Source: Escherichia coli (GTDB lineage: Bacteria; Pseudomonadota; Gammaproteobacteria; Enterobacterales; Enterobacteriaceae). From it: DNA of 64,000 nucleotides. The notes beneath the pieces are model-generated. The model worked only from the letters and a program-made list of their open reading frames with translations. It did not search any database and was not told the DNA's origin. Below are positions 1-64,000 of this stretch, piece by piece; the stretch's first letter is position 1; every line of letters begins with the position of its first letter. The stretch lies in assembly GCF_003790525.1 (NCBI RefSeq), contig NZ_CP033635.1; one strand, 5' to 3'. Position numbers and translations under genes: made by a program.

Positions 1-391
1 TCTTGCCGACAGCGTCCCCGACCGCCAGTTGCTGGCACCGGTAAACAGTATTTCCCGCTATAAAACCATCGAATGGCTGAATTACATCGCCACCGAGCTG
101 CATAAAGGCTTCACACCTCTGTTTCGCCCTGATACACCGGAAGAGTACAAACCAACAGTTCGCGCGCAGCTGGAGAAGAAGCTGCAATATGTGAACGATG
201 CTCTGAAGGATGAGCACTGGATCTGCGGGCAACGATTTACAATTGCTGATGCCTATCTGTTTACGGTTCTGCGCTGGGCATACGCGGTGAAACTGAATCT
301 GGAAGGGTTAGAGCACATTGCGGCATTTATGCAACGTATGGCTGAACGTCCGGAAGTACAAGACGCGCTGTCAGCGGAAGGCTTAAAGTAA
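1..391 (+). CDS. gst: glutathione S-transferase, C-terminal part (5-prime end outside window)
   Basis: ORF 29..391 is open to the window edge; translation ends ...[16 protein letters not shown], recognised as E. coli Gst C-terminus; stop TAA 389..391. Confidence 0.85.
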
Positions 392-398
392 TAGCCAT

Positions 399-422
399 CG
401 GCCCACAGGTCGTTGTGGGCCG
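399..422. terminator. stem-loop between convergent gst and pdxY
   Basis: inverted repeat cggcccaca / tgtgggccg with 6-nt loop; no strong T-tract. Confidence 0.4.
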
Positions 423-434
423 AAATGAGATATT

Positions 435-1298
435 TCAGAGCTTTGTTGCGCTGAAATAATGTTCTGGTTTGGCAATACGATCCTGAGCAGCAACCACTTG
501 CAACTCATATTCCTGCATTGCTTTGGTGGTCACCATGATTTCGTATACTGCAGCGGTCACATGTTCCAGGGCCTCCTGCAGCGTTGCCCCCTGAAGCAGT
601 TTCACCAGCAGTAAACCGCTCGTCACATCACCAACACCTACCGGCTGGCGCATACCAAAATCCACCAGCGGACGGCTGATATGCCAGGCTTCATCGGCGG
701 TAACCAGCAGCATTTCAAAACGGTCACGGCTGTAGCCAGCCCGCGCCAGGTGTTTAACCAACACAATTTGTGGCCCTTGCGCAATGAGTTCACGCGCTGC
801 CAGAACCGCTTCTTCGACGTTATTTACCGGATGCTCACAGAGTATCTCCAGCTCAACCAGATTCGGCGCAATGATATCGCTGGCAGGCAAACCGTGACGC
901 ACATGAAACTCTGCGACACCCGGTGCAACGATACAGCCTTTTTCCGGATGACCCATTACCGGATCGCAAAAATATTTCGCCTGCGGATTCGCGGCTTTCA
1001 CCTGACGGACGATACCGAGGATATGTTCACCCTGCTCCGCCGATCCCAGATAGCCACTTAATACGGCATCACAGGTGTGTAATTTATCAATGGCGGCAAT
1101 GCCTTGCACTATTTCGGTTAAATGGCTGGGCGGCATCACGCAGCCGGTCCATTTGCCGTATTGGGTGTGATTAGAAAATTGAACGGTGTTCAGCGGCCAG
1201 ACGTTCGCGCCCAGGCGGCGCATCGGAAACTCTGCCGCACTGTTACCCGCATGACCATAAACAACGTGAGACTGGATAGCGAGAATATTTTTCATCAT
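435..1298 (-). CDS. pdxY: pyridoxal kinase 2
   Basis: 287 aa ORF, N-term [30 protein letters not shown] recognised as PdxY; length matches. Confidence 0.93.
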
Positions 1299-1356
1299 GT
1301 TCCCTGTATAAAAACCAGGGGGAGTGATTTCTCACTCCCCCTTTCCACTTAATGCA

Positions 1357-2631
1357 TTATTTCCAGCAAATCAGACAGTAATTCTTTTTGCCGCGACGCA
1401 GTAAGGTAAAACGACCAAACAGACGATCTTCTTCTTTAAAGAAGTATTCAGGATCGGATTGTTTTTCACCGTTAATGGTGATGGCATTGGAGGCGATAGT
1501 TTTACGCGCCTGACCACGAGATGGTTGCAGTTCAGAATCGACCAGCGCCTGCATCAGGTCTGCGCCTTTTTCCATCTCAACCATCGGTACGCCGTCCTGC
1601 GCCAGCTGTTCGAAGTCCGCTTCACTCAGCGCACTCAAGGAACCGCTGAACAGGCATTCGGTAATACGTTTTGCCGCCTGTAAACCTTCTTCACCGTGAA
1701 CCAGACGAGTCACCTGCTCCGCCAGTACATACTGGGCGCGCGGTGCTTTACCGCTGTTTTTATCTTCTTCTTCCAGGGCGTTGATCTCTTCAATGCTCAT
1801 AAAGGTGAAGAACTTCAGGAAGCGGTAAACGTCGGCATCCGCAGTGTTAATCCAGAACTGGTAGAATTTGTACGGGCTGGTTTTCTTCGGATCCAACCAG
1901 ACTGCGCCGCCTTCAGTTTTACCAAATTTGGTGCCGTCTGCTTTGGTGATCAGCGGAACGGTCAAGCCAAACACCTGATTCTGATGCAGACGACGGGTCA
2001 GGTCGATACCAGAAGTGATGTTACCCCACTGGTCAGAACCACCAATTTGCAGCACCACACCGTACTGTTTGTTCAGACAGGCGAAGTCATAACCCTGCAA
2101 CAGGTTGTAGGAAAACTCAGTGAACGAAATCCCCTGATCTTCACGGTTGAGACGCTGCTTAACCGCTTCTTTGTTGATCATCTGGTTAACGGAGAAGTGT
2201 TTGCCAATATCGCGCAGGAAGGTCAGCACATTCATATTGCCGAACCAGTCATAGTTGTTCGCCGCGATAGCAGAGTTTTCTCCACAGTCGAAATCGAGGA
2301 ACGGGGCAACCTGCTTGCGGATTTTGTCCACCCATTCCTGAACAGTTTCTTCGGTGTTCAGCTTACGCTCAGCAGCTTTGAAGCTCGGGTCGCCAATCAG
2401 ACCCGTCGCGCCGCCTACCAGCGCAACCGGCTTGTGGCCCGCCTGCTGGAAGCGTTTCAGGCATAACAATGGAACAAGATGCCCCAAATGCAAGCTGTCA
2501 GCGGTAGGATCGAAGCCGCAATAGAGCGCGATCGGGCCTTGCGCCAGTCGCTCTGCTAACGCTTCCTCGTCCGTCACCTGGGCTACCAGCCCCCGCTCTT
2601 GCAATTGTTTAATCAAGTTACTGCTTGCCAT
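1357..2631 (-). CDS. tyrS: tyrosyl-tRNA synthetase
   Basis: ORF 1357..2643; start placed at ATG 2631 ([14 protein letters not shown]...), 424 aa; class I HLGH motif present. Confidence 0.95.
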
Positions 2632-2759
2632 CAAAATCTCCATGTATATAACGACTGCACCTTTGCCGGTACACGACTTTTCGCCAGATGCGAAAGAGAC
2701 ATAGAATAAAGTGCCAGAATCAGGAGTACCAGCGATTAAAGCAAGATTTTTGCATCTTT

Positions 2760-3416
2760 TCAGGGGGCAAGACGATCAATCTTCCACGCATCATTTTCAC
2801 GCTGGTACAAAAAGCGGTCATGCAGGCGATGCTCACCGCCCTGCCAGAACTCAATCTGTTCAAGGCTGACGCGAAAACCGCCCCAAAAACTCGGCAATGG
2901 CACTTCGCCCTGTTGAAACTTCTGCTTCAGCTCCAGGAATTTACTTTCAAGGATACCGCGGGCAGAAATGCGACTGGACTGCTTCGAAACCCATGCACCA
3001 ATCTGGCTATCACGTGGGCGACTATGAAAATATTTCATCACTTCGAGAGTCGAAAGTCGTTCCGCTTTACCGATCACCATCACCTGGCGCTCAAGGGTAT
3101 GCCACGGGAACAGCAGGCTAACGCGCGGATTATTTTCGATTTGATGTGCTTTACGGCTGCCGAGGTTGGTGTAAAACACCATGCCTTTTTCGTCGTAATG
3201 TTTGAGTAAAACGATGCGCTGATAAGGCTGACCATGTTCATCCACGGTAGCGACCACCATCGCGGTAGGGTCCGCCAGTTTGGCGTCACAAGCCTGAGAG
3301 AGCCAGCGTTCAAAAAGGGTTAATGGATCGGCGGGAAGATCGCGGCGGCGTAACCCGCCTTTGGTGTATTCACGGCGCAGATGCGCGATTTGCTGCAATT
3401 CGTCGTTATCAGACAT
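2760..3416 (-). CDS. pdxH: pyridoxine/pyridoxamine 5-prime-phosphate oxidase
   Basis: 218 aa [30 protein letters not shown]... recognised as PdxH. Confidence 0.93.
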
Positions 3417-3474
3417 GGTTTTCTTTACGGATTGTCAGTGGGTGACGCTATTGTGCGCCGCCCCTGGAAAAATC

Positions 3475-3804
3475 TCAACGCTGTGGATTTTGTAACTGAC
3501 AGTTATTCAAGACGATGCGGTCGCGTTTATAGACAGTCGCTTCCTCGCCTTTCGACCAGAAAACATAGATCCCGTCGGTGTAACGTGCACCAGACGCAGA
3601 AATGCCCTGTTTGAGATGCAATAGTTGATTATCATAAACAAAACTGACTTCCTGGCGCGGATTATTCAGTTTGACCGTCAACGGTTTTTCATCACACTGG
3701 TATTCCAGCGTATCGGTTTGCATGCGCTCAACCAGTTGATTGAACACGCTACAGCCGGTGAGAAGGACCGGCAAACAGATCAGTAACAGTTTTTTCATAG
3801 ACAT
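3475..3804 (-). CDS. mliC: membrane-bound lysozyme inhibitor of C-type lysozyme (lipoprotein)
   Basis: 109 aa ORF with lipoprotein signal and lipobox LLTGC; recognised as MliC (YdhA). Confidence 0.9.
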
Positions 3805-3901
3805 ATCCCGAAGACTTTCCTGGTCTGGAGGGCAATACGCCCTCCCTAACGTTCCAAGTGTAACGGCAGACGCGGTAAGAAAAATTCAGTTAACTCTGAT
3901 A

Positions 3902-5011
3902 TCACAGGTTAGCGGGGAAAATAGCCCCCAGTACCGTCTCCTGGCTTGCGCCAGTGACGGAAGGCAGATTTCCTGGTAATCCCGCCAGCGTTCGCCAGGC
4001 AAGCCAGGCGAAAGCCAATGCTTCCATGTCATCGCCACTAATGCCAACGGCATCGGTGGTGGTGACTTCTGTGCCTGGCAGTAATGCCGCCAGACGCGCC
4101 ATGAGTAGCGGATTACGACTTCCTCCACCACATACCATCAATCGTTCGCAGCCACCGCTCAACAAAACTTGTTCAGAAATGGTCACGGCGGTGAGTTCTG
4201 CCAGTGTCGCCTGTACATCTCGGGGATCAACACCCGGAAAATGGCGCAAATGGCGCTCCAGCCAGCCGTAGTTAAAGTATTCGCGTCCGGTACTTTTCGG
4301 TGCAGGTTGCGAGAAATATGGGTCGCTGAGCATATTTTGCAGCAGTGGGAGAATGACTTTACCCGCCCGTGCCCACTCGGCATCTTTATCGTAAGGTTTA
4401 CCTGCCTGACGCCAGATCCAGGCATCCATCAGCATGTTACCAGGGCCGGTATCGTAGCCCCCTACCGGCTGCCCAGGAATGAGCAGTGACAGATTGGCAA
4501 TGCCACCAATATTGAGCACCATTCGTCGCTCGGTTGGGTGAGCCAGCAGCGCATGATGGAACGCAGGTACCAGCGGTGCGCCTTGTCCTCCCAAGGCAAT
4601 ATCGCGACGGCGAAAATCACCGACAACCGTAATTCCGGTGCGTGCCACAATTTGATTGTTATCGCCAATCTGTAAAGTGTGTGGTGCCACGCCCGTCGGT
4701 TCATGCCAGACGGTTTGACCGTGACAGCCGATCGCAACGATATCTCTCGCCTGCAGGTTTTGTTCCTTAAGCAAGGCATTGACCGCATCAGCAAAAAGTC
4801 GCCCGAGTTGAGTATCAAGCTGTCCAAACTGCGAAAGTGTAAGCTGCTGGCCCTGGCAAATATCCAGTACAGCCTGTTTCAGAGACACCGGGATCGGCCA
4901 GCTCAAACTTGCCAGCTGTGCGACCCGGTGTTCATCAATTGTCGCCAACACAACATCAACACCATCAAGGCTGGTGCCTGACATAACGCCAATAAAGCGA
5001 CCCGATTTCAT
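3902..5011 (-). CDS. anmK: anhydro-N-acetylmuramic acid kinase
   Basis: 369 aa [26 protein letters not shown]... recognised as AnmK; ATG 5011. Confidence 0.93.
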
Positions 5012-5144
5012 AGTTCATCCTTTTTCAATCTGACGTTTGCGCACCACTCAAACATAAACTTTTCGTGAATACCATGCGGAATGACCGATTTTTATCGTTG
5101 GTAGTAAAACATTATCTTCAAATCAATAATCATCATGAATGTTT

Positions 5145-5161
5145 TGTTTATAATTGGTTGA
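5145..5161. promoter_or_regulatory. putative PhoP box upstream of slyB (TGTTTA-N5-GGTTGA)
   Basis: direct hexamer repeat with 5-nt spacer about 125 bp upstream of slyB ATG; slyB is a known PhoP regulon member. Confidence 0.4.
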
Positions 5162-5284
5162 TCCTACTTTCATTATGATTTGCTCATATTTGGTAGAACA
5201 TGTAACCATGGATTCACATATGCCATATACTTTGACCATGAGGGATGCTTGCGTGGCGTTTCATGGTGAACAGGAGATTTTTCA

Positions 5285-5752
5285 ATGATTAAACGCGTAT
5301 TGGTTGTTTCAATGGTAGGTCTGTCTCTTGTCGGTTGTGTTAATAACGACACCCTGTCAGGGGATGTTTATACCGCTTCTGAAGCGAAACAAGTACAGAA
5401 TGTCAGCTATGGCACCATCGTTAACGTACGTCCGGTACAGATTCAGGGCGGTGATGATTCCAACGTTATCGGCGCAATTGGCGGTGCTGTTCTTGGTGGT
5501 TTCCTGGGAAATACTGTTGGCGGCGGAACCGGGCGTTCTCTGGCTACTGCAGCAGGCGCTGTTGCAGGTGGCGTAGCCGGTCAGGGCGTACAGAGTGCAA
5601 TGAACAAAACGCAGGGTGTCGAGCTGGAAATTCGTAAAGACGATGGTAATACCATCATGGTGGTACAGAAACAAGGCAACACTCGTTTCTCTCCGGGCCA
5701 ACGTGTCGTACTGGCCAGCAATGGCAGTCAGGTGACCGTTTCCCCGCGCTAA
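5285..5752 (+). CDS. slyB: outer membrane lipoprotein SlyB
   Basis: 155 aa ORF with lipoprotein signal (LVGC) and glycine-zipper-rich body; recognised as SlyB. Confidence 0.93.
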   Translation: MIKRVLVVSMVGLSLVGCVNNDTLSGDVYTASEAKQVQNVSYGTIVNVRPVQIQGGDDSNVIGAIGGAVLGGFLGNTVGGGTGRSLATAAGAVAGGVAGQGVQSAMNKTQGVELEIRKDDGNTIMVVQKQGNTRFSPGQRVVLASNGSQVTVSPR

Positions 5753-5760
5753 ATAAGTTT

Positions 5761-5788
5761 GCGTGTGGTCAGGTTACTGACCACACGC
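5761..5788. terminator. bidirectional hairpin between convergent slyB and slyA
   Basis: perfect 12-bp stem gcgtgtggtcag / ctgaccacacgc with 4-nt loop, 9 nt after slyB stop and 11 nt before slyA stop. Confidence 0.65.
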
Positions 5789-5798
5789 CCCCTTCATT

Positions 5799-6233
5799 TC
5801 ACCCTTTGGCCTGTAACTCAATGATATTATGCTCAAGTTTTGCGATGAGCTTAATCAGTTGTTCCAGTTCCTCTGCGGAGATGCCATGTAAAATTTCCGC
5901 GCGGGTTTTGTTAATAACAGCTTCCATTTCGCTGATCAGTGGCTCTGCCTTTTCCGTCAGTTTAATACGTTTAGCCCGACGATCGCTGGCACAAGTTTGA
6001 CGCGAAATTAACCCTTTTTCTTCCAGTTGGTCCAGAGTACGGACCAGTGATGGCTGCTCGATGCCAATCGCTTTTGCCAGTTGAATTTGCGACTGGTCTG
6101 GAGGTAACTGATGGATATTGTGTAACGTAACCCAATGGGTTTGTGTTAACTCCAGCGGTTTCAGGCGATGGTCTATCAGAGCACGCCATATGCGCACCAA
6201 CCGTGCCAGATCAGAACCTAGTGGCGATTCCAA
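5799..6233 (-). CDS. slyA: MarR-family transcriptional regulator SlyA
   Basis: ORF 5799..6239 (146 aa from ATG); the 144-aa form I recall for K-12 SlyA ([12 protein letters not shown]...) would start at in-frame TTG 6233. Confidence 0.88.
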
Positions 6234-6249
6234 TTTCATCTCCTTATAA

Positions 6250-6261
6250 TTAGCTTGCTAA
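6250..6261. promoter_or_regulatory. SlyA-type palindrome TTAGCTTGCTAA just upstream of slyA
   Basis: 12-bp near-palindrome resembling the SlyA consensus TTAGCAAGCTAA, 11 bp upstream of the slyA ORF in the slyA/ydhI divergent region. Confidence 0.5.
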
Positions 6262-6433
6262 GATATTATGCGGCTTTTAGAATAGTGTGCAGCAATTGTA
6301 TTGCTAAAACAAATGTATTGCTGCATTTGGTTACCGTCAGACATATTTTTCAGAAATTGCGCGTAAATTTTTCGCACTTAAAGAATATTTATTAATCTAA
6401 CGCAATATATTCGGTCGTAAAGGAATCTACTTT

Positions 6434-6670
6434 GTGAAGTTTATGCTCAATGCAACAGGATTGCCCTTACAAGATCTGGTGTTCGGTGCGTCCGTCTACT
6501 TTCCTCCGTTTTTCAAAGCCTTCGCGTTTGGATTCGTCATCTGGCTTGTCGTACACCGCCTGCTTCGTGGCTGGATCTACGCTGGTGACATCTGGCATCC
6601 CTTGTTAATGGATTTATCGCTGTTTGCGATTTGCGTTTGCCTTGCCCTGGCAATACTGATTGCGTGGTAA
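6434..6670 (+). CDS. ydhI: small inner-membrane protein (DUF1656), partner of YdhJK
   Basis: 78 aa ORF from GTG 6434 ([25 protein letters not shown]...), two hydrophobic segments; recognised as YdhI. Confidence 0.85.
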
Positions 6671-6672
6671 CT

Positions 6673-7530
6673 ATGTCAATTAAAACAATTAAGTATTTCT
6701 CAACAATCATTGTAGCGGTAGTTGCGGTTCTTGCCGGATGGTGGCTGTGGAATTATTACATGCAATCTCCGTGGACACGCGACGGGAAAATACGCGCAGA
6801 ACAGGTTTCTATCACCCCTCAGGTGTCGGGACGTATTGTTGAGCTGAATATAAAAGACAACCAGCTGGTTAACGCGGGGGATCTTCTGCTCACGATCGAT
6901 AAAACGCCCTTTAAGATCGCCGAGCTGAACGCACAGGCTCAGCTGGCGAAAGCGCAATCTGACCTCGCAAAAGCCAATAACGAAGCGAATCGTCGTCGTC
7001 ATCTCTCACAAAATTTTATTTCTGCCGAAGAACTCGATACCGCTAACCTCAATGTTAAAGCGATGCAGGCCAGTGTTGATGCCGCACAGGCGACGCTGAA
7101 ACAGGCACAATGGCAACTGGCGCAAACGGAAATTCGCGCCCCGGTGAGTGGATGGGTGACTAACCTCACTACCCGCATCGGCGATTACGCTGACACAGGG
7201 AAACCGCTGTTTGCCCTTGTCGACAGCCACTCGTTTTACGTCATTGGTTATTTTGAAGAAACCAAGTTGCGCCATATCCGCGAAGGTGCACCAGCACAAA
7301 TTACCCTCTATAGTGATAACAAAACGTTACAGGGTCACGTTTCCAGTATCGGTCGGGCGATTTATGATCAGAGCGTTGAAAGTGACTCAAGCCTTATTCC
7401 GGATGTGAAACCTAACGTCCCCTGGGTTCGACTCGCCCAACGCGTTCCCGTCCGCTTTGCGCTGGATAAAGTCCCAGGCGATGTCACGCTGGTGTCGGGC
7501 ACCACCTGTAGCATTGCCGTAGGTCAATAA
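6673..7530 (+). CDS. ydhJ: HlyD/AaeA-like membrane fusion protein
   Basis: ORF 6631..7530; start placed at ATG 6673 ([18 protein letters not shown]...), 285 aa; N-terminal TM then coiled coil. Confidence 0.85.
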
Positions 7531-9542
7531 TGAACGCATCGTCATGGTCCTTGCGCAATTTGCCCTGGTTCAGGGCCACGCTGGCGCAATGGCGTTATGC
7601 GTTACGCAATACCATTGCCATGTGTCTGGCGCTGACGGTTGCCTATTATTTAAATCTGGATGAACCCTATTGGGCGATGACCTCGGCTGCCGTGGTTAGC
7701 TTTCCCACCGTGGGCGGTGTCATCAGCAAAAGCCTCGGACGCATCGCTGGCAGTTTGCTCGGAGCCATTGCGGCACTGCTTCTTGCCGGACATACACTTA
7801 ATGAGCCGTGGTTTTTTCTTTTGAGCATGGCGGCGTGGCTTGGCTTTTGTACCTGGGCCTGTGCGCACTTCACGAATAATGTCGCGTATGCATTTCAACT
7901 GGCGGGCTACACGGCTGCCATCATCGCCTTTCCGATGGTTAATATTACTGAGGCCAGCCAGCTGTGGGATATCGCTCAGGCGCGCGTTTGCGAGGTGATT
8001 GTCGGTATTTTGTGCGGCGGCATGATGATGATGATCCTGCCGAGCAATTCCGATGCTACAGCCCTTTTAACCGCATTGAAAAACATGCACGCCCGATTGC
8101 TGGAACATGCCAGTTTACTCTGGCAGCCTGAAACAACCGATGCCATTCGTGCAGCACATGAAGGGGTGATTGGGCAGATACTGACCATGAATTTGCTCCG
8201 TATCCAGGCTTTCTGGAGCCACTATCGTTTTCGCCAGCAAAACGCACGCCTTAATGCGCTGCTCCACCAGCAATTACGTATGACCAGTGTCATCTCCAGC
8301 CTGCGACGTATGTTGCTCAACTGGCCCTCACCGCCAGGTGCCACACGAGAAATTCTCGAACAGCTGCTGACGGCGCTCGCCAGTTCGCAAACAGATGTTT
8401 ACACCGTCGCACGTATTATCGCCCCGCTACGCCCGACCAACGTCGCCGACTATCGGCACGTCGCCTTCTGGCAGCGACTACGTTATTTTTGCCGACTTTA
8501 TCTGCAAAGTAGTCAGGAATTACATCGTCTGCAAAGCGGTGTAGATGATCATACCAGACTCCCACGGACATCCGGCCTGGCTCGTCATACCGATAACGCC
8601 GAAGCTATGTGGAGCGGGCTGCGTACATTTTGTACGTTGATGATGATTGGCACATGGAGTATTGCTTCGCAATGGGATGCCGGTGCCAATGCATTAACGC
8701 TGGCAGCGATTAGCTGCGTACTCTACTCCGCCGTCGCAGCTCCGTTTAAGTCGTTGTCACTGCTGATGCGTACGCTGGTGTTACTTTCGCTATTCAGCTT
8801 TGTGGTCAAATTTGGCCTGATGGTCCAGATTAGCGATCTGTGGCAATTTTTACTGTTTCTCTTTCCACTGCTGGCGACGATGCAGCTTCTTAAATTGCAG
8901 ATGCCCAAATTTGCCGCACTGTGGGGGCAACTGATTGTTTTTATGGGTTCGTTTATCGCTGTCACTAATCCCCCGGTGTATGATTTTGCTGATTTTCTTA
9001 ACGATAATCTGGCAAAAATCGTTGGCGTTGCGCTGGCGTGGTTAGCGTTCGCCATTCTGCGTCCAGGATCGGATGCTCGTAAAAGTCGCCGTCATATTCG
9101 CGCGCTGCGCCGGGATTTTGTCGATCAACTAAGCCGCCATCCATCACTGAGTGAAAGCGAATTTGAATCGCTCACTTATCATCACGTCAGTCAGTTGAGT
9201 AACAGCCAGGATGCGATGGCTCGCCGTTGGTTATTACGCTGGGGTGTAGTGCTGCTGAACTGTTCTCATGTTGTCTGGCAATTGCGCGACTGGGAATCGC
9301 GTTCCGATCCGTTATCGCGAGTACGGGATAACTGTATTTCACTGTTGCGCGGAGTGATGAGTGAGCGTGGCGTTCAGCAAAAATCACTGGCGGCCACACT
9401 TGAAGAATTACAGCGAATTTGCGACAGCCTTGCCCGTCATCATCAACCTGCCGCCCGTGAGCTGGCGGCAATTGTCTGGCGGCTGTACTGCTCGCTTTCG
9501 CAACTTGAGCAAGCACCGCCGCAAGGTACGCTGGCCTCTTAA
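7530..9542 (+). CDS. ydhK: FUSC/AaeB-family efflux permease
   Basis: 670 aa polytopic membrane ORF; start overlaps ydhJ stop; recognised as YdhK. Confidence 0.88.
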
Positions 9543-10064
9543 TTACTTAATTACACCACAGGCATAGCGTTCACCGCCACCGCCCAGCGGTTTAGGTTGA
9601 TCGGACATATTATCGCCGCCAACGTGGACCATCAGTGCTTTGTCTTTGACTTCATCCAGTGATTTCAGACGAGGCGCGATGACGGCATCGGTAGCTTTGC
9701 CGTCATTATTGACGACCAGTGCAGGCAGATCGCCTAAATGCCCGGCACCTTCTGGCCCTTCATGTTTACCGGTATTTTGTGGATCAAGATGCCCGCCTGC
9801 GGATTCCGCGGCGCTGGCTTTGCCATCTTTGGTGGCTGGCTGGCAGCTTCCTTTGGCATGAATATGGAAGCCATGTTCACCGGGGGGTAATGCTTTCAGG
9901 TCGGGCGAAAACTCCAGACCTTTATCGGTTTCAGTAATGGTGACGCTACCAATTGACTGCCCAACCCCTTGCGACGTGACGAGGTTCATCTCGACTTTTT
10001 CACTGGCAGCTTGTGCGCCGGTCGCAACAACCAGCGCCAGAATGGCCAGACTAAAACGTTTCAT
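9543..10064 (-). CDS. sodC: periplasmic Cu,Zn superoxide dismutase
   Basis: ORF 9543..10115; start placed at ATG 10064 with GGAGG RBS (MKRFSLAILALVVATGAQA...), 173 aa; Cu/Zn SOD histidine motifs. Confidence 0.92.
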   Translation of the reverse strand: MKRFSLAILALVVATGAQAASEKVEMNLVTSQGVGQSIGSVTITETDKGLEFSPDLKALPPGEHGFHIHAKGSCQPATKDGKASAAESAGGHLDPQNTGKHEGPEGAGHLGDLPALVVNNDGKATDAVIAPRLKSLDEVKDKALMVHVGGDNMSDQPKPLGGGGERYACGVIK

Positions 10065-10144
10065 AGGACCTCCGTTCATTGTGCATTCCTGAATAAGTGT
10101 AAACCAGTGACACATTTTTGAACGGCGGCTATTCCTAAAAGTGC

Positions 10145-11041
10145 TTACGGTACGTCGTAACCCAATGCCGCTTTACGGATACGGAACCATTGTTGACGGG
10201 TCATTTTCAGTGTTTCAGCTTCGACAGCTGCCCGTACGCGCTCAATTTTACCTGAGCCGATAATTGGCAGCGGCTGCGACGGTAAACGTAATACCCAGGC
10301 GTAAACCACCTGTTCAATCGAGCCCGCGTTTAACTCCTCCGCCACCACAGCCAGTTCATCACGCAGCGGCTGGAAATAATCATCATTAAACAGACGACCA
10401 CCACCAAGGCAGGACCACGCCATCGGACGAACACGCAGTTGTTGCAGTTGGTCGAGCGTGCCATCCAGCAGTAACGGCTGATGCACCGGGGATATTTCCA
10501 CCTGATTAGTGGCAAGGGTAAACGGCAGGCGTGATTGCAACAGGGCAAATTGCGCGGGCGTGAAGTTGGATACGCCAAAATGGCGCACTTTGCCGCTCTG
10601 ATGCAGATGTTTAAACGCGTCCGCCACTTCATCGGCATCCATTAACGGGTCTGGTCGGTGGATTAACAGCAGATCCAGATGATCGGTCGCGAGATTAATT
10701 AGCGACTGTTCGGCGCTCTTAATGATGTGATCGCGGTCAGTGATGTAATGACCAATGACGTTTTCTTCACGCGCGGTCGTCGCGATACCGCATTTACTGA
10801 CGATTTCCATCCGTTCACGCAGGTGAGGTGCCAGTTTCAGCGCCTCGCCAAACGCCGCTTCGCACTGATAGCCACCATAAATATCAGCATGGTCCACGGT
10901 GGTCACGCCGAGATCCAGATGCTCTTCAATAAAACTGACCAGCTGGCGGGCGGACATATTCCAGTCCATCAATCGCCAGTAGCCCATCACAAAACGGGAA
11001 AACTCCGGGCCTTGCGGCGCAATAGTAATACGCTGAACCAT
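10145..11041 (-). CDS. ydhF: aldo-keto reductase family oxidoreductase
   Basis: 298 aa ORF MVQRITIAPQGPEFSRFVMGYWRL... recognised as YdhF. Confidence 0.9.
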   Translation of the reverse strand: MVQRITIAPQGPEFSRFVMGYWRLMDWNMSARQLVSFIEEHLDLGVTTVDHADIYGGYQCEAAFGEALKLAPHLRERMEIVSKCGIATTAREENVIGHYITDRDHIIKSAEQSLINLATDHLDLLLIHRPDPLMDADEVADAFKHLHQSGKVRHFGVSNFTPAQFALLQSRLPFTLATNQVEISPVHQPLLLDGTLDQLQQLRVRPMAWSCLGGGRLFNDDYFQPLRDELAVVAEELNAGSIEQVVYAWVLRLPSQPLPIIGSGKIERVRAAVEAETLKMTRQQWFRIRKAALGYDVP

Positions 11042-11089
11042 AATCGCTTCCTCTTATCAGATATGAGAGGAGTATACGCAAGATTAGGC

Positions 11090-11329
11090 TCAAAAGAGTG
11101 ATGGTTGCTCCGGTTCATCTGATGACGCCGGCTTATTTGCACGTAATTTGCGCATTAATCGCTGCCGACAAAGGCGCAGTACCTCTTGTTTTTCGCCATC
11201 GCTCATTTTATTCCAGTTAAAACGCTCATCCCGACTGCGAAAGCAGCCGCGACAAAATCCGCGTTCGTCAGACTGGCAAATTCCCCGGCACGGGCTCTGG
11301 ACGGGAAAGAACTCTAATTGCTCCGCCAC
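11090..11329 (-). CDS. ydhL: DUF1289 four-cysteine small protein
   Basis: ORF 11090..11500; 79-aa form starting at GTG 11329 (VAEQLEFFPVQSPCRGICQSDERGFCRGC...) matches the YdhL I recall. Confidence 0.75.
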   Translation of the reverse strand: MAEQLEFFPVQSPCRGICQSDERGFCRGCFRSRDERFNWNKMSDGEKQEVLRLCRQRLMRKLRANKPASSDEPEQPSLF

Positions 11330-11401
11330 TTCGCCCTCCTCAGATAAGATTATTACCACTATTGAAGCTGTTAATGCCCAAAGTAGCAACTTTGCTTGCA
11401 C

Positions 11402-11417
11402 TAGACCGACTGGTCTA
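11402..11417. promoter_or_regulatory. NemR operator (NEM box) TAGACCGACTGGTCTA
   Basis: perfect 16-bp palindrome 15 bp upstream of nemR ATG. Confidence 0.7.
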
Positions 11418-11431
11418 CTACACTCCAACGC

Positions 11432-12031
11432 ATGAACAAACACACCGAACATGATACTCGCGAACATCTCCTGGCGACGGGCGAGCAACTTTGCCTGCAA
11501 CGTGGATTCACCGGGATGGGGCTAAGCGAACTCCTAAAAACTGCTGAAGTGCCGAAAGGGTCCTTCTATCACTACTTTCGCTCTAAAGAAGCGTTTGGCG
11601 TTGCCATGCTTGAGCGCCATTACGCCGCATATCACCAGCGACTGACTGAGTTGCTGCAATCCGGCGAAGGTAACTACCGCGACCGCATACTGGCTTATTA
11701 CCAGCAAACACTGAACCAGTTTTGCCAACATGGAACCATCAGTGGTTGCCTGACAGTAAAACTCTCTGCCGAAGTGTGCGATCTGTCAGAAGATATGCGT
11801 AGCGCGATGGATAAAGGCGCTCGCGGCGTGATCGCCCTGCTCTCGCAGGCGCTGGAAAATGGCCGTGATAGCCATTGTTTAACCTTTTGTGGCGAACCGC
11901 TGCAACAGGCACAAGTGCTTTACGCACTGTGGCTGGGTGCGAATCTGCAGGCCAAAATTTCGCGCAATTACGAGCCACTGGAAAACGCGCTGGCACATGT
12001 AAAAACCATTATTGCGACGCCTGCCGTTTAG
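11432..12031 (+). CDS. nemR: TetR-family electrophile-sensing repressor
   Basis: 199 aa ORF MNKHTEHDTREHLLATGEQLCLQRGF... recognised as NemR. Confidence 0.93.
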   Translation: MNKHTEHDTREHLLATGEQLCLQRGFTGMGLSELLKTAEVPKGSFYHYFRSKEAFGVAMLERHYAAYHQRLTELLQSGEGNYRDRILAYYQQTLNQFCQHGTISGCLTVKLSAEVCDLSEDMRSAMDKGARGVIALLSQALENGRDSHCLTFCGEPLQQAQVLYALWLGANLQAKISRNYEPLENALAHVKTIIATPAV

Positions 12032-12067
12032 CAGGCATTTTTTATCACCAGACGACCGGGAGCCTTT

Positions 12068-13165
12068 ATGTCATCTGAAAAACTGTATTCCCCACTGAAA
12101 GTGGGCGCGATCACGGCGGCAAACCGTATTTTTATGGCACCGCTGACGCGTCTTCGCAGTATTGAACCGGGTGACATCCCTACCCCGTTGATGGCGGAAT
12201 ACTATCGCCAACGTGCCAGTGCCGGTTTGATTATTAGCGAAGCCACGCAAATTTCTGCCCAGGCAAAAGGGTATGCTGGTGCACCTGGCATCCATAGTCC
12301 GGAACAAATTGCCGCATGGAAAAAAATTACCGCTGGCGTTCATGCTGAAAATGGTCATATGGCCGTACAGCTGTGGCACACCGGACGCATTTCTCACGCC
12401 AGCCTGCAACCTGGCGGTCAGGCACCGGTAGCGCCTTCCGCACTTAGCGCGGGAACACGTACTTCTCTGCGCGATGAAAATGGTCAGGCGATCCGTGTTG
12501 AAACATCCATGCCGCGTGCGCTTGAACTGGAAGAGATTCCGGGTATCGTCAATGATTTCCGTCAGGCCATTTCTAACGCGCGTGAAGCCGGTTTTGATCT
12601 GGTAGAGCTCCACTCTGCTCATGGTTATTTGCTGCATCAGTTCCTTTCTCCTTCTTCAAACCATCGTACCGATCAGTACGGCGGCAGCGTGGAAAATCGC
12701 GCACGTCTGGTGCTGGAAGTGGTCGATGCAGGGATTGAAGAATGGGGTGCCGATCGCATTGGCATTCGCGTTTCGCCAATCGGTACTTTCCAGAACACAG
12801 ATAACGGCCCGAATGAAGAAGCCGATGCACTGTATCTGATTGAACAACTGGGTAAACGCGGCATTGCTTATCTGCATATGTCAGAACCAGATTGGGCGGG
12901 GGGTGAGCCGTATACTGATGCGTTCCGCGAAAAAGTACGCGCCCGTTTCCACGGTCCGATTATCGGCGCAGGTGCATACACGGTAGAAAAAGCCGAAACG
13001 CTGATCGGCAAAGGGTTAATTGATGCGGTGGCATTTGGTCGTGACTGGATTGCGAACCCGGATCTGGTCGCCCGCTTGCAACGCAAAGCTGAGCTTAACC
13101 CACAGCGTGCCGAAAGTTTTTACGGTGGCGGCGCGGAAGGCTACACGGATTACCCGACGCTGTAA
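12068..13165 (+). CDS. nemA: N-ethylmaleimide reductase (Old Yellow Enzyme family)
   Basis: 365 aa [31 protein letters not shown]... recognised as NemA. Confidence 0.93.
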
Positions 13166-13245
13166 TCCAACATTGCGAGCGGCGCAAAGCCGCCGCTATA
13201 CTAAAACAACATTTTGAATCTGTTAGCCATTTTGAGGATATAAAG

Positions 13246-13653
13246 ATGCGTCTTCTTCATACCATGCTGCGCGTTGGCGATCTGCAACGCTCCATCGATT
13301 TTTATACCAAAGTACTGGGCATGAAACTGCTGCGTACCAGCGAAAACCCGGAATACAAATACTCACTGGCGTTTGTTGGCTACGGCCCGGAAACCGAAGA
13401 AGCGGTGATTGAACTGACCTACAACTGGGGCGTGGATAAATACGAACTCGGCACTGCTTATGGTCACATCGCGCTTAGCGTTGATAACGCCGCTGAAGCG
13501 TGCGAAAAAATCCGTCAAAACGGGGGTAACGTGACCCGTGAAGCGGGTCCGGTAAAAGGCGGTACTACGGTTATCGCGTTTGTGGAAGATCCGGACGGTT
13601 ACAAAATTGAGTTAATCGAAGAGAAAGACGCCGGTCGCGGTCTGGGCAACTAA
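13246..13653 (+). CDS. gloA: glyoxalase I
   Basis: 135 aa [32 protein letters not shown]... recognised as GloA. Confidence 0.95.
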
Positions 13654-13662
13654 TCTCCTGCC

Positions 13663-13690
13663 GGGCGTGAACCCATCACGCCCGCATCTT
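13663..13690 (+). terminator. possible gloA terminator hairpin
   Basis: stem gggcgtga / tcacgccc with 5-nt loop starting 10 nt after gloA stop; weak T-tract. Confidence 0.4.
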
Positions 13691-13755
13691 TACTGCATCG
13701 ACAAGTAATATTTGTCATAATGCGCGCTGCAATTTATCCGTATTAAGAGAATCAG

Positions 13756-14403
13756 ATGTCCGATAACGCTCAACTTACCGGTCTGTGCGACCGTTTTCGT
13801 GGTTTTTATCCTGTTGTGATCGATGTTGAAACAGCCGGATTTAATGCCAAAACCGATGCGCTGCTTGAGATTGCCGCCATCACCCTGAAAATGGATGAAC
13901 AAGGCTGGCTGATGCCGGACACCACATTACATTTCCACGTCGAACCATTTGTCGGCGCAAATTTGCAGCCAGAGGCCCTCGCCTTCAACGGTATTGACCC
14001 GAACGATCCCGATCGCGGCGCGGTCAGCGAATACGAGGCGCTGCACGAAATTTTTAAAGTTGTACGTAAAGGCATTAAAGCGAGCGGCTGTAACCGCGCC
14101 ATTATGGTGGCGCACAACGCCAATTTCGATCACAGCTTTATGATGGCCGCCGCAGAACGCGCCTCACTGAAACGTAACCCGTTCCACCCTTTCGCCACTT
14201 TTGACACTGCTGCACTGGCCGGGCTGGCACTCGGACAAACCGTATTGTCAAAGGCTTGCCAGACCGCTGGCATGGACTTCGACAGCACCCAGGCGCACTC
14301 CGCGCTGTACGACACCGAACGCACTGCTGTGCTGTTTTGTGAAATCGTCAACCGCTGGAAACGTCTGGGAGGCTGGCCGCTACCTGCCGCCGAAGAGGTG
14401 TAA
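13756..14403 (+). CDS. rnt: RNase T
   Basis: 215 aa [32 protein letters not shown]... DEDD exonuclease, recognised as Rnt. Confidence 0.95.
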
Positions 14404-14495
14404 TCGAGTCGATGCCTGATGACATGCAATGATTCAGGCATCTATAGTGAGGCTATTCCACGCATCATGCATGATATTCACGGGGAATAGCGTTA

Positions 14496-17400
14496 ATGGC
14501 AGATAATCTAAACCCTTCATCGCCCCTGCCGGACGTGTTTTCACCGGCGACCCGCGACTGGTTTCTTCGCGCCTTTAAACAGCCGACCGCTGTCCAGTCG
14601 CAAACCTGGCATGTGGCGGCGCGAGGCGAACATGCGCTGGTGATTGCACCGACTGGCTCCGGGAAAACGCTGGCAGCATTTCTCTACGCCCTCGATCAGC
14701 TCTTCCGCGAAGGCGGCGAAGATACCCGCGAGGCGCATAAGCGTAAAACCTCACGCATTCTCTATATTTCACCGATCAAAGCTCTGGGCACCGACGTTCA
14801 GCGCAACTTGCAGATCCCGTTACAGGGTATTGCCGATGAACGGCGGCGGCGCGGCGAAACGGAAGTCAATCTTCGCGTGGGGATCCGTACTGGCGATACG
14901 CCTGCACAGGAACGCAGCAAACTCACCCGTAATCCGCCGGATATTCTGATCACCACACCCGAATCACTCTATCTGATGCTGACCTCCCGCGCGCGCGAAA
15001 CGCTACGCGGCGTCGAAACGGTAATTATTGATGAAGTCCACGCGGTAGCGGGCAGTAAACGTGGTGCGCATCTGGCGTTAAGTCTGGAGCGGCTCGATGC
15101 GCTGCTCCACACCTCAGCACAGCGAATTGGCCTTTCTGCCACTGTACGCTCAGCCAGCGATGTGGCAGCATTTCTTGGTGGCGATCGCCCGGTTACGGTA
15201 GTCAACCCGCCCACAATGCGCCATCCGCAGATACGGATTGTCGTACCGGTCGCCAATATGGATGATGTCTCATCGGTCGCCAGCGGCACCGGCGAAGACA
15301 GCCATGCCGGCCGAGAAGGCTCCATCTGGCCATATATTGAAACGGGTATCCTTGATGAAGTTTTGCGCCATCGCTCGACCATTGTCTTTACTAATTCACG
15401 CGGGCTGGCGGAAAAACTGACGGCACGATTAAATGAGCTTTACGCCGCTCGCTTACAGCGTTCCCCGTCTATCGCCGTTGATGCGGCCCATTTCGAGTCG
15501 ACCTCCGGCGCAACCTCTAACCGTGTACAAAGTAGCGACATTTTTATTGCCCGCTCACACCACGGCTCCGTCTCTAAAGAACAACGAGCAATCACCGAAC
15601 AGGCGCTGAAATCGGGTGAATTACGCTGCGTGGTCGCAACCTCCAGTCTCGAACTGGGGATTGATATGGGCGCGGTGGATCTGGTGATTCAGGTGGCAAC
15701 GCCGCTTTCTGTTGCCAGTGGGTTACAACGCATTGGACGTGCCGGACATCAGGTTGGCGGTGTATCTAAAGGGCTTTTTTTCCCCCGAACCCGGCGTGAC
15801 TTAGTCGATTCCGCAGTCATTGTAGAGTGTATGTTCGCAGGCAGGCTGGAAAACCTGACACCACCGCATAATCCACTCGACGTCCTTGCGCAGCAAACCG
15901 TTGCCGCCGCGGCGATGGATGCATTACAGGTAGACGAATGGTACTCCCGCGTACGCCGTGCCGCACCGTGGAAAGATCTGCCAGGACGTGTTTTTGACGC
16001 CACGCTGGATATGCTTTCCGGGCGCTATCCCTCTGGCGATTTTTCTGCTTTTCGCCCCAAACTGGTCTGGAACAGGGAGACCGGGATATTGACCGCCCGA
16101 CCTGGCGCTCAATTGTTGGCGGTTACCAGCGGCGGCACCATTCCGGATCGTGGCATGTATAGCGTGTTATTACCCGAAGGTGAAGAACAGGCCGGTTCGC
16201 GGCGGGTGGGTGAACTGGATGAGGAGATGGTATATGAGTCACGGGTGAACGATATTATCACTCTTGGCGCAACCTCATGGCGGATCCAGCAAATCACCCG
16301 CGATCAGGTGATTGTGACTCCTGCTCCAGGTCGTTCTGCCCGCCTTCCCTTCTGGCGTGGTGAAGGTAACGGACGTCCGGCAGAATTAGGCGAGATGATC
16401 GGCGATTTTCTCCATTTACTGGCGGATGGCGCGTTCTTTTCCGGGACTATTCCCCCGTGGTTGGCAGAAGAAAATACGATCGCCAATATTCAGGGGTTGA
16501 TTGACGAGCAGCGCAACGCGACGGGTATCGTTCCAGGTAGTCGTCATCTTGTCCTCGAACGGTGCCGTGATGAAATTGGTGACTGGCGTATTATTTTGCA
16601 CTCTCCCTATGGAAGACGGGTGCATGAACCCTGGGCGCTGGCGATTGCCGGGCGAATACATGCACTATGGGGCGCTGACGCGTCTGTGGTTGCCAGTGAT
16701 GACGGCATTGTTGCGCGCATTCCTGACACCGATGGTAAATTGCCTGATGCCGCGATTTTTTTGTTTGAACCAGAAAAGTTGCTGCAAATTGTCCGCGAGG
16801 CGGTAGGCAGCTCGGCACTTTTCGCCGCCCGTTTTCGCGAATGCGCCGCGCGGGCATTATTAATGCCGGGCCGCACGCCGGGCCATCGCACCCCGCTCTG
16901 GCAACAACGACTGCGCGCCAGTCAGTTGCTGGAAATCGCTCAGGGATATCCGGATTTTCCGGTCATTCTCGAAACCCTACGCGAATGTCTGCAAGATGTT
17001 TATGATCTTCCCGCGCTGGAACGTTTGATGCGTCGCCTGAACGGTGGCGAAATTCAAATATCCGATGTGACGACCACTACGCCCTCGCCTTTCGCCGCCA
17101 GTTTATTGTTCGGCTATGTCGCGGAATTTATGTACCAGAGCGACGCCCCGCTGGCAGAGCGCCGGGCATCCGTACTGTCGCTGGACAGCGAGTTACTGCG
17201 CAATCTACTCGGACAGGTCGAACCGGGGGAATTACTCGACCCGCAGGTCATTCGCCAGGTGGAAGAAGAGTTGCAACGACTGGCACCTGGCAGAAGAGCG
17301 AAAGGTGAAGAAGGATTGTTCGACCTGCTGCGCGAACTGGGGCCAATGACCGTTGAAGACCTGGCGCAACGGCATACAGGCAGCAGTGAAGAGATTGCGT

Positions 17401-19112
17401 CGTATCTGGAAAATCTTCTTGCAGTAAAACGAATCTTCCCGACGATGATTAGCGGGCAGGAGCGTCTTGCCTGTATGGATGATGCCGCCAGGCTGCGCGA
17501 TGCCCTCGGCGTACGACTACCAGAGTCACTGCCAGAGATTTATTTGCACCGAGTCAGTTACCCGCTTCGCGACCTCTTTCTGCGCTATCTCCGGGCTCAT
17601 GCTCTGGTCACGGCTGAACAACTGGCTCATGAGTTTAGTCTCGGTATTGCCATTGTCGAAGAGCAACTTCAGCAACTGCGCGAACAGGGTCTGGTGATGA
17701 ATCTGCAACAAGACATCTGGGTGAGCGATGAAGTATTTCGTCGTCTGCGTTTGCGCTCGCTGCAAGCCGCCAGAGAAGCGACACGTCCCGTTGCGGCCAC
17801 GACCTATGCGCGATTGCTGCTGGAACGTCAGGGCGTATTACCCGCCACCGATGGTAGCCCGGCACTCTTTGCCTCAACATCGCCAGGCGTTTATGAGGGC
17901 GTGGATGGCGTGATGCGGGTGATCGAACAGCTTGCAGGAGTCGGTTTACCCGCCTCACTCTGGGAAAGCCAGATCCTGCCTGCCCGCGTACGCGACTATT
18001 CGCCAGAAATGCTCGATGAATTACTGGCAACCGGAGCGGTTATCTGGTCGGGACAAAAAAAGCTGGGTGAAGATGACGGCCTGGTGGCACTGCATCTACA
18101 GGAATATGCCGCAGAATCGTTCACTCCCGCCGAAGCAGATCAGGCGAATCGTTCGGCGCTGCAGCAAGCGATAATCGCTGTTCTGGCTGACGGAGGAGCC
18201 TGGTTTGCACAACAAATCAGCCAACGGATATGCGATAAAATCGGCGAATCGGTTGATCCCTCGGCTCTGCAAGAGGCGTTATGGGCGCTGGTCTGGCAAG
18301 GCGTCATTACCAGCGACATTTGGGCACCGTTACGCGCCCTCACCCGTAGCAGTTCCAACGCACGCACCTCGACTCGCCGCAGTCACCGGGCTCGTCGTGG
18401 GCGTCCTGTCTATACGCAACCCGTCTCGCCGCTGGTATCTTACAACACACCAAAGCTGGCCGGACGCTGGTCGTTATTGCAGGTGGAGCCACTAAACGAT
18501 ACCGAAAGGATGCTGGCGCTGGCGGAAAATATGCTCGACCGCTACGGCATCATCAGTCGTCAGGCGGTGATAGCCGAAAATATCCCTGGCGGTTTTCCAT
18601 CGATGCAAACGCTTTGTCGAAGTATGGAAGACTCCGGGCGAATTATGCGGGGTCGTTTTGTAGAAGGTCTGGGTGGCGCGCAATTCGCTGAACGTCTGAC
18701 TATTGACCGATTGCGTGACCTGGCGACACAAACCGCGCAAACGCGCCACTATACACCAGTGGCGCTCTCCGCCAACGATCCGGCTAATGTGTGGGGAAAT
18801 CTTCTGCCCTGGCCTGCACATCCGGCAACGCTGGTTCCAACGCGTCGGGCGGGTGCGCTGGTGGTCGTTTCTGGCGGCAAATTGTTACTTTATCTGGCGC
18901 AAGGTGGCAAAAAAATGCTGGTCTGGCAGGAAAAAGAGGAATTACTCGCCCCAGAGGTTTTCCACGCGCTGACTACCGCACTGCGTCGCGAACCACGGCG
19001 GCGCTTTACGCTGACAGAAGTGAATGATCTACCAGTCCGACAAACGCCGATGTTTACGCTGCTGCGTGAGGCGGGATTTTCAAGTTCGCCACAAGGGCTG
19101 GATTGGGAATAG
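14496..19112 (+). CDS. lhr: large ATP-dependent helicase Lhr
   Basis: 1538 aa ORF; Walker A APTGSGKT, DEVH box, long C-terminal extension; recognised as Lhr. Confidence 0.93.
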   Translation: MADNLNPSSPLPDVFSPATRDWFLRAFKQPTAVQSQTWHVAARGEHALVIAPTGSGKTLAAFLYALDQLFREGGEDTREAHKRKTSRILYISPIKALGTDVQRNLQIPLQGIADERRRRGETEVNLRVGIRTGDTPAQERSKLTRNPPDILITTPESLYLMLTSRARETLRGVETVIIDEVHAVAGSKRGAHLALSLERLDALLHTSAQRIGLSATVRSASDVAAFLGGDRPVTVVNPPTMRHPQIRIVVPVANMDDVSSVASGTGEDSHAGREGSIWPYIETGILDEVLRHRSTIVFTNSRGLAEKLTARLNELYAARLQRSPSIAVDAAHFESTSGATSNRVQSSDIFIARSHHGSVSKEQRAITEQALKSGELRCVVATSSLELGIDMGAVDLVIQVATPLSVASGLQRIGRAGHQVGGVSKGLFFPRTRRDLVDSAVIVECMFAGRLENLTPPHNPLDVLAQQTVAAAAMDALQVDEWYSRVRRAAPWKDLPGRVFDATLDMLSGRYPSGDFSAFRPKLVWNRETGILTARPGAQLLAVTSGGTIPDRGMYSVLLPEGEEQAGSRRVGELDEEMVYESRVNDIITLGATSWRIQQITRDQVIVTPAPGRSARLPFWRGEGNGRPAELGEMIGDFLHLLADGAFFSGTIPPWLAEENTIANIQGLIDEQRNATGIVPGSRHLVLERCRDEIGDWRIILHSPYGRRVHEPWALAIAGRIHALWGADASVVASDDGIVARIPDTDGKLPDAAIFLFEPEKLLQIVREAVGSSALFAARFRECAARALLMPGRTPGHRTPLWQQRLRASQLLEIAQGYPDFPVILETLRECLQDVYDLPALERLMRRLNGGEIQISDVTTTTPSPFAASLLFGYVAEFMYQSDAPLAERRASVLSLDSELLRNLLGQVEPGELLDPQVIRQVEEELQRLAPGRRAKGEEGLFDLLRELGPMTVEDLAQRHTGSSEEIASYLENLLAVKRIFPTMISGQERLACMDDAARLRDALGVRLPESLPEIYLHRVSYPLRDLFLRYLRAHALVTAEQLAHEFSLGIAIVEEQLQQLREQGLVMNLQQDIWVSDEVFRRLRLRSLQAAREATRPVAATTYARLLLERQGVLPATDGSPALFASTSPGVYEGVDGVMRVIEQLAGVGLPASLWESQILPARVRDYSPEMLDELLATGAVIWSGQKKLGEDDGLVALHLQEYAAESFTPAEADQANRSALQQAIIAVLADGGAWFAQQISQRICDKIGESVDPSALQEALWALVWQGVITSDIWAPLRALTRSSSNARTSTRRSHRARRGRPVYTQPVSPLVSYNTPKLAGRWSLLQVEPLNDTERMLALAENMLDRYGIISRQAVIAENIPGGFPSMQTLCRSMEDSGRIMRGRFVEGLGGAQFAERLTIDRLRDLATQTAQTRHYTPVALSANDPANVWGNLLPWPAHPATLVPTRRAGALVVVSGGKLLLYLAQGGKKMLVWQEKEELLAPEVFHALTTALRREPRRRFTLTEVNDLPVRQTPMFTLLREAGFSSSPQGLDWE

Positions 19113-19120
19113 ATAAAGAA

Positions 19121-19148
19121 CTGACGGATGCCCGTTCGCATCCGTCAG
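19121..19148. terminator. bidirectional hairpin between convergent lhr and grxD
   Basis: 10-bp stem ctgacggatg / catccgtcag with 8-nt loop between the two stop codons. Confidence 0.55.
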
Positions 19149-19162
19149 TATTGCAGGACGGA

Positions 19163-19510
19163 TTATTCAGCGTCCGGCTCTTCAGACTTGTATTTAGCGG
19201 CAGTTTCTTTGATCAACTGCTGCAGTTCGCCACGCTGATACATTTCGATCACGATATCACAACCGCCGACCAGCTCGCCGTCAACCCACAGTTGCGGGAA
19301 GGTCGGCCAGTTAGCATATTTCGGCAGTTCCGCACGAATGTCCGGATTCTGCAGGATATCAACATAGGCAAAACGTTCGCCACATGCGGCAAGCGCCTGG
19401 ACTGCCTGGGCAGAGAAACCGCAGCTCGGCAGTTTCGGTGAACCTTTCATGTACAGCAGGATCGGGTTTTCAGCAATCTGGCGTTGGATTTTTTCGATAG
19501 TGGTGCTCAT
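19163..19510 (-). CDS. grxD: monothiol glutaredoxin 4
   Basis: 115 aa ORF with CGFS active site (MSTTIEKIQRQIAENPILLYMKGSPKLPSCGFS...). Confidence 0.95.
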   Translation of the reverse strand: MSTTIEKIQRQIAENPILLYMKGSPKLPSCGFSAQAVQALAACGERFAYVDILQNPDIRAELPKYANWPTFPQLWVDGELVGGCDIVIEMYQRGELQQLIKETAAKYKSEEPDAE

Positions 19511-19844
19511 TGTCTTGCTTCCTCAAACTTCTTTACGGCAGTAATCTGACATTGTAGCGGGTCAGTGCGGCATCGGAAAATAACATTTTCATCACGCTTT
19601 TGCTATTTTATCCCTTTGTTCTATTTGTTGCATTTCAAATATTCGTTTCTTCCCTTATGCACGGCAAACTGGCGTGTTTATAACCATTTTTAGCTTTCAC
19701 TGCTGCATTTTTTTGCGCTCGCCAACGAAACGTATTTTTTAACAATAAAAGCTATTAACTTTCTCTTCTTCTATGCATTAGAATCATCAAGTTTTGTAAA
19801 TCAGACGCAGGCATGATAGACCTGCCTTAACAGAGGGACGCTCA

Positions 19845-20672
19845 GTGGCGCGGATAAACCGTATTTCGATCACGCTCTGTGCTTTACTTTTTACCACCCT
19901 GCCTTTAACGCCTATGGCCCATGCTTCAAAGCAAGCCAGGGAGAGTTCTGCTACTACTCATATCACCAAAAAAGCAGATAAAAAGAAAAGCACGGCAACC
20001 ACCAAAAAGACCCAGAAAGCCAGCCAGAAAACAGCGAAAAAAGCCGCCAGTAAAAGTACGATCAAAGGCAAAACCGCTTCTTCCGTTAAAAAATCTTCCA
20101 TTACCGCTTCTAAAAACGCCAAAACTCGCAGCAAACACGCCGTCAATAAAACGGCCTCAGCCAACTTTACCGAAAAGTGTACCAAACGTAAGGGCTATAA
20201 ATCGCATTGTGTGAAAGTCAAAAATGCCGCGTCAGGAACCCTTGCCGACGCGCACAAAGCGAAGGTGCAAAAAGCCACGAAAGTGGCAATGAATAAACTG
20301 ATGCAGCAAATTGGTAAGCCATATCGTTGGGGCGGCAGCTCACCGCGTACCGGTTTTGATTGCAGCGGCCTGGTTTATTACGCTTATAAAGATTTGGTGA
20401 AAATTCGTATTCCGCGTACGGCGAATGAAATGTATCACCTGCGAGATGCAGCGCCAATCGAACGTAGTGAACTGAAAAACGGCGACCTGGTCTTTTTCCG
20501 TACTCAGGGACGCGGTACAGCCGATCATGTCGGCGTATATGTCGGCAACGGCAAATTTATTCAGTCACCGCGTACGGGTCAGGAAATTCAAATCACTTCT
20601 CTCAGTGAAGACTACTGGCAGCGCCACTATGTTGGCGCTCGCCGGGTAATGACCCCAAAAACACTTCGCTAA
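19845..20672 (+). CDS. mepH: NlpC/P60 peptidoglycan DD-endopeptidase
   Basis: ORF from GTG 19845 (275 aa): signal peptide, Lys/Thr/Ala-rich low-complexity linker, C-terminal NlpC/P60 domain (DCSGLV...H); recognised as MepH (YdhO); exact start uncertain. Confidence 0.85.
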   Translation: MARINRISITLCALLFTTLPLTPMAHASKQARESSATTHITKKADKKKSTATTKKTQKASQKTAKKAASKSTIKGKTASSVKKSSITASKNAKTRSKHAVNKTASANFTEKCTKRKGYKSHCVKVKNAASGTLADAHKAKVQKATKVAMNKLMQQIGKPYRWGGSSPRTGFDCSGLVYYAYKDLVKIRIPRTANEMYHLRDAAPIERSELKNGDLVFFRTQGRGTADHVGVYVGNGKFIQSPRTGQEIQITSLSEDYWQRHYVGARRVMTPKTLR

Positions 20673-20799
20673 AACTTTACCCTGTTGTTACGGCAACAGG
20701 GTAAGTTCATCTTTTGTCTCACCTTTTAATTTGCTACCCTATCCATACGCACAATAAGGCTATTGTACGTATGCAAATTAATAATAAAGGAGAGTAGCA

Positions 20800-21381
20800 A
20801 TGTCATTCGAATTACCTGCACTACCATATGCTAAAGATGCTCTGGCACCGCACATTTCTGCGGAAACCATCGAGTATCACTACGGCAAGCATCATCAGAC
20901 TTATGTGACTAACCTGAACAACCTGATTAAAGGTACCGCGTTTGAAGGTAAATCACTGGAAGAGATTATTCGCAGCTCTGAAGGTGGCGTATTCAACAAC
21001 GCAGCTCAGGTCTGGAACCATACTTTCTACTGGAACTGCCTGGCACCGAACGCGGGTGGCGAACCGACTGGAAAAGTCGCTGAAGCTATCGCCGCATCTT
21101 TTGGCAGCTTTGCCGATTTCAAAGCTCAGTTTACTGATGCAGCGATCAAAAACTTTGGTTCTGGCTGGACCTGGCTGGTGAAAAACAGCGATGGCAAGCT
21201 GGCTATCGTTTCAACCTCTAACGCGGGTACTCCACTGACCACCGATGCAACTCCGCTGCTGACCGTTGATGTCTGGGAACACGCTTATTACATCGACTAT
21301 CGCAATGCACGTCCTGGCTATCTGGAGCACTTCTGGGCGCTGGTGAACTGGGAATTCGTAGCGAAAAATCTCGCTGCATAA
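20800..21381 (+). CDS. sodB: Fe superoxide dismutase
   Basis: 193 aa [39 protein letters not shown]... recognised as SodB. Confidence 0.96.
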
Positions 21382-21404
21382 TAACTGATGGCAAATGCAG
21401 CATT

Positions 21405-21465
21405 GCCTGATGCGCTTCGCTTACCATGCCAACACGGATGAGTCGTTAACACCGCATCCGGCAAG
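21405..21465. repeat. REP-like palindromic units downstream of sodB
   Basis: gcctgatgcgcttcgcttaccatgcc and inverted ...accgcatccggcaag resemble the REP consensus GCCKGATGCGRCG. Confidence 0.4.
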
Positions 21466-21491
21466 ATAAATCGCACGTTGCCAGCAACTGT

Positions 21492-21524
21492 AACGCAGAA
21501 GGTTATCCTTCTGCGTTTTTGTTT
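21492..21524. terminator. intrinsic terminator after sodB, abutting the ydhP stop
   Basis: stem aacgcagaagg / ccttctgcgtt, loop ttat, then TTTTTGTTT. Confidence 0.7.
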
Positions 21525-21526
21525 AA

Positions 21527-22696
21527 TTAGCTGTTGGCAACGCAAACTGTTTCAGGTTGTTTTCTGGCTGACATAAACACCAGTAATAATGCCAGTCCCG
21601 CGACAATCGCCCCCATCACCGGCACAAAACTGTATCCCAGCCCAGCGGAAATTACCGCACCACCAGCAGCTGCTCCCAGCGCATTTCCAAGATTAAAGGC
21701 ACCAATATTGACTGATGAAGACAGACCTGGCGCTTCACTGGCGACACGCATCACGCGCATCTGTAACGGCGGTACGACCGCAAAGGTTGCAGCGCCCCAC
21801 ACCACCATGCTAATAGCTGCGCCGAACTCATTGCGGGCCAGGAACGGGATTGCCAGCATAATCACCATCAGCAGCAACAAAAAGCCTTTCAACGTGCCGT
21901 TAACTGAACGATCTGCCAGTTTGCCGCCGAGATAGTTACCGATAGAGAATCCGACACCAATCAGCACCAGCATTGCCGTAACGAACACCGGTGTTGCGTG
22001 GGTAATACTTTGCAGTACCGGAGAGATATAGGTGTAGAGGGTAAACATTGCACCAGCTCCCAGTACCGTCGTCAGCAATGCAGACAGCACCTGCGGACGC
22101 ATTAATACCGCCAGCTCTTTTTTCACTTCAGGTCGCGCCCCTGCGCCACCTTTAGGTAATGAGAAGAACAGACTTACCATTGAAATCACTCCCAGCCCCG
22201 CCGTTGCCAGAAATGACATCCGCCAGCCGATGGTTTCACCCAACCAGGTCGCCGCCGGCACGCCACCGATATTTGCCAGGGTTAACCCCATAAACATAGT
22301 GGCAACTGCGCTGGCCTGTTTATGTTTTGGCACCACGCTTGCGGCCACAACTGAACCCAAACCAAAAAATGCTCCGTGATTCAGGCTGGTCAAAATGCGT
22401 GAAAGCATCAGAGTCATATAATCCGGCGCGATGGCGGAAAGTACGTTGCCGAGCGTGAAAATCGCCATCAGGAAAATCAACGCACTGCGGCGAGCACGAT
22501 GAGAAAGTAGAAGCGTCATCAGCGGCGCGCCAACCATTACGCCAACTGCATAGGCACTGATTAACATTCCGGCAGCGGGAATCGAGACATCCACACCGCG
22601 CGCAATGACGGGCAATAAGCCCATTGGCGAGAACTCCGTTGTCCCGATACCAAACGCGCCAATCGCCAGCGCCAGCAACGGATAGTTAATTTTCAT
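21527..22696 (-). CDS. ydhP: MFS transporter
   Basis: 389 aa 12-TM-like ORF MKINYPLLALAIGAFGIGTTEFSPMGLLPVIA... recognised as YdhP. Confidence 0.9.
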   Translation of the reverse strand: MKINYPLLALAIGAFGIGTTEFSPMGLLPVIARGVDVSIPAAGMLISAYAVGVMVGAPLMTLLLSHRARRSALIFLMAIFTLGNVLSAIAPDYMTLMLSRILTSLNHGAFFGLGSVVAASVVPKHKQASAVATMFMGLTLANIGGVPAATWLGETIGWRMSFLATAGLGVISMVSLFFSLPKGGAGARPEVKKELAVLMRPQVLSALLTTVLGAGAMFTLYTYISPVLQSITHATPVFVTAMLVLIGVGFSIGNYLGGKLADRSVNGTLKGFLLLLMVIMLAIPFLARNEFGAAISMVVWGAATFAVVPPLQMRVMRVASEAPGLSSSVNIGAFNLGNALGAAAGGAVISAGLGYSFVPVMGAIVAGLALLLVFMSARKQPETVCVANS

Positions 22697-22861
22697 GCCT
22701 TATCTCCACCTCTTCGCGTCATTACGCGGTATTCATTAAAGTGGCGAAAGCATGACAGCAATCACAAAAAAATGAAAATAACAAAAAGAGAAAACACTTT
22801 TGCCATTTTGCTAACAAACAGGAAGGAGATGCGAGGGAGAACGCGCTCCCTCGAGAGGAAA

Positions 22862-22951
22862 TCAGTGCAGCGCGGCAGTCAAACCCACGGCCACGATCAA
22901 ACCGAGGACGATAATCGTTGTTACCAGTGAAAATTTAAGGTCGGTGCTCAT
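22862..22951 (-). CDS. ynhF: 29-aa small membrane protein
   Basis: ATG 22951 with AAGGAG RBS 7 nt upstream; translation MSTDLKFSLVTTIIVLGLIVAVGLTAALH, stop TGA 22862..22864; below the ORF-track size cut-off; matches the YnhF I recall; hairpin 22832..22853 follows. Confidence 0.7.
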   Translation of the reverse strand: MSTDLKFSLVTTIIVLGLIVAVGLTAALH

Positions 22952-23189
22952 CAAGTTTTCTCCTTTTTTATTACCACACAAAAAGTGATATTACGCATTT
23001 TTACACACTGTGATGAAAAAATCTCCCGTCATTTATAATGATAAGTGTTTTTACCACTTCCCCTTTTCGTCAAGATCGGCCAAAATTCCACGCTTACACT
23101 ATTTGCGTACTGGCCATTGACCCCTTCCTGACGCTCCGTGTCGTTTTTCCGGCGTACCGCAACACTTTTGTTGTGCGTAAGGTGTGTAA

Positions 23190-23205
23190 AGGCAAACGTT
23201 TACCT
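23190..23205. promoter_or_regulatory. PurR operator O1 (AGGCAAACGTTTACCT)
   Basis: 16-bp match to pur-box core GCAAACGTTT, 45 bp upstream of purR ATG. Confidence 0.6.
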
Positions 23206-23249
23206 TGCGATTTTGCAGGAGCTGAAGTTAGGGTCTGGAGTGAAATGGA

Positions 23250-24275
23250 ATGGCAACAATAAAAGATGTAGCGAAACGAGCAAACGTTTCCACTACAACT
23301 GTGTCACACGTGATCAACAAAACACGTTTCGTCGCTGAAGAAACGCGCAACGCCGTGTGGGCAGCGATTAAAGAATTACACTACTCCCCTAGCGCGGTGG
23401 CGCGTAGCCTGAAGGTTAACCACACCAAGTCTATCGGTTTGCTGGCGACCAGCAGCGAAGCGGCCTATTTTGCCGAGATCATTGAAGCGGTTGAAAAAAA
23501 TTGCTTCCAGAAAGGTTACACCCTGATTCTGGGCAATGCGTGGAACAATCTTGAGAAACAGCGGGCTTATCTGTCGATGATGGCGCAAAAACGCGTCGAT
23601 GGTCTGCTGGTGATGTGTTCTGAGTACCCAGAGCCGTTGCTGGCGATGCTGGAAGAGTATCGCCATATCCCAATGGTGGTGATGGACTGGGGTGAAGCAA
23701 AAGCTGACTTCACCGATGCGGTCATTGATAACGCGTTCGAAGGCGGCTACATGGCCGGGCGTTATCTGATAGAACGCGGTCACCGCGAAATCGGCGTTAT
23801 CCCTGGCCCGCTGGAACGTAACACCGGCGCAGGCCGCCTTGCCGGTTTTATGAAGGCGATGGAAGAAGCGATGATCAAAGTGCCGGAAAGCTGGATTGTA
23901 CAGGGTGACTTTGAACCTGAATCCGGTTATCGCGCCATGCAGCAAATACTGTCGCAACCGCATCGCCCTACTGCCGTCTTCTGTGGTGGCGATATCATGG
24001 CAATGGGCGCACTTTGTGCTGCTGATGAAATGGGTCTGCGCGTGCCGCAGGATGTTTCGCTGATCGGTTATGATAACGTGCGCAACGCCCGCTATTTTAC
24101 GCCAGCGCTGACCACGATCCATCAGCCAAAAGATTCGCTGGGCGAAACGGCGTTCAACATGCTGTTGGATCGTATCGTCAATAAACGCGAAGAACCGCAA
24201 TCCATTGAAGTGCATCCGCGGTTGATTGAACGCCGCTCCGTGGCTGACGGCCCGTTCCGCGACTATCGTCGTTAA
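23250..24275 (+). CDS. purR: purine repressor (LacI family)
   Basis: 341 aa [36 protein letters not shown]... recognised as PurR. Confidence 0.96.
23278..23293. promoter_or_regulatory. PurR operator O2 (GAGCAAACGTTTCCAC) inside purR codons 10-15
   Basis: second pur-box core GCAAACGTTT within the purR coding start, consistent with known purR autoregulation. Confidence 0.6.
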
Positions 24276-25204
24276 TCACCCGTTGCGGGAGTCTCTTCCG
24301 GCTCCCGCAGCCACTCCTTATTCAGCGTCTCACTATCGCCGAGATACTCAAGCAACCAGGTTAACGCAGGCGACATATCATTTTGCTGCCATGTCAGACA
24401 ACATGCCGAATCCGGGAAGGGGTTTTCCAGTTCTAGTGCTACCCACTTCCCCTCATTAAGCCACGGTTTGGCGAAATGTGTTGGCACCATCCCTATGCAT
24501 AATCCTGCCGAGATACAGGTTGCCGATGATTCCCAGTCAGGCACGACAACTCTTTTTTGGTTATCCAGCAACCAGGTAATACGTTTAGGTAGCGTTCGCG
24601 AGGTGTCTTCGCGCACCAATGACGGCCAGTTGCGCAACGTATCATCGCTGAACGGGCCATCCATCAACGCCAGCGGGTGGTGACTGGCAACAACGCAACT
24701 CCAGCTTAGCATCCCCATATCCCGGAAGGCATAACGACCACCTACCGGAATCGCGCGTGTTGCGCCAATCGCCAGTTCCACGCGCCCGTCGGAAAGCGCA
24801 TCCCAGACACCGTTGAACACTTCCTGAAAGACAAGAAGTTCGACATCATCAAAATGGCGATAAAAATCAACGATCATCTGCCGTGTACGTTCTGGCCTGA
24901 CAATATTATCCACTGCGATAGCTAACTGACCGCGCCAGCCGTTCGCTATCTGCTGACATTGCTGCCGGGTGATCTGCATTTTTTTGACAACAGAGCGCCC
25001 TTCTTTGAGAAACCACGCCCCGGCAGCGGTCAGTTCCACATCACGGTGACGTCGTTCAAACAGCGGCACCGCCAGCCACTCTTCCAGCTGACGCACGGTA
25101 TAGCTGACCGCAGAAGGAACGCGATGCAACTCCTGTGCCGCAGCGCTAAAACTACCATTACGCGCTACCGCATCAACAACTTCGAGTGAATATTCTGACC
25201 ACAT
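24272..25204 (-). CDS. punR: LysR-family regulator
   Basis: 310 aa ORF with N-terminal HTH ([42 protein letters not shown]...); recognised as YdhB/PunR; 4-bp stop overlap with purR. Confidence 0.88.
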
Positions 25205-25316
25205 AGTCTGCCTGCAAAATTTTTGAAACCAGTCATCAAATATTACCGTTTCACAACACTAATTTCACTCCCTACACTTTGCGGCGGTGTTTAATTGAGA
25301 GATTTAGAGAATATAC

Positions 25317-26528
25317 ATGCAACCTGGGAAAAGATTTTTAGTCTGGCTGGCAGGTTTGAGCGTACTCGGTTTTCTGGCAACCGATATGTATCTGCCTGCT
25401 TTCGCCGCCATACAGGCCGACCTGCAAACGCCTGCGTCTGCTGTCAGTGCCAGCCTTAGTCTGTTCCTTGCCGGATTTGCCGCAGCCCAGCTTCTGTGGG
25501 GGCCGCTCTCCGACCGTTATGGTCGTAAACCGGTATTATTCATCGGCCTGACAATTTTTGCGTTAGGTAGTCTGGGGATGCTGTGGGTAGAAAACGCCGC
25601 TACGCTGCTGGTATTGCGTTTTGTACAGGCTGTGGGTGTCTGCGCCGCGGCGGTTATCTGGCAAGCGTTAGTGACGGATTATTATCCTTCACAGAAAGTT
25701 AACCGTATTTTTGCGACCATCATGCCGCTGGTGGGTCTATCTCCGGCACTGGCTCCTCTGTTAGGAAGCTGGCTGCTGGTCCATTTTTCCTGGCAGGCGA
25801 TTTTCGCCACCCTGTTTGCCATTACCGTGGTGCTGATTCTGCCTATTTTCTGGCTCAAACCCACGACGAAGGCCCGTAACAATAGTCAGGATGGTCTGAC
25901 CTTTACCGACCTGCTACGTTCTAAAACCTATCGCGGCAACGTGCTGATATATGCGGCCTGTTCAGCCAGTTTTTTTGCATGGCTGACCGGCTCACCGTTC
26001 ATCCTTAGTGAAATGGGTTACAGCCCGGCAGTTATTGGTTTAAGTTATGTCCCGCAAACTATCGCGTTTCTGATTGGTGGTTATGGCTGTCGCGCCGCAC
26101 TGCAGAAATGGCAAGGCAAGCAGTTATTACCGTGGTTGCTGGTACTGTTTGCTGTCAGCGTCATTGCGACCTGGGCTGCGGGCTTCATTAGCCATGTGTC
26201 GCTAGTCGAAATCCTGATCCCATTCTGTGTGATGGCGATTGCCAACGGTGCGATCTACCCGATTGTTGTCGCTCAGGCGCTGCGTCCCTTCCCACATGCA
26301 ACTGGTCGCGCCGCAGCGTTGCAGAACACTCTGCAACTGGGTCTGTGCTTCCTCGCAAGTCTGGTAGTTTCCTGGCTTATCAGTATCAGCACGCCATTGC
26401 TCACCACCACCAGCGTGATGTTATCAACAGTAGTGCTGGTCGCTCTGGGTTACATGATGCAACGTTGTGAAGAAGTTGGCTGCCAGAATCATGGCAATGC
26501 CGAAGTCGCTCATAGCGAATCACACTGA
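25317..26528 (+). CDS. punC: MFS transporter
   Basis: 403 aa 12-TM ORF divergent from punR; recognised as YdhC/PunC. Confidence 0.88.
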
Positions 26529-26818
26529 TCTATATCGATATACTTATACTTAGGCTGCTAACAAAATTTTGTTGTATGATTGAAATTAGCGGCCTATACT
26601 AATTTCGAGTTGTTAAAGCTACGATAAATATTATGTTTTTACGGGGACAGGATCGTTCCCGACTCACTATGGATGGTCATTTCGGCAAGGGTTCCTCCTT
26701 TCCCTCTGTTCTACGTCGGATTATAGACTCGCGGTTTTTTCTGCGAGATTTCTCACAAAGCCCAAAAAGCGTCTACGCTGTTTTAAGGTTCTGATCACCG
26801 ACCAGTGATGGAGAAACT

Positions 26819-27967
26819 ATGAGTTCATCGTGTATAGAAGAAGTCAGTGTACCGGATGACAACTGGTACCGTATCGCCAACGAATTACTTAGCCGTGCCG
26901 GTATAGCCATTAACGGTTCTGCCCCGGCGGATATTCGTGTCAAAAACCCCGATTTTTTTAAACGCGTTCTGCAGGAAGGATCGTTGGGGTTAGGCGAAAG
27001 TTATATGGATGGCTGGTGGGAATGTGACCGACTGGATATGTTTTTTAGCAAAGTCTTACGCGCAGGTCTCGAGAACCAACTCCCCCATCATTTCAAAGAC
27101 ACGCTGCGTATTGCCGGCGCTCGTCTCTTCAATCTGCAGAGTAAAAAACGTGCCTGGATAGTCGGCAAAGAGCATTACGATTTGGGTAATGACTTGTTCA
27201 GCCGCATGCTTGATCCCTTCATGCAATATTCCTGTGCTTACTGGAAAGATGCCGATAATCTGGAATCTGCCCAGCAGGCGAAGCTCAAAATGATTTGTGA
27301 AAAATTGCAGTTAAAACCAGGGATGCGCGTACTGGATATTGGCTGTGGCTGGGGCGGACTGGCGCACTACATGGCGTCTAATTATGACGTAAGCGTGGTC
27401 GGCGTAACCATTTCTGCCGAACAGCAAAAAATGGCTCAGGAACGCTGTGAAGGCCTGGATGTCACCATTTTGCTGCAAGATTATCGTGACCTGAACGACC
27501 AGTTTGACCGTATTGTTTCTGTGGGGATGTTCGAACACGTCGGACCGAAAAATTACGATACCTATTTTGCGGTGGTGGATCGTAATTTGAAACCGGAAGG
27601 TATATTCCTGCTCCATACCATCGGTTCGAAAAAAACCGATCTGAATGTTGATCCCTGGATTAATAAATATATTTTTCCGAACGGTTGCCTGCCCTCTGTA
27701 CGCCAGATTGCTCAGTCCAGCGAACCCCACTTTGTGATGGAAGACTGGCATAACTTCGGTGCTGATTACGATACTACGTTGATGGCGTGGTATGAACGTT
27801 TCCTCGCCGCATGGCCAGAAATTGCGGATAACTACAGTGAACGCTTTAAACGGATGTTTACCTATTATCTGAATGCCTGTGCAGGTGCTTTCCGCGCACG
27901 TGATATTCAGCTCTGGCAGGTGGTGTTCTCTCGCGGAGTCGAAAACGGCCTTCGAGTCGCTCGCTAG
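26819..27967 (+). CDS. cfa: cyclopropane-fatty-acyl-phospholipid synthase
   Basis: 382 aa ORF MSSSCIEEVSVPDDNWYRIANELLSRAG..., SAM-binding VLDIGCGWGG; about 290 bp upstream leader. Confidence 0.95.
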   Translation: MSSSCIEEVSVPDDNWYRIANELLSRAGIAINGSAPADIRVKNPDFFKRVLQEGSLGLGESYMDGWWECDRLDMFFSKVLRAGLENQLPHHFKDTLRIAGARLFNLQSKKRAWIVGKEHYDLGNDLFSRMLDPFMQYSCAYWKDADNLESAQQAKLKMICEKLQLKPGMRVLDIGCGWGGLAHYMASNYDVSVVGVTISAEQQKMAQERCEGLDVTILLQDYRDLNDQFDRIVSVGMFEHVGPKNYDTYFAVVDRNLKPEGIFLLHTIGSKKTDLNVDPWINKYIFPNGCLPSVRQIAQSSEPHFVMEDWHNFGADYDTTLMAWYERFLAAWPEIADNYSERFKRMFTYYLNACAGAFRARDIQLWQVVFSRGVENGLRVAR

Positions 27968-27977
27968 AGGCTATTCT

Positions 27978-28000
27978 ATCGCCCCCGCTCCGGGGGCGAT
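27978..28000. terminator. bidirectional hairpin between convergent cfa and ribC
   Basis: 10-bp GC-rich stem atcgcccccg / cgggggcgat with 3-nt loop. Confidence 0.5.
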
Positions 28001-28006
28001 TTCAGT

Positions 28007-28648
28007 TCAGGCTTCTGTACCTGGTTGATTCATGGCATTTTCTCGTGCCGCCAGCACACGTTCTACCGTATCAACCACTGCCTGAGTTTGTGGATCGATT
28101 TCAATGTTGACGCGTGCGCCAAGTTTTTTCTTCCCAAGAGTCGTGCGTTCCAGTGTTTCCGGAATTAAATGGACGCAAAAACGCGTTGGCGTGACTTCGC
28201 CGACGGTCAGGCTAATACCGTCGATGCCAATAAATCCTTTGTACAGGATATATTTCATCAACTGACTATCCTGGACTTTAAACCAGATCTGACGATTATT
28301 TTCCGAGGTTAATATTTTCGCTACTTCAGCGGTGGTCATAATATGACCTGACATTAAGTGTCCGCCAATTTCATCGCTGAATTTCGCCGCACGCTCAACG
28401 TTTACCCAATCCCCCACTTTTAAATCGCCAAGATTAGTAATGCGTAACGTTTCTTTCATCAGGTCAAAACTGACATGGTTGCCGTTAATTTCCGTCACGG
28501 TCAGGCAGCAACCGTTATGCGCCACGGAAGCACCGGTTTCCAGACCGTCCAGCATGTGGTCGGGTAACTCCACCACATGCGTGCGAAAATTTGGTTTCTC
28601 GTCAATCGACACCAGTTTTGCGGTGCCCTGTACAATCCCCGTAAACAT
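28007..28648 (-). CDS. ribC: riboflavin synthase
   Basis: 213 aa [54 protein letters not shown]... recognised as riboflavin synthase. Confidence 0.95.
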
Positions 28649-28841
28649 ACTTACAACTCCTGAAATCAGTTAAGACATTCTGTTCAGCACAATAGCAGGT
28701 GGAAAACGCCCTTACCAGTGAAGGGGTAAGAATGGCTATTTTTTCTCTGGAGAATTAATAAATCCTCGCTACAATAGACTGAATTTCCCCTGCTTCTTCT
28801 TTTTGCTGCCCATTCAGGCGGCTTTTTAGTCTCTCATATAA

Positions 28842-30236
<1,395 letters not shown>

Positions 30237-30244
30237 TAAAGACA

Positions 30245-30278
30245 AGGCGCAACCTTCACGGGTTGCGCCTGTGTTTTT
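30245..30278 (+). terminator. intrinsic terminator after mdtK (overlaps ydhQ stop)
   Basis: stem aggcgcaacc / ggttgcgcct, 6-nt loop, then GTGTTTTT. Confidence 0.6.
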
Positions 30279-31533
30279 ACGCAGGCTGGAGCGTTGCGCC
30301 AATCCCGTCTTCGTCTGGCTGTAGTTTCAGTGCGTTACACAGAGTTTGCCGACTGGCATCTGTTATCTCAACGTGTATATCACCAGTAACTTCCCCTTTC
30401 ACATTGATGAAGTCAGGTGAAATTTCTTTCGCACTGGTTTGCAGGCAAATCGCTCCCTCTCCGCGCAGGCGTTTCACTTTAAGTTGCACATGCGTTGCCG
30501 CACCAGTGATTAGCCACAGTTTTCCGCCATTGAGATTGATGTTACCAACACTGAAAGTGACACTGTCACCTTTTATCGTACTGCCGTCGAGAATCAATAC
30601 ACCGCCCTGCTGTACAGTAATCGTTGATTGTTGCAGATCTGCGCCATAGCCAATAATCATTGAAGCGCCGTCCAGTAATGCAACACTACCGGTCAGTTCA
30701 ACCGGTGCGCGATCTTCCTCTACGACAAAATTTTCGTCCGCGCTGGTGGGTGACAACAGGATCACTGTCCCACCTTGTATTACCGCATTTTCCAGCGTAC
30801 CGGCATGCACTTCAGCCCGACCACCCACATTAACGGACAGGTTTTGCGTCTTACCGGAACTGTAGAGCTGAAGACCATCCGTCCCCAGACGATAGATGGC
30901 TCCATTCTCAACAATAGTGTCAGAGTCTTCACCACCGAGATTATTCATGGTGCCACCAGCAAGCAACGTATCATTGGCTTTCCCCGCCAGCATAAAAACG
31001 CCGCCCTGATTAATCTCACAATTGCTGGCTTCCCCACCTGGATACACCAACAATTCACCACCTTCATCTACCACGACCGCTGAGGTTGTCCCATTGACCA
31101 ACAGGCCACCCTCTTGATCGAGAATAATTTTTTCCGCGCGATGGCCTTCCAGTACACGCAGGTTACCGCCATTTTCCAGCAACAAACCGCAGGCATAACC
31201 TTTATCAACGCTGAATTCACCTTCGGGATGGCGGCCATTAACCGTAGCGAGCGTAGAGAGACTAATTGCGCCTCCCTCGGACTGAACAATATCTGTGGCA
31301 ATGGCACCGTCGCTGACCGATAGCGTGCCATTGTTGCCGTACTGTGTGCATTTGGCGATCCCACCGGTTGCCACTTTCAACCAGCCAGCCCCCGTGACCA
31401 CGGTATTTTCGGCTCTTCCGCCAGCCTCAACAATTAACTCGCCTTCAGTAAGTTGCGTCGCGCCAATGACCTCGCCGGTCTTAACAATTTGCACGTTCCC
31501 GTCGCTCATCAAGTTTTTCGCATCAGATCCCAT
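30277..31533 (-). CDS. ydhQ: autotransporter-passenger-like (AIDA/pertactin-type repeat) protein
   Basis: 418 aa ORF rich in G/T/N/V repeats; no N-terminal signal peptide or C-terminal barrel visible; recognised as YdhQ. Confidence 0.88.
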   Translation of the reverse strand: MGSDAKNLMSDGNVQIVKTGEVIGATQLTEGELIVEAGGRAENTVVTGAGWLKVATGGIAKCTQYGNNGTLSVSDGAIATDIVQSEGGAISLSTLATVNGRHPEGEFSVDKGYACGLLLENGGNLRVLEGHRAEKIILDQEGGLLVNGTTSAVVVDEGGELLVYPGGEASNCEINQGGVFMLAGKANDTLLAGGTMNNLGGEDSDTIVENGAIYRLGTDGLQLYSSGKTQNLSVNVGGRAEVHAGTLENAVIQGGTVILLSPTSADENFVVEEDRAPVELTGSVALLDGASMIIGYGADLQQSTITVQQGGVLILDGSTIKGDSVTFSVGNINLNGGKLWLITGAATHVQLKVKRLRGEGAICLQTSAKEISPDFINVKGEVTGDIHVEITDASRQTLCNALKLQPDEDGIGATLQPA

Positions 31534-31840
31534 GATTTATTCCTTTGCTGCATCTGTGTGCCTTTATTGCTACCTAAGTGTAAAGGCTACGAAGGATTTA
31601 TCCACGACAGATTTGAGATGGTGGCAAACAACTCTGTTTAAACTCTGATACACGGATTATTGGGTTGTATCAGATGTAAATGCGATCCTGAATAAAAATC
31701 GCCCTTGCAAATCAACAAAATATAGCCAATTTGCTTAAAAGCTCTGCAAACGGTCGAAATAACGCAGAAAATTACGTTTTGCCTCTTGCCACCTTCCCAC
31801 TCTGCCGCTAATATTCGTCCCCGTTGTCACCTACAACGTT

Positions 31841-31917
31841 GCGTTCATAGCTCAGTTGGTTAGAGCACCACCTTGACATGGTGGGGGTCGTTGGTTCGAG
31901 TCCAATTGAACGCACCA
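31841..31917 (+). tRNA. valV: tRNA-Val (anticodon GAC)
   Basis: 77-nt cloverleaf: GCGTTCATAGCTCAGTTGGTTAGAGC D-arm, anticodon loop CTTGACAT, GGTTCGAGTCC T-arm, encoded CCA. Confidence 0.95.
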
Positions 31918-31921
31918 TCCT

Positions 31922-31998
31922 GCGTCCGTAGCTCAGTTGGTTAGAGCACCACCTTGACATGGTGGGGGTCGGTGGTTCGAGTCCACTCGGACGCACCA
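31922..31998 (+). tRNA. valW: tRNA-Val (anticodon GAC)
   Basis: second 77-nt copy 4 nt after the first (GCGTCCGTAGCTCAGTTGGTTAGAGC...ACGCACCA); weak hairpin plus T-run follows at about 31995..32030. Confidence 0.95.
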
Positions 31999-32106
31999 GA
32001 TTTTCTTAATCTGGTCTTCTCCTTTTTTCCCTCTGTTTCTTCTCTGTATCCAATACGTTAAAAGATTTACACTGTCTTCGTATGCGTTATCAGTAGGAGA
32101 ATCGCT

Positions 32107-32412
32107 ATGGCAACTTTGTTACAACTTCATTTTTCTTTCAATGGCCCATTTGGCGACGCAATGGCTGAGCAGCTTAAACCTCTTGCTGAGTCGATTAATC
32201 AGGAACCTGGTTTTCTGTGGAAGGTATGGACAGAAAGTGAAAAGAACCACGAAGCCGGTGGGATCTACCTTTTTACTGATGAAAAAAGCGCCCTTGCCTA
32301 TCTGGAAAAACATACTGCCCGACTGAAAAATCTCGGCGTTGAGGAAGTTGTCGCCAAAGTTTTCGATGTCAATGAGCCACTGAGTCAAATCAATCAGGCA
32401 AAACTCGCCTGA
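32107..32412 (+). CDS. ydhR: putative monooxygenase, small ABM-like protein
   Basis: 101 aa [32 protein letters not shown]... recognised as YdhR. Confidence 0.88.
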
Positions 32413-32426
32413 CAGAATTTAATCAA

Positions 32427-32446
32427 GGGCGGTTAGCGCCCTTTTC
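32427..32446 (+). terminator. ydhR terminator hairpin
   Basis: stem gggcg / cgccc around gttag loop, followed by TTTTC. Confidence 0.5.
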
Positions 32447-32537
32447 ATCCCTGTCTGAAATTTCTCAAATTCTAAAAATCTCAACCAAACTTATCTGATA
32501 ACACTAAATTCGAAAGAATGCGTACAGGTAAGTAACA

Positions 32538-45924: not shown

Positions 45925-47192
45925 CTTGCACCTCCTGGCAGCCGTTGACCGATTCGGGCCAGCACCTGCTGTTTAAGACCCTCATCACGCAGTGCTTCCG
46001 TCAGTTCAGCAGCAAAGGCGTAAATGATCATCTGCTGGGCATCCTGCTGATTGATCCCGCGCGAGCGCAGATAGAACATCTGTTCATCATCAATACGCCC
46101 CACCGTCGCGCCGTGGCTGCATTTCACATCATCTGCATAGATTTCCAGCTGCGGTTTCGTATCCACTTCCGCCAGTTTGCCCATCAGCAGATTATTGTTG
46201 GTCATCTGACCATCCGTTTTGATGGCGTGCTGCGCGACGTTGATCAAACCGTTAAATACCGCGCGGCCTTTGTCGCTGACGATAGTTTTATGCAACTGTC
46301 GACTGTTACAAAAACCTTTATTGTGTTCCAGCCAGGTACGGGTATCACACACCTCGTTTTTCACCGGCATCGCCAGGCTATTGATCCGCAGCGTGCTGTT
46401 TTCGCCATTGAGTTGCGTACTGGTGTTGTGTCGTAACACTGCGCCACCCAGCAGGAAACTGTGGCTAAATGCGGTGGCATCGTCAGCCAGCAACAAATCG
46501 TTATGGGCAAAGTGGTGACTGACCGGGTTTTCAAACGCCAGCTTGATATGCTGCAAGTGGGCGTTCGCTGCGACGTTGATAGTGAACCGTGCGCCGGTGA
46601 AGTGACGAGCATCATTAAGGCTGACAAAATGTTCGATCACCGTTGCTTCGGCACCTTCCGCCAGATCCAGATGATGTCGGTAATGGGCAGTATTCACCTC
46701 TTCACCTGCCACGCCCTGGGTGATATGCATTAACAGCAATGGCTTTGCCGGTCGTTGACCGCGCTTCACGGCGATATGCGTCACGCTTTGCGCCAGGCTT
46801 TCCGTCAAATGCAGAAACACTTCCGCCTGAATAGCGTCGGGTAACCCCTGACGGTCGTCGTTAATGCTCACTTCATACCCGCTGCCTTCAGTCGCATCGC
46901 TCAGTGCTGACACGTAACGTCCATCGACAAACACCAGCCGCACGGCGTCTAACGTTAACGCTAAGGCATCTCGCTGCTGTGGGGATATCTCTCCCGCAAT
47001 GCTGACAAACCGGCTATTGGTCAGCCCTTCCAGCGGCGTATATTTCCAGTTTTCATGTTTACGTGTCGGCAGTCCGGTACGCAGCAATTGTTGTAAATGC
47101 TGCTGTGCTTGCGGGGAGCGTTTCGCCACTTCAGCTTCAAACAAATGATGCCACTGTTGCAGTGCGTTACTGCTGTTCGGTAAGCCAGCCAT
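45921..47192 (-). CDS. sufD: Fe-S cluster assembly protein SufD
   Basis: 423 aa ORF; 4-bp overlap with sufS and 26-bp overlap with sufC. Confidence 0.95.
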
Positions 47193-47913
47193 AACCCTGC
47201 TCCTCCAGTTGTTTGACCAACGTGAAATCGCCGGATTTCACAATTCGTCCCTGATACAGCACATGGACGTAATCAGGCTTGATGTAGTCGAGAATGCGTT
47301 GGTAGTGCGTAACAATGATGAATGAACGCTTGCCGTCACGCAGCGAATTCACGCCATCGGCAACCACTTTTAATGCGTCAATATCCAGCCCAGAGTCCGA
47401 CTCATCAAGAATGCATAACTCCGGTTCCAGCACCGCCATTTGCAAAATATCGTTGCGCTTTTTCTCGCCGCCGGAAAAACCAACGTTTACCGAACGGGTT
47501 AATAAATCCTCCGGCATCTTCAGGAGAGCGATTTTCTCTTCCATCAAATCCTGAAAATCAAAGCGGTCGAGCGTTTCCTGGCCGCGATAGCTGCGCACCG
47601 CATTAAGTGCCGTTTGCAGGAAAAACTGGTTACTGACGCCGGGAATTTCCACCGGATACTGGAAGGCCATAAAGATGCCTTCACCTGCACGATCTTCCGG
47701 CGACAGCGCAAGCAAATCTTTGCCTTTGAACTCAACCGTGCCGCCCGTCACCTCATAATCTTCTCGCCCGGCAAGCGTTGCCGATAAGGTACTTTTGCCA
47801 GAACCGTTTGGCCCCATAATGGCGTGAACTTCGCCGGGACGAACGTCGAGGCTTAATCCACGCAGGATAGCTTTATCTTCCACGCTGACGTGTAAATCTT
47901 TAATACTTAACAT
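47167..47913 (-). CDS. sufC: Fe-S cluster assembly ATPase SufC
   Basis: 248 aa ORF with Walker A GPNGSGKST and ABC signature. Confidence 0.96.
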   Translation of the reverse strand: MLSIKDLHVSVEDKAILRGLSLDVRPGEVHAIMGPNGSGKSTLSATLAGREDYEVTGGTVEFKGKDLLALSPEDRAGEGIFMAFQYPVEIPGVSNQFFLQTALNAVRSYRGQETLDRFDFQDLMEEKIALLKMPEDLLTRSVNVGFSGGEKKRNDILQMAVLEPELCILDESDSGLDIDALKVVADGVNSLRDGKRSFIIVTHYQRILDYIKPDYVHVLYQGRIVKSGDFTLVKQLEEQGYGWLTEQQ

Positions 47914-47922
47914 GTTTATTCC

Positions 47923-49410
47923 TTATCCGACGCTGTGTTCAAGACTGATGGCGAGGAGTTTTTGTGCTTCAACGGCAAATTCCAGCGGCAGTTCTGAGAA
48001 CACGTCTTTGCAGAAACCGTTAACAATCATCGAGATGGCGTCTTCTTCGCTGATCCCGCGTTGCAGGCAGTAAAACAGTTGATCTTCACCAATACGTGAT
48101 GTCGTTGCCTCGTGCTCCAGTTGTGCGCTGTTATTGCGACATTCGACATACGGGAAGGTATGCGCCCCACAATTAGCGCCAATCAGCATTGAGTCGCACT
48201 GAGTGAAATTGCGCGCATTGGTTGCCGTCGGCATGATTTTCACTAAGCCGCGATAACTGTTCTGACTATGTCCGGCAGAGACCCCTTTCGAGATAATGGT
48301 CGATTTGGTGTTTTTACCGATGTGGATCATCTTGGTGCCGGTATCCGCTTGCTGATGACCGCTGGTCAGTGCCACTGAGTAAAACTCACCAATGGAGTTA
48401 TCGCCGCGCAAAATGCAACTGGGATATTTCCACGTAATCGCTGACCCGGTTTCTGATTGCGTCCATGACATTTTGCTGTTTTCGCCTTCGCACAAAGCAC
48501 GCTTGGTGACGAAGTTGAGAATACCGCCGGTGTTGTTATCGCCAGGGAACCAGTTTTGTACCGTGGAATATTTCACCTCGGCGTTTTTATGGATGATGAC
48601 TTCAACCACCGCCGCGTGTAACTGATAGCTGTCACGCACCGGAGCGGAACAGCCTTCAATGTAGCTGACATAGCTGTCTTCGTCGGCCACCAGAATGGTG
48701 CGCTCAAACTGCCCTGTTTTTTCCGCGTTAATGCGAAAATAGGTGGAAAGTTCCATCGGGCAGCGCACGCCTTTAGGCACATAAATAAACGTTCCGTCAG
48801 AGGCTACCGCCGCATTAAGTGCGGCAAAGAAGTTGTCATTCCCCGGCACCACGGTGCCGAGATATTTACGCACAAGTTCCGGGTGATCGTGGATCGCCTC
48901 GCCAAAGGAACAGAAAATAATTCCCTGCTCCGCCAGTTTTTCACGATAAGTGGTGGCAACCGAAACAGAGTCGAAAATGGCATCCACCGCCACCTCTTTG
49001 CCTTCCCGCACGGGAACGCCCAACTGCTCAAACGCCGCCTCCACCTCTTTACTTAAAAAGGCGTTCGCACCAGTTTGCTGCACCGCGCCGGGTTCAGACG
49101 CGCAGTTGTCGTCACAATTACCGCACGATGGTGCTGAGTAGTAGCTGTAATCCTGATAATTCAGCTTGTCGTAGTGCGCTTTCAACCAGTGCGGTTCTTC
49201 CATCTCCAGCCATGCGCGATAGGCGTTGAGACGAAACTCCAGCATCCACTCCGGCTCATTACGCTTCGCCGAAATTGCGCGCACCACCTCTTCGTTTATC
49301 CCCTTTGCCAGCTCATCGGTGGCTAACTGGGTGAAGAATCCTTCTTTATAATTCAGCGGGCCGCCGGTCCAGGTTTTGACATCGTCAGTTGCTTCAGTAT
49401 TACGAGACAT
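47923..49410 (-). CDS. sufB: Fe-S cluster scaffold SufB
   Basis: ORF 47923..49449; start placed at ATG 49410 ([26 protein letters not shown]...), 495 aa. Confidence 0.95.
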
Positions 49411-49418
49411 AGTACCGC

Positions 49419-49787
49419 CTATACCCCAAAGCTTTCGCCACAGCCACATTCATTCTGGGCTTTAGGGTTGTGAAATTTGAATATCTGATTAAGTCCTTCA
49501 CGAACGAAATCGACTTCCGTGCCATCAATAAACGGCATCGCTTGCAGCGGGACAAACAGCTTCGCACCGTCGTGTTCAAACAGCAGATCGTCTTTGTCCG
49601 GCTCGCTAACACTGTCGAGCACATAGCCAAAGCCCGCGCAGCCCGTTTGCTTCACGCCTAAGCGCACGCCGACCATACCCGGCTGCTTTGCCACCAGCTC
49701 GCGGATGTGGACAGCGGCTGCGGGTGTCAGCGTTAAGCCCTGCCAGGCGAAATCCTGTGGATTAAAGGTTCCTGAATGCATGTCCAT
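49419..49787 (-). CDS. sufA: A-type Fe-S carrier SufA
   Basis: 122 aa [37 protein letters not shown]..., C-terminal CGCGESF. Confidence 0.95.
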
Positions 49788-49831
49788 CGATTTACCTCAC
49801 TTCATCGCTTTCAGCGTATAACAGCATGTTA

Positions 49832-49848
49832 GTGATAATGATTATCAG
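49832..49848. promoter_or_regulatory. Fur box (GTGATAATGATTATCAG) in the sufA promoter
   Basis: strong match to Fur consensus GATAATGATAATCATTATC, 45-60 bp upstream of sufA start. Confidence 0.65.
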
Positions 49849-50079
49849 TTCAACCCAGCAAACGCAGGGGCTTTACCGTAAAACATGCTTTTTTCCTGCT
49901 TTTAATAAGCATAGACCCTGATGTGTGGGTTAACAGGCACGCTAAGAATTAGGTATCTCATTGTTAGATAATGATTATTATCTAAGGAGCATTAAGGCTG
50001 TGATGAAAAAGAAAAAGTTGTATTGAAAATGACTATTTAAGAGATAGGTAAAAAAGTGCAGCGTTCAGAAATAAGAAAA

Positions 50080-50110
50080 CCCTTAAGTCTGTGCGACACA
50101 GGCTTAAGGG
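50080..50110 (-). terminator. long hairpin with minus-strand U-tract; possible 3-prime end of sRNA RydB or other minus-strand transcript
   Basis: cccttaag(tctgtg-cga-cacagg)cttaaggg; on the minus strand the stem is followed by TTTTCTTATTTCT. Confidence 0.45.
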
Positions 50111-50335
50111 TTTCTACCCCATCCGGCGCTTATCTCCGGCACTCTCAGTGGCTTAGCTCTTGAAGGGGCGATAAGAATAATCTCATAAAGCTAACCCGCC
50201 GTTTTAACACAAACTGCGATTAGTATTATTTTTGAACAATATCAGGCGGGTAGATAAGCAGTATTAAGAAGGCCATCGAACCTGGACGGAGATTAATCCA
50301 GGTCGATATGGCGAACTTGCGGCATTAAGTCAGGA

Positions 50336-50524
50336 TCAATGCACGCCCAGACGCCAGGCAAAGTAGATTTCTTCTTTTAATTCAGCAGAAGAGAGAGTAA
50401 GCAGGTCAGCAAATTCAAGTTCTAGTTGTTTCAGACGTTTGAGATATTGGGCAGGTGAAAGATTGCTCTGGTCACGGCGTAAAAATTCAATGGCCAGCTG
50501 GGTGGGATCAAGTTGAGTAGACAT
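50336..50524 (-). CDS. ydiH: uncharacterised 62-aa protein
   Basis: ORF 50336..50605; start placed at ATG 50524 with GAGGA RBS (MSTQLDPTQLAIEFLRRDQSNLSPAQYLKRLKQLELEF...), 62 aa. Confidence 0.8.
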   Translation of the reverse strand: MSTQLDPTQLAIEFLRRDQSNLSPAQYLKRLKQLELEFADLLTLSSAELKEEIYFAWRLGVH

Positions 50525-50623
50525 AGCATCCTCGCTTTTAGACAAGACCTGCACAGTATACCACCGTTTACTGTGCAGATAATGACCAAAAGCAATATGC
50601 GTCACACTTTTCTGGTGACAACG

Positions 50624-51034
50624 TCACAAAATGGCGGTCGTCAATCGTGACGAACAGCACAAACGCCCTTTCTCATCGAAGATTTCAATCTGCCAGACCT
50701 GGTGACGCGAACCGAGATGCAACGGTTTGCATACGCCGCGCACCCGCCCTTCTCGTGCCGAGCGGACGTGGTTAGCATTGATTTCCAGACCAACCACCTT
50801 TTGCTCACCTTCGGTACATAAATAACCGGCAACGGAACCGATACTTTCGGCCAGCACCACAGACGCGCCTCCATGCAGCAACCCGAAAGGCTGCTTTGTC
50901 CGGGAGTCTACTGGCATTGTCGCTTCAAGGGTGTCATCACCAATATGTTCAAAGCGAATATCCAGCAACCCCACCATGTTTCCTTCACCCATAGCATTCA
51001 ATGCTTCCAGGGTGATTTTTCGTTTCCATATCAT
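50624..51034 (-). CDS. menI: hotdog-fold thioesterase (1,4-dihydroxy-2-naphthoyl-CoA hydrolase)
   Basis: 136 aa ORF MIWKRKITLEALNAMGEGNMVGLLDIRFEHIGDD...; start overlaps ydiJ stop (ATGA). Confidence 0.9.
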   Translation of the reverse strand: MIWKRKITLEALNAMGEGNMVGLLDIRFEHIGDDTLEATMPVDSRTKQPFGLLHGGASVVLAESIGSVAGYLCTEGEQKVVGLEINANHVRSAREGRVRGVCKPLHLGSRHQVWQIEIFDEKGRLCCSSRLTTAIL

Positions 51035-54000
51035 TTAATAATCTCCAGTAAAGCCTGCACAGGATGGCGTACCCCCGTGCCTTCGACCCGTTTTACCTGG
51101 CTACGGCAGGAATATCCGGTCGCCAGACAGCGATTACGCGGCAGTCGCTGCATCGCCTGATGCCAGGATAACTCATAGATCCCGAGCGAATTTTTATGGT
51201 TTTTCGCTTCATGTCCGTAAGTCCCTGCCATGCCGCAGCAACCCACGCTGACATTTTCCAGTTTCGCGCCAAAACGGGCAAATATCGCGGCCCATTGTGC
51301 TGGCGCGCCCGGCAAAGCGGTAACTTCGGTACAGTGACCAAAGAAATACCATGATTCACCGCTGACTGTAGCCACTGGCTGTGAGTCAAGTGCGCTTGCC
51401 AGCCATTCATTCGCCAGTAAGACGTTAAACTCGCCACGTTCATCGCCCAGCGCCAGTTTATATTCATCGCGATAACAAAGTACCAGCGCCGGATCGACGC
51501 CCACCATTGGCATCCCCAGCTTCGCCATACGGTTGAGGAAATCCGCCGTCTTTTTCGCCGTCTTCGCAAAACGATTAAGAAAGCCTTTGATATGCTGGGC
51601 TTTGCCATTTGGCGAAAATGGCAGTAACACAGGCTGGAAACCTAATTTTTCAACCAGACGGACAAAATCCGCCACCACTTGCGCATCGTAATAGCTGGTA
51701 AAGGGGTCCTGCACCACCAACACCGTGCGCGCTTTCTGCTCTGTATTGAGAGCTTCAAGCTGTTCCAGCGTCATATTCGCCGAGCGATGCCCCACCATTT
51801 GTTGTTGTAGCGAGGGGACTGACAGCAGTGGCAAATCAACCATGCCGATATGTTTTTCCGAGAGTTTGCGCACCAGCGGCTGGTTAATGAAGAAGTTAAA
51901 GGTTTTCGGCGCGCGTGCCATCAGCGGTGCGTAGCTCTCGACCGTAGCAACGAGGTGGTCACGAAGCGGGCGTAAATAACGGGTGTGATAGAGCTGCAGA
52001 AAACGAGAACGAAACTCCGGCACATCAATTTTGATGGGGCACTGGGTCGAACACGCTTTACAGGCCAGACAGCCCGACATAGCCTCTTTGACTTCGTGTG
52101 AGAAGTCGTATTCGCCTTTATTCGCATGCCAGCTATTGCGCGTGCGGGCAATTAACGTCCGTAAACTGACGCCGGATTCAGGCAGTTCTTGTTCCAGTTT
52201 GAGTGGGTCAACGCCGCGATCCGCCAACAAGCGCAGCCATTCACGCACCAGCGTTGCGCGCCCTTTCGGTGAATGAATCCGGTTCTGGGTGATCTTCATC
52301 GACGGACACATCGGACTACGGGCATCAAAGTTGAAGCATAAACCGTTGCCGTTACACTCCATCGCACCGCGCCACTGCTGGCGTACCGCAATGGGGATCT
52401 GCCGATCAAATGTACCGCGCTTCACCGCGTCCACTTTCATCATCGGCGCATCGAGACCTTCTGGCGGGCAAATCTTCCCTGGGTTGAGTCGGTTATGCGG
52501 GTCAAATGCCGCTTTCACTTTGCGCAGTTCTGCAAAAAGTTCCTCACCGAAAAACGCCGGGCTGTATTCAGCGCGAAAACCTTTGCCGTGCTCGCCCCAC
52601 AACAAACCACCGTATTTCGCAGTCAGCGCCACCACGTCATCAGAGATTTGCTTCATCAAAATCTCTTGTTGTGGATCGCACATATCCAGTGCCGGACGGA
52701 CGTGCAAGACACCTGCGTCGACGTGACCGAACATACCGTAGCTTAAGCCGTGGCTGTCGAGCAGCGCGCGAAATTCAGCAATATAATCGGCCAGATGTTC
52801 CGGCGGTACGCAGGTATCCTCAGCAAACGGAATTGGCTTAGCGGCACCTTTGGCATTGCCAAGCAGACCAACGGCTTTTTTGCGCATCGCATAGATACGT
52901 TCAACGCCCGCCAGTTCGCGGCACACCTGCCAGCCAATCACACCTGCCTGTTGGCTGGCAATCAGCTCATCAAGCCGCACACAGAGTGCATTAACTCGCT
53001 CGTCAATCAGCGCCTCATCATCACCAGCAAATTCCACAATGTTCAGCCCGAGCATTTCTTTGTCAGGTACATCGGTAATCAACTCGCTGACGGAATGCCA
53101 GACAATATCTTCCCGCGCCAGATTCAGCACTTTTGAGTCCACCGTCTCTACCGAAAGCGCCCGCGCCTCAACCATAAACGGCGCGTTACGCAGCGCGGAG
53201 TCAAAAGAGTCATATTTGACGTTCACCAGACGCCGCACTTTAGGCAAGCGCGTAATATCCAGCCGCGCTTCGGTAATAAAGGCCAGCGTCCCTTCTGAAC
53301 CCGTCAGAATGCGCGTCAGATCGAACTCGGTCATCTCATCGTTAAAGACATGACGCAGATCGTAACCGGTAAGAAAGCGGTTAAGTTTGGGGAAGTTGTT
53401 GATGATTAACTGGCGTTGCTGACGGCAACGTTGATAAACCGTGTTATAAATTCGCCCGATTGTGGTATTGGATTTACCCAGCGTTTCCGCCAGTTCGACG
53501 GGTAAAGGTTGCGTATCGAGAATATCGCCCCCCAACAACACCGCGCGTACGCCAAGTACGTGATCTGACGTTTTGCCATAGACCAGCGATCCCTGACCGG
53601 ATGCATCGGTATTGATCATCCCGCCGAGCGTTGCCCGGTTGCTGGTCGAAAGCTCCGGCGCAAAAAAGTAGCCGAACGGTTTCAGGTACTGATTGAGTTG
53701 GTCTTTTATCACCCCGGCCTCAACGCGCACCCAGCCCTCTGCAGGGTTAATTTCGATGATGCGGTTCATATGGCGGGACATATCAACAATAATCCCCTGG
53801 TTGAGCGCCTGACCGTTAGTGCCGGTGCCGCCGCCGCGGGGGGTAAAGATCAACGATGAATAGCGTTCCTGCGCGGCAAGACGGGCGATCAGCGCTACAT
53901 CTGCGGTTGAACGCGGAAATACCACCGCATCGGGGAGAAGTTGGTAAATACTGTTGTCGGTCGACATTGTCAGACGATCGGCATAACTTGTCGCCGTATC

Positions 54001-54087
54001 GCCAGTAAAACCCTGTTGCTCCAGCTCTTGCAAAAAATTAAGCACCAATTGAACGACGCCAGGTGCCTGGGAAATCTGTGGAATCAT
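51031..54087 (-). CDS. ydiJ: large FAD-linked oxidase / Fe-S fusion protein (putative D-2-hydroxyglutarate dehydrogenase)
   Basis: ORF 51031..54159; start placed at ATG 54087 (MIPQISQAPGVVQLVLNFLQELEQQGF...), 1018 aa. Confidence 0.9.
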   Translation of the reverse strand: MIPQISQAPGVVQLVLNFLQELEQQGFTGDTATSYADRLTMSTDNSIYQLLPDAVVFPRSTADVALIARLAAQERYSSLIFTPRGGGTGTNGQALNQGIIVDMSRHMNRIIEINPAEGWVRVEAGVIKDQLNQYLKPFGYFFAPELSTSNRATLGGMINTDASGQGSLVYGKTSDHVLGVRAVLLGGDILDTQPLPVELAETLGKSNTTIGRIYNTVYQRCRQQRQLIINNFPKLNRFLTGYDLRHVFNDEMTEFDLTRILTGSEGTLAFITEARLDITRLPKVRRLVNVKYDSFDSALRNAPFMVEARALSVETVDSKVLNLAREDIVWHSVSELITDVPDKEMLGLNIVEFAGDDEALIDERVNALCVRLDELIASQQAGVIGWQVCRELAGVERIYAMRKKAVGLLGNAKGAAKPIPFAEDTCVPPEHLADYIAEFRALLDSHGLSYGMFGHVDAGVLHVRPALDMCDPQQEILMKQISDDVVALTAKYGGLLWGEHGKGFRAEYSPAFFGEELFAELRKVKAAFDPHNRLNPGKICPPEGLDAPMMKVDAVKRGTFDRQIPIAVRQQWRGAMECNGNGLCFNFDARSPMCPSMKITQNRIHSPKGRATLVREWLRLLADRGVDPLKLEQELPESGVSLRTLIARTRNSWHANKGEYDFSHEVKEAMSGCLACKACSTQCPIKIDVPEFRSRFLQLYHTRYLRPLRDHLVATVESYAPLMARAPKTFNFFINQPLVRKLSEKHIGMVDLPLLSVPSLQQQMVGHRSANMTLEQLEALNTEQKARTVLVVQDPFTSYYDAQVVADFVRLVEKLGFQPVLLPFSPNGKAQHIKGFLNRFAKTAKKTADFLNRMAKLGMPMVGVDPALVLCYRDEYKLALGDERGEFNVLLANEWLASALDSQPVATVSGESWYFFGHCTEVTALPGAPAQWAAIFARFGAKLENVSVGCCGMAGTYGHEAKNHKNSLGIYELSWHQAMQRLPRNRCLATGYSCRSQVKRVEGTGVRHPVQALLEIIK

Positions 54088-54475
54088 TATATTGACCCTT
54101 TCCTGCGGTCTGTGATGTAGGTCGATACACTGTTCTTTCAGGCTGCTGCAATAGCGCACTGAAAGGTGATGTTTGTTTACTCTATGGATTTCGTGTTGCA
54201 GGAAGGCGGCAAGCGAGTGAACTCCAGGAGCTTACAATAGTAAGTGACTGGGGTGAACGAACGTAGCCGCAGCACATGCAATTTGAAATACGACGAGTAA
54301 ATCGTTTGCGTGTTGCCTGAGTTGTTGTACCACATTTTTTTCTAACACGCCCATCAGAATTAAGGGCAGAATCGGCCTGTTAAAAACCGCTGAAATTGCT
54401 CATCATTATGCAGGTGAGTTTCGCGTGTTCACGTCGCGTCGACGATTTGACGCACAAAAAAGGTGAAAAGTAGTT

Positions 54476-55588
54476 ATGGTAAATGTTCGTCAGCCCAGGG
54501 ATGTCGCACAAATTCTGCTTTCGGTGCTCTTTTTAGCCATCATGATTGTGGCATGTCTGTGGATTGTACAACCCTTTATTCTCGGCTTTGCATGGGCTGG
54601 TACGGTGGTTATCGCCACCTGGCCGGTATTGTTACGTTTGCAAAAGTTCATGTTTGGTCGCCGCTCTCTCGCCGTTCTGGTGATGACGCTGTTATTAGTG
54701 ATGGTGTTTATCATCCCTATTGCCTTGCTGGTTAACAGTATCGTCGACGGCAGCGGCCCGCTAATTAAAGCCATTTCCAGCGGTGACATGACGTTACCCG
54801 ATCTGGCGTGGCTTAATACCATTCCGGTGATTGGCGCGAAGCTATATGCAGGCTGGCACAACTTGCTGGATATGGGGGGGACGGCGATCATGGCAAAAGT
54901 CCGTCCTTATATTGGCACCACCACCACCTGGTTCGTTGGGCAGGCGGCGCATATCGGGCGCTTTATGGTGCATTGTGCGCTGATGCTTCTCTTCAGCGCC
55001 CTGCTGTACTGGCGCGGTGAACAGGTGGCACAAGGCATTCGCCATTTTGCAACCCGTCTGGCAGGCGTTCGTGGAGATGCCGCCGTGCTGCTGGCGGCAC
55101 AGGCTATCCGCGCGGTGGCGCTGGGTGTTGTGGTGACAGCGTTAGTACAGGCAGTGCTTGGCGGTATCGGCCTCGCCGTATCCGGCGTACCTTATGCAAC
55201 TTTGCTCACGGTGTTAATGATCCTCTCCTGCCTTGTCCAGCTTGGACCGTTGCCGGTACTGATTCCGGCGATTATCTGGCTCTACTGGACTGGCGATACC
55301 ACCTGGGGAACGGTATTGTTAGTGTGGAGCGGTGTGGTTGGCACGCTGGATAACGTCATCCGCCCAATGTTAATTCGCATGGGTGCCGATTTACCGCTGA
55401 TCCTGATTCTCTCTGGCGTTATTGGTGGTTTGATTGCTTTCGGGATGATCGGCCTGTTTATTGGTCCGGTTCTGTTAGCCGTTTCCTGGCGTCTTTTTGC
55501 CGCGTGGGTGGAAGAAGTCCCACCGCCGACGGACCAACCGGAAGAAATTCTCGAAGAACTTGGCGAAATCGAGAAATCGAATAAGTAA
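54476..55588 (+). CDS. ydiK: AI-2E (PerM/YdiK) family membrane transporter
   Basis: 370 aa polytopic membrane ORF MVNVRQPRDVAQILLSVLFLAIMIVACLWIV... Confidence 0.9.
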   Translation: MVNVRQPRDVAQILLSVLFLAIMIVACLWIVQPFILGFAWAGTVVIATWPVLLRLQKFMFGRRSLAVLVMTLLLVMVFIIPIALLVNSIVDGSGPLIKAISSGDMTLPDLAWLNTIPVIGAKLYAGWHNLLDMGGTAIMAKVRPYIGTTTTWFVGQAAHIGRFMVHCALMLLFSALLYWRGEQVAQGIRHFATRLAGVRGDAAVLLAAQAIRAVALGVVVTALVQAVLGGIGLAVSGVPYATLLTVLMILSCLVQLGPLPVLIPAIIWLYWTGDTTWGTVLLVWSGVVGTLDNVIRPMLIRMGADLPLILILSGVIGGLIAFGMIGLFIGPVLLAVSWRLFAAWVEEVPPPTDQPEEILEELGEIEKSNK

Positions 55589-55594
55589 TTTCTC

Positions 55595-55617
55595 ATCAGG
55601 CGGCTCTGCCGCCTGAT
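55595..55617 (+). terminator. hairpin after ydiK
   Basis: stem atcaggcgg / ccgcctgat with 5-nt loop, 7 nt after ydiK stop; weak T-tract. Confidence 0.45.
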
Positions 55618-55774
55618 TGTTAACCCCTGCTAATTGATATTTGCTTGCTCTTCCCCATATTTTCCTGCTTACCGCCATTCAGCTGGTAGTACCTGTCGCA
55701 AATTCTTTACAGTTTTTAAACTAATGAGACGAATCTGATCGACGCAAAAAGTCCGTATGCCTACTATTAGCTCA

Positions 55775-55880
55775 CGGTTATAAATCAACATATTGATTTA
55801 TAAGCATGGAAATCCCCTGAGTGAAACAACGAATTGCTGTGTGTAGTCTTTGCCCATCTCCCACGATGGGCTTTTTTTTA
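55775..55880 (+). ncRNA. rprA: RprA small regulatory RNA
   Basis: ACGGTTATAAATCAACATATTGATTTATAAGCATGGAAATCCCCTGAGTGAAACAACGAATTGCTGTGTGTAGTCTTTGCCCATCTCCCACGATGGGC + T8 matches the RprA sequence I recall. Confidence 0.9.
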
Positions 55881-56016
55881 ACATTTTTCCGCTTCGCCAC
55901 CTCGCCCCTCACGCTTTCCAATAATGTTGCACAAGATACTGTGACTCTCTTCAAGCCGTCAGCAGGCTGATAATGTTATTTATATTTTATTGTTTATTTC
56001 ATGCAGCCATTACACG

Positions 56017-56373
56017 ATGAACGCTTATGAACTCCAGGCACTTCGCCATATTTTTGCCATGACTATTGATGAATGCGCGACCTGGATTGCCCAGACCGGT
56101 GACAGTGAAAGCTGGCGTCAGTGGGAAAATGGCAAATGCGCCATTCCTGATTGTGTAGTCGAGCAACTGTTGGCTATGCGTCAGCAACGAAAAAAACATC
56201 TTCATGCCATCATAGAGAAAATAAATAACCGCATCGGCAACAACACCATGCGTTTTTTCCCCGACTTAACCGCGTTTCAACAAGTCTACCCTGATGGCAA
56301 TTTTATTGACTGGAAGATCTATCAATCGGTAGCCGCTGAATTATATGCACACGATCTGGAGCGGCTTTGTTAA
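56017..56373 (+). CDS. ydiL: uncharacterised DUF1870 protein
   Basis: ORF 55990..56373; start placed at ATG 56017 (MNAYELQALRHIFAMTIDECATWIAQTGDS...), 118 aa. Confidence 0.85.
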   Translation: MNAYELQALRHIFAMTIDECATWIAQTGDSESWRQWENGKCAIPDCVVEQLLAMRQQRKKHLHAIIEKINNRIGNNTMRFFPDLTAFQQVYPDGNFIDWKIYQSVAAELYAHDLERLC

Positions 56374-56472
56374 TTTCCCCACAGAAAGGAATTGTCGTTG
56401 TTACAACAATAATGAACGGATACTGACACAACATCGCTACACTTTTTAAAGCACCTTTGCTAAGTAGAACCT

Positions 56473-57687
56473 ATGAAAAATCCCTATTACCCTACCGCAC
56501 TGGGGTTGTATTTTAATTATCTGGTGCATGGTATGGGCGTCATTTTGATGAGCCTGAATATGGCCTCGCTGGAGACGCTTTGGCAGACTAATGCCGCGGG
56601 CGTCTCGATAGTTATCTCATCACTGGGCATTGGTCGATTAAGTGTCTTGCTTTTTGCAGGATTATTATCCGATCGCTTTGGTCGCCGCCCTTTTATCATG
56701 CTCGGGATGTGCTGCTATATGGCCTTCTTTTTTGGCATCCTGCACACCAATAACATCATTATCGCTTATGTTTTTGGCTTTCTGGCGGGAATGGCAAACA
56801 GTTTTCTCGATGCAGGCACCTATCCCAGTTTGATGGAAGCTTTTCCACGCTCACCGGGTACAGCCAATATTTTAATTAAAGCATTTGTTTCCAGCGGACA
56901 ATTTTTATTACCGCTAATTATCAGCCTGTTAGTGTGGGCTGAACTGTGGTTCGGTTGGTCCTTTATGATTGCCGCAGGCATTATGTTTATTAACGCTCTG
57001 TTTTTATACCGTTGTACGTTCCCACCCCATCCGGGTCGTCGCTTACCTGTCATAAAGAAAACCACCAGCTCTACGGAACATCGCTGTTCAATTATCGATT
57101 TAGCCAGTTATACCTTATATGGCTATATCTCAATGGCAACGTTTTATCTGGTTAGCCAGTGGCTGGCACAATACGGACAATTTGTTGCAGGCATGTCATA
57201 CACTATGTCGATCAAACTACTCAGTATCTACACCGTGGGTTCGCTGCTTTGTGTATTTATTACCGCTCCACTCATTCGTAATACCGTTCGCCCAACAACA
57301 TTACTGATGCTGTACACCTTTATCTCATTTATCGCCCTGCTCACCGTCTGCCTGCATCCCACATTTTATGTGGTGATAATATTTGCTTTCGTCATCGGTT
57401 TTACCTCCGCAGGCGGTGTTGTACAAATTGGCCTGACGTTAATGGCGGAACGTTTTCCCTACGCTAAAGGAAAAGCAACGGGGATCTATTACAGTGCGGG
57501 CAGCATTGCAACATTTACCATTCCGTTGATTACGGCTCATCTTTCGCAAAGAAGTATTGCCGATATTATGTGGTTCGATACCGCCATCGCTGCCATCGGC
57601 TTTATACTGGCACTGTTTATTGGCTTACGCAGTCGCAAAGAAACGCGGCATCACTCGCTAAAGGAAAATGTCGCTCCGGGTGGGTAA
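56473..57687 (+). CDS. ydiM: MFS transporter
   Basis: 404 aa 12-TM ORF MKNPYYPTALGLYFNYLVHGMGVILMSLNMASLETLWQ...; paralog of downstream ydiN. Confidence 0.9.
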   Translation: MKNPYYPTALGLYFNYLVHGMGVILMSLNMASLETLWQTNAAGVSIVISSLGIGRLSVLLFAGLLSDRFGRRPFIMLGMCCYMAFFFGILHTNNIIIAYVFGFLAGMANSFLDAGTYPSLMEAFPRSPGTANILIKAFVSSGQFLLPLIISLLVWAELWFGWSFMIAAGIMFINALFLYRCTFPPHPGRRLPVIKKTTSSTEHRCSIIDLASYTLYGYISMATFYLVSQWLAQYGQFVAGMSYTMSIKLLSIYTVGSLLCVFITAPLIRNTVRPTTLLMLYTFISFIALLTVCLHPTFYVVIIFAFVIGFTSAGGVVQIGLTLMAERFPYAKGKATGIYYSAGSIATFTIPLITAHLSQRSIADIMWFDTAIAAIGFILALFIGLRSRKETRHHSLKENVAPGG

Positions 57688-57913
57688 TGCAATATTCTTT
57701 TCAGGTTATGCAAGATCTTACGGATAAATAACTCTTTCTGCGCTAACTAAGGAAAATCGCGATCAAAAACAAACTATGACATGCAATATTCCTGGAAACA
57801 TAAACTTTATGCCATGTACACAGGGAAAATCATCTTCAGTATAGTAATTATGTAAACCGTCGGAGAACAATACGTACGGTAACGAAATTATCTTTCAGCA
57901 AGGAGCTGTGAAA

Positions 57914-59179
57914 ATGTCTCAAAATAAGGCTTTCAGCACGCCATTTATCCTGGCTGTTCTTTGTATTTACTTCAGCTATTTCCTGCACGGCATTAGTGTT
58001 ATTACGCTTGCCCAAAACATGACATCTCTGGCAGAAAAGTTTTCCACTGACAACGCGGGCATTGCCTATTTAATTTCCGGTATCGGTTTGGGGCGATTGA
58101 TCAGTATTTTATTCTTCGGTGTGATCTCCGATAAGTTTGGTCGTCGGGCGGTGATATTAATGGCAGTAATAATGTATCTGCTATTCTTCTTTGGTATTCC
58201 TGCTTGCCCGAATTTAACTCTCGCCTACTGTCTGGCAGTGTGCGTAGGTATCGCTAACTCAGCGCTGGATACGGGTGGCTACCCCGCGCTCATGGAATGC
58301 TTTCCGAAAGCCTCTGGTTCGGCGGTCATACTGGTTAAAGCGATGGTGTCATTCGGGCAAATGTTCTACCCAATGCTGGTGAGCTATATGTTGCTCAATA
58401 ACATCTGGTACGGCTATGGGCTGATTATTCCGGGTATTCTGTTTGTACTGATCACGCTGATGCTGTTGAAAAGCAAATTCCCCAGCCAGTTGGTGGACGC
58501 CAGCGTAGCTAATGAATTACCGCAAATGAACAGCAAACCGTTAGTCTGGCTGGAAGGTGTTTCATCAGTACTGTTCGGTGTAGCCGCATTCTCGACCTTT
58601 TATGTGATTGTGGTGTGGATGCCCAAATATGCGATGGCTTTTGCTGGTATGTCAGAAGCTGAGGCATTAAAAACCATCTCTTATTACAGTATGGGTTCGC
58701 TGGTCTGTGTCTTTATTTTTGCCGCACTGCTGAAAAAAATGGTCCGGCCCATCTGGGCTAATGCATTTAACTCTGCACTGGCAACAATAACAGCTGCCAT
58801 TATCTACCTGTACCCTTCTCCATTGGTGTGTAATGCCGGAGCCTTTGTTATCGGTTTCTCAGCAGCTGGCGGCATTTTACAGCTCGGCGTTTCGGTCATG
58901 TCAGAGTTTTTCCCAAAAAGCAAAGCCAAAGTCACCAGTATATATATGATGATGGGTGGACTGGCTAACTTTGTTATTCCGCTGATTACCGGTTATCTGT
59001 CGAACATCGGCCTGCAATATATCATTGTTCTCGATTTTACTTTCGCGCTGCTGGCCCTGATTACCGCAATTATTGTTTTTATCCGCTATTACCGCGTTTT
59101 CATTATTCCTGAAAATGATGTGCGGTTTGGCGAGCATAAATTTAGCACCCGGTTAAACACAATTAAGCATAGAGGTTAA
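57914..59179 (+). CDS. ydiN: MFS transporter
   Basis: track ORF starts at GTG 57908; ATG 57914 preferred (AGGAG 8 nt upstream; [26 protein letters not shown]...), 421 aa. Confidence 0.88.
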
Positions 59180-59190
59180 AGGAGTTAATT

Positions 59191-60057
59191 ATGAATGTTA
59201 CCGCAAAATACGAATTGATTGGGTTGATGGCCTATCCCATCCGCCACAGTTTATCGCCCGAAATGCAGAATAAAGCCTTAGAAAAAGCGGGATTGCCATT
59301 TACCTATATGGCCTTTGAAGTGGATAACGATAGTTTTCCCGCAGCAATTGAAGGATTAAAAGCCCTCAAAATGCGTGGAACTGGTGTGTCGATGCCGAAC
59401 AAACAACTGGCGTGTGAATATGTTGATGAATTAACGCCAGCGGCCAAACTGGTGGGTGCCATCAACACCATCGTTAATGATGATGGCTATCTGCGTGGCT
59501 ATAACACCGACGGCACGGGTCATATTCGCGCCATTAAAGAGAGCGGTTTTGATATCAAAGGCAAAACGATGGTGCTATTAGGGGCCGGTGGTGCCTCAAC
59601 GGCAATTGGCGCGCAGGGGGCAATTGAAGGTTTAAAAGAAATTAAACTCTTTAACCGTCGGGATGAGTTCTTCGATAAAGCCCTCGCCTTCGCGCAGCGG
59701 GTTAACGAAAACACCGATTGTGTCGTCACGGTTACCGATCTCGCCGATCAGCAAGCCTTTGCTGAAGCCCTGGCTTCCGCCGACATTTTAACCAATGGCA
59801 CAAAAGTGGGTATGAAACCCCTTGAGAATGAATCATTGGTTCATGATATCAGTCTGTTACATCCGGGACTTCTGGTCACTGAATGCGTGTATAACCCGCA
59901 TATGACGAAGTTATTGCAGCAGGCGCAACAAGCGGGTTGCAAAACGATTGATGGATACGGCATGTTGTTGTGGCAAGGGGCTGAACAGTTCACGTTATGG
60001 ACTGGCAAAGATTTCCCTCTGGAATATGTTAAACAGGTCATGGGGTTCGGTGCCTGA
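59191..60057 (+). CDS. ydiB: quinate/shikimate 5-dehydrogenase, NAD(P)-dependent
   Basis: 288 aa [40 protein letters not shown]... recognised as YdiB; 11 bp after ydiN stop. Confidence 0.95.
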
Positions 60058-60087
60058 CAGGCTGACCGCGTGCAGAAAGGGTAAAAA

Positions 60088-60846
60088 ATGAAAACCGTAA
60101 CTGTAAAAGATCTCGTCATTGGTACGGGCGCACCTAAAATCATCGTCTCGCTGATGGCGAAAGATATCGCCAGCGTGAAATCCGAAGCTCTCGCCTATCG
60201 TGAAGCGGACTTTGATATTCTGGAATGGCGTGTTGACCACTATGCCGACCTCTCCAATGTGGAGTCTGTCATGGCGGCAGCAAAAATTCTCCGTGAAACC
60301 ATGCCAGAAAAACCGCTGCTGTTTACCTTCCGCAGTGCCAAAGAAGGCGGCGAGCAGGCGATTTCCACCGAGGCTTATATTGCACTCAATCGTGCAGCCA
60401 TCGACAGTGGCCTGGTTGATATGATCGATCTGGAGTTATTTACCGGCGATGATCAGGTTAAAGAAACCGTCGCCTACGCCCACGCGCATGATGTGAAAGT
60501 TGTCATGTCTAACCATGACTTCCATAAAACGCCGGAAGCCGAAGAAATCATTGCCCGTCTGCGCAAAATGCAGTCCTTCGACGCCGATATTCCTAAGATT
60601 GCGCTGATGCCGCAAAGTACCAGCGATGTGCTGACGTTGCTTGCCGCGACCCTGGAGATGCAGGAGCAGTATGCCGATCGTCCAATCATCACGATGTCGA
60701 TGGCAAAAACTGGCGTAATTTCTCGTCTGGCTGGTGAAGTATTTGGGTCGGCGGCAACTTTTGGTGCGGTAAAAAAAGCCTCTGCGCCAGGGCAAATCTC
60801 GGTAAATGATTTGCGTACGGTATTAACTATTTTACATCAGGCATAA
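60088..60846 (+). CDS. aroD: 3-dehydroquinate dehydratase, type I
   Basis: 252 aa [55 protein letters not shown]... Confidence 0.96.
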
Positions 60847-60991
60847 GCAATAATATTTCGGCGGGAATACCCTCCCCCGCCGAACTAAAAAAAGTATTTT
60901 TAACCGTATTTAATAAAAATATTTCGTGAGTCTCTGTGCGCTAATTCTCCATCTGGCGTAGGGAAAATCACACCTGAATCAGGAATTAACA

Positions 60992-62587
60992 ATGAAACCT
61001 GTAAAACCACCTCGTATTAATGGACGAGTGCCGGTCCTGTCGGCACAGGAAGCGGTGAATTATATTCCCGACGAAGCAACACTTTGTGTGTTAGGCGCTG
61101 GCGGCGGTATTCTGGAAGCCACCACGTTAATTACTGCTCTTGCTGATAAATATAAACAGACTCAAACACCACGTAATTTATCGATTATTAGTCCAACAGG
61201 GCTTGGCGATCGCGCCGACCGTGGCATTAGTCCGCTGGCACAAGAAGGTCTGGTGAAATGGGCATTATGCGGTCACTGGGGACAATCGCCGCGTATTTCT
61301 GATCTCGCAGAACAAAATAAAATTATTGCTTATAACTATCCACAAGGTGTACTTACACAAACCTTACGCGCCGCCGCAGCCCACCAGCCTGGTATTATTA
61401 GTGATATTGGCATCGGAACATTTGTCGATCCACGCCAGCAAGGCGGCAAACTGAATGAAGTCACTAAAGAAGACCTGATTAAACTGGTCGAGTTTGATAA
61501 CAAAGAATATCTCTATTACAAATCGATTGCGCCAGATATCGCCTTCATTCGCGCTACCACCTGCGACAGCGAAGGCTACGCCACTTTTGAAGATGAGGTG
61601 ATGTATCTCGACGCATTGGTTATTGCTCAGGCGGTGCACAATAACGGCGGTATTGTGATGATGCAGGTGCAGAAAATGGTTAAGAAAGCCACGCTGCATC
61701 CTAAATCTGTCCGTATTCCGGGTTATCTGGTGGATATTGTGGTGGTCGATCCGGATCAAACCCAACTGTATGGCGGTGCACCGGTTAACCGCTTTATTTC
61801 TGGTGACTTCACCCTTGATGACAGTACCAAACTTAGCCTGCCCCTAAACCAACGTAAATTAGTTGCGCGGCGCGCATTATTCGAAATGCGCAAAGGCGCA
61901 GTGGGGAATGTCGGCGTCGGTATTGCTGACGGCATTGGCCTGGTCGCCCGGGAAGAAGGTTGTGCTGATGACTTTATTCTGACGGTAGAAACAGGTCCGA
62001 TTGGCGGTATTACTTCACAGGGGATCGCCTTTGGCGCGAACGTGAATACCCGCGCCATTCTGGATATGACGTCCCAGTTTGATTTTTATCACGGTGGTGG
62101 TCTGGATGTTTGTTATTTGAGTTTTGCTGAAGTCGACCAGCACGGTAACGTCGGCGTGCATAAATTCAATGGTAAAATCATGGGCACCGGTGGATTTATT
62201 GATATCAGTGCCACTTCGAAGAAAATCGTGTTCTGCGGCACATTAACTGCGGGCAGTTTAAAAACAGAAATTACCGACGGCAAATTAAATATCGTCCAGG
62301 AAGGACGGGTGAAGAAATTTATTCGGGAACTACCGGAAATAACTTTCAGCGGAAAAATCGCTCTCGAGCGAGGGCTGGATGTTCGTTATATCACTGAGCG
62401 CGCCGTATTCACGTTAAAAGAAGACGGCCTGCATTTAATCGAAATCGCTCCTGGCGTCGATTTACAAAAAGATATTTTCGACAAAATGGATTTCACCCCA
62501 GTGATTTCGCCAGAACTCAAACTGATGGACGAAAGATTATTTATCGATGCGGCGATGGGTTTTGTCCTGCCTGAAGCGGCTCATTAA
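60992..62587 (+). CDS. ydiF: fused acyl-CoA:acetate CoA-transferase (alpha/beta subunits)
   Basis: 531 aa ORF MKPVKPPRINGRVPVLSAQEAVNYIPDEATLCVLGAGGG... Confidence 0.9.
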   Translation: MKPVKPPRINGRVPVLSAQEAVNYIPDEATLCVLGAGGGILEATTLITALADKYKQTQTPRNLSIISPTGLGDRADRGISPLAQEGLVKWALCGHWGQSPRISDLAEQNKIIAYNYPQGVLTQTLRAAAAHQPGIISDIGIGTFVDPRQQGGKLNEVTKEDLIKLVEFDNKEYLYYKSIAPDIAFIRATTCDSEGYATFEDEVMYLDALVIAQAVHNNGGIVMMQVQKMVKKATLHPKSVRIPGYLVDIVVVDPDQTQLYGGAPVNRFISGDFTLDDSTKLSLPLNQRKLVARRALFEMRKGAVGNVGVGIADGIGLVAREEGCADDFILTVETGPIGGITSQGIAFGANVNTRAILDMTSQFDFYHGGGLDVCYLSFAEVDQHGNVGVHKFNGKIMGTGGFIDISATSKKIVFCGTLTAGSLKTEITDGKLNIVQEGRVKKFIRELPEITFSGKIALERGLDVRYITERAVFTLKEDGLHLIEIAPGVDLQKDIFDKMDFTPVISPELKLMDERLFIDAAMGFVLPEAAH

Positions 62588-62600
62588 CAGGAGTATAATG

Positions 62601-63752
62601 ATGGATTTTTCTTTAACTGAAGAACAAGAACTGCTGCTGGCCAGTATTCGCGAACTGATTACGACTAACTTTCCGGAAGAGTATTTCCGCACCTGCGATC
62701 AAAACGGGACATACCCGCGTGAGTTTATGCGGGCACTGGCGGATAACGGTATTTCCATGCTTGGCGTGCCGGAAGAATTTGGTGGTATCCCTGCGGATTA
62801 CGTCACCCAAATGCTGGCGCTGATGGAAGTGTCAAAATGCGGTGCTCCGGCATTTTTGATTACCAACGGTCAATGTATTCACAGTATGCGCCGTTTCGGT
62901 TCTGCAGAGCAGCTACGTAAAACGGCAGAGAGCACACTGGAAACGGGTGATCCCGCCTATGCCCTGGCATTGACGGAGCCAGGCGCAGGCTCAGACAACA
63001 ACAGTGCCACTACCACTTACACGCGTAAAAACGGCAAGGTTTACATCAACGGACAGAAAACCTTTATTACCGGTGCGAAAGAGTATCCATATATGCTGGT
63101 GTTGGCGCGCGATCCGCAACCGAAAGATCCGAAAAAGGCCTTTACTCTGTGGTGGGTCGACTCCAGTAAACCCGGCATTAAAATCAATCCACTGCATAAA
63201 ATCGGCTGGCATATGCTCAGCACCTGCGAAGTCTATCTCGACAACGTGGAAGTTGAAGAGAGCGACATGGTGGGCGAAGAAGGAATGGGTTTCCTCAATG
63301 TGATGTACAACTTTGAGATGGAGCGCCTGATCAACGCCGCGCGCAGCACCGGCTTTGCCGAATGCGCATTCGAAGATGCCGCCCGCTATGCCAACCAGCG
63401 TATCGCTTTTGGTAAGCCCATTGGTCATAACCAGATGATCCAGGAAAAACTGGCGCTGATGGCGATTAAGATCGACAACATGCGCAACATGGTGTTGAAA
63501 GTGGCATGGCAAGCCGATCAGCATCAGTCACTGCGCACCAGCGCGGCGCTGGCAAAACTGTACTGCGCACGTACCGCAATGGAAGTCATTGATGATGCGA
63601 TTCAAATCATGGGCGGTCTGGGCTATACCGATGAGGCGCGCGTGTCCCGCTTCTGGCGTGATGTCCGTTGTGAACGTATCGGCGGCGGTACAGACGAAAT
63701 TATGATTTACGTAGCGGGTCGGCAGATCCTGAAAGATTATCAGAACAAATAA
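62601..63752 (+). CDS. ydiO: acyl-CoA dehydrogenase family protein
   Basis: ORF 62547..63752; start placed at ATG 62601 (AGGAG 7 nt upstream; MDFSLTEEQELLLASIRELITTNFPEEYF...), 383 aa. Confidence 0.9.
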   Translation: MDFSLTEEQELLLASIRELITTNFPEEYFRTCDQNGTYPREFMRALADNGISMLGVPEEFGGIPADYVTQMLALMEVSKCGAPAFLITNGQCIHSMRRFGSAEQLRKTAESTLETGDPAYALALTEPGAGSDNNSATTTYTRKNGKVYINGQKTFITGAKEYPYMLVLARDPQPKDPKKAFTLWWVDSSKPGIKINPLHKIGWHMLSTCEVYLDNVEVEESDMVGEEGMGFLNVMYNFEMERLINAARSTGFAECAFEDAARYANQRIAFGKPIGHNQMIQEKLALMAIKIDNMRNMVLKVAWQADQHQSLRTSAALAKLYCARTAMEVIDDAIQIMGGLGYTDEARVSRFWRDVRCERIGGGTDEIMIYVAGRQILKDYQNK

Positions 63753-63758
63753 TCTGCA

Positions 63759-63790
63759 GGCGGCGCAGCTTCTTAACAAACTGCGCCGCC
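63759..63790. terminator. bidirectional hairpin between convergent ydiO and ydiP
   Basis: 10-bp GC stem ggcggcgcag / ctgcgccgcc with 12-nt loop between the two stops. Confidence 0.45.
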
Positions 63791-63794
63791 AGAT

Positions 63795-64000
63795 TTATCC
63801 GGCAAGACTTACTGGTTGAGGAAATTCAGATAGGATTTCTTGTTCCGCAAAACAGTTTTTAAATTGCCTGCGGTAATCGCTGGGCGAACAGCCGACATGG
63901 CGCAAAAACAGTTTGGCAAAGTGATCGACATTTTCATAACCCACACGCCAGGAAATCTCTGCCTGTGATAATTCAGTATTAGTGAGTGACCATTTCGCTT
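63795..64000 (-). CDS. ydiP: AraC/XylS-family regulator, C-terminal part only (5-prime end beyond window)
   Basis: hand translation of the minus strand gives ...FAKLFLRHVGCSPSDYRRQFKNCFAEQEILSEFPQPVSLAG-stop (TAA 63795..63797), the AraC HTH C-terminal signature; absent from ORF track because partial. Confidence 0.7.
   Translation of the reverse strand, partial: AKWSLTNTELSQAEISWRVGYENVDHFAKLFLRHVGCSPSDYRRQFKNCFAEQEILSEFPQPVSLAG

Follow-up and report, generated by a model that had tools for sequence, protein, structure and literature searches.

Gene content of the locus

The window, i.e. the 64-kb stretch of Escherichia coli DNA analysed here, covers the genes from ydiL to ydiO together with a portion of ydiP, and is 100% identical to E. 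coli SMS-3-5. The genes ydiM (positions 56473-57687), ydiN (57914-59179), ydiB (59191-60057) and aroD (60088-60846), all on the plus strand, agree with the RefSeq annotation of that strain as well as with the coordinates given in the preliminary description of the region. That description referred to a fused array; these are four separate ORFs. YdiM (404 aa) and YdiN (421 aa from the annotated ATG) both match Pfam MFS_1 and are, as had been proposed, clear paralogues that align over 385 aa at 37% identity (E 2e-86), YdiN being a putative importer of quinate, shikimate or dehydroshikimate. An in-frame GTG is present at 57908, ahead of the annotated ydiN ATG. YdiB, which scores 667 bits with the NCBIfam equivalog NF009390 (cut-off 349), is an NAD(P)-dependent quinate/shikimate dehydrogenase with a solved E. 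coli structure (PDB 1NPD/1O9B), and profile matches identify AroD as a type I 3-dehydroquinate dehydratase (292 bits, cut-off 139), also a biosynthetic enzyme. The ydiN stop is separated from the ydiB ATG by 11 bp, with AGGAG 6 nt upstream of the ATG, and the ydiB stop from the aroD ATG by 30 bp, both as described earlier. ydiM is not tightly coupled to ydiN, with a 226-bp gap in which repeated motifs accompany a conserved -10 element that is promoter-like.

Upstream of these genes, ydiL (56017-56373, plus strand) encodes a 118-aa helix-turn-helix protein of the Aca2/YdiL family (Pfam PF08965, Aca2_YdiL, formerly DUF1870; full-length match, E 7e-62) with PDB matches to Salmonella YdiL (1S4K) and to Aca2 repressors (E about 1e-14). 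Downstream, ydiF (60992-62587, plus strand) encodes a family I acyl-CoA:carboxylate CoA-transferase (PDB 2AHU), ydiO (62601-63752, plus strand) an acyl-CoA dehydrogenase-family enzyme sharing 48% identity with the crotonobetainyl-CoA reductase CaiA, and ydiP (63795-64000, minus strand; truncated where the window ends, so that just its 3' part is included) an AraC-family regulator. The 13-bp ydiF-ydiO gap is conserved in 40 loci. Beyond the window end, ydiP is followed by ydiQRST-fadK, where YdiQ, YdiR, YdiS and YdiT show 55, 44, 61 and 63% identity to FixA, FixB, FixC and FixX, respectively.

The array belongs to the core of the species: 5425 of the 5426 complete E. coli genomes have it, and in 5317 it is at least 80% intact, with its ORFs intact in 98% of the complete genomes. 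Some strains, e.g. MB50, have a deletion that removes ydiM, ydiN and part of ydiB but keep aroD.

Upstream elements and expression

Alignment of ten Enterobacterales genera gave one conserved block upstream of ydiL (55915-55983, plus strand), which on the basis of this alignment and motif searches may act as the ydiL promoter. It includes a CRP-like site, TGTGACTCTCTTCAAG, at 55940-55955 and, on the minus strand, a TGCA-N8-GGAAA motif that ends at 55931, as well as the conserved TGTTATTTA, which is extended -10-like. A motif search in the ydiM-ydiN gap revealed three direct copies of TGCAA(G/T)AT (57687-57799, plus strand; long forms ATGCAAGATCTTACGG and TGCAATATTCCTGGAAAC) at 57687, 57708 and 57781, i.e. 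-226, -205 and -132 relative to the ydiN ATG; the 64-kb window has four ATGCAAKAT matches in all, three of which are inside this 226-bp gap. The copies upstream of ydiN are conserved across genera, and the motif is also present upstream of ydiQ, with a 73-bp spacing identical to that upstream of ydiN, and adjoins the YdiP-like gene in one rearranged cluster (L004, see below). A consensus scan (9 of 12 positions) predicted a ydiN promoter at 57817-57845 (plus strand; -35 TACACA, 17-nt spacer, -10 TATAGT), the candidate -10 element of which is kept in Citrobacter, Kosakonia, Intestinirhabdus and Serratia.

RNA-seq values for K-12 grown in glucose M9, read here as baseMean, are 3.2 for ydiN, 12 for ydiB and 365 for aroD, with ydiL, ydiM, ydiN and ydiB all between 3 and 12. 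Since aroD is approximately 30-fold above ydiB under these conditions it has its own promoter, and the co-transcription of ydiN-ydiB-aroD suggested previously, while in keeping with the short gaps, would be at most conditional. Directly after aroD there is a GC-rich hairpin, TATTTCGGCGGG...CCCGCCGAACTA (60854-60887), followed by an A-run in place of a T-run on the plus strand; it is not a canonical plus strand terminator.

Gene context across relatives

YdiN homologues were scanned using one genome per species and the loci were subsequently subjected to tblastn. About 90 related loci were compared, and the species-level set comprises 80 loci, 42 proteobacterial (among which the enterobacterial loci are counted) and 38 from Firmicutes. 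A YdiM/N-type MFS transporter adjoins a YdiB-type dehydrogenase in 37 of the 38 Firmicutes loci and in every untruncated proteobacterial locus, and a dehydroquinase gene is also present in all but a few of the 80. The phylogenetic profiling of ydiMN with ydiB proposed in the preliminary description had already been published, along with a neighbourhood survey (Khalfaoui-Hassani et al. 2023).

YdiB, AroD, YdiF, YdiO and the electron-transfer flavoprotein (ETF) genes ydiQRST occur together in 37 of the 42 proteobacterial loci, although the common ancestry of the enterobacterial loci means that these counts are not independent. Of the remaining five loci, four are truncated by the end of a contig and in the fifth, from Telmatospirillum, the YdiN homologue lies within a classical oxidative quinate gene set. 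This membership survives at least five gene orders, i.e. those of the Enterobacterales, Sutterella (L039, L044, L008 and L094), L004 (MFS-YdiF-YdiO-ETFb-ETFa-YdiB), L092 (dehydroquinase gene embedded between ETFa and FixC), and L093 and Sporolactobacillus L056. YdiF is found together with YdiB/AroD in Sutterella as well as in L004, L092 and L093, and both in Sutterella and in metagenome loci a YdiN orthologue is the first gene of the YdiB-AroD-YdiF-YdiO operons. The MFS transporters in the Firmicutes YdiB/AroD operons are nearer to YdiM (46-58% identity), and in 35 of these 38 loci a C=C reductase is attached to the YdiB/MFS/AroD core: 23 have an old-yellow-enzyme (OYE)/FadH-like enzyme (nearest structures FadH 1PS9 and NCR 6QKG), 11 an FMN_bind+FAD_binding_2 flavin reductase, either with ApbE or without it, and one an acyl-CoA dehydrogenase (ACAD) with ETF. 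The near-constant presence of a C=C reductase beside this core is, in our analysis, the new observation.

Candidate regulators

YdiL had been suggested as the regulator of the module. It is not the best candidate, being restricted to Enterobacterales and, among the species-level loci, always found together with ydiM, and a search for an operator-like repeat for YdiL found none. Better candidates are a QuiR-like LysR protein and the AraC-type YdiP. In relatives, the LysR regulator encoded next to these operons has Listeria QuiR as its closest match, with E values of 2e-65 and 3e-52 to PDB 5TED, the QuiR effector domain with bound shikimate; QuiR orthologues lie beside ydiN in Yersinia and Dickeya and flank the operons of Firmicutes. 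E. coli has lost this activator: no trace of the gene was found in the 64-kb window and it is absent from all 5426 E. coli genomes searched, the conserved motifs and the -10 element upstream of ydiN taking the place of the LysR region. The rearranged clusters L004, L093 and L039 have YdiP-like genes at their flanks. ChIP-exo of YdiP in glucose M9 gave five weak sites, none of which is within the ydi cluster, and ChIP-seq has tied YdiP to cold-shock genes; both results count against the reduction pathway considered below.

Comparison with known systems

The qui1/qui2 clusters of Listeria have in common with the ydi cluster a YdiB-type dehydrogenase (Listeria 3TNL matches YdiB, E 3e-94), a dehydroquinase and transporters, and their divergent shikimate-responsive LysR activator QuiR (Lmo0488, PDB 5TED) has orthologues beside the operons of the relatives. 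However, the Listeria route ends in dehydroshikimate dehydratase and protocatechuate where ydi-type clusters carry a C=C reductase, and Listeria keeps QuiR while E. coli is without it. Dehydrogenase, dehydroquinase and transporter are likewise common to the classical oxidative clusters (qui, qsu, qut) but, unlike in these, no dehydroshikimate dehydratase/protocatechuate pathway is annotated from ydiJ to ppsA.

The carnitine genes caiTABCDE/fixABCX are paralogous (in addition to CaiA, YdiQRST/FixABCX 44-63% and FadK/CaiC 29% identity) and share the logic proposed for ydi, namely a CoA ester, ETF-fed enoyl-CoA reduction and an anaerobic electron sink. They differ in substrate, CoA-transferase (CaiB family III, YdiF family I) and transporter (CaiT of the BCCT family, MFS in ydi), and the ydi cluster is without a hydratase and adds a dehydrogenase and a dehydratase that would create the double bond. 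The caffeate system CarABCDE of Acetobacterium woodii resembles the ydi cluster in bringing together a CoA ligase and a CoA transferase with ETF and an enoyl-CoA reductase of the ACAD type; CarC matches YdiO at E 2e-45 (PDB 6FAH, CarC-ETF complex), a likeness only at the generic ACAD level, and to our knowledge the Car system has no FixC/FixX-type module, unlike the ydi cluster. For gut respiratory flavin reductases, including the shikimate-induced Eggerthella lenta enzyme, conversion of the shikimate enoate to hydroshikimate is reported (Little et al.), the same reaction as that proposed here. Lactobacillaceae clusters carry an FMN_bind + FAD_binding_2 reductase plus ApbE, whereas the E. coli/Sutterella cluster has a CoA/ACAD/ETF system; the Lactobacillus reductase has no signal peptide and thus appears cytosolic. 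Finally, the E. coli shikimate:H+ symporter ShiA is an MFS protein with the same proposed substrate class, deleted jointly with ydiN in production strains, but it belongs to a different MFS family with no full-length similarity to YdiM/YdiN (best local match 57 aa at E 0.001), and shiA is, unlike ydiM/ydiN, not clustered with any enzyme gene.

Discussion

Our data suggest that ydiM-ydiN-ydiB-aroD may be the substrate-entry half of a larger conserved ydiL-to-fadK unit, which would constitute a quinate/shikimate reduction pathway using plant-derived ring acids as an anaerobic electron sink; we estimate the probability of this reading to be roughly 0.5. The hydroaromatic module of the preliminary description stands with respect to the link between the MFS transporters and hydroaromatics, given the 80 loci, the oxidative quinate gene set of Telmatospirillum and the QuiR-like regulator in relatives, but the module does not end at aroD. 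There is support for this hydroaromatic reading of YdiM and YdiN, but it has been put forward before: YdiN as a transporter of shikimate or by-products, and 'hydroaromatic equilibration' by YdiB/AroD, go back to Johansson & Liden (2006), YdiL/M/N were linked to aro genes by Hu et al. (2009), and ydiN is commonly knocked out in production strains as a 'putative shikimate transporter'.

In the proposed pathway YdiN, and perhaps YdiM, would carry quinate, shikimate or 3-dehydroshikimate across the membrane, with product export as an alternative role for YdiM. YdiB would oxidise quinate to 3-dehydroquinate, AroD would dehydrate this to 3-dehydroshikimate, creating a ring C=C conjugated to the carboxylate, and YdiB would interconvert 3-dehydroshikimate and shikimate. 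The CoA thioester would then be formed by YdiF, the proposed ring-acid activator, primed by the ligase FadK, and YdiO, as a putative enoyl-CoA reductase, would reduce the double bond with electrons passing via YdiQRST. Firmicutes would have the same sink with the same YdiB/MFS/AroD core, but with an OYE/FadH-type or flavin-type reductase acting on the free acid. In favour of the pathway are the gene context, the paralogy with the carnitine genes, the QuiR-like regulator, the motif common to ydiN and ydiQ, shikimate reduction in Sutterella wadsworthensis and the 1.3-fold rise in shikimate titre upon ydiN deletion. S. wadsworthensis, for which the species genome (L044) carries the cluster, reduces the shikimate enoate with a growth benefit and is reported as respiring shikimate; it also has many flavin reductases that could explain this, which counts against a role for the cluster. 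Other observations that count against a reduction pathway are that the cluster is almost silent in standard K-12 culture and that one YdiO homologue (74% identity) stands without hydroaromatic genes nearby. Moreover, the aroD-ydiF gap is never below 76 bp in the related loci and the TGCAA(G/T)AT motif is nearly absent from it (one occurrence in 35 loci), both counting against one joint unit. We also know of no case of E. coli reducing or consuming quinate, and this speaks against the pathway as well.

The uptake/interconversion module of the preliminary description and the view of Hu et al. (2009) correspond to salvage and interconversion only; in this reading YdiM/YdiN would import quinate, shikimate or dehydroshikimate, YdiB/AroD would feed these into aromatic amino-acid biosynthesis and ydiF-fadK would be unrelated beta-oxidation neighbours. 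YdiB and AroD do join quinate and shikimate to dehydroshikimate, aroD is a biosynthetic gene, ydiN and ydiB deletions result in shikimate-related auxotrophy (Hu et al. 2009), some YdiM homologues are fused to chorismate mutase with aroK as a frequent neighbour (Khalfaoui-Hassani et al. 2023), and published genetics place ydiO, ydiQRST and fadK in anaerobic fatty-acid or butyrate beta-oxidation, which in addition counts against the reduction pathway. We nevertheless regard it as somewhat unlikely, for it gives no account of three non-homologous C=C reductase systems swapping beside the same core, of YdiF/YdiO/ETF staying with YdiB/AroD in different phyla and despite at least five gene orders, or of the same motif upstream of ydiN and ydiQ, and uptake is already provided by ShiA. 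Alternatively, the pathway might be ancestral and vestigial in E. coli, ydiM/ydiN/ydiB having become effectively cryptic, with only aroD truly selected, once Escherichia, Citrobacter and Kosakonia had lost the QuiR-like activator; the traceless LysR gene, the read values of 3-12 compared to 365 for aroD, and the strains that lost ydiM, ydiN and part of ydiB and retained aroD are all in its favour. The ORFs that remain intact in 98% of the genomes, the conserved motifs and -10 element replacing the LysR region, the induction reported under carbon limitation and the shikimate titre altered by ydiN deletion (up 1.3-fold) make this unlikely.

Overflow export of quinate, dehydroshikimate or gallate by YdiN, and perhaps YdiM, upon pathway backup, with YdiB/AroD running in reverse, is in our opinion quite improbable. 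It draws on the 'hydroaromatic equilibration' of Johansson & Liden, on ydiN, ydiB and aroD being reported as jointly up in a shikimate overproducer under carbon limitation, where YdiN was proposed as by-product exporter, and on the lowered quinate formation upon ydiB deletion; these observations stem from engineered overproducers, however, external shikimate is raised and not lowered by ydiN deletion, and the attached reductases and the shikimate-sensing regulator in relatives are left unexplained. We consider it very improbable that YdiM, and perhaps YdiN, handle metals or other cargo unrelated to hydroaromatics (copper for the bo3 oxidase, isoprenol efflux). ydiM mutants have a defective bo3 quinol oxidase and altered copper uptake (Khalfaoui-Hassani et al. 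2023), which is also an argument against the reduction pathway, and YdiM is a putative isoprenol exporter in TCDB, but the ydiM phenotypes could be indirect, the context of the 80 loci is overwhelmingly hydroaromatic, and the authors of the copper study themselves found the hydroaromatic link.

With respect to E. coli, the QuiR-like activator is lost and the cluster is nearly silent in the laboratory; in the reduction pathway that we prefer, aroD would stay expressed from a promoter of its own to serve aromatic biosynthesis.

Gene content and organization of the ydi-aroD array

The ydiM-ydiN-ydiB-aroD array is present in the window as the preliminary description had it, and the gene content around it suggests that these genes may form the entry half of a reductive pathway for hydroaromatic acids that reaches as far as fadK. 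The window matches the chromosome of E. coli SMS-3-5 at 100% identity, and the RefSeq gene order is ydiJ, ydiK, rprA, ydiL, ydiM, ydiN, ydiB, aroD, ydiF, ydiO and ydiP; beyond the window end, the SMS-3-5 annotation has ydiQRST and then fadK. The open reading frames in the window and the RefSeq annotation match the claimed coordinates exactly (ydiM 56473-57687, ydiN 57914-59179, ydiB 59191-60057 and aroD 60088-60846, all on the + strand), as well as the 11-bp (ydiN-ydiB) and 30-bp (ydiB-aroD) gaps. The assigned gene identities also hold: YdiM and YdiN are paralogs (37% identity, E 2e-86), YdiB satisfies the NCBIfam equivalog model for quinate/shikimate dehydrogenase and AroD the type I dehydroquinase model. 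Solved structures exist for YdiB and YdiF, the latter being a family I CoA transferase (PDB 2AHU).

YdiM and YdiN have the MFS fold (Pfam MFS_1 at 113 and 112 bits), and with the NCBIfam subfamily model TIGR00895 their scores of 40 and 42 bits stay below the cut-off (418 bits). TC numbers 2.A.1.15.12 and 2.A.1.15.13, i.e. within the MFS aromatic acid:H+ symporter family 2.A.1.15, were assigned in PMC10588857. ShiA was considered as a homologue of YdiM or YdiN and no homology was found.

The array was found in 5425 of 5426 complete E. coli genomes, with approximately 2% of the complete genomes having <80% of it. E. coli MB50 (hit H40 in this search) retains aroD and, of ydiB, no more than the 3' end, which fits routine growth requiring no other part of the array than aroD. 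In a 668 aa protein (P0007) encoded by one Logan assembly, YdiN (100% identical over 91% of the query) is joined to shikimate-dehydrogenase domains; since the ydiN and ydiB frames differ here, this joining is likely an indel or an assembly error. With respect to ydiO, the mechanical ORF list places the start at ATG 62547, overlapping the end of ydiF, while the annotated start at 62601 is 13 bp after ydiF, a spacing conserved in 40 loci. Between fadK and ppsA in SMS-3-5 (L009 499-4140, outside the window) four genes are annotated, encoding an anion permease, a 2-hydroxyacid dehydrogenase, a YhcH/YjgK/YiaL-family protein and an SDR oxidoreductase.

Gene context in related bacteria

One genome per species was scanned with a YdiM/N-family alignment, which gave 80 loci, and the neighbouring genes were scored by tblastn with the Ydi proteins of E. 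coli as queries, to which three reductase or regulator sequences were added. An MFS protein of the YdiM/N family together with the dehydrogenase and the dehydroquinase is recurrent among these loci, and the module extends past aroD. In Proteobacteria, genes for YdiB, AroD, YdiF, YdiO and the electron-transfer flavoprotein (ETF) occur together in 37 of 42 loci; four of the other five are cut by contig ends and the fifth, from Telmatospirillum, has the classical oxidative gene set. The gene order varies: in Sutterella fadK-ydiTSRQ is divergent from ydiN-ydiB-aroD-ydiF-ydiO, locus L004 reads MFS-YdiF-YdiO-ETFb-ETFa-YdiB, the dehydroquinase gene of locus L092 is embedded between ETFa and FixC, and locus L093 and the Sporolactobacillus locus L056 show further orders. 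Hence, the YdiB-AroD-YdiF-YdiO-ETF grouping outlasts rearrangement. The reverse test, starting from YdiO homologues, gave a negative case where a homologue at 74% identity stands alone.

The Firmicutes loci have the dehydrogenase (37/38), the dehydroquinase (36/38), two or more MFS paralogues (21/38) and an adjacent C=C reductase (35/38). Twenty-three of these reductases are of the old yellow enzyme (OYE)/FadH-like type (nearest structures 1PS9 and 6QKG), 11 are of a flavin type with FMN_bind and FAD_binding_2 domains, usually accompanied by ApbE, and one is of the CoA/ETF type. Three non-homologous reductases joined to one conserved core make the strongest case for a pathway that would include reduction of the ring double bond made by AroD. 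An extracellular flavin reductase was considered as the reason for having two transporters and was rejected because the flavin-type reductases lack signal peptides.

Other features of individual loci were also observed. The metagenomic locus L093 (7061-19866) has three acyl-CoA dehydrogenase (ACAD) paralogues and a desulfoferrodoxin gene inside one hydroaromatic cluster, and in Citrobacter sp. NCU1 (L020, 2380-3519) the ydi cluster is preceded by an additional gene for a YdiO-like protein (69% identity). On a 21.8 kb contig filed under the alphaproteobacterium 'Martelella alba' (L015), the encoded Ydi proteins share 62-91% identity with their E. coli counterparts and the genes are in enterobacterial order, suggesting contamination or recent transfer.

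Comparison with known oxidative and reductive systems

The E. coli cluster shares with the qui/qsu/qut oxidative clusters a quinate/shikimate dehydrogenase, a dehydroquinase and a transporter (of presumed substrate), whereas a dehydroshikimate dehydratase leading to protocatechuate is not annotated between ydiJ and ppsA. In this respect E. coli differs from the Telmatospirillum locus, which encodes a protein with a domain pair matching dehydroshikimate dehydratase. The dedicated hydroaromatic-responsive regulator expected of qui/qsu/qut clusters is likewise absent from the window and from the E. coli genomes searched.

Compared with the Cai/Fix system for CoA-dependent enoate reduction, the E. 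coli cluster has an ACAD reductase, an ETF, a FixC/FixX module, and a CoA ligase plus a CoA transferase, with identities to Cai/Fix proteins between 29% and 63%. YdiO shares 48% identity with CaiA, the crotonobetainyl-CoA reductase, and YdiQ, YdiR, YdiS and YdiT are 55, 44, 61 and 63% identical to FixA, FixB, FixC and FixX, respectively. This paralogy fits a specialised reductive role of YdiO; its putative substrate, shikimoyl-CoA or dehydroshikimoyl-CoA, is suggested by gene context only.

In Sutterella wadsworthensis and Eggerthella lenta, reduction of the shikimate enoate brings a growth benefit; a single flavin reductase is induced by shikimate in the latter species, and the shikimate-reducing enzyme of Sutterella was not identified in that study. 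The S. wadsworthensis species genome has a full ydi-like cluster (L044), which with respect to shikimate reduction is a correlation only.

Transcription of the array

The genes ydiN, ydiB and aroD were proposed to be co-transcribed, and several features agree with a single operon: they are on one strand, the gaps are short and no terminator-like sites are present between the genes. The tight gaps are kept in Escherichia, Citrobacter and Kosakonia, and are 50-190 bp in Yersinia, Dickeya and Sutterella. The transcript levels, however, are not comparable. In K-12 grown in glucose M9 (RNA-seq, PMC8464067 supplement; values read as baseMean) they are 4.8 for ydiL, 4.4 for ydiM, 3.2 for ydiN, 12.2 for ydiB, 365 for aroD, 30 for ydiF and 27 for ydiO. 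Because of the 30-fold step from ydiB to aroD, aroD must be under its own promoter in standard conditions, so that any co-transcription from ydiN can at most be conditional. Our search of the sequence for an internal aroD promoter gave weak hexamers only, such that the promoter could not be placed.

The ydiM-ydiN gap has a promoter-like -35/-10 pair, the -10 element of which is conserved across genera. Matches to promoter and terminator consensus sequences as such were discarded as evidence, their counts being no higher than chance. On the 3' side of aroD (60854-60924), a GC-rich hairpin is followed by an A-run rather than a T-run on the + strand, and then by an AT-rich inverted repeat (60892-60924).

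Regulators and a shared motif

In Yersinia, Dickeya, Brenneria and Symbiopectobacterium a divergent LysR regulator is encoded in a long ydiM-ydiN gap, and an orthologous LysR gene adjoins 35 of the 38 Firmicutes operons. By a wide margin, its nearest structural relative is QuiR, the LysR regulator of Listeria, bound to shikimate. No QuiR-like LysR gene or remnant was detected in the window or in any E. coli genome searched.

YdiL, put forward as a possible regulator, matches the Aca2/YdiL helix-turn-helix family over its full length and is homologous to Aca2 proteins of solved structure; it is limited to Enterobacterales and always paired with ydiM. No inverted repeats that could act as YdiL operators were present upstream of ydiL (56017-56373), ydiM or ydiN; instead, the ydiL promoter block has a CRP-like site. 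This block (55915-55983) is conserved in 10 Enterobacterales genera and contains TGTGA-N6-TCA. Provided that transcription reads through from ydiL, the putative CRP site would fit the reported induction by carbon limitation. Consensus scans for CRP and FNR did not exceed shuffled sequence in number of matches and placed no site between ydiM and ydiN; of the matches, only the CRP-like site ahead of ydiL gains weight, through its conservation. The RprA small RNA gene (55774-55881, + strand; Rfam RF00034, 118.5 bits) is situated between ydiK and ydiL, a short way ahead of the conserved block, and its terminator hairpin (55852-55871) is followed by a T-run.

The motif TGCAA(G/T)AT occurs in three copies in the 226-bp ydiM-ydiN gap, corresponding to three of the four ATGCAAKAT matches in the 64-kb window. 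Two further copies precede ydiQ, spaced by 73 bp as in the ydiM-ydiN gap, and the long forms are near-identical. In 35 proteobacterial loci, which are phylogenetically non-independent, we counted 66 copies in the ydiP-ydiQ gap, 41 in the ydiM-ydiN gap and 47 in all genic sequence, and in L004 the motif lies beside a YdiP-like gene with a 21-bp periodicity. We read it as a candidate operator for YdiP, a regulator of the AraC type; ydiN-ydiB-aroD and ydiQRST-fadK would then belong to one regulon. Against this stands that ChIP-exo of YdiP without effector gave no ydi sites; no ydi promoters are listed in the YdiP ChIP-seq and ChIP-exo supplements. A sigma-54 reading of the TGCAAGAT...TGGCA motif was rejected on sequence inspection, the GG-to-GC distance being 17 nt and not 12. 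In K-12 an FNR ChIP site, TTGACGTAAATCAA, has been reported for ydiP/ydiQ; it falls within the coding sequence of ydiP (L009 9695-9708, outside the window) and in SMS-3-5 has one half-site mismatch (…TCAG).

Discussion

The idea that the array is a hydroaromatic uptake and interconversion module around aroD agrees with the gene context in the 80 loci, and it is already in print. As cited in later papers, Johansson & Liden 2006 reported that ydiN, ydiB and aroD are up together in a shikimate producer under carbon compared to phosphate limitation, and YdiN was proposed as a transporter of shikimate or a by-product. Hu et al. 2009 grouped YdiL, YdiM and YdiN with the aro genes and gave phenotypes for ydiN and ydiB deletions, Khalfaoui-Hassani et al. 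2023 reported that approximately 75% of YdiM/YdiN homologues adjoin shikimate-pathway genes, and in production strains deletion of ydiN gave a 1.3-fold titre gain. As worded in the preliminary description the finding adds nothing to the literature, and its interpretation holds in part, co-transcription being conditional at most and the module reaching beyond aroD. These papers on the link between ydiL/M/N and aro or on the ydiN deletion make no mention of ydiF, ydiO or the ETF, and our literature searches retrieved no paper uniting ydiO, ydiF and shikimate; searches on dihydroshikimate and lactobacillar quinate metabolism gave nothing relevant.

We suggest, with a probability of roughly one in three, that the thirteen genes from ydiL to fadK constitute one cryptic anaerobic pathway for quinate/shikimate 'respiration', with the extensions to Sutterella, lactobacilli and dietary quinate set out below. 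AroD would make the ring double bond, which YdiO, as a CaiA paralogue, would reduce on a CoA ester formed by YdiF and FadK, using electrons supplied by YdiQRST. Published genetics favour another assignment, with fatty acyl or butyryl substrates, placing ydiO, ydiQRST and fadK in anaerobic fatty-acid or butyrate oxidation, and published work ties YdiM to copper and bo3 oxidase function. If the genes act in ring reduction as we propose, the beta-oxidation and butyrate roles would be side activities. For Salmonella, PMC13152249 lists a multi-gene deletion of ydiMN whose effect on fitness was mixed (-/+) on alfalfa sprouts and not significant on onions, which may be relevant given the high quinate and shikimate content of plant tissue.

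The proposed pathway would also lie behind the respiration of shikimate by Sutterella. Lactobacilli have long been known to reduce quinate to dihydroshikimate, and a version with interchangeable OYE-type or flavin-type reductases might account for it. The pathway could further supply the missing entry step by which microbes bring quinate and chlorogenate from the diet onto the route to cyclohexanecarboxylate and hippurate.

If correct, this would give approximately ten E. coli y-genes one coherent and directly testable function, and a new reading of ydiO, ydiQRST and fadK, which are common in reverse beta-oxidation engineering and linked to butyrate use by Salmonella. It would provide candidate shikimate-reduction genes for Sutterella, and candidates in lactobacilli, enterococci and Megasphaera, whose gene clusters predict quinate/shikimate reduction. 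Moreover, it would predict a hidden anaerobic sink for the product in shikimate production strains, and it would have a bearing on the handling, by gut microbes, of ring acids that are very abundant in the diet.

Follow-up and report, generated by a model that had tools for sequence, protein, structure and literature searches.

Organization of the ydiF-ydiO region

The segment from 60992 to 64000 of the window (the whole 64,000-nucleotide stretch of DNA that was analysed) consists of ydiF, ydiO, a GC-rich hairpin and the 3' end of the convergent gene ydiP, as read from the open reading frame list and the sequence. It matches the SMS-3-5 strain of E. coli at 100% identity, and a 3.3-kb stretch annotated ydiF/ydiO/ydiP is 100% identical to many E. 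coli chromosomes. Of 5426 complete E. coli genomes, 5425 contain this stretch, so that chance is ruled out for it. The region is the core-genome E. coli ydiF-ydiO pair, followed by a hairpin that resembles a terminator and by the last part of ydiP; its gene content was already annotated, and nothing is new in the gene pair as such. The features are:

60992-62587, plus strand: ydiF, fused family I CoA-transferase, 531 amino acids (open reading frame list, sequence, profile and structure matches)
62588-62600, plus strand: ydiF-ydiO spacer, 13 bp, with GGAG at 62590-62593 (read from the sequence)
62601-63752, plus strand: ydiO, FAD acyl-CoA dehydrogenase-fold enzyme of the CaiA clade, 383 amino acids, beginning MDFSLTEEQ
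63759-63790, no strand assigned: GC hairpin between convergent ydiO and ydiP, with a perfect 10-bp stem and a 12-nt loop
63795-64000, minus strand: 3' end of ydiP, C-terminal helix-turn-helix part of an AraC-family protein, running off the window (open reading frame list, HTH_18 match)

As originally predicted, ydiO follows the TAA stop codon of ydiF (62585-62587) after 13 bp; its start at 62601 is the one that RefSeq annotates in the identical sequence of SMS-3-5, and the gap has a median of about 16 bp across 40 other genomes. The GGAG in the spacer is a putative ribosome-binding site, implying translational coupling of the two genes. The predicted gene identities (a fused CoA-transferase, an acyl-CoA dehydrogenase and an AraC-type regulator) were upheld by profile and structure matches, as described below.

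The predicted hairpin was found in the 42-bp ydiO-ydiP gap (63753-63794), where GGCGGCGCAG (63759-63768) pairs with CTGCGCCGCC (63781-63790). The fold has a free energy of -24.6 kcal/mol (z -3.8), and one of 200 shuffled sequences was equally stable. The tails beside this strong stem are moderately T-rich at most (AGATTTAT on the plus strand, ATTATTTGTT on the minus strand), making the T-tracts weak, and a second, smaller stem of 5 bp on the minus strand (63754-63768) overlaps only the left arm of the 10-bp hairpin. The hairpin is probably a bidirectional terminator.

The gene ydiP, with its stop codon at 63795-63797 on the minus strand, lies tail-to-tail with ydiO and head-to-head with ydiQ. 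Its 67 residues in the window match HTH_18/AraC at 3e-12 and include the C-terminal double helix-turn-helix, and the translated peptide ends in RHVGCSPSDYRRQFKNCFAEQEILSEFPQPVSLAG, exactly as had been derived by hand. The full gene in the identical SMS-3-5 genome encodes 303 amino acids, whose matches to the AraC, RhaS and HpaA models all fall short of the cutoffs. According to RefSeq, the gene order is ydiF-ydiO-ydiP-ydiQRST-fadK, of which the part from ydiP onwards extends beyond the window and was taken from SMS-3-5.

YdiF, a family I CoA-transferase

YdiF matches PF01144 (CoA_trans) at 6e-49 in a profile search. Residues 17-252 are subunit-A-like (TIGR02429) and residues 287-492 are subunit-B-like (TIGR02428), and the structures of AtoD and AtoA align with the two halves; this fold, with both halves in one chain, is that of the single-chain YdiF/Pct-type family I. 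Structures of E. coli YdiF have already been solved (PDB 2AHU, 2AHV and 2AHW), and 526 of 531 residues are identical to 2AHU (1186 bits), the strain-level differences being S178, T257, V413, T428 and F496. The genes are the same as K-12 ydiF (b1694) and ydiO (b1695), strain-level substitutions apart. The catalytic Glu333 lies within the motif TVETGPIGG; both the E-x-G-x-x-G and the GxGGF motifs are present, and an alignment of 7 homologues, down to 61% identity, shows no substitution of E333 or of G398-T-G-G-F402. By these features YdiF is a fused family I CoA-transferase, predicted to act via a Glu333-CoA thioester.

In vitro, YdiF uses acetate and L- or D-lactate as acids with acetoacetyl-CoA, giving acetyl-CoA and L- and D-lactyl-CoA. 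These products, and the drop in D-lactylation on deletion of ydiF, would fit a promiscuous housekeeping enzyme for short-chain acids (acetate, lactate, acetoacetate) that sets the levels of acyl-CoAs, among them the lactyl-CoA used in lysine lactylation, with YdiO a poorly expressed generalist and the neighbourhood serving no single substrate. We consider this improbable: the assays were performed at 10 mM acid and with overexpression, and the tight translational coupling of ydiF and ydiO together with a conserved 11-gene context argues for a dedicated pathway.

YdiO, an acyl-CoA dehydrogenase of the CaiA clade

All three acyl-CoA dehydrogenase domains, N-terminal (PF02771), middle (PF02770) and C-terminal (PF00441), were matched in YdiO, which passes its NCBIfam equivalog NF008997 with 786.9 bits (cutoff 537). 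It is not CaiA itself, scoring 452 bits against the CaiA cutoff of 540, and the two proteins are 48% identical. The Glu of the YdiO motif FEMER aligns with E254 of isovaleryl-CoA dehydrogenase (IVD) and T255 of medium-chain acyl-CoA dehydrogenase (MCAD), and Gly occupies the position of MCAD E376 (IGGGT versus IYEGT); CaiA and six homologues have the same pattern. YdiO is a flavoenzyme of the acyl-CoA dehydrogenase fold, a paralogue of the crotonobetainyl-CoA reductase CaiA with a predicted catalytic Glu of the isovaleryl-CoA dehydrogenase type. Its closest solved structures are short-chain and butyryl-CoA dehydrogenases, and CarC (6FAH_C) is a clear sequence relative. Other models gave lower scores: 234 bits for AcrC, under the cutoff of 640, and 186 and 141 bits for cyclohexane-1-carbonyl-CoA dehydrogenases.

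Its paralogy to a reductase, and the use of YdiO and YdiQRST as such in engineering work, would suit a role as crotonyl/enoyl-CoA reductase in a β-oxidation that naturally runs backwards, for fermentative redox balance or butyrate formation. This role seems very improbable, as E. coli is no natural butyrate producer and the contribution of YdiQRST in engineered strains is stated in the literature to be unclear. In 2015, Vick et al. reportedly found that FabI supplied the reductase activity in reverse β-oxidation strains, which counts against a role of YdiO.

Electron-transfer partners and FadK

Extension of the sequence downstream, which had been proposed as a check, located electron-transfer genes: in the identical genome of SMS-3-5, ydiQRST and fadK follow directly downstream, the electron transfer flavoprotein (ETF) genes ydiQ and ydiR being 1.3 kb downstream, outside the window. 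The association of YdiO with an ETF partner is kept in 46 loci. YdiQR (ETF, FixAB paralogues) and YdiST (FixCX paralogues) are the predicted electron partners of YdiO; identities are 55% for YdiQ/FixA, 44% for YdiR/FixB, 61% for YdiS/FixC, 63% for YdiT/FixX and 29% for FadK/CaiC. Beyond its own equivalog, the best NCBIfam match of FadK is cyclohexanecarboxylate-CoA ligase (AliA family, TIGR03208) at 425 bits. FadK and YdiO are not members of the AliA or cyclohexanecarboxyl-CoA dehydrogenase families, because scores of 425, 186 and 141 bits are far below the cutoffs (792, 650 and 575).

Reviews and the titles of primary papers describe a pathway of anaerobic short-chain fatty-acid β-oxidation, in which FadK or YdiF would make the acyl-CoA, YdiO would oxidize it to enoyl-CoA, the electrons entering the quinone pool through the ETF and YdiST and ending up on nitrate or tetrathionate, and FadIJ would finish the process, with ydiB and aroD being unrelated. 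The short-chain and butyryl-CoA dehydrogenases that resemble YdiO most, and the annotation of FadK as a medium-chain fatty-acid-CoA ligase, agree with it. However, no enoyl-CoA hydratase, 3-hydroxyacyl-CoA dehydrogenase or thiolase gene was found between ydiM and ppsA in SMS-3-5, so the genes do not constitute a β-oxidation cluster (fadIJ are encoded elsewhere, according to the literature), and in the reviews evidence for YdiQR is lacking and YdiO is merely 'suggested'. We regard this published pathway as less likely than not to be the native one.

Conserved neighbourhood of ydiF and ydiO

Upstream of ydiF, on the same strand, are genes of quinate/shikimate metabolism:

57914-59179, plus strand: ydiN, MFS transporter (MFS_1 match; RefSeq annotation of SMS-3-5)
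59191-60057, plus strand: ydiB, NAD-type quinate/shikimate dehydrogenase (Shikimate_dh_N, SDH_C)
60088-60846, plus strand: aroD, type I 3-dehydroquinate dehydratase (DHquinase_I, 3e-77; annotation)
60857-60884, no strand assigned: GC-rich hairpin TTCGGCGGG...CCCGCCGAA in the 145-bp aroD-ydiF gap

YdiB scores 666.8 bits against the NCBIfam equivalog NF009390 (cutoff 349). The 156 nt from 60840 to 60995, which span the aroD-ydiF gap, have a predicted folding energy of -42 kcal/mol (z -4.0), and the hairpin there is possibly a leaky terminator of aroD. Scanning of this gap found no sigma-70-like promoter, and no candidate operator was found directly upstream of ydiF.

Of 41 species-representative genomes, 40 have ydiN-ydiB-aroD-ydiF-ydiO next to one another and in the same orientation; these cover about 10 genera of Enterobacterales and two Sutterella (Betaproteobacteria); in Sutterella, ydiQRST sits on the opposite side of the cluster. 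Host genera other than Escherichia, Citrobacter and Intestinirhabdus are mostly plant-associated or have plant-associated members. An MFS gene accompanies ydiF/ydiO in nearly all arrangements seen, and in other lineages shikimate dehydrogenase (SDH) and dehydroquinase (DHQase) genes are interposed between ETF and FixCX-like genes. The association persists, in changed order, in these arrangements:

L006: MFS-YdiF-YdiO-ETFba-SDH-DHQaseI-FixCX
L007: as L006, lacking SDH (MFS-YdiF-YdiO-ETFba-DHQaseI-FixCX)
L055: SDH-YdiF-YdiO
L056: association kept, with ApbA, MaoC and VOC genes added
L057 and L058 (the latter from Sedimentibacter): YdiF homologue adjoining a type II dehydroquinase
L059: non-orthologous acyl-CoA dehydrogenase with SDH, DHQaseI, YdiF, ligase, ETF and FixCX

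A dehydroquinase (type II included), an SDH or both are found within 5 genes of the YdiF homologue in 7 of 8 arrangement types; one YdiF homologue context, in Cloacibacillus, has no dehydroquinase. The type II dehydroquinase beside the YdiF homologue in L057 and L058 is a non-orthologous displacement. At the level of gene neighbourhood, ydiF and ydiO are thus coupled to dehydroquinase and quinate/shikimate dehydrogenase, and anaerobic β-oxidation leaves unexplained why two unrelated types of dehydroquinase/SDH gene stand beside YdiF homologues across phyla. The YdiF-type subfamily, found also alongside genes for MaoC hydratase, for an ApbA-like reductase and for a VOC-fold protein of small size, and at two loci beside type II dehydroquinase, could be part of an undescribed CoA-dependent pathway of quinate/shikimate ring processing.

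A two-box motif upstream of ydiN and ydiQ

The promoter region of ydiN contains repeated boxes:

57688-57695, plus strand: extra box TGCAATAT, 21 bp upstream of the distal box (read from the sequence)
57707-57724, plus strand: distal box TATGCAAGATCTTACGGA, 205 nt before the ydiN ATG
57780-57797, plus strand: proximal box CATGCAATATTCCTGGAA, 132 nt before the ydiN ATG and 73 bp past the distal box

The counterpart of the proximal box, TTTGCAAGATTGTTGGCA, lies 126 nt before the ATG of ydiQ, where the box spacing is likewise 73 bp. The ydiN boxes are the sole same-strand pair of TGCAAnA[T/A] sequences spaced 71-75 bp apart in the 64-kb window, compared with an expectation of about 0.01 such pairs per shuffled window. 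In about 1.2 Mb of fetched loci, TGCAAnAT pairs with a spacing of 73-74 bp were confined to the regions preceding ydiN and ydiQ, and the window has one such pair. The distal ydiN box is a candidate operator, possibly for YdiP; anaerobic β-oxidation offers no explanation for these boxes.

The conserved gene order, the interleaving of ydiB/aroD-type genes with ETF genes and the promoter motif of ydiN and ydiQ agree in giving no support to ydiF as the cluster's left edge, which had been supposed; within the window, the functional unit seems to begin further left, at ydiN (57.7 kb). The predicted short-chain acyl-CoAs may therefore be the wrong substrate class. The literature does agree with the original prediction that the native substrate is not firmly assigned.

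A proposed hydroaromatic CoA loop

The genes ydiN-ydiB-aroD-ydiF-ydiO, ydiP and ydiQRST-fadK may form one unit acting on a cyclohexene carboxylate derived from quinate or shikimate, a reading for which we find the case evenly balanced; the same balance applies to the suggestion that YdiF and YdiO might run a CoA loop like that of cai/fix to reduce a shikimate-type enoate. By analogy with cai/fix and from the gene set, the ligase would prime the cycle, YdiF would recycle CoA from product to fresh substrate, and YdiO would interconvert enoyl-CoA and acyl-CoA, exchanging electrons with the quinone pool, in one direction or the other, by way of the ETF and FixCX-like proteins. YdiN would import the hydroaromatic substrate, and YdiB and AroD would convert quinate to dehydroquinate, dehydroshikimate and shikimate. 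Shikimate (or dehydroshikimate), itself an alpha,beta-unsaturated acid, would then be converted to its CoA ester, the double bond of which would be reduced to give 'hydroshikimate' as an anaerobic electron sink; activity with butyryl-/crotonyl-CoA would be a side activity or a second role.

The hydroaromatic link is drawn because ydiN-ydiB-aroD-ydiF-ydiO are contiguous almost throughout the genomes surveyed and their association survives reshuffling elsewhere, because the TGCAAnAT box pair is common to ydiN and ydiQ only, because the next-best match of FadK is a cyclohexanecarboxylate-CoA ligase, and because Sutterella wadsworthensis, which has the ydi cluster (L044), reduces shikimate, and most other host genera are plant-associated. 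In S. wadsworthensis shikimate is a growth-stimulating electron acceptor, its enoate being reduced. The ydiQRST genes ranked near the top for differential expression in an E. coli culture overproducing shikimate, which is weak evidence because that culture had no control.

Several observations weigh against the hydroaromatic reading. Published genetics, cited as Gulevich (2016), assign ydiO/ydiQRST to a dehydrogenase complex that serves the anaerobic β-oxidation of fatty acids, published genetics also tie ydiQRSTD to butyrate use in Salmonella, and YdiF takes acetate, lactate and acetoacetyl-CoA in vitro. The aroD-ydiF hairpin is strong, with no box upstream of ydiF; the many flavin reductases of Sutterella could explain its shikimate reduction; and the context of the Cloacibacillus homologue contains no dehydroquinase. 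Part of the synteny could be historical, because aroD also encodes the biosynthetic dehydroquinase.

More broadly, and with slightly less confidence than doubt, we suggest that E. coli and many plant- and gut-associated Proteobacteria might possess a CoA-dependent hydroaromatic route, in which YdiF thioesterifies shikimate and YdiO reduces the enoate, drawing electrons out of the quinone pool through YdiST and YdiQR, a second 'shikimate respiration' unrelated to the Eggerthella flavin reductase. The evidence for ydiO and ydiQRST, all y-genes, is acknowledged to be weak. To our knowledge, why E. coli keeps a second, NAD-dependent quinate/shikimate dehydrogenase, YdiB, has gone unexplained for two decades. 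The comparative data merge these questions into one, that of ydiF/ydiO/ydiQRST-dependent anaerobic reduction of shikimate or quinate by E. coli. If this occurs, YdiB would gain its long-missing physiological role, the 'butyrate' virulence phenotype of Salmonella ydi genes would have to be reinterpreted, candidate genes would be available for the gut conversion of dietary quinate and shikimate, and the use of YdiO in reverse β-oxidation engineering would have to be rethought.

Comparison with known systems

One close likeness is to E. coli caiTABCDE/fixABCX, which respires carnitine to gamma-butyrobetaine. All six functions of such a CoA loop (transporter, CoA-transferase, priming ligase, acyl-CoA dehydrogenase-type reductase, ETF and FixCX-like pair) are represented in the ydi genes, and CaiA and YdiO have the same unusual base arrangement. 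The CoA-transferase, however, is of family I (YdiF) in ydi and family III (CaiB) in cai, ydi has no CaiD-type hydratase, its neighbours encode quinate/shikimate enzymes rather than a betaine antiporter, and its regulator is AraC-type rather than CaiF.

Caffeate respiration in Acetobacterium woodii (carABCDE) comprises the same four functions of CoA-transferase, ligase, caffeyl-CoA reductase and ETF, and its CoA loop saves ATP; the Car system bifurcates electrons to ferredoxin and acts on phenylacrylates, whereas ydi has a FixCX-like quinone link and another substrate class. In Clostridium propionicum, propionate CoA-transferase works with an ETF-dependent acryloyl-CoA reductase, the same pairing of a YdiF-type single-chain CoA-transferase with an acyl-CoA dehydrogenase/ETF enoyl-CoA reductase, but its lactyl-CoA dehydratase is absent from the ydi cluster. 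The proposed YdiO reaction would be the reverse of that of cyclohexanecarboxyl-CoA dehydrogenase, on a hydroxylated ring, since the ydi substrate would bear three hydroxyl groups. Finally, the flavin-dependent 'shikimate reductase' of Eggerthella lenta (Little et al., bioRxiv 2022.12.26.521950) disposes of electrons anaerobically by reducing the enoate of shikimate, so that the overall chemistry is like that proposed for ydi; the enzyme type is unrelated, being a respiratory-like flavin reductase of a class compared with fumarate and urocanate reductases, and it was assayed on the free acid with no mention of CoA activation (bioRxiv 2022.12.26.521950), whereas the ydi route would be CoA-dependent.

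The ydiF-ydiO-ydiP locus

The original prediction placed ydiF, ydiO 13 bp after it, a GC hairpin and the convergent ydiP, and these assignments are accurate to the base; the ydiP C-terminus that it had translated by hand is exactly the one obtained here and carries an AraC helix-turn-helix match. The hairpin was borne out by folding (dG -24.6 kcal/mol, z -3.8). The features, in window coordinates, are:

60992-62587, ydiF (531 aa)
62590-62593, GGAG within the 13-bp ydiF-ydiO spacer
62601-63752, ydiO (383 aa)
63759-63768 paired with 63781-63790, hairpin with a perfect 10-bp GC stem in the 42-bp ydiO-ydiP gap

The 3.3-kb stretch is 100% identical to that of E. coli SMS-3-5 and many other strains and is found in 5425 of 5426 complete E. 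coli genomes, annotated there as ydiF, ydiO and ydiP; the pair itself is already known and ordinary. Directly past the window end, the identical genome continues with ydiP, ydiQ, ydiR, ydiS, ydiT and fadK, and therefore the predicted electron-transfer partners (ydiQ, ydiR, ydiS and ydiT) do follow downstream. No RNA family in Rfam matched at E <= 1 within 57000-64000. A scan of the whole window gave the following matches, which have no relation to ydiF-ydiO:

22859-23249, - strand, STnc550
31841-31995, + strand, two adjacent tRNAs
31960-32123, - strand, HPnc0260 match, antisense to and overlapping the second tRNA
50109-50169, - strand, rydB
55774-55881, + strand, RprA sRNA

In E. coli strain E69 (CP089930; locus L053) ydiO is cut after about residue 71 and is followed by an opposite-strand ORF of 167 aa and then one of 792 aa, the length of PpsA; ydiP-ydiQRST-fadK looks deleted, possibly by an IS-mediated event. 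Beyond the window in SMS-3-5 (L001, 21427-25068), the interval from fadK to ppsA holds four additional genes, encoding an SDR oxidoreductase, a YhcH/YjgK/YiaL protein, a 2-hydroxyacid dehydrogenase and an anion permease, all presumably absent from K-12.

Conservation of gene order

Loci with relatives of YdiO were taken from 100,044 species-representative genomes, and the eleven E. coli ydi-cluster proteins and the upstream neighbour YdiM were mapped onto the fetched loci. Of the 41 loci with sufficient left flank, 40 have ydiN-ydiB-aroD-ydiF-ydiO as an unbroken same-strand run, the order being found in Escherichia, Citrobacter, Kosakonia, Intestinirhabdus, Yersinia, Serratia, Brenneria, Dickeya, Prodigiosinella and Symbiopectobacterium; the five-gene block is likewise intact in two Sutterella species (Betaproteobacteria), in which ydiQRST has shifted to the other flank and the other strand. 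The one locus that departs from this belongs to Enterobacter sp. EA-1 (CP025776; L052), whose cluster is decayed: ydiF is missing, ydiO (70%) and aroD (51%) persist as degraded matches, and ydiS, ydiT, ydiN and ydiP were not detected. A record titled Martelella alba BGMRC 2031 (L037) carries an Enterobacterales-type cluster in the same order (YdiO 91%), which under an alphaproteobacterial label suggests assembly contamination or mislabelling.

Synteny by descent alone is weak evidence, and lineages in which the genes have been reshuffled keep the association:

L006 (42% GC): AraC gene (- strand), then MFS-YdiF-YdiO-ETFb-ETFa-shikimate dehydrogenase-dehydroquinase I-FixC-FixX, with gaps of 11-140 bp
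L007: the L006 order without shikimate dehydrogenase and with a ligase
L055: shikimate dehydrogenase-YdiF-YdiO-ApbA-VOC
L056: association kept, with extra ApbA-like, MaoC and VOC-fold genes
L057 and L058 (the latter from a Sedimentibacter assembly): YdiF-MaoC-ApbA-VOC adjoining a type II dehydroquinase
L059: non-orthologous ACADs with shikimate dehydrogenase, MFS, dehydroquinase I, YdiF, ligase, ETF and FixCX

ACAD and ETF genes are absent from both L057 and L058, and their type II dehydroquinase is unrelated to AroD, a case of non-orthologous displacement. In seven of eight independent arrangements, a single-copy biosynthetic gene (dehydroquinase and/or shikimate dehydrogenase) lies at most five genes away from a YdiF homologue; Cloacibacillus is the sole sampled YdiF context with no dehydroquinase. 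With non-orthologous displacement among them, this is far beyond chance. The earlier interpretation is thus partly supported: right about the genes and their downstream partners, it was wrong to take ydiF as the left edge of the cluster, and possibly wrong in its substrate class, short-chain acyl-CoA.

An accessory module recurs beside YdiF homologues of the Proteobacteria-like loci and of L057 and L058 (L055, 13000-14865; L056, 16817-18745; L057, 11598-14082; L058, 10621-12989). Its members are a MaoC hydratase, together with an ApbA-like reductase and a small VOC/glyoxalase-fold protein that share 50-68% and 43-57% identity, respectively, from locus to locus; the module hints at more CoA-ester ring chemistry.

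Other YdiO-like genes were set aside as support. The homologue P0027 (74% identical) stands alone among uninformative neighbours, and genes 63-68% identical in E. albertii, Desulfovibrio and one Pectobacteriaceae genome belong to another cluster, which has a family III CoA-transferase and lacks shikimate genes. This second YdiO/CaiA-like family (L004, an Escherichia albertii-like contig; L005, Desulfovibrio desulfuricans CP036295; L008, Pectobacteriaceae CE70) is conserved with that transferase, an MFS transporter, a second ACAD and an ETF, and variably with FixCX, a ligase, desulfoferrodoxin and an AraC regulator.

Candidate regulatory sites

Shared 16-mers among the three upstream regions were not significant alone, 2-3 mismatches occurring in shuffles too; a signal emerged only when spacing, orientation and conservation were added. 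Two same-strand boxes, AATGCAAGATTGTACGGT and TTTGCAAGATTGTTGGCA, lie 73 bp apart between ydiP and ydiQ, preceding the ydiQ ATG by 199 and 126 nt, and 40 of 46 loci have the core TGCAAGAT without mismatch upstream of ydiQ. The region before ydiN has the same architecture and 73-bp spacing:

57707-57724, distal ydiN box TATGCAAGATCTTACGGA, 205 nt before the ydiN ATG
57780-57797, proximal ydiN box CATGCAATATTCCTGGAA, 132 nt before the ydiN ATG

The 64-kb window has a single same-strand pair of TGCAAnA[T/A] cores 71-75 bp apart, against an expectation of about 0.01 for a shuffled sequence, and in about 1.2 Mb of fetched loci such a pair is confined to the ydiN and ydiQ promoters, with conservation in Escherichia, Citrobacter and Intestinirhabdus. 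In L006 the core is also found, flanked by the AraC gene on one side and the MFS-ydiF-ydiO operon on the other, as it is 205 nt before ydiQ in Sutterella wadsworthensis. A third core, TGCAATAT, at 57688-57695, precedes the distal ydiN box by 21 bp, or two helical turns, a spacing that recalls AraC-type tandem half-sites.

Upstream of ydiF, PWM scans gave nothing above background, and no YdiP site is claimed there; a promoter scan found no sigma-70-like promoter in the 145-bp aroD-ydiF gap, which contains a strong hairpin at 60857-60884, and gave just two such matches, both intragenic and fewer than in shuffles. The simplest reading is that ydiN-ydiB-aroD, probably reading on into ydiFO, and ydiQRST-fadK are under one regulator, for which YdiP is the obvious candidate. 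A published ChIP-exo study placed a PtrR (YneJ) peak inside ydiF and described a growth phenotype of a ydiF mutant on putrescine/glutamate medium.

Predicted functions of YdiF and YdiO

YdiF is a single-chain family I CoA-transferase (PF01144), residues 17-252 matching the subunit-A model and 287-492 the subunit-B model. It is identical at 526 of 531 positions to the crystallised YdiF (2AHU), whose structure was reportedly described by Rangarajan and co-workers in 2005, and has the catalytic Glu333 (TVETGPIGG) and the GTGGF motif, both invariant in homologues down to 61% identity. YdiO has three acyl-CoA dehydrogenase domains, scores above its own NCBIfam equivalog cutoff, and matches cyclohexane-carbonyl-CoA dehydrogenase models with scores under theirs. 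An alignment with human MCAD and IVD, using verified segments, shows Gly at the position of the MCAD catalytic Glu376 and Glu at that of IVD Glu254 in YdiO, in CaiA and in six homologues, and therefore the base arrangement of this clade is of the IVD/LCAD type. The best family match of FadK after its own is cyclohexanecarboxylate-CoA ligase.

A possible role with hydroaromatic acids

Shikimate and 3-dehydroshikimate are 1-cyclohexene-1-carboxylates, i.e. alpha,beta-unsaturated acids whose CoA esters are enoyl-CoAs. Judged from gene content and order, there is about an even chance that ydiN through fadK form one unit acting on quinate/shikimate-type acids. YdiN would import the acid, and YdiB and AroD would convert quinate via dehydroquinate and dehydroshikimate to shikimate, a redox-neutral conversion that would account for the dual specificity of YdiB. 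FadK would prime the cycle, with CoA cycling by YdiF thereafter, and YdiO would reduce the ring double bond with electrons passing from quinol through YdiST to YdiQR, as proposed for CaiA/FixABCX; with such esters, an ACAD-fold enzyme would be catalysing the reverse of the known cyclohexanecarboxyl-CoA dehydrogenase reaction.

Older rat/gut and Lactobacillus studies reportedly describe reduction of shikimate and quinate. Shikimate is a growth-stimulating electron acceptor for S. wadsworthensis, whose genome (L044) carries the ydi cluster, its enoate being reduced; the transcriptomes of that work were from E. lenta and H. filiformis only (Little et al., bioRxiv 2022.12.26.521950). In a shikimate-overproducing E. 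coli culture, ydiQRST were among the most differentially expressed genes, weak evidence because a shikimate-free control is absent and the direction of the ratio ambiguous. In the literature collection covered, on dihydroshikimate, shikimoyl-CoA and the ydi genes alongside shikimate, no paper was found to connect the ydi cluster with these acids, an absence that does not prove novelty.

The literature usually describes the cluster as serving the beta-oxidation of fatty acids or butyrate under anaerobic conditions, and published genetics favour these substrates, the Salmonella evidence coming second-hand through reviews; reviews concede that evidence is lacking for YdiQR and that YdiO is only 'suggested'. 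The cluster has no hydratase, hydroxyacyl-CoA dehydrogenase or thiolase in the annotation of the identical genome, and its composition suits a CoA loop with a single double-bond redox step better than it does a beta-oxidation spiral. YdiF in vitro moves CoA from acetoacetyl-CoA to acetate and L- and D-lactate and influences lysine lactylation, as a generalist might, and engineered strains employ YdiO as an enoyl-CoA reductase in reverse beta-oxidation. Vick and colleagues reportedly showed in 2015 that the reductase activity of those strains comes from FabI. Given the in vitro data and the reviews' admissions, the original prediction was fair in calling the native substrate not firmly assigned. 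Against hydroaromatic acids stand the in vitro promiscuity of YdiF, the additional biosynthetic role of aroD and the many flavin reductases of Sutterella; a role with these acids is therefore put at about evenly balanced, beta-oxidation is rated possible though rather unlikely, and the probability that is left falls to a generalist or reverse-beta-oxidation role. What interest remains is that an inexpensive experiment could be decisive for YdiB and the ydiFO-QRST cluster, both of them E. coli orphans of long standing.

Comparison with the carnitine system

The second-best NCBIfam model for YdiO is the crotonobetainyl-CoA dehydrogenase CaiA and, judged by identity, the ydi proteins are paralogues of the carnitine (cai/fix) system: YdiO/CaiA 48%, YdiQ/FixA 55%, YdiR/FixB 44%, YdiS/FixC 61%, YdiT/FixX 63% and FadK/CaiC 29%. 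Walt and Kahn are said to have connected fixAB with carnitine reduction in 2002. The Car system of A. woodii serves caffeate respiration. Like cai/fix, the ydi cluster combines transporter, CoA-transferase and ligase with an ACAD-type enzyme and an ETF/FixCX chain.
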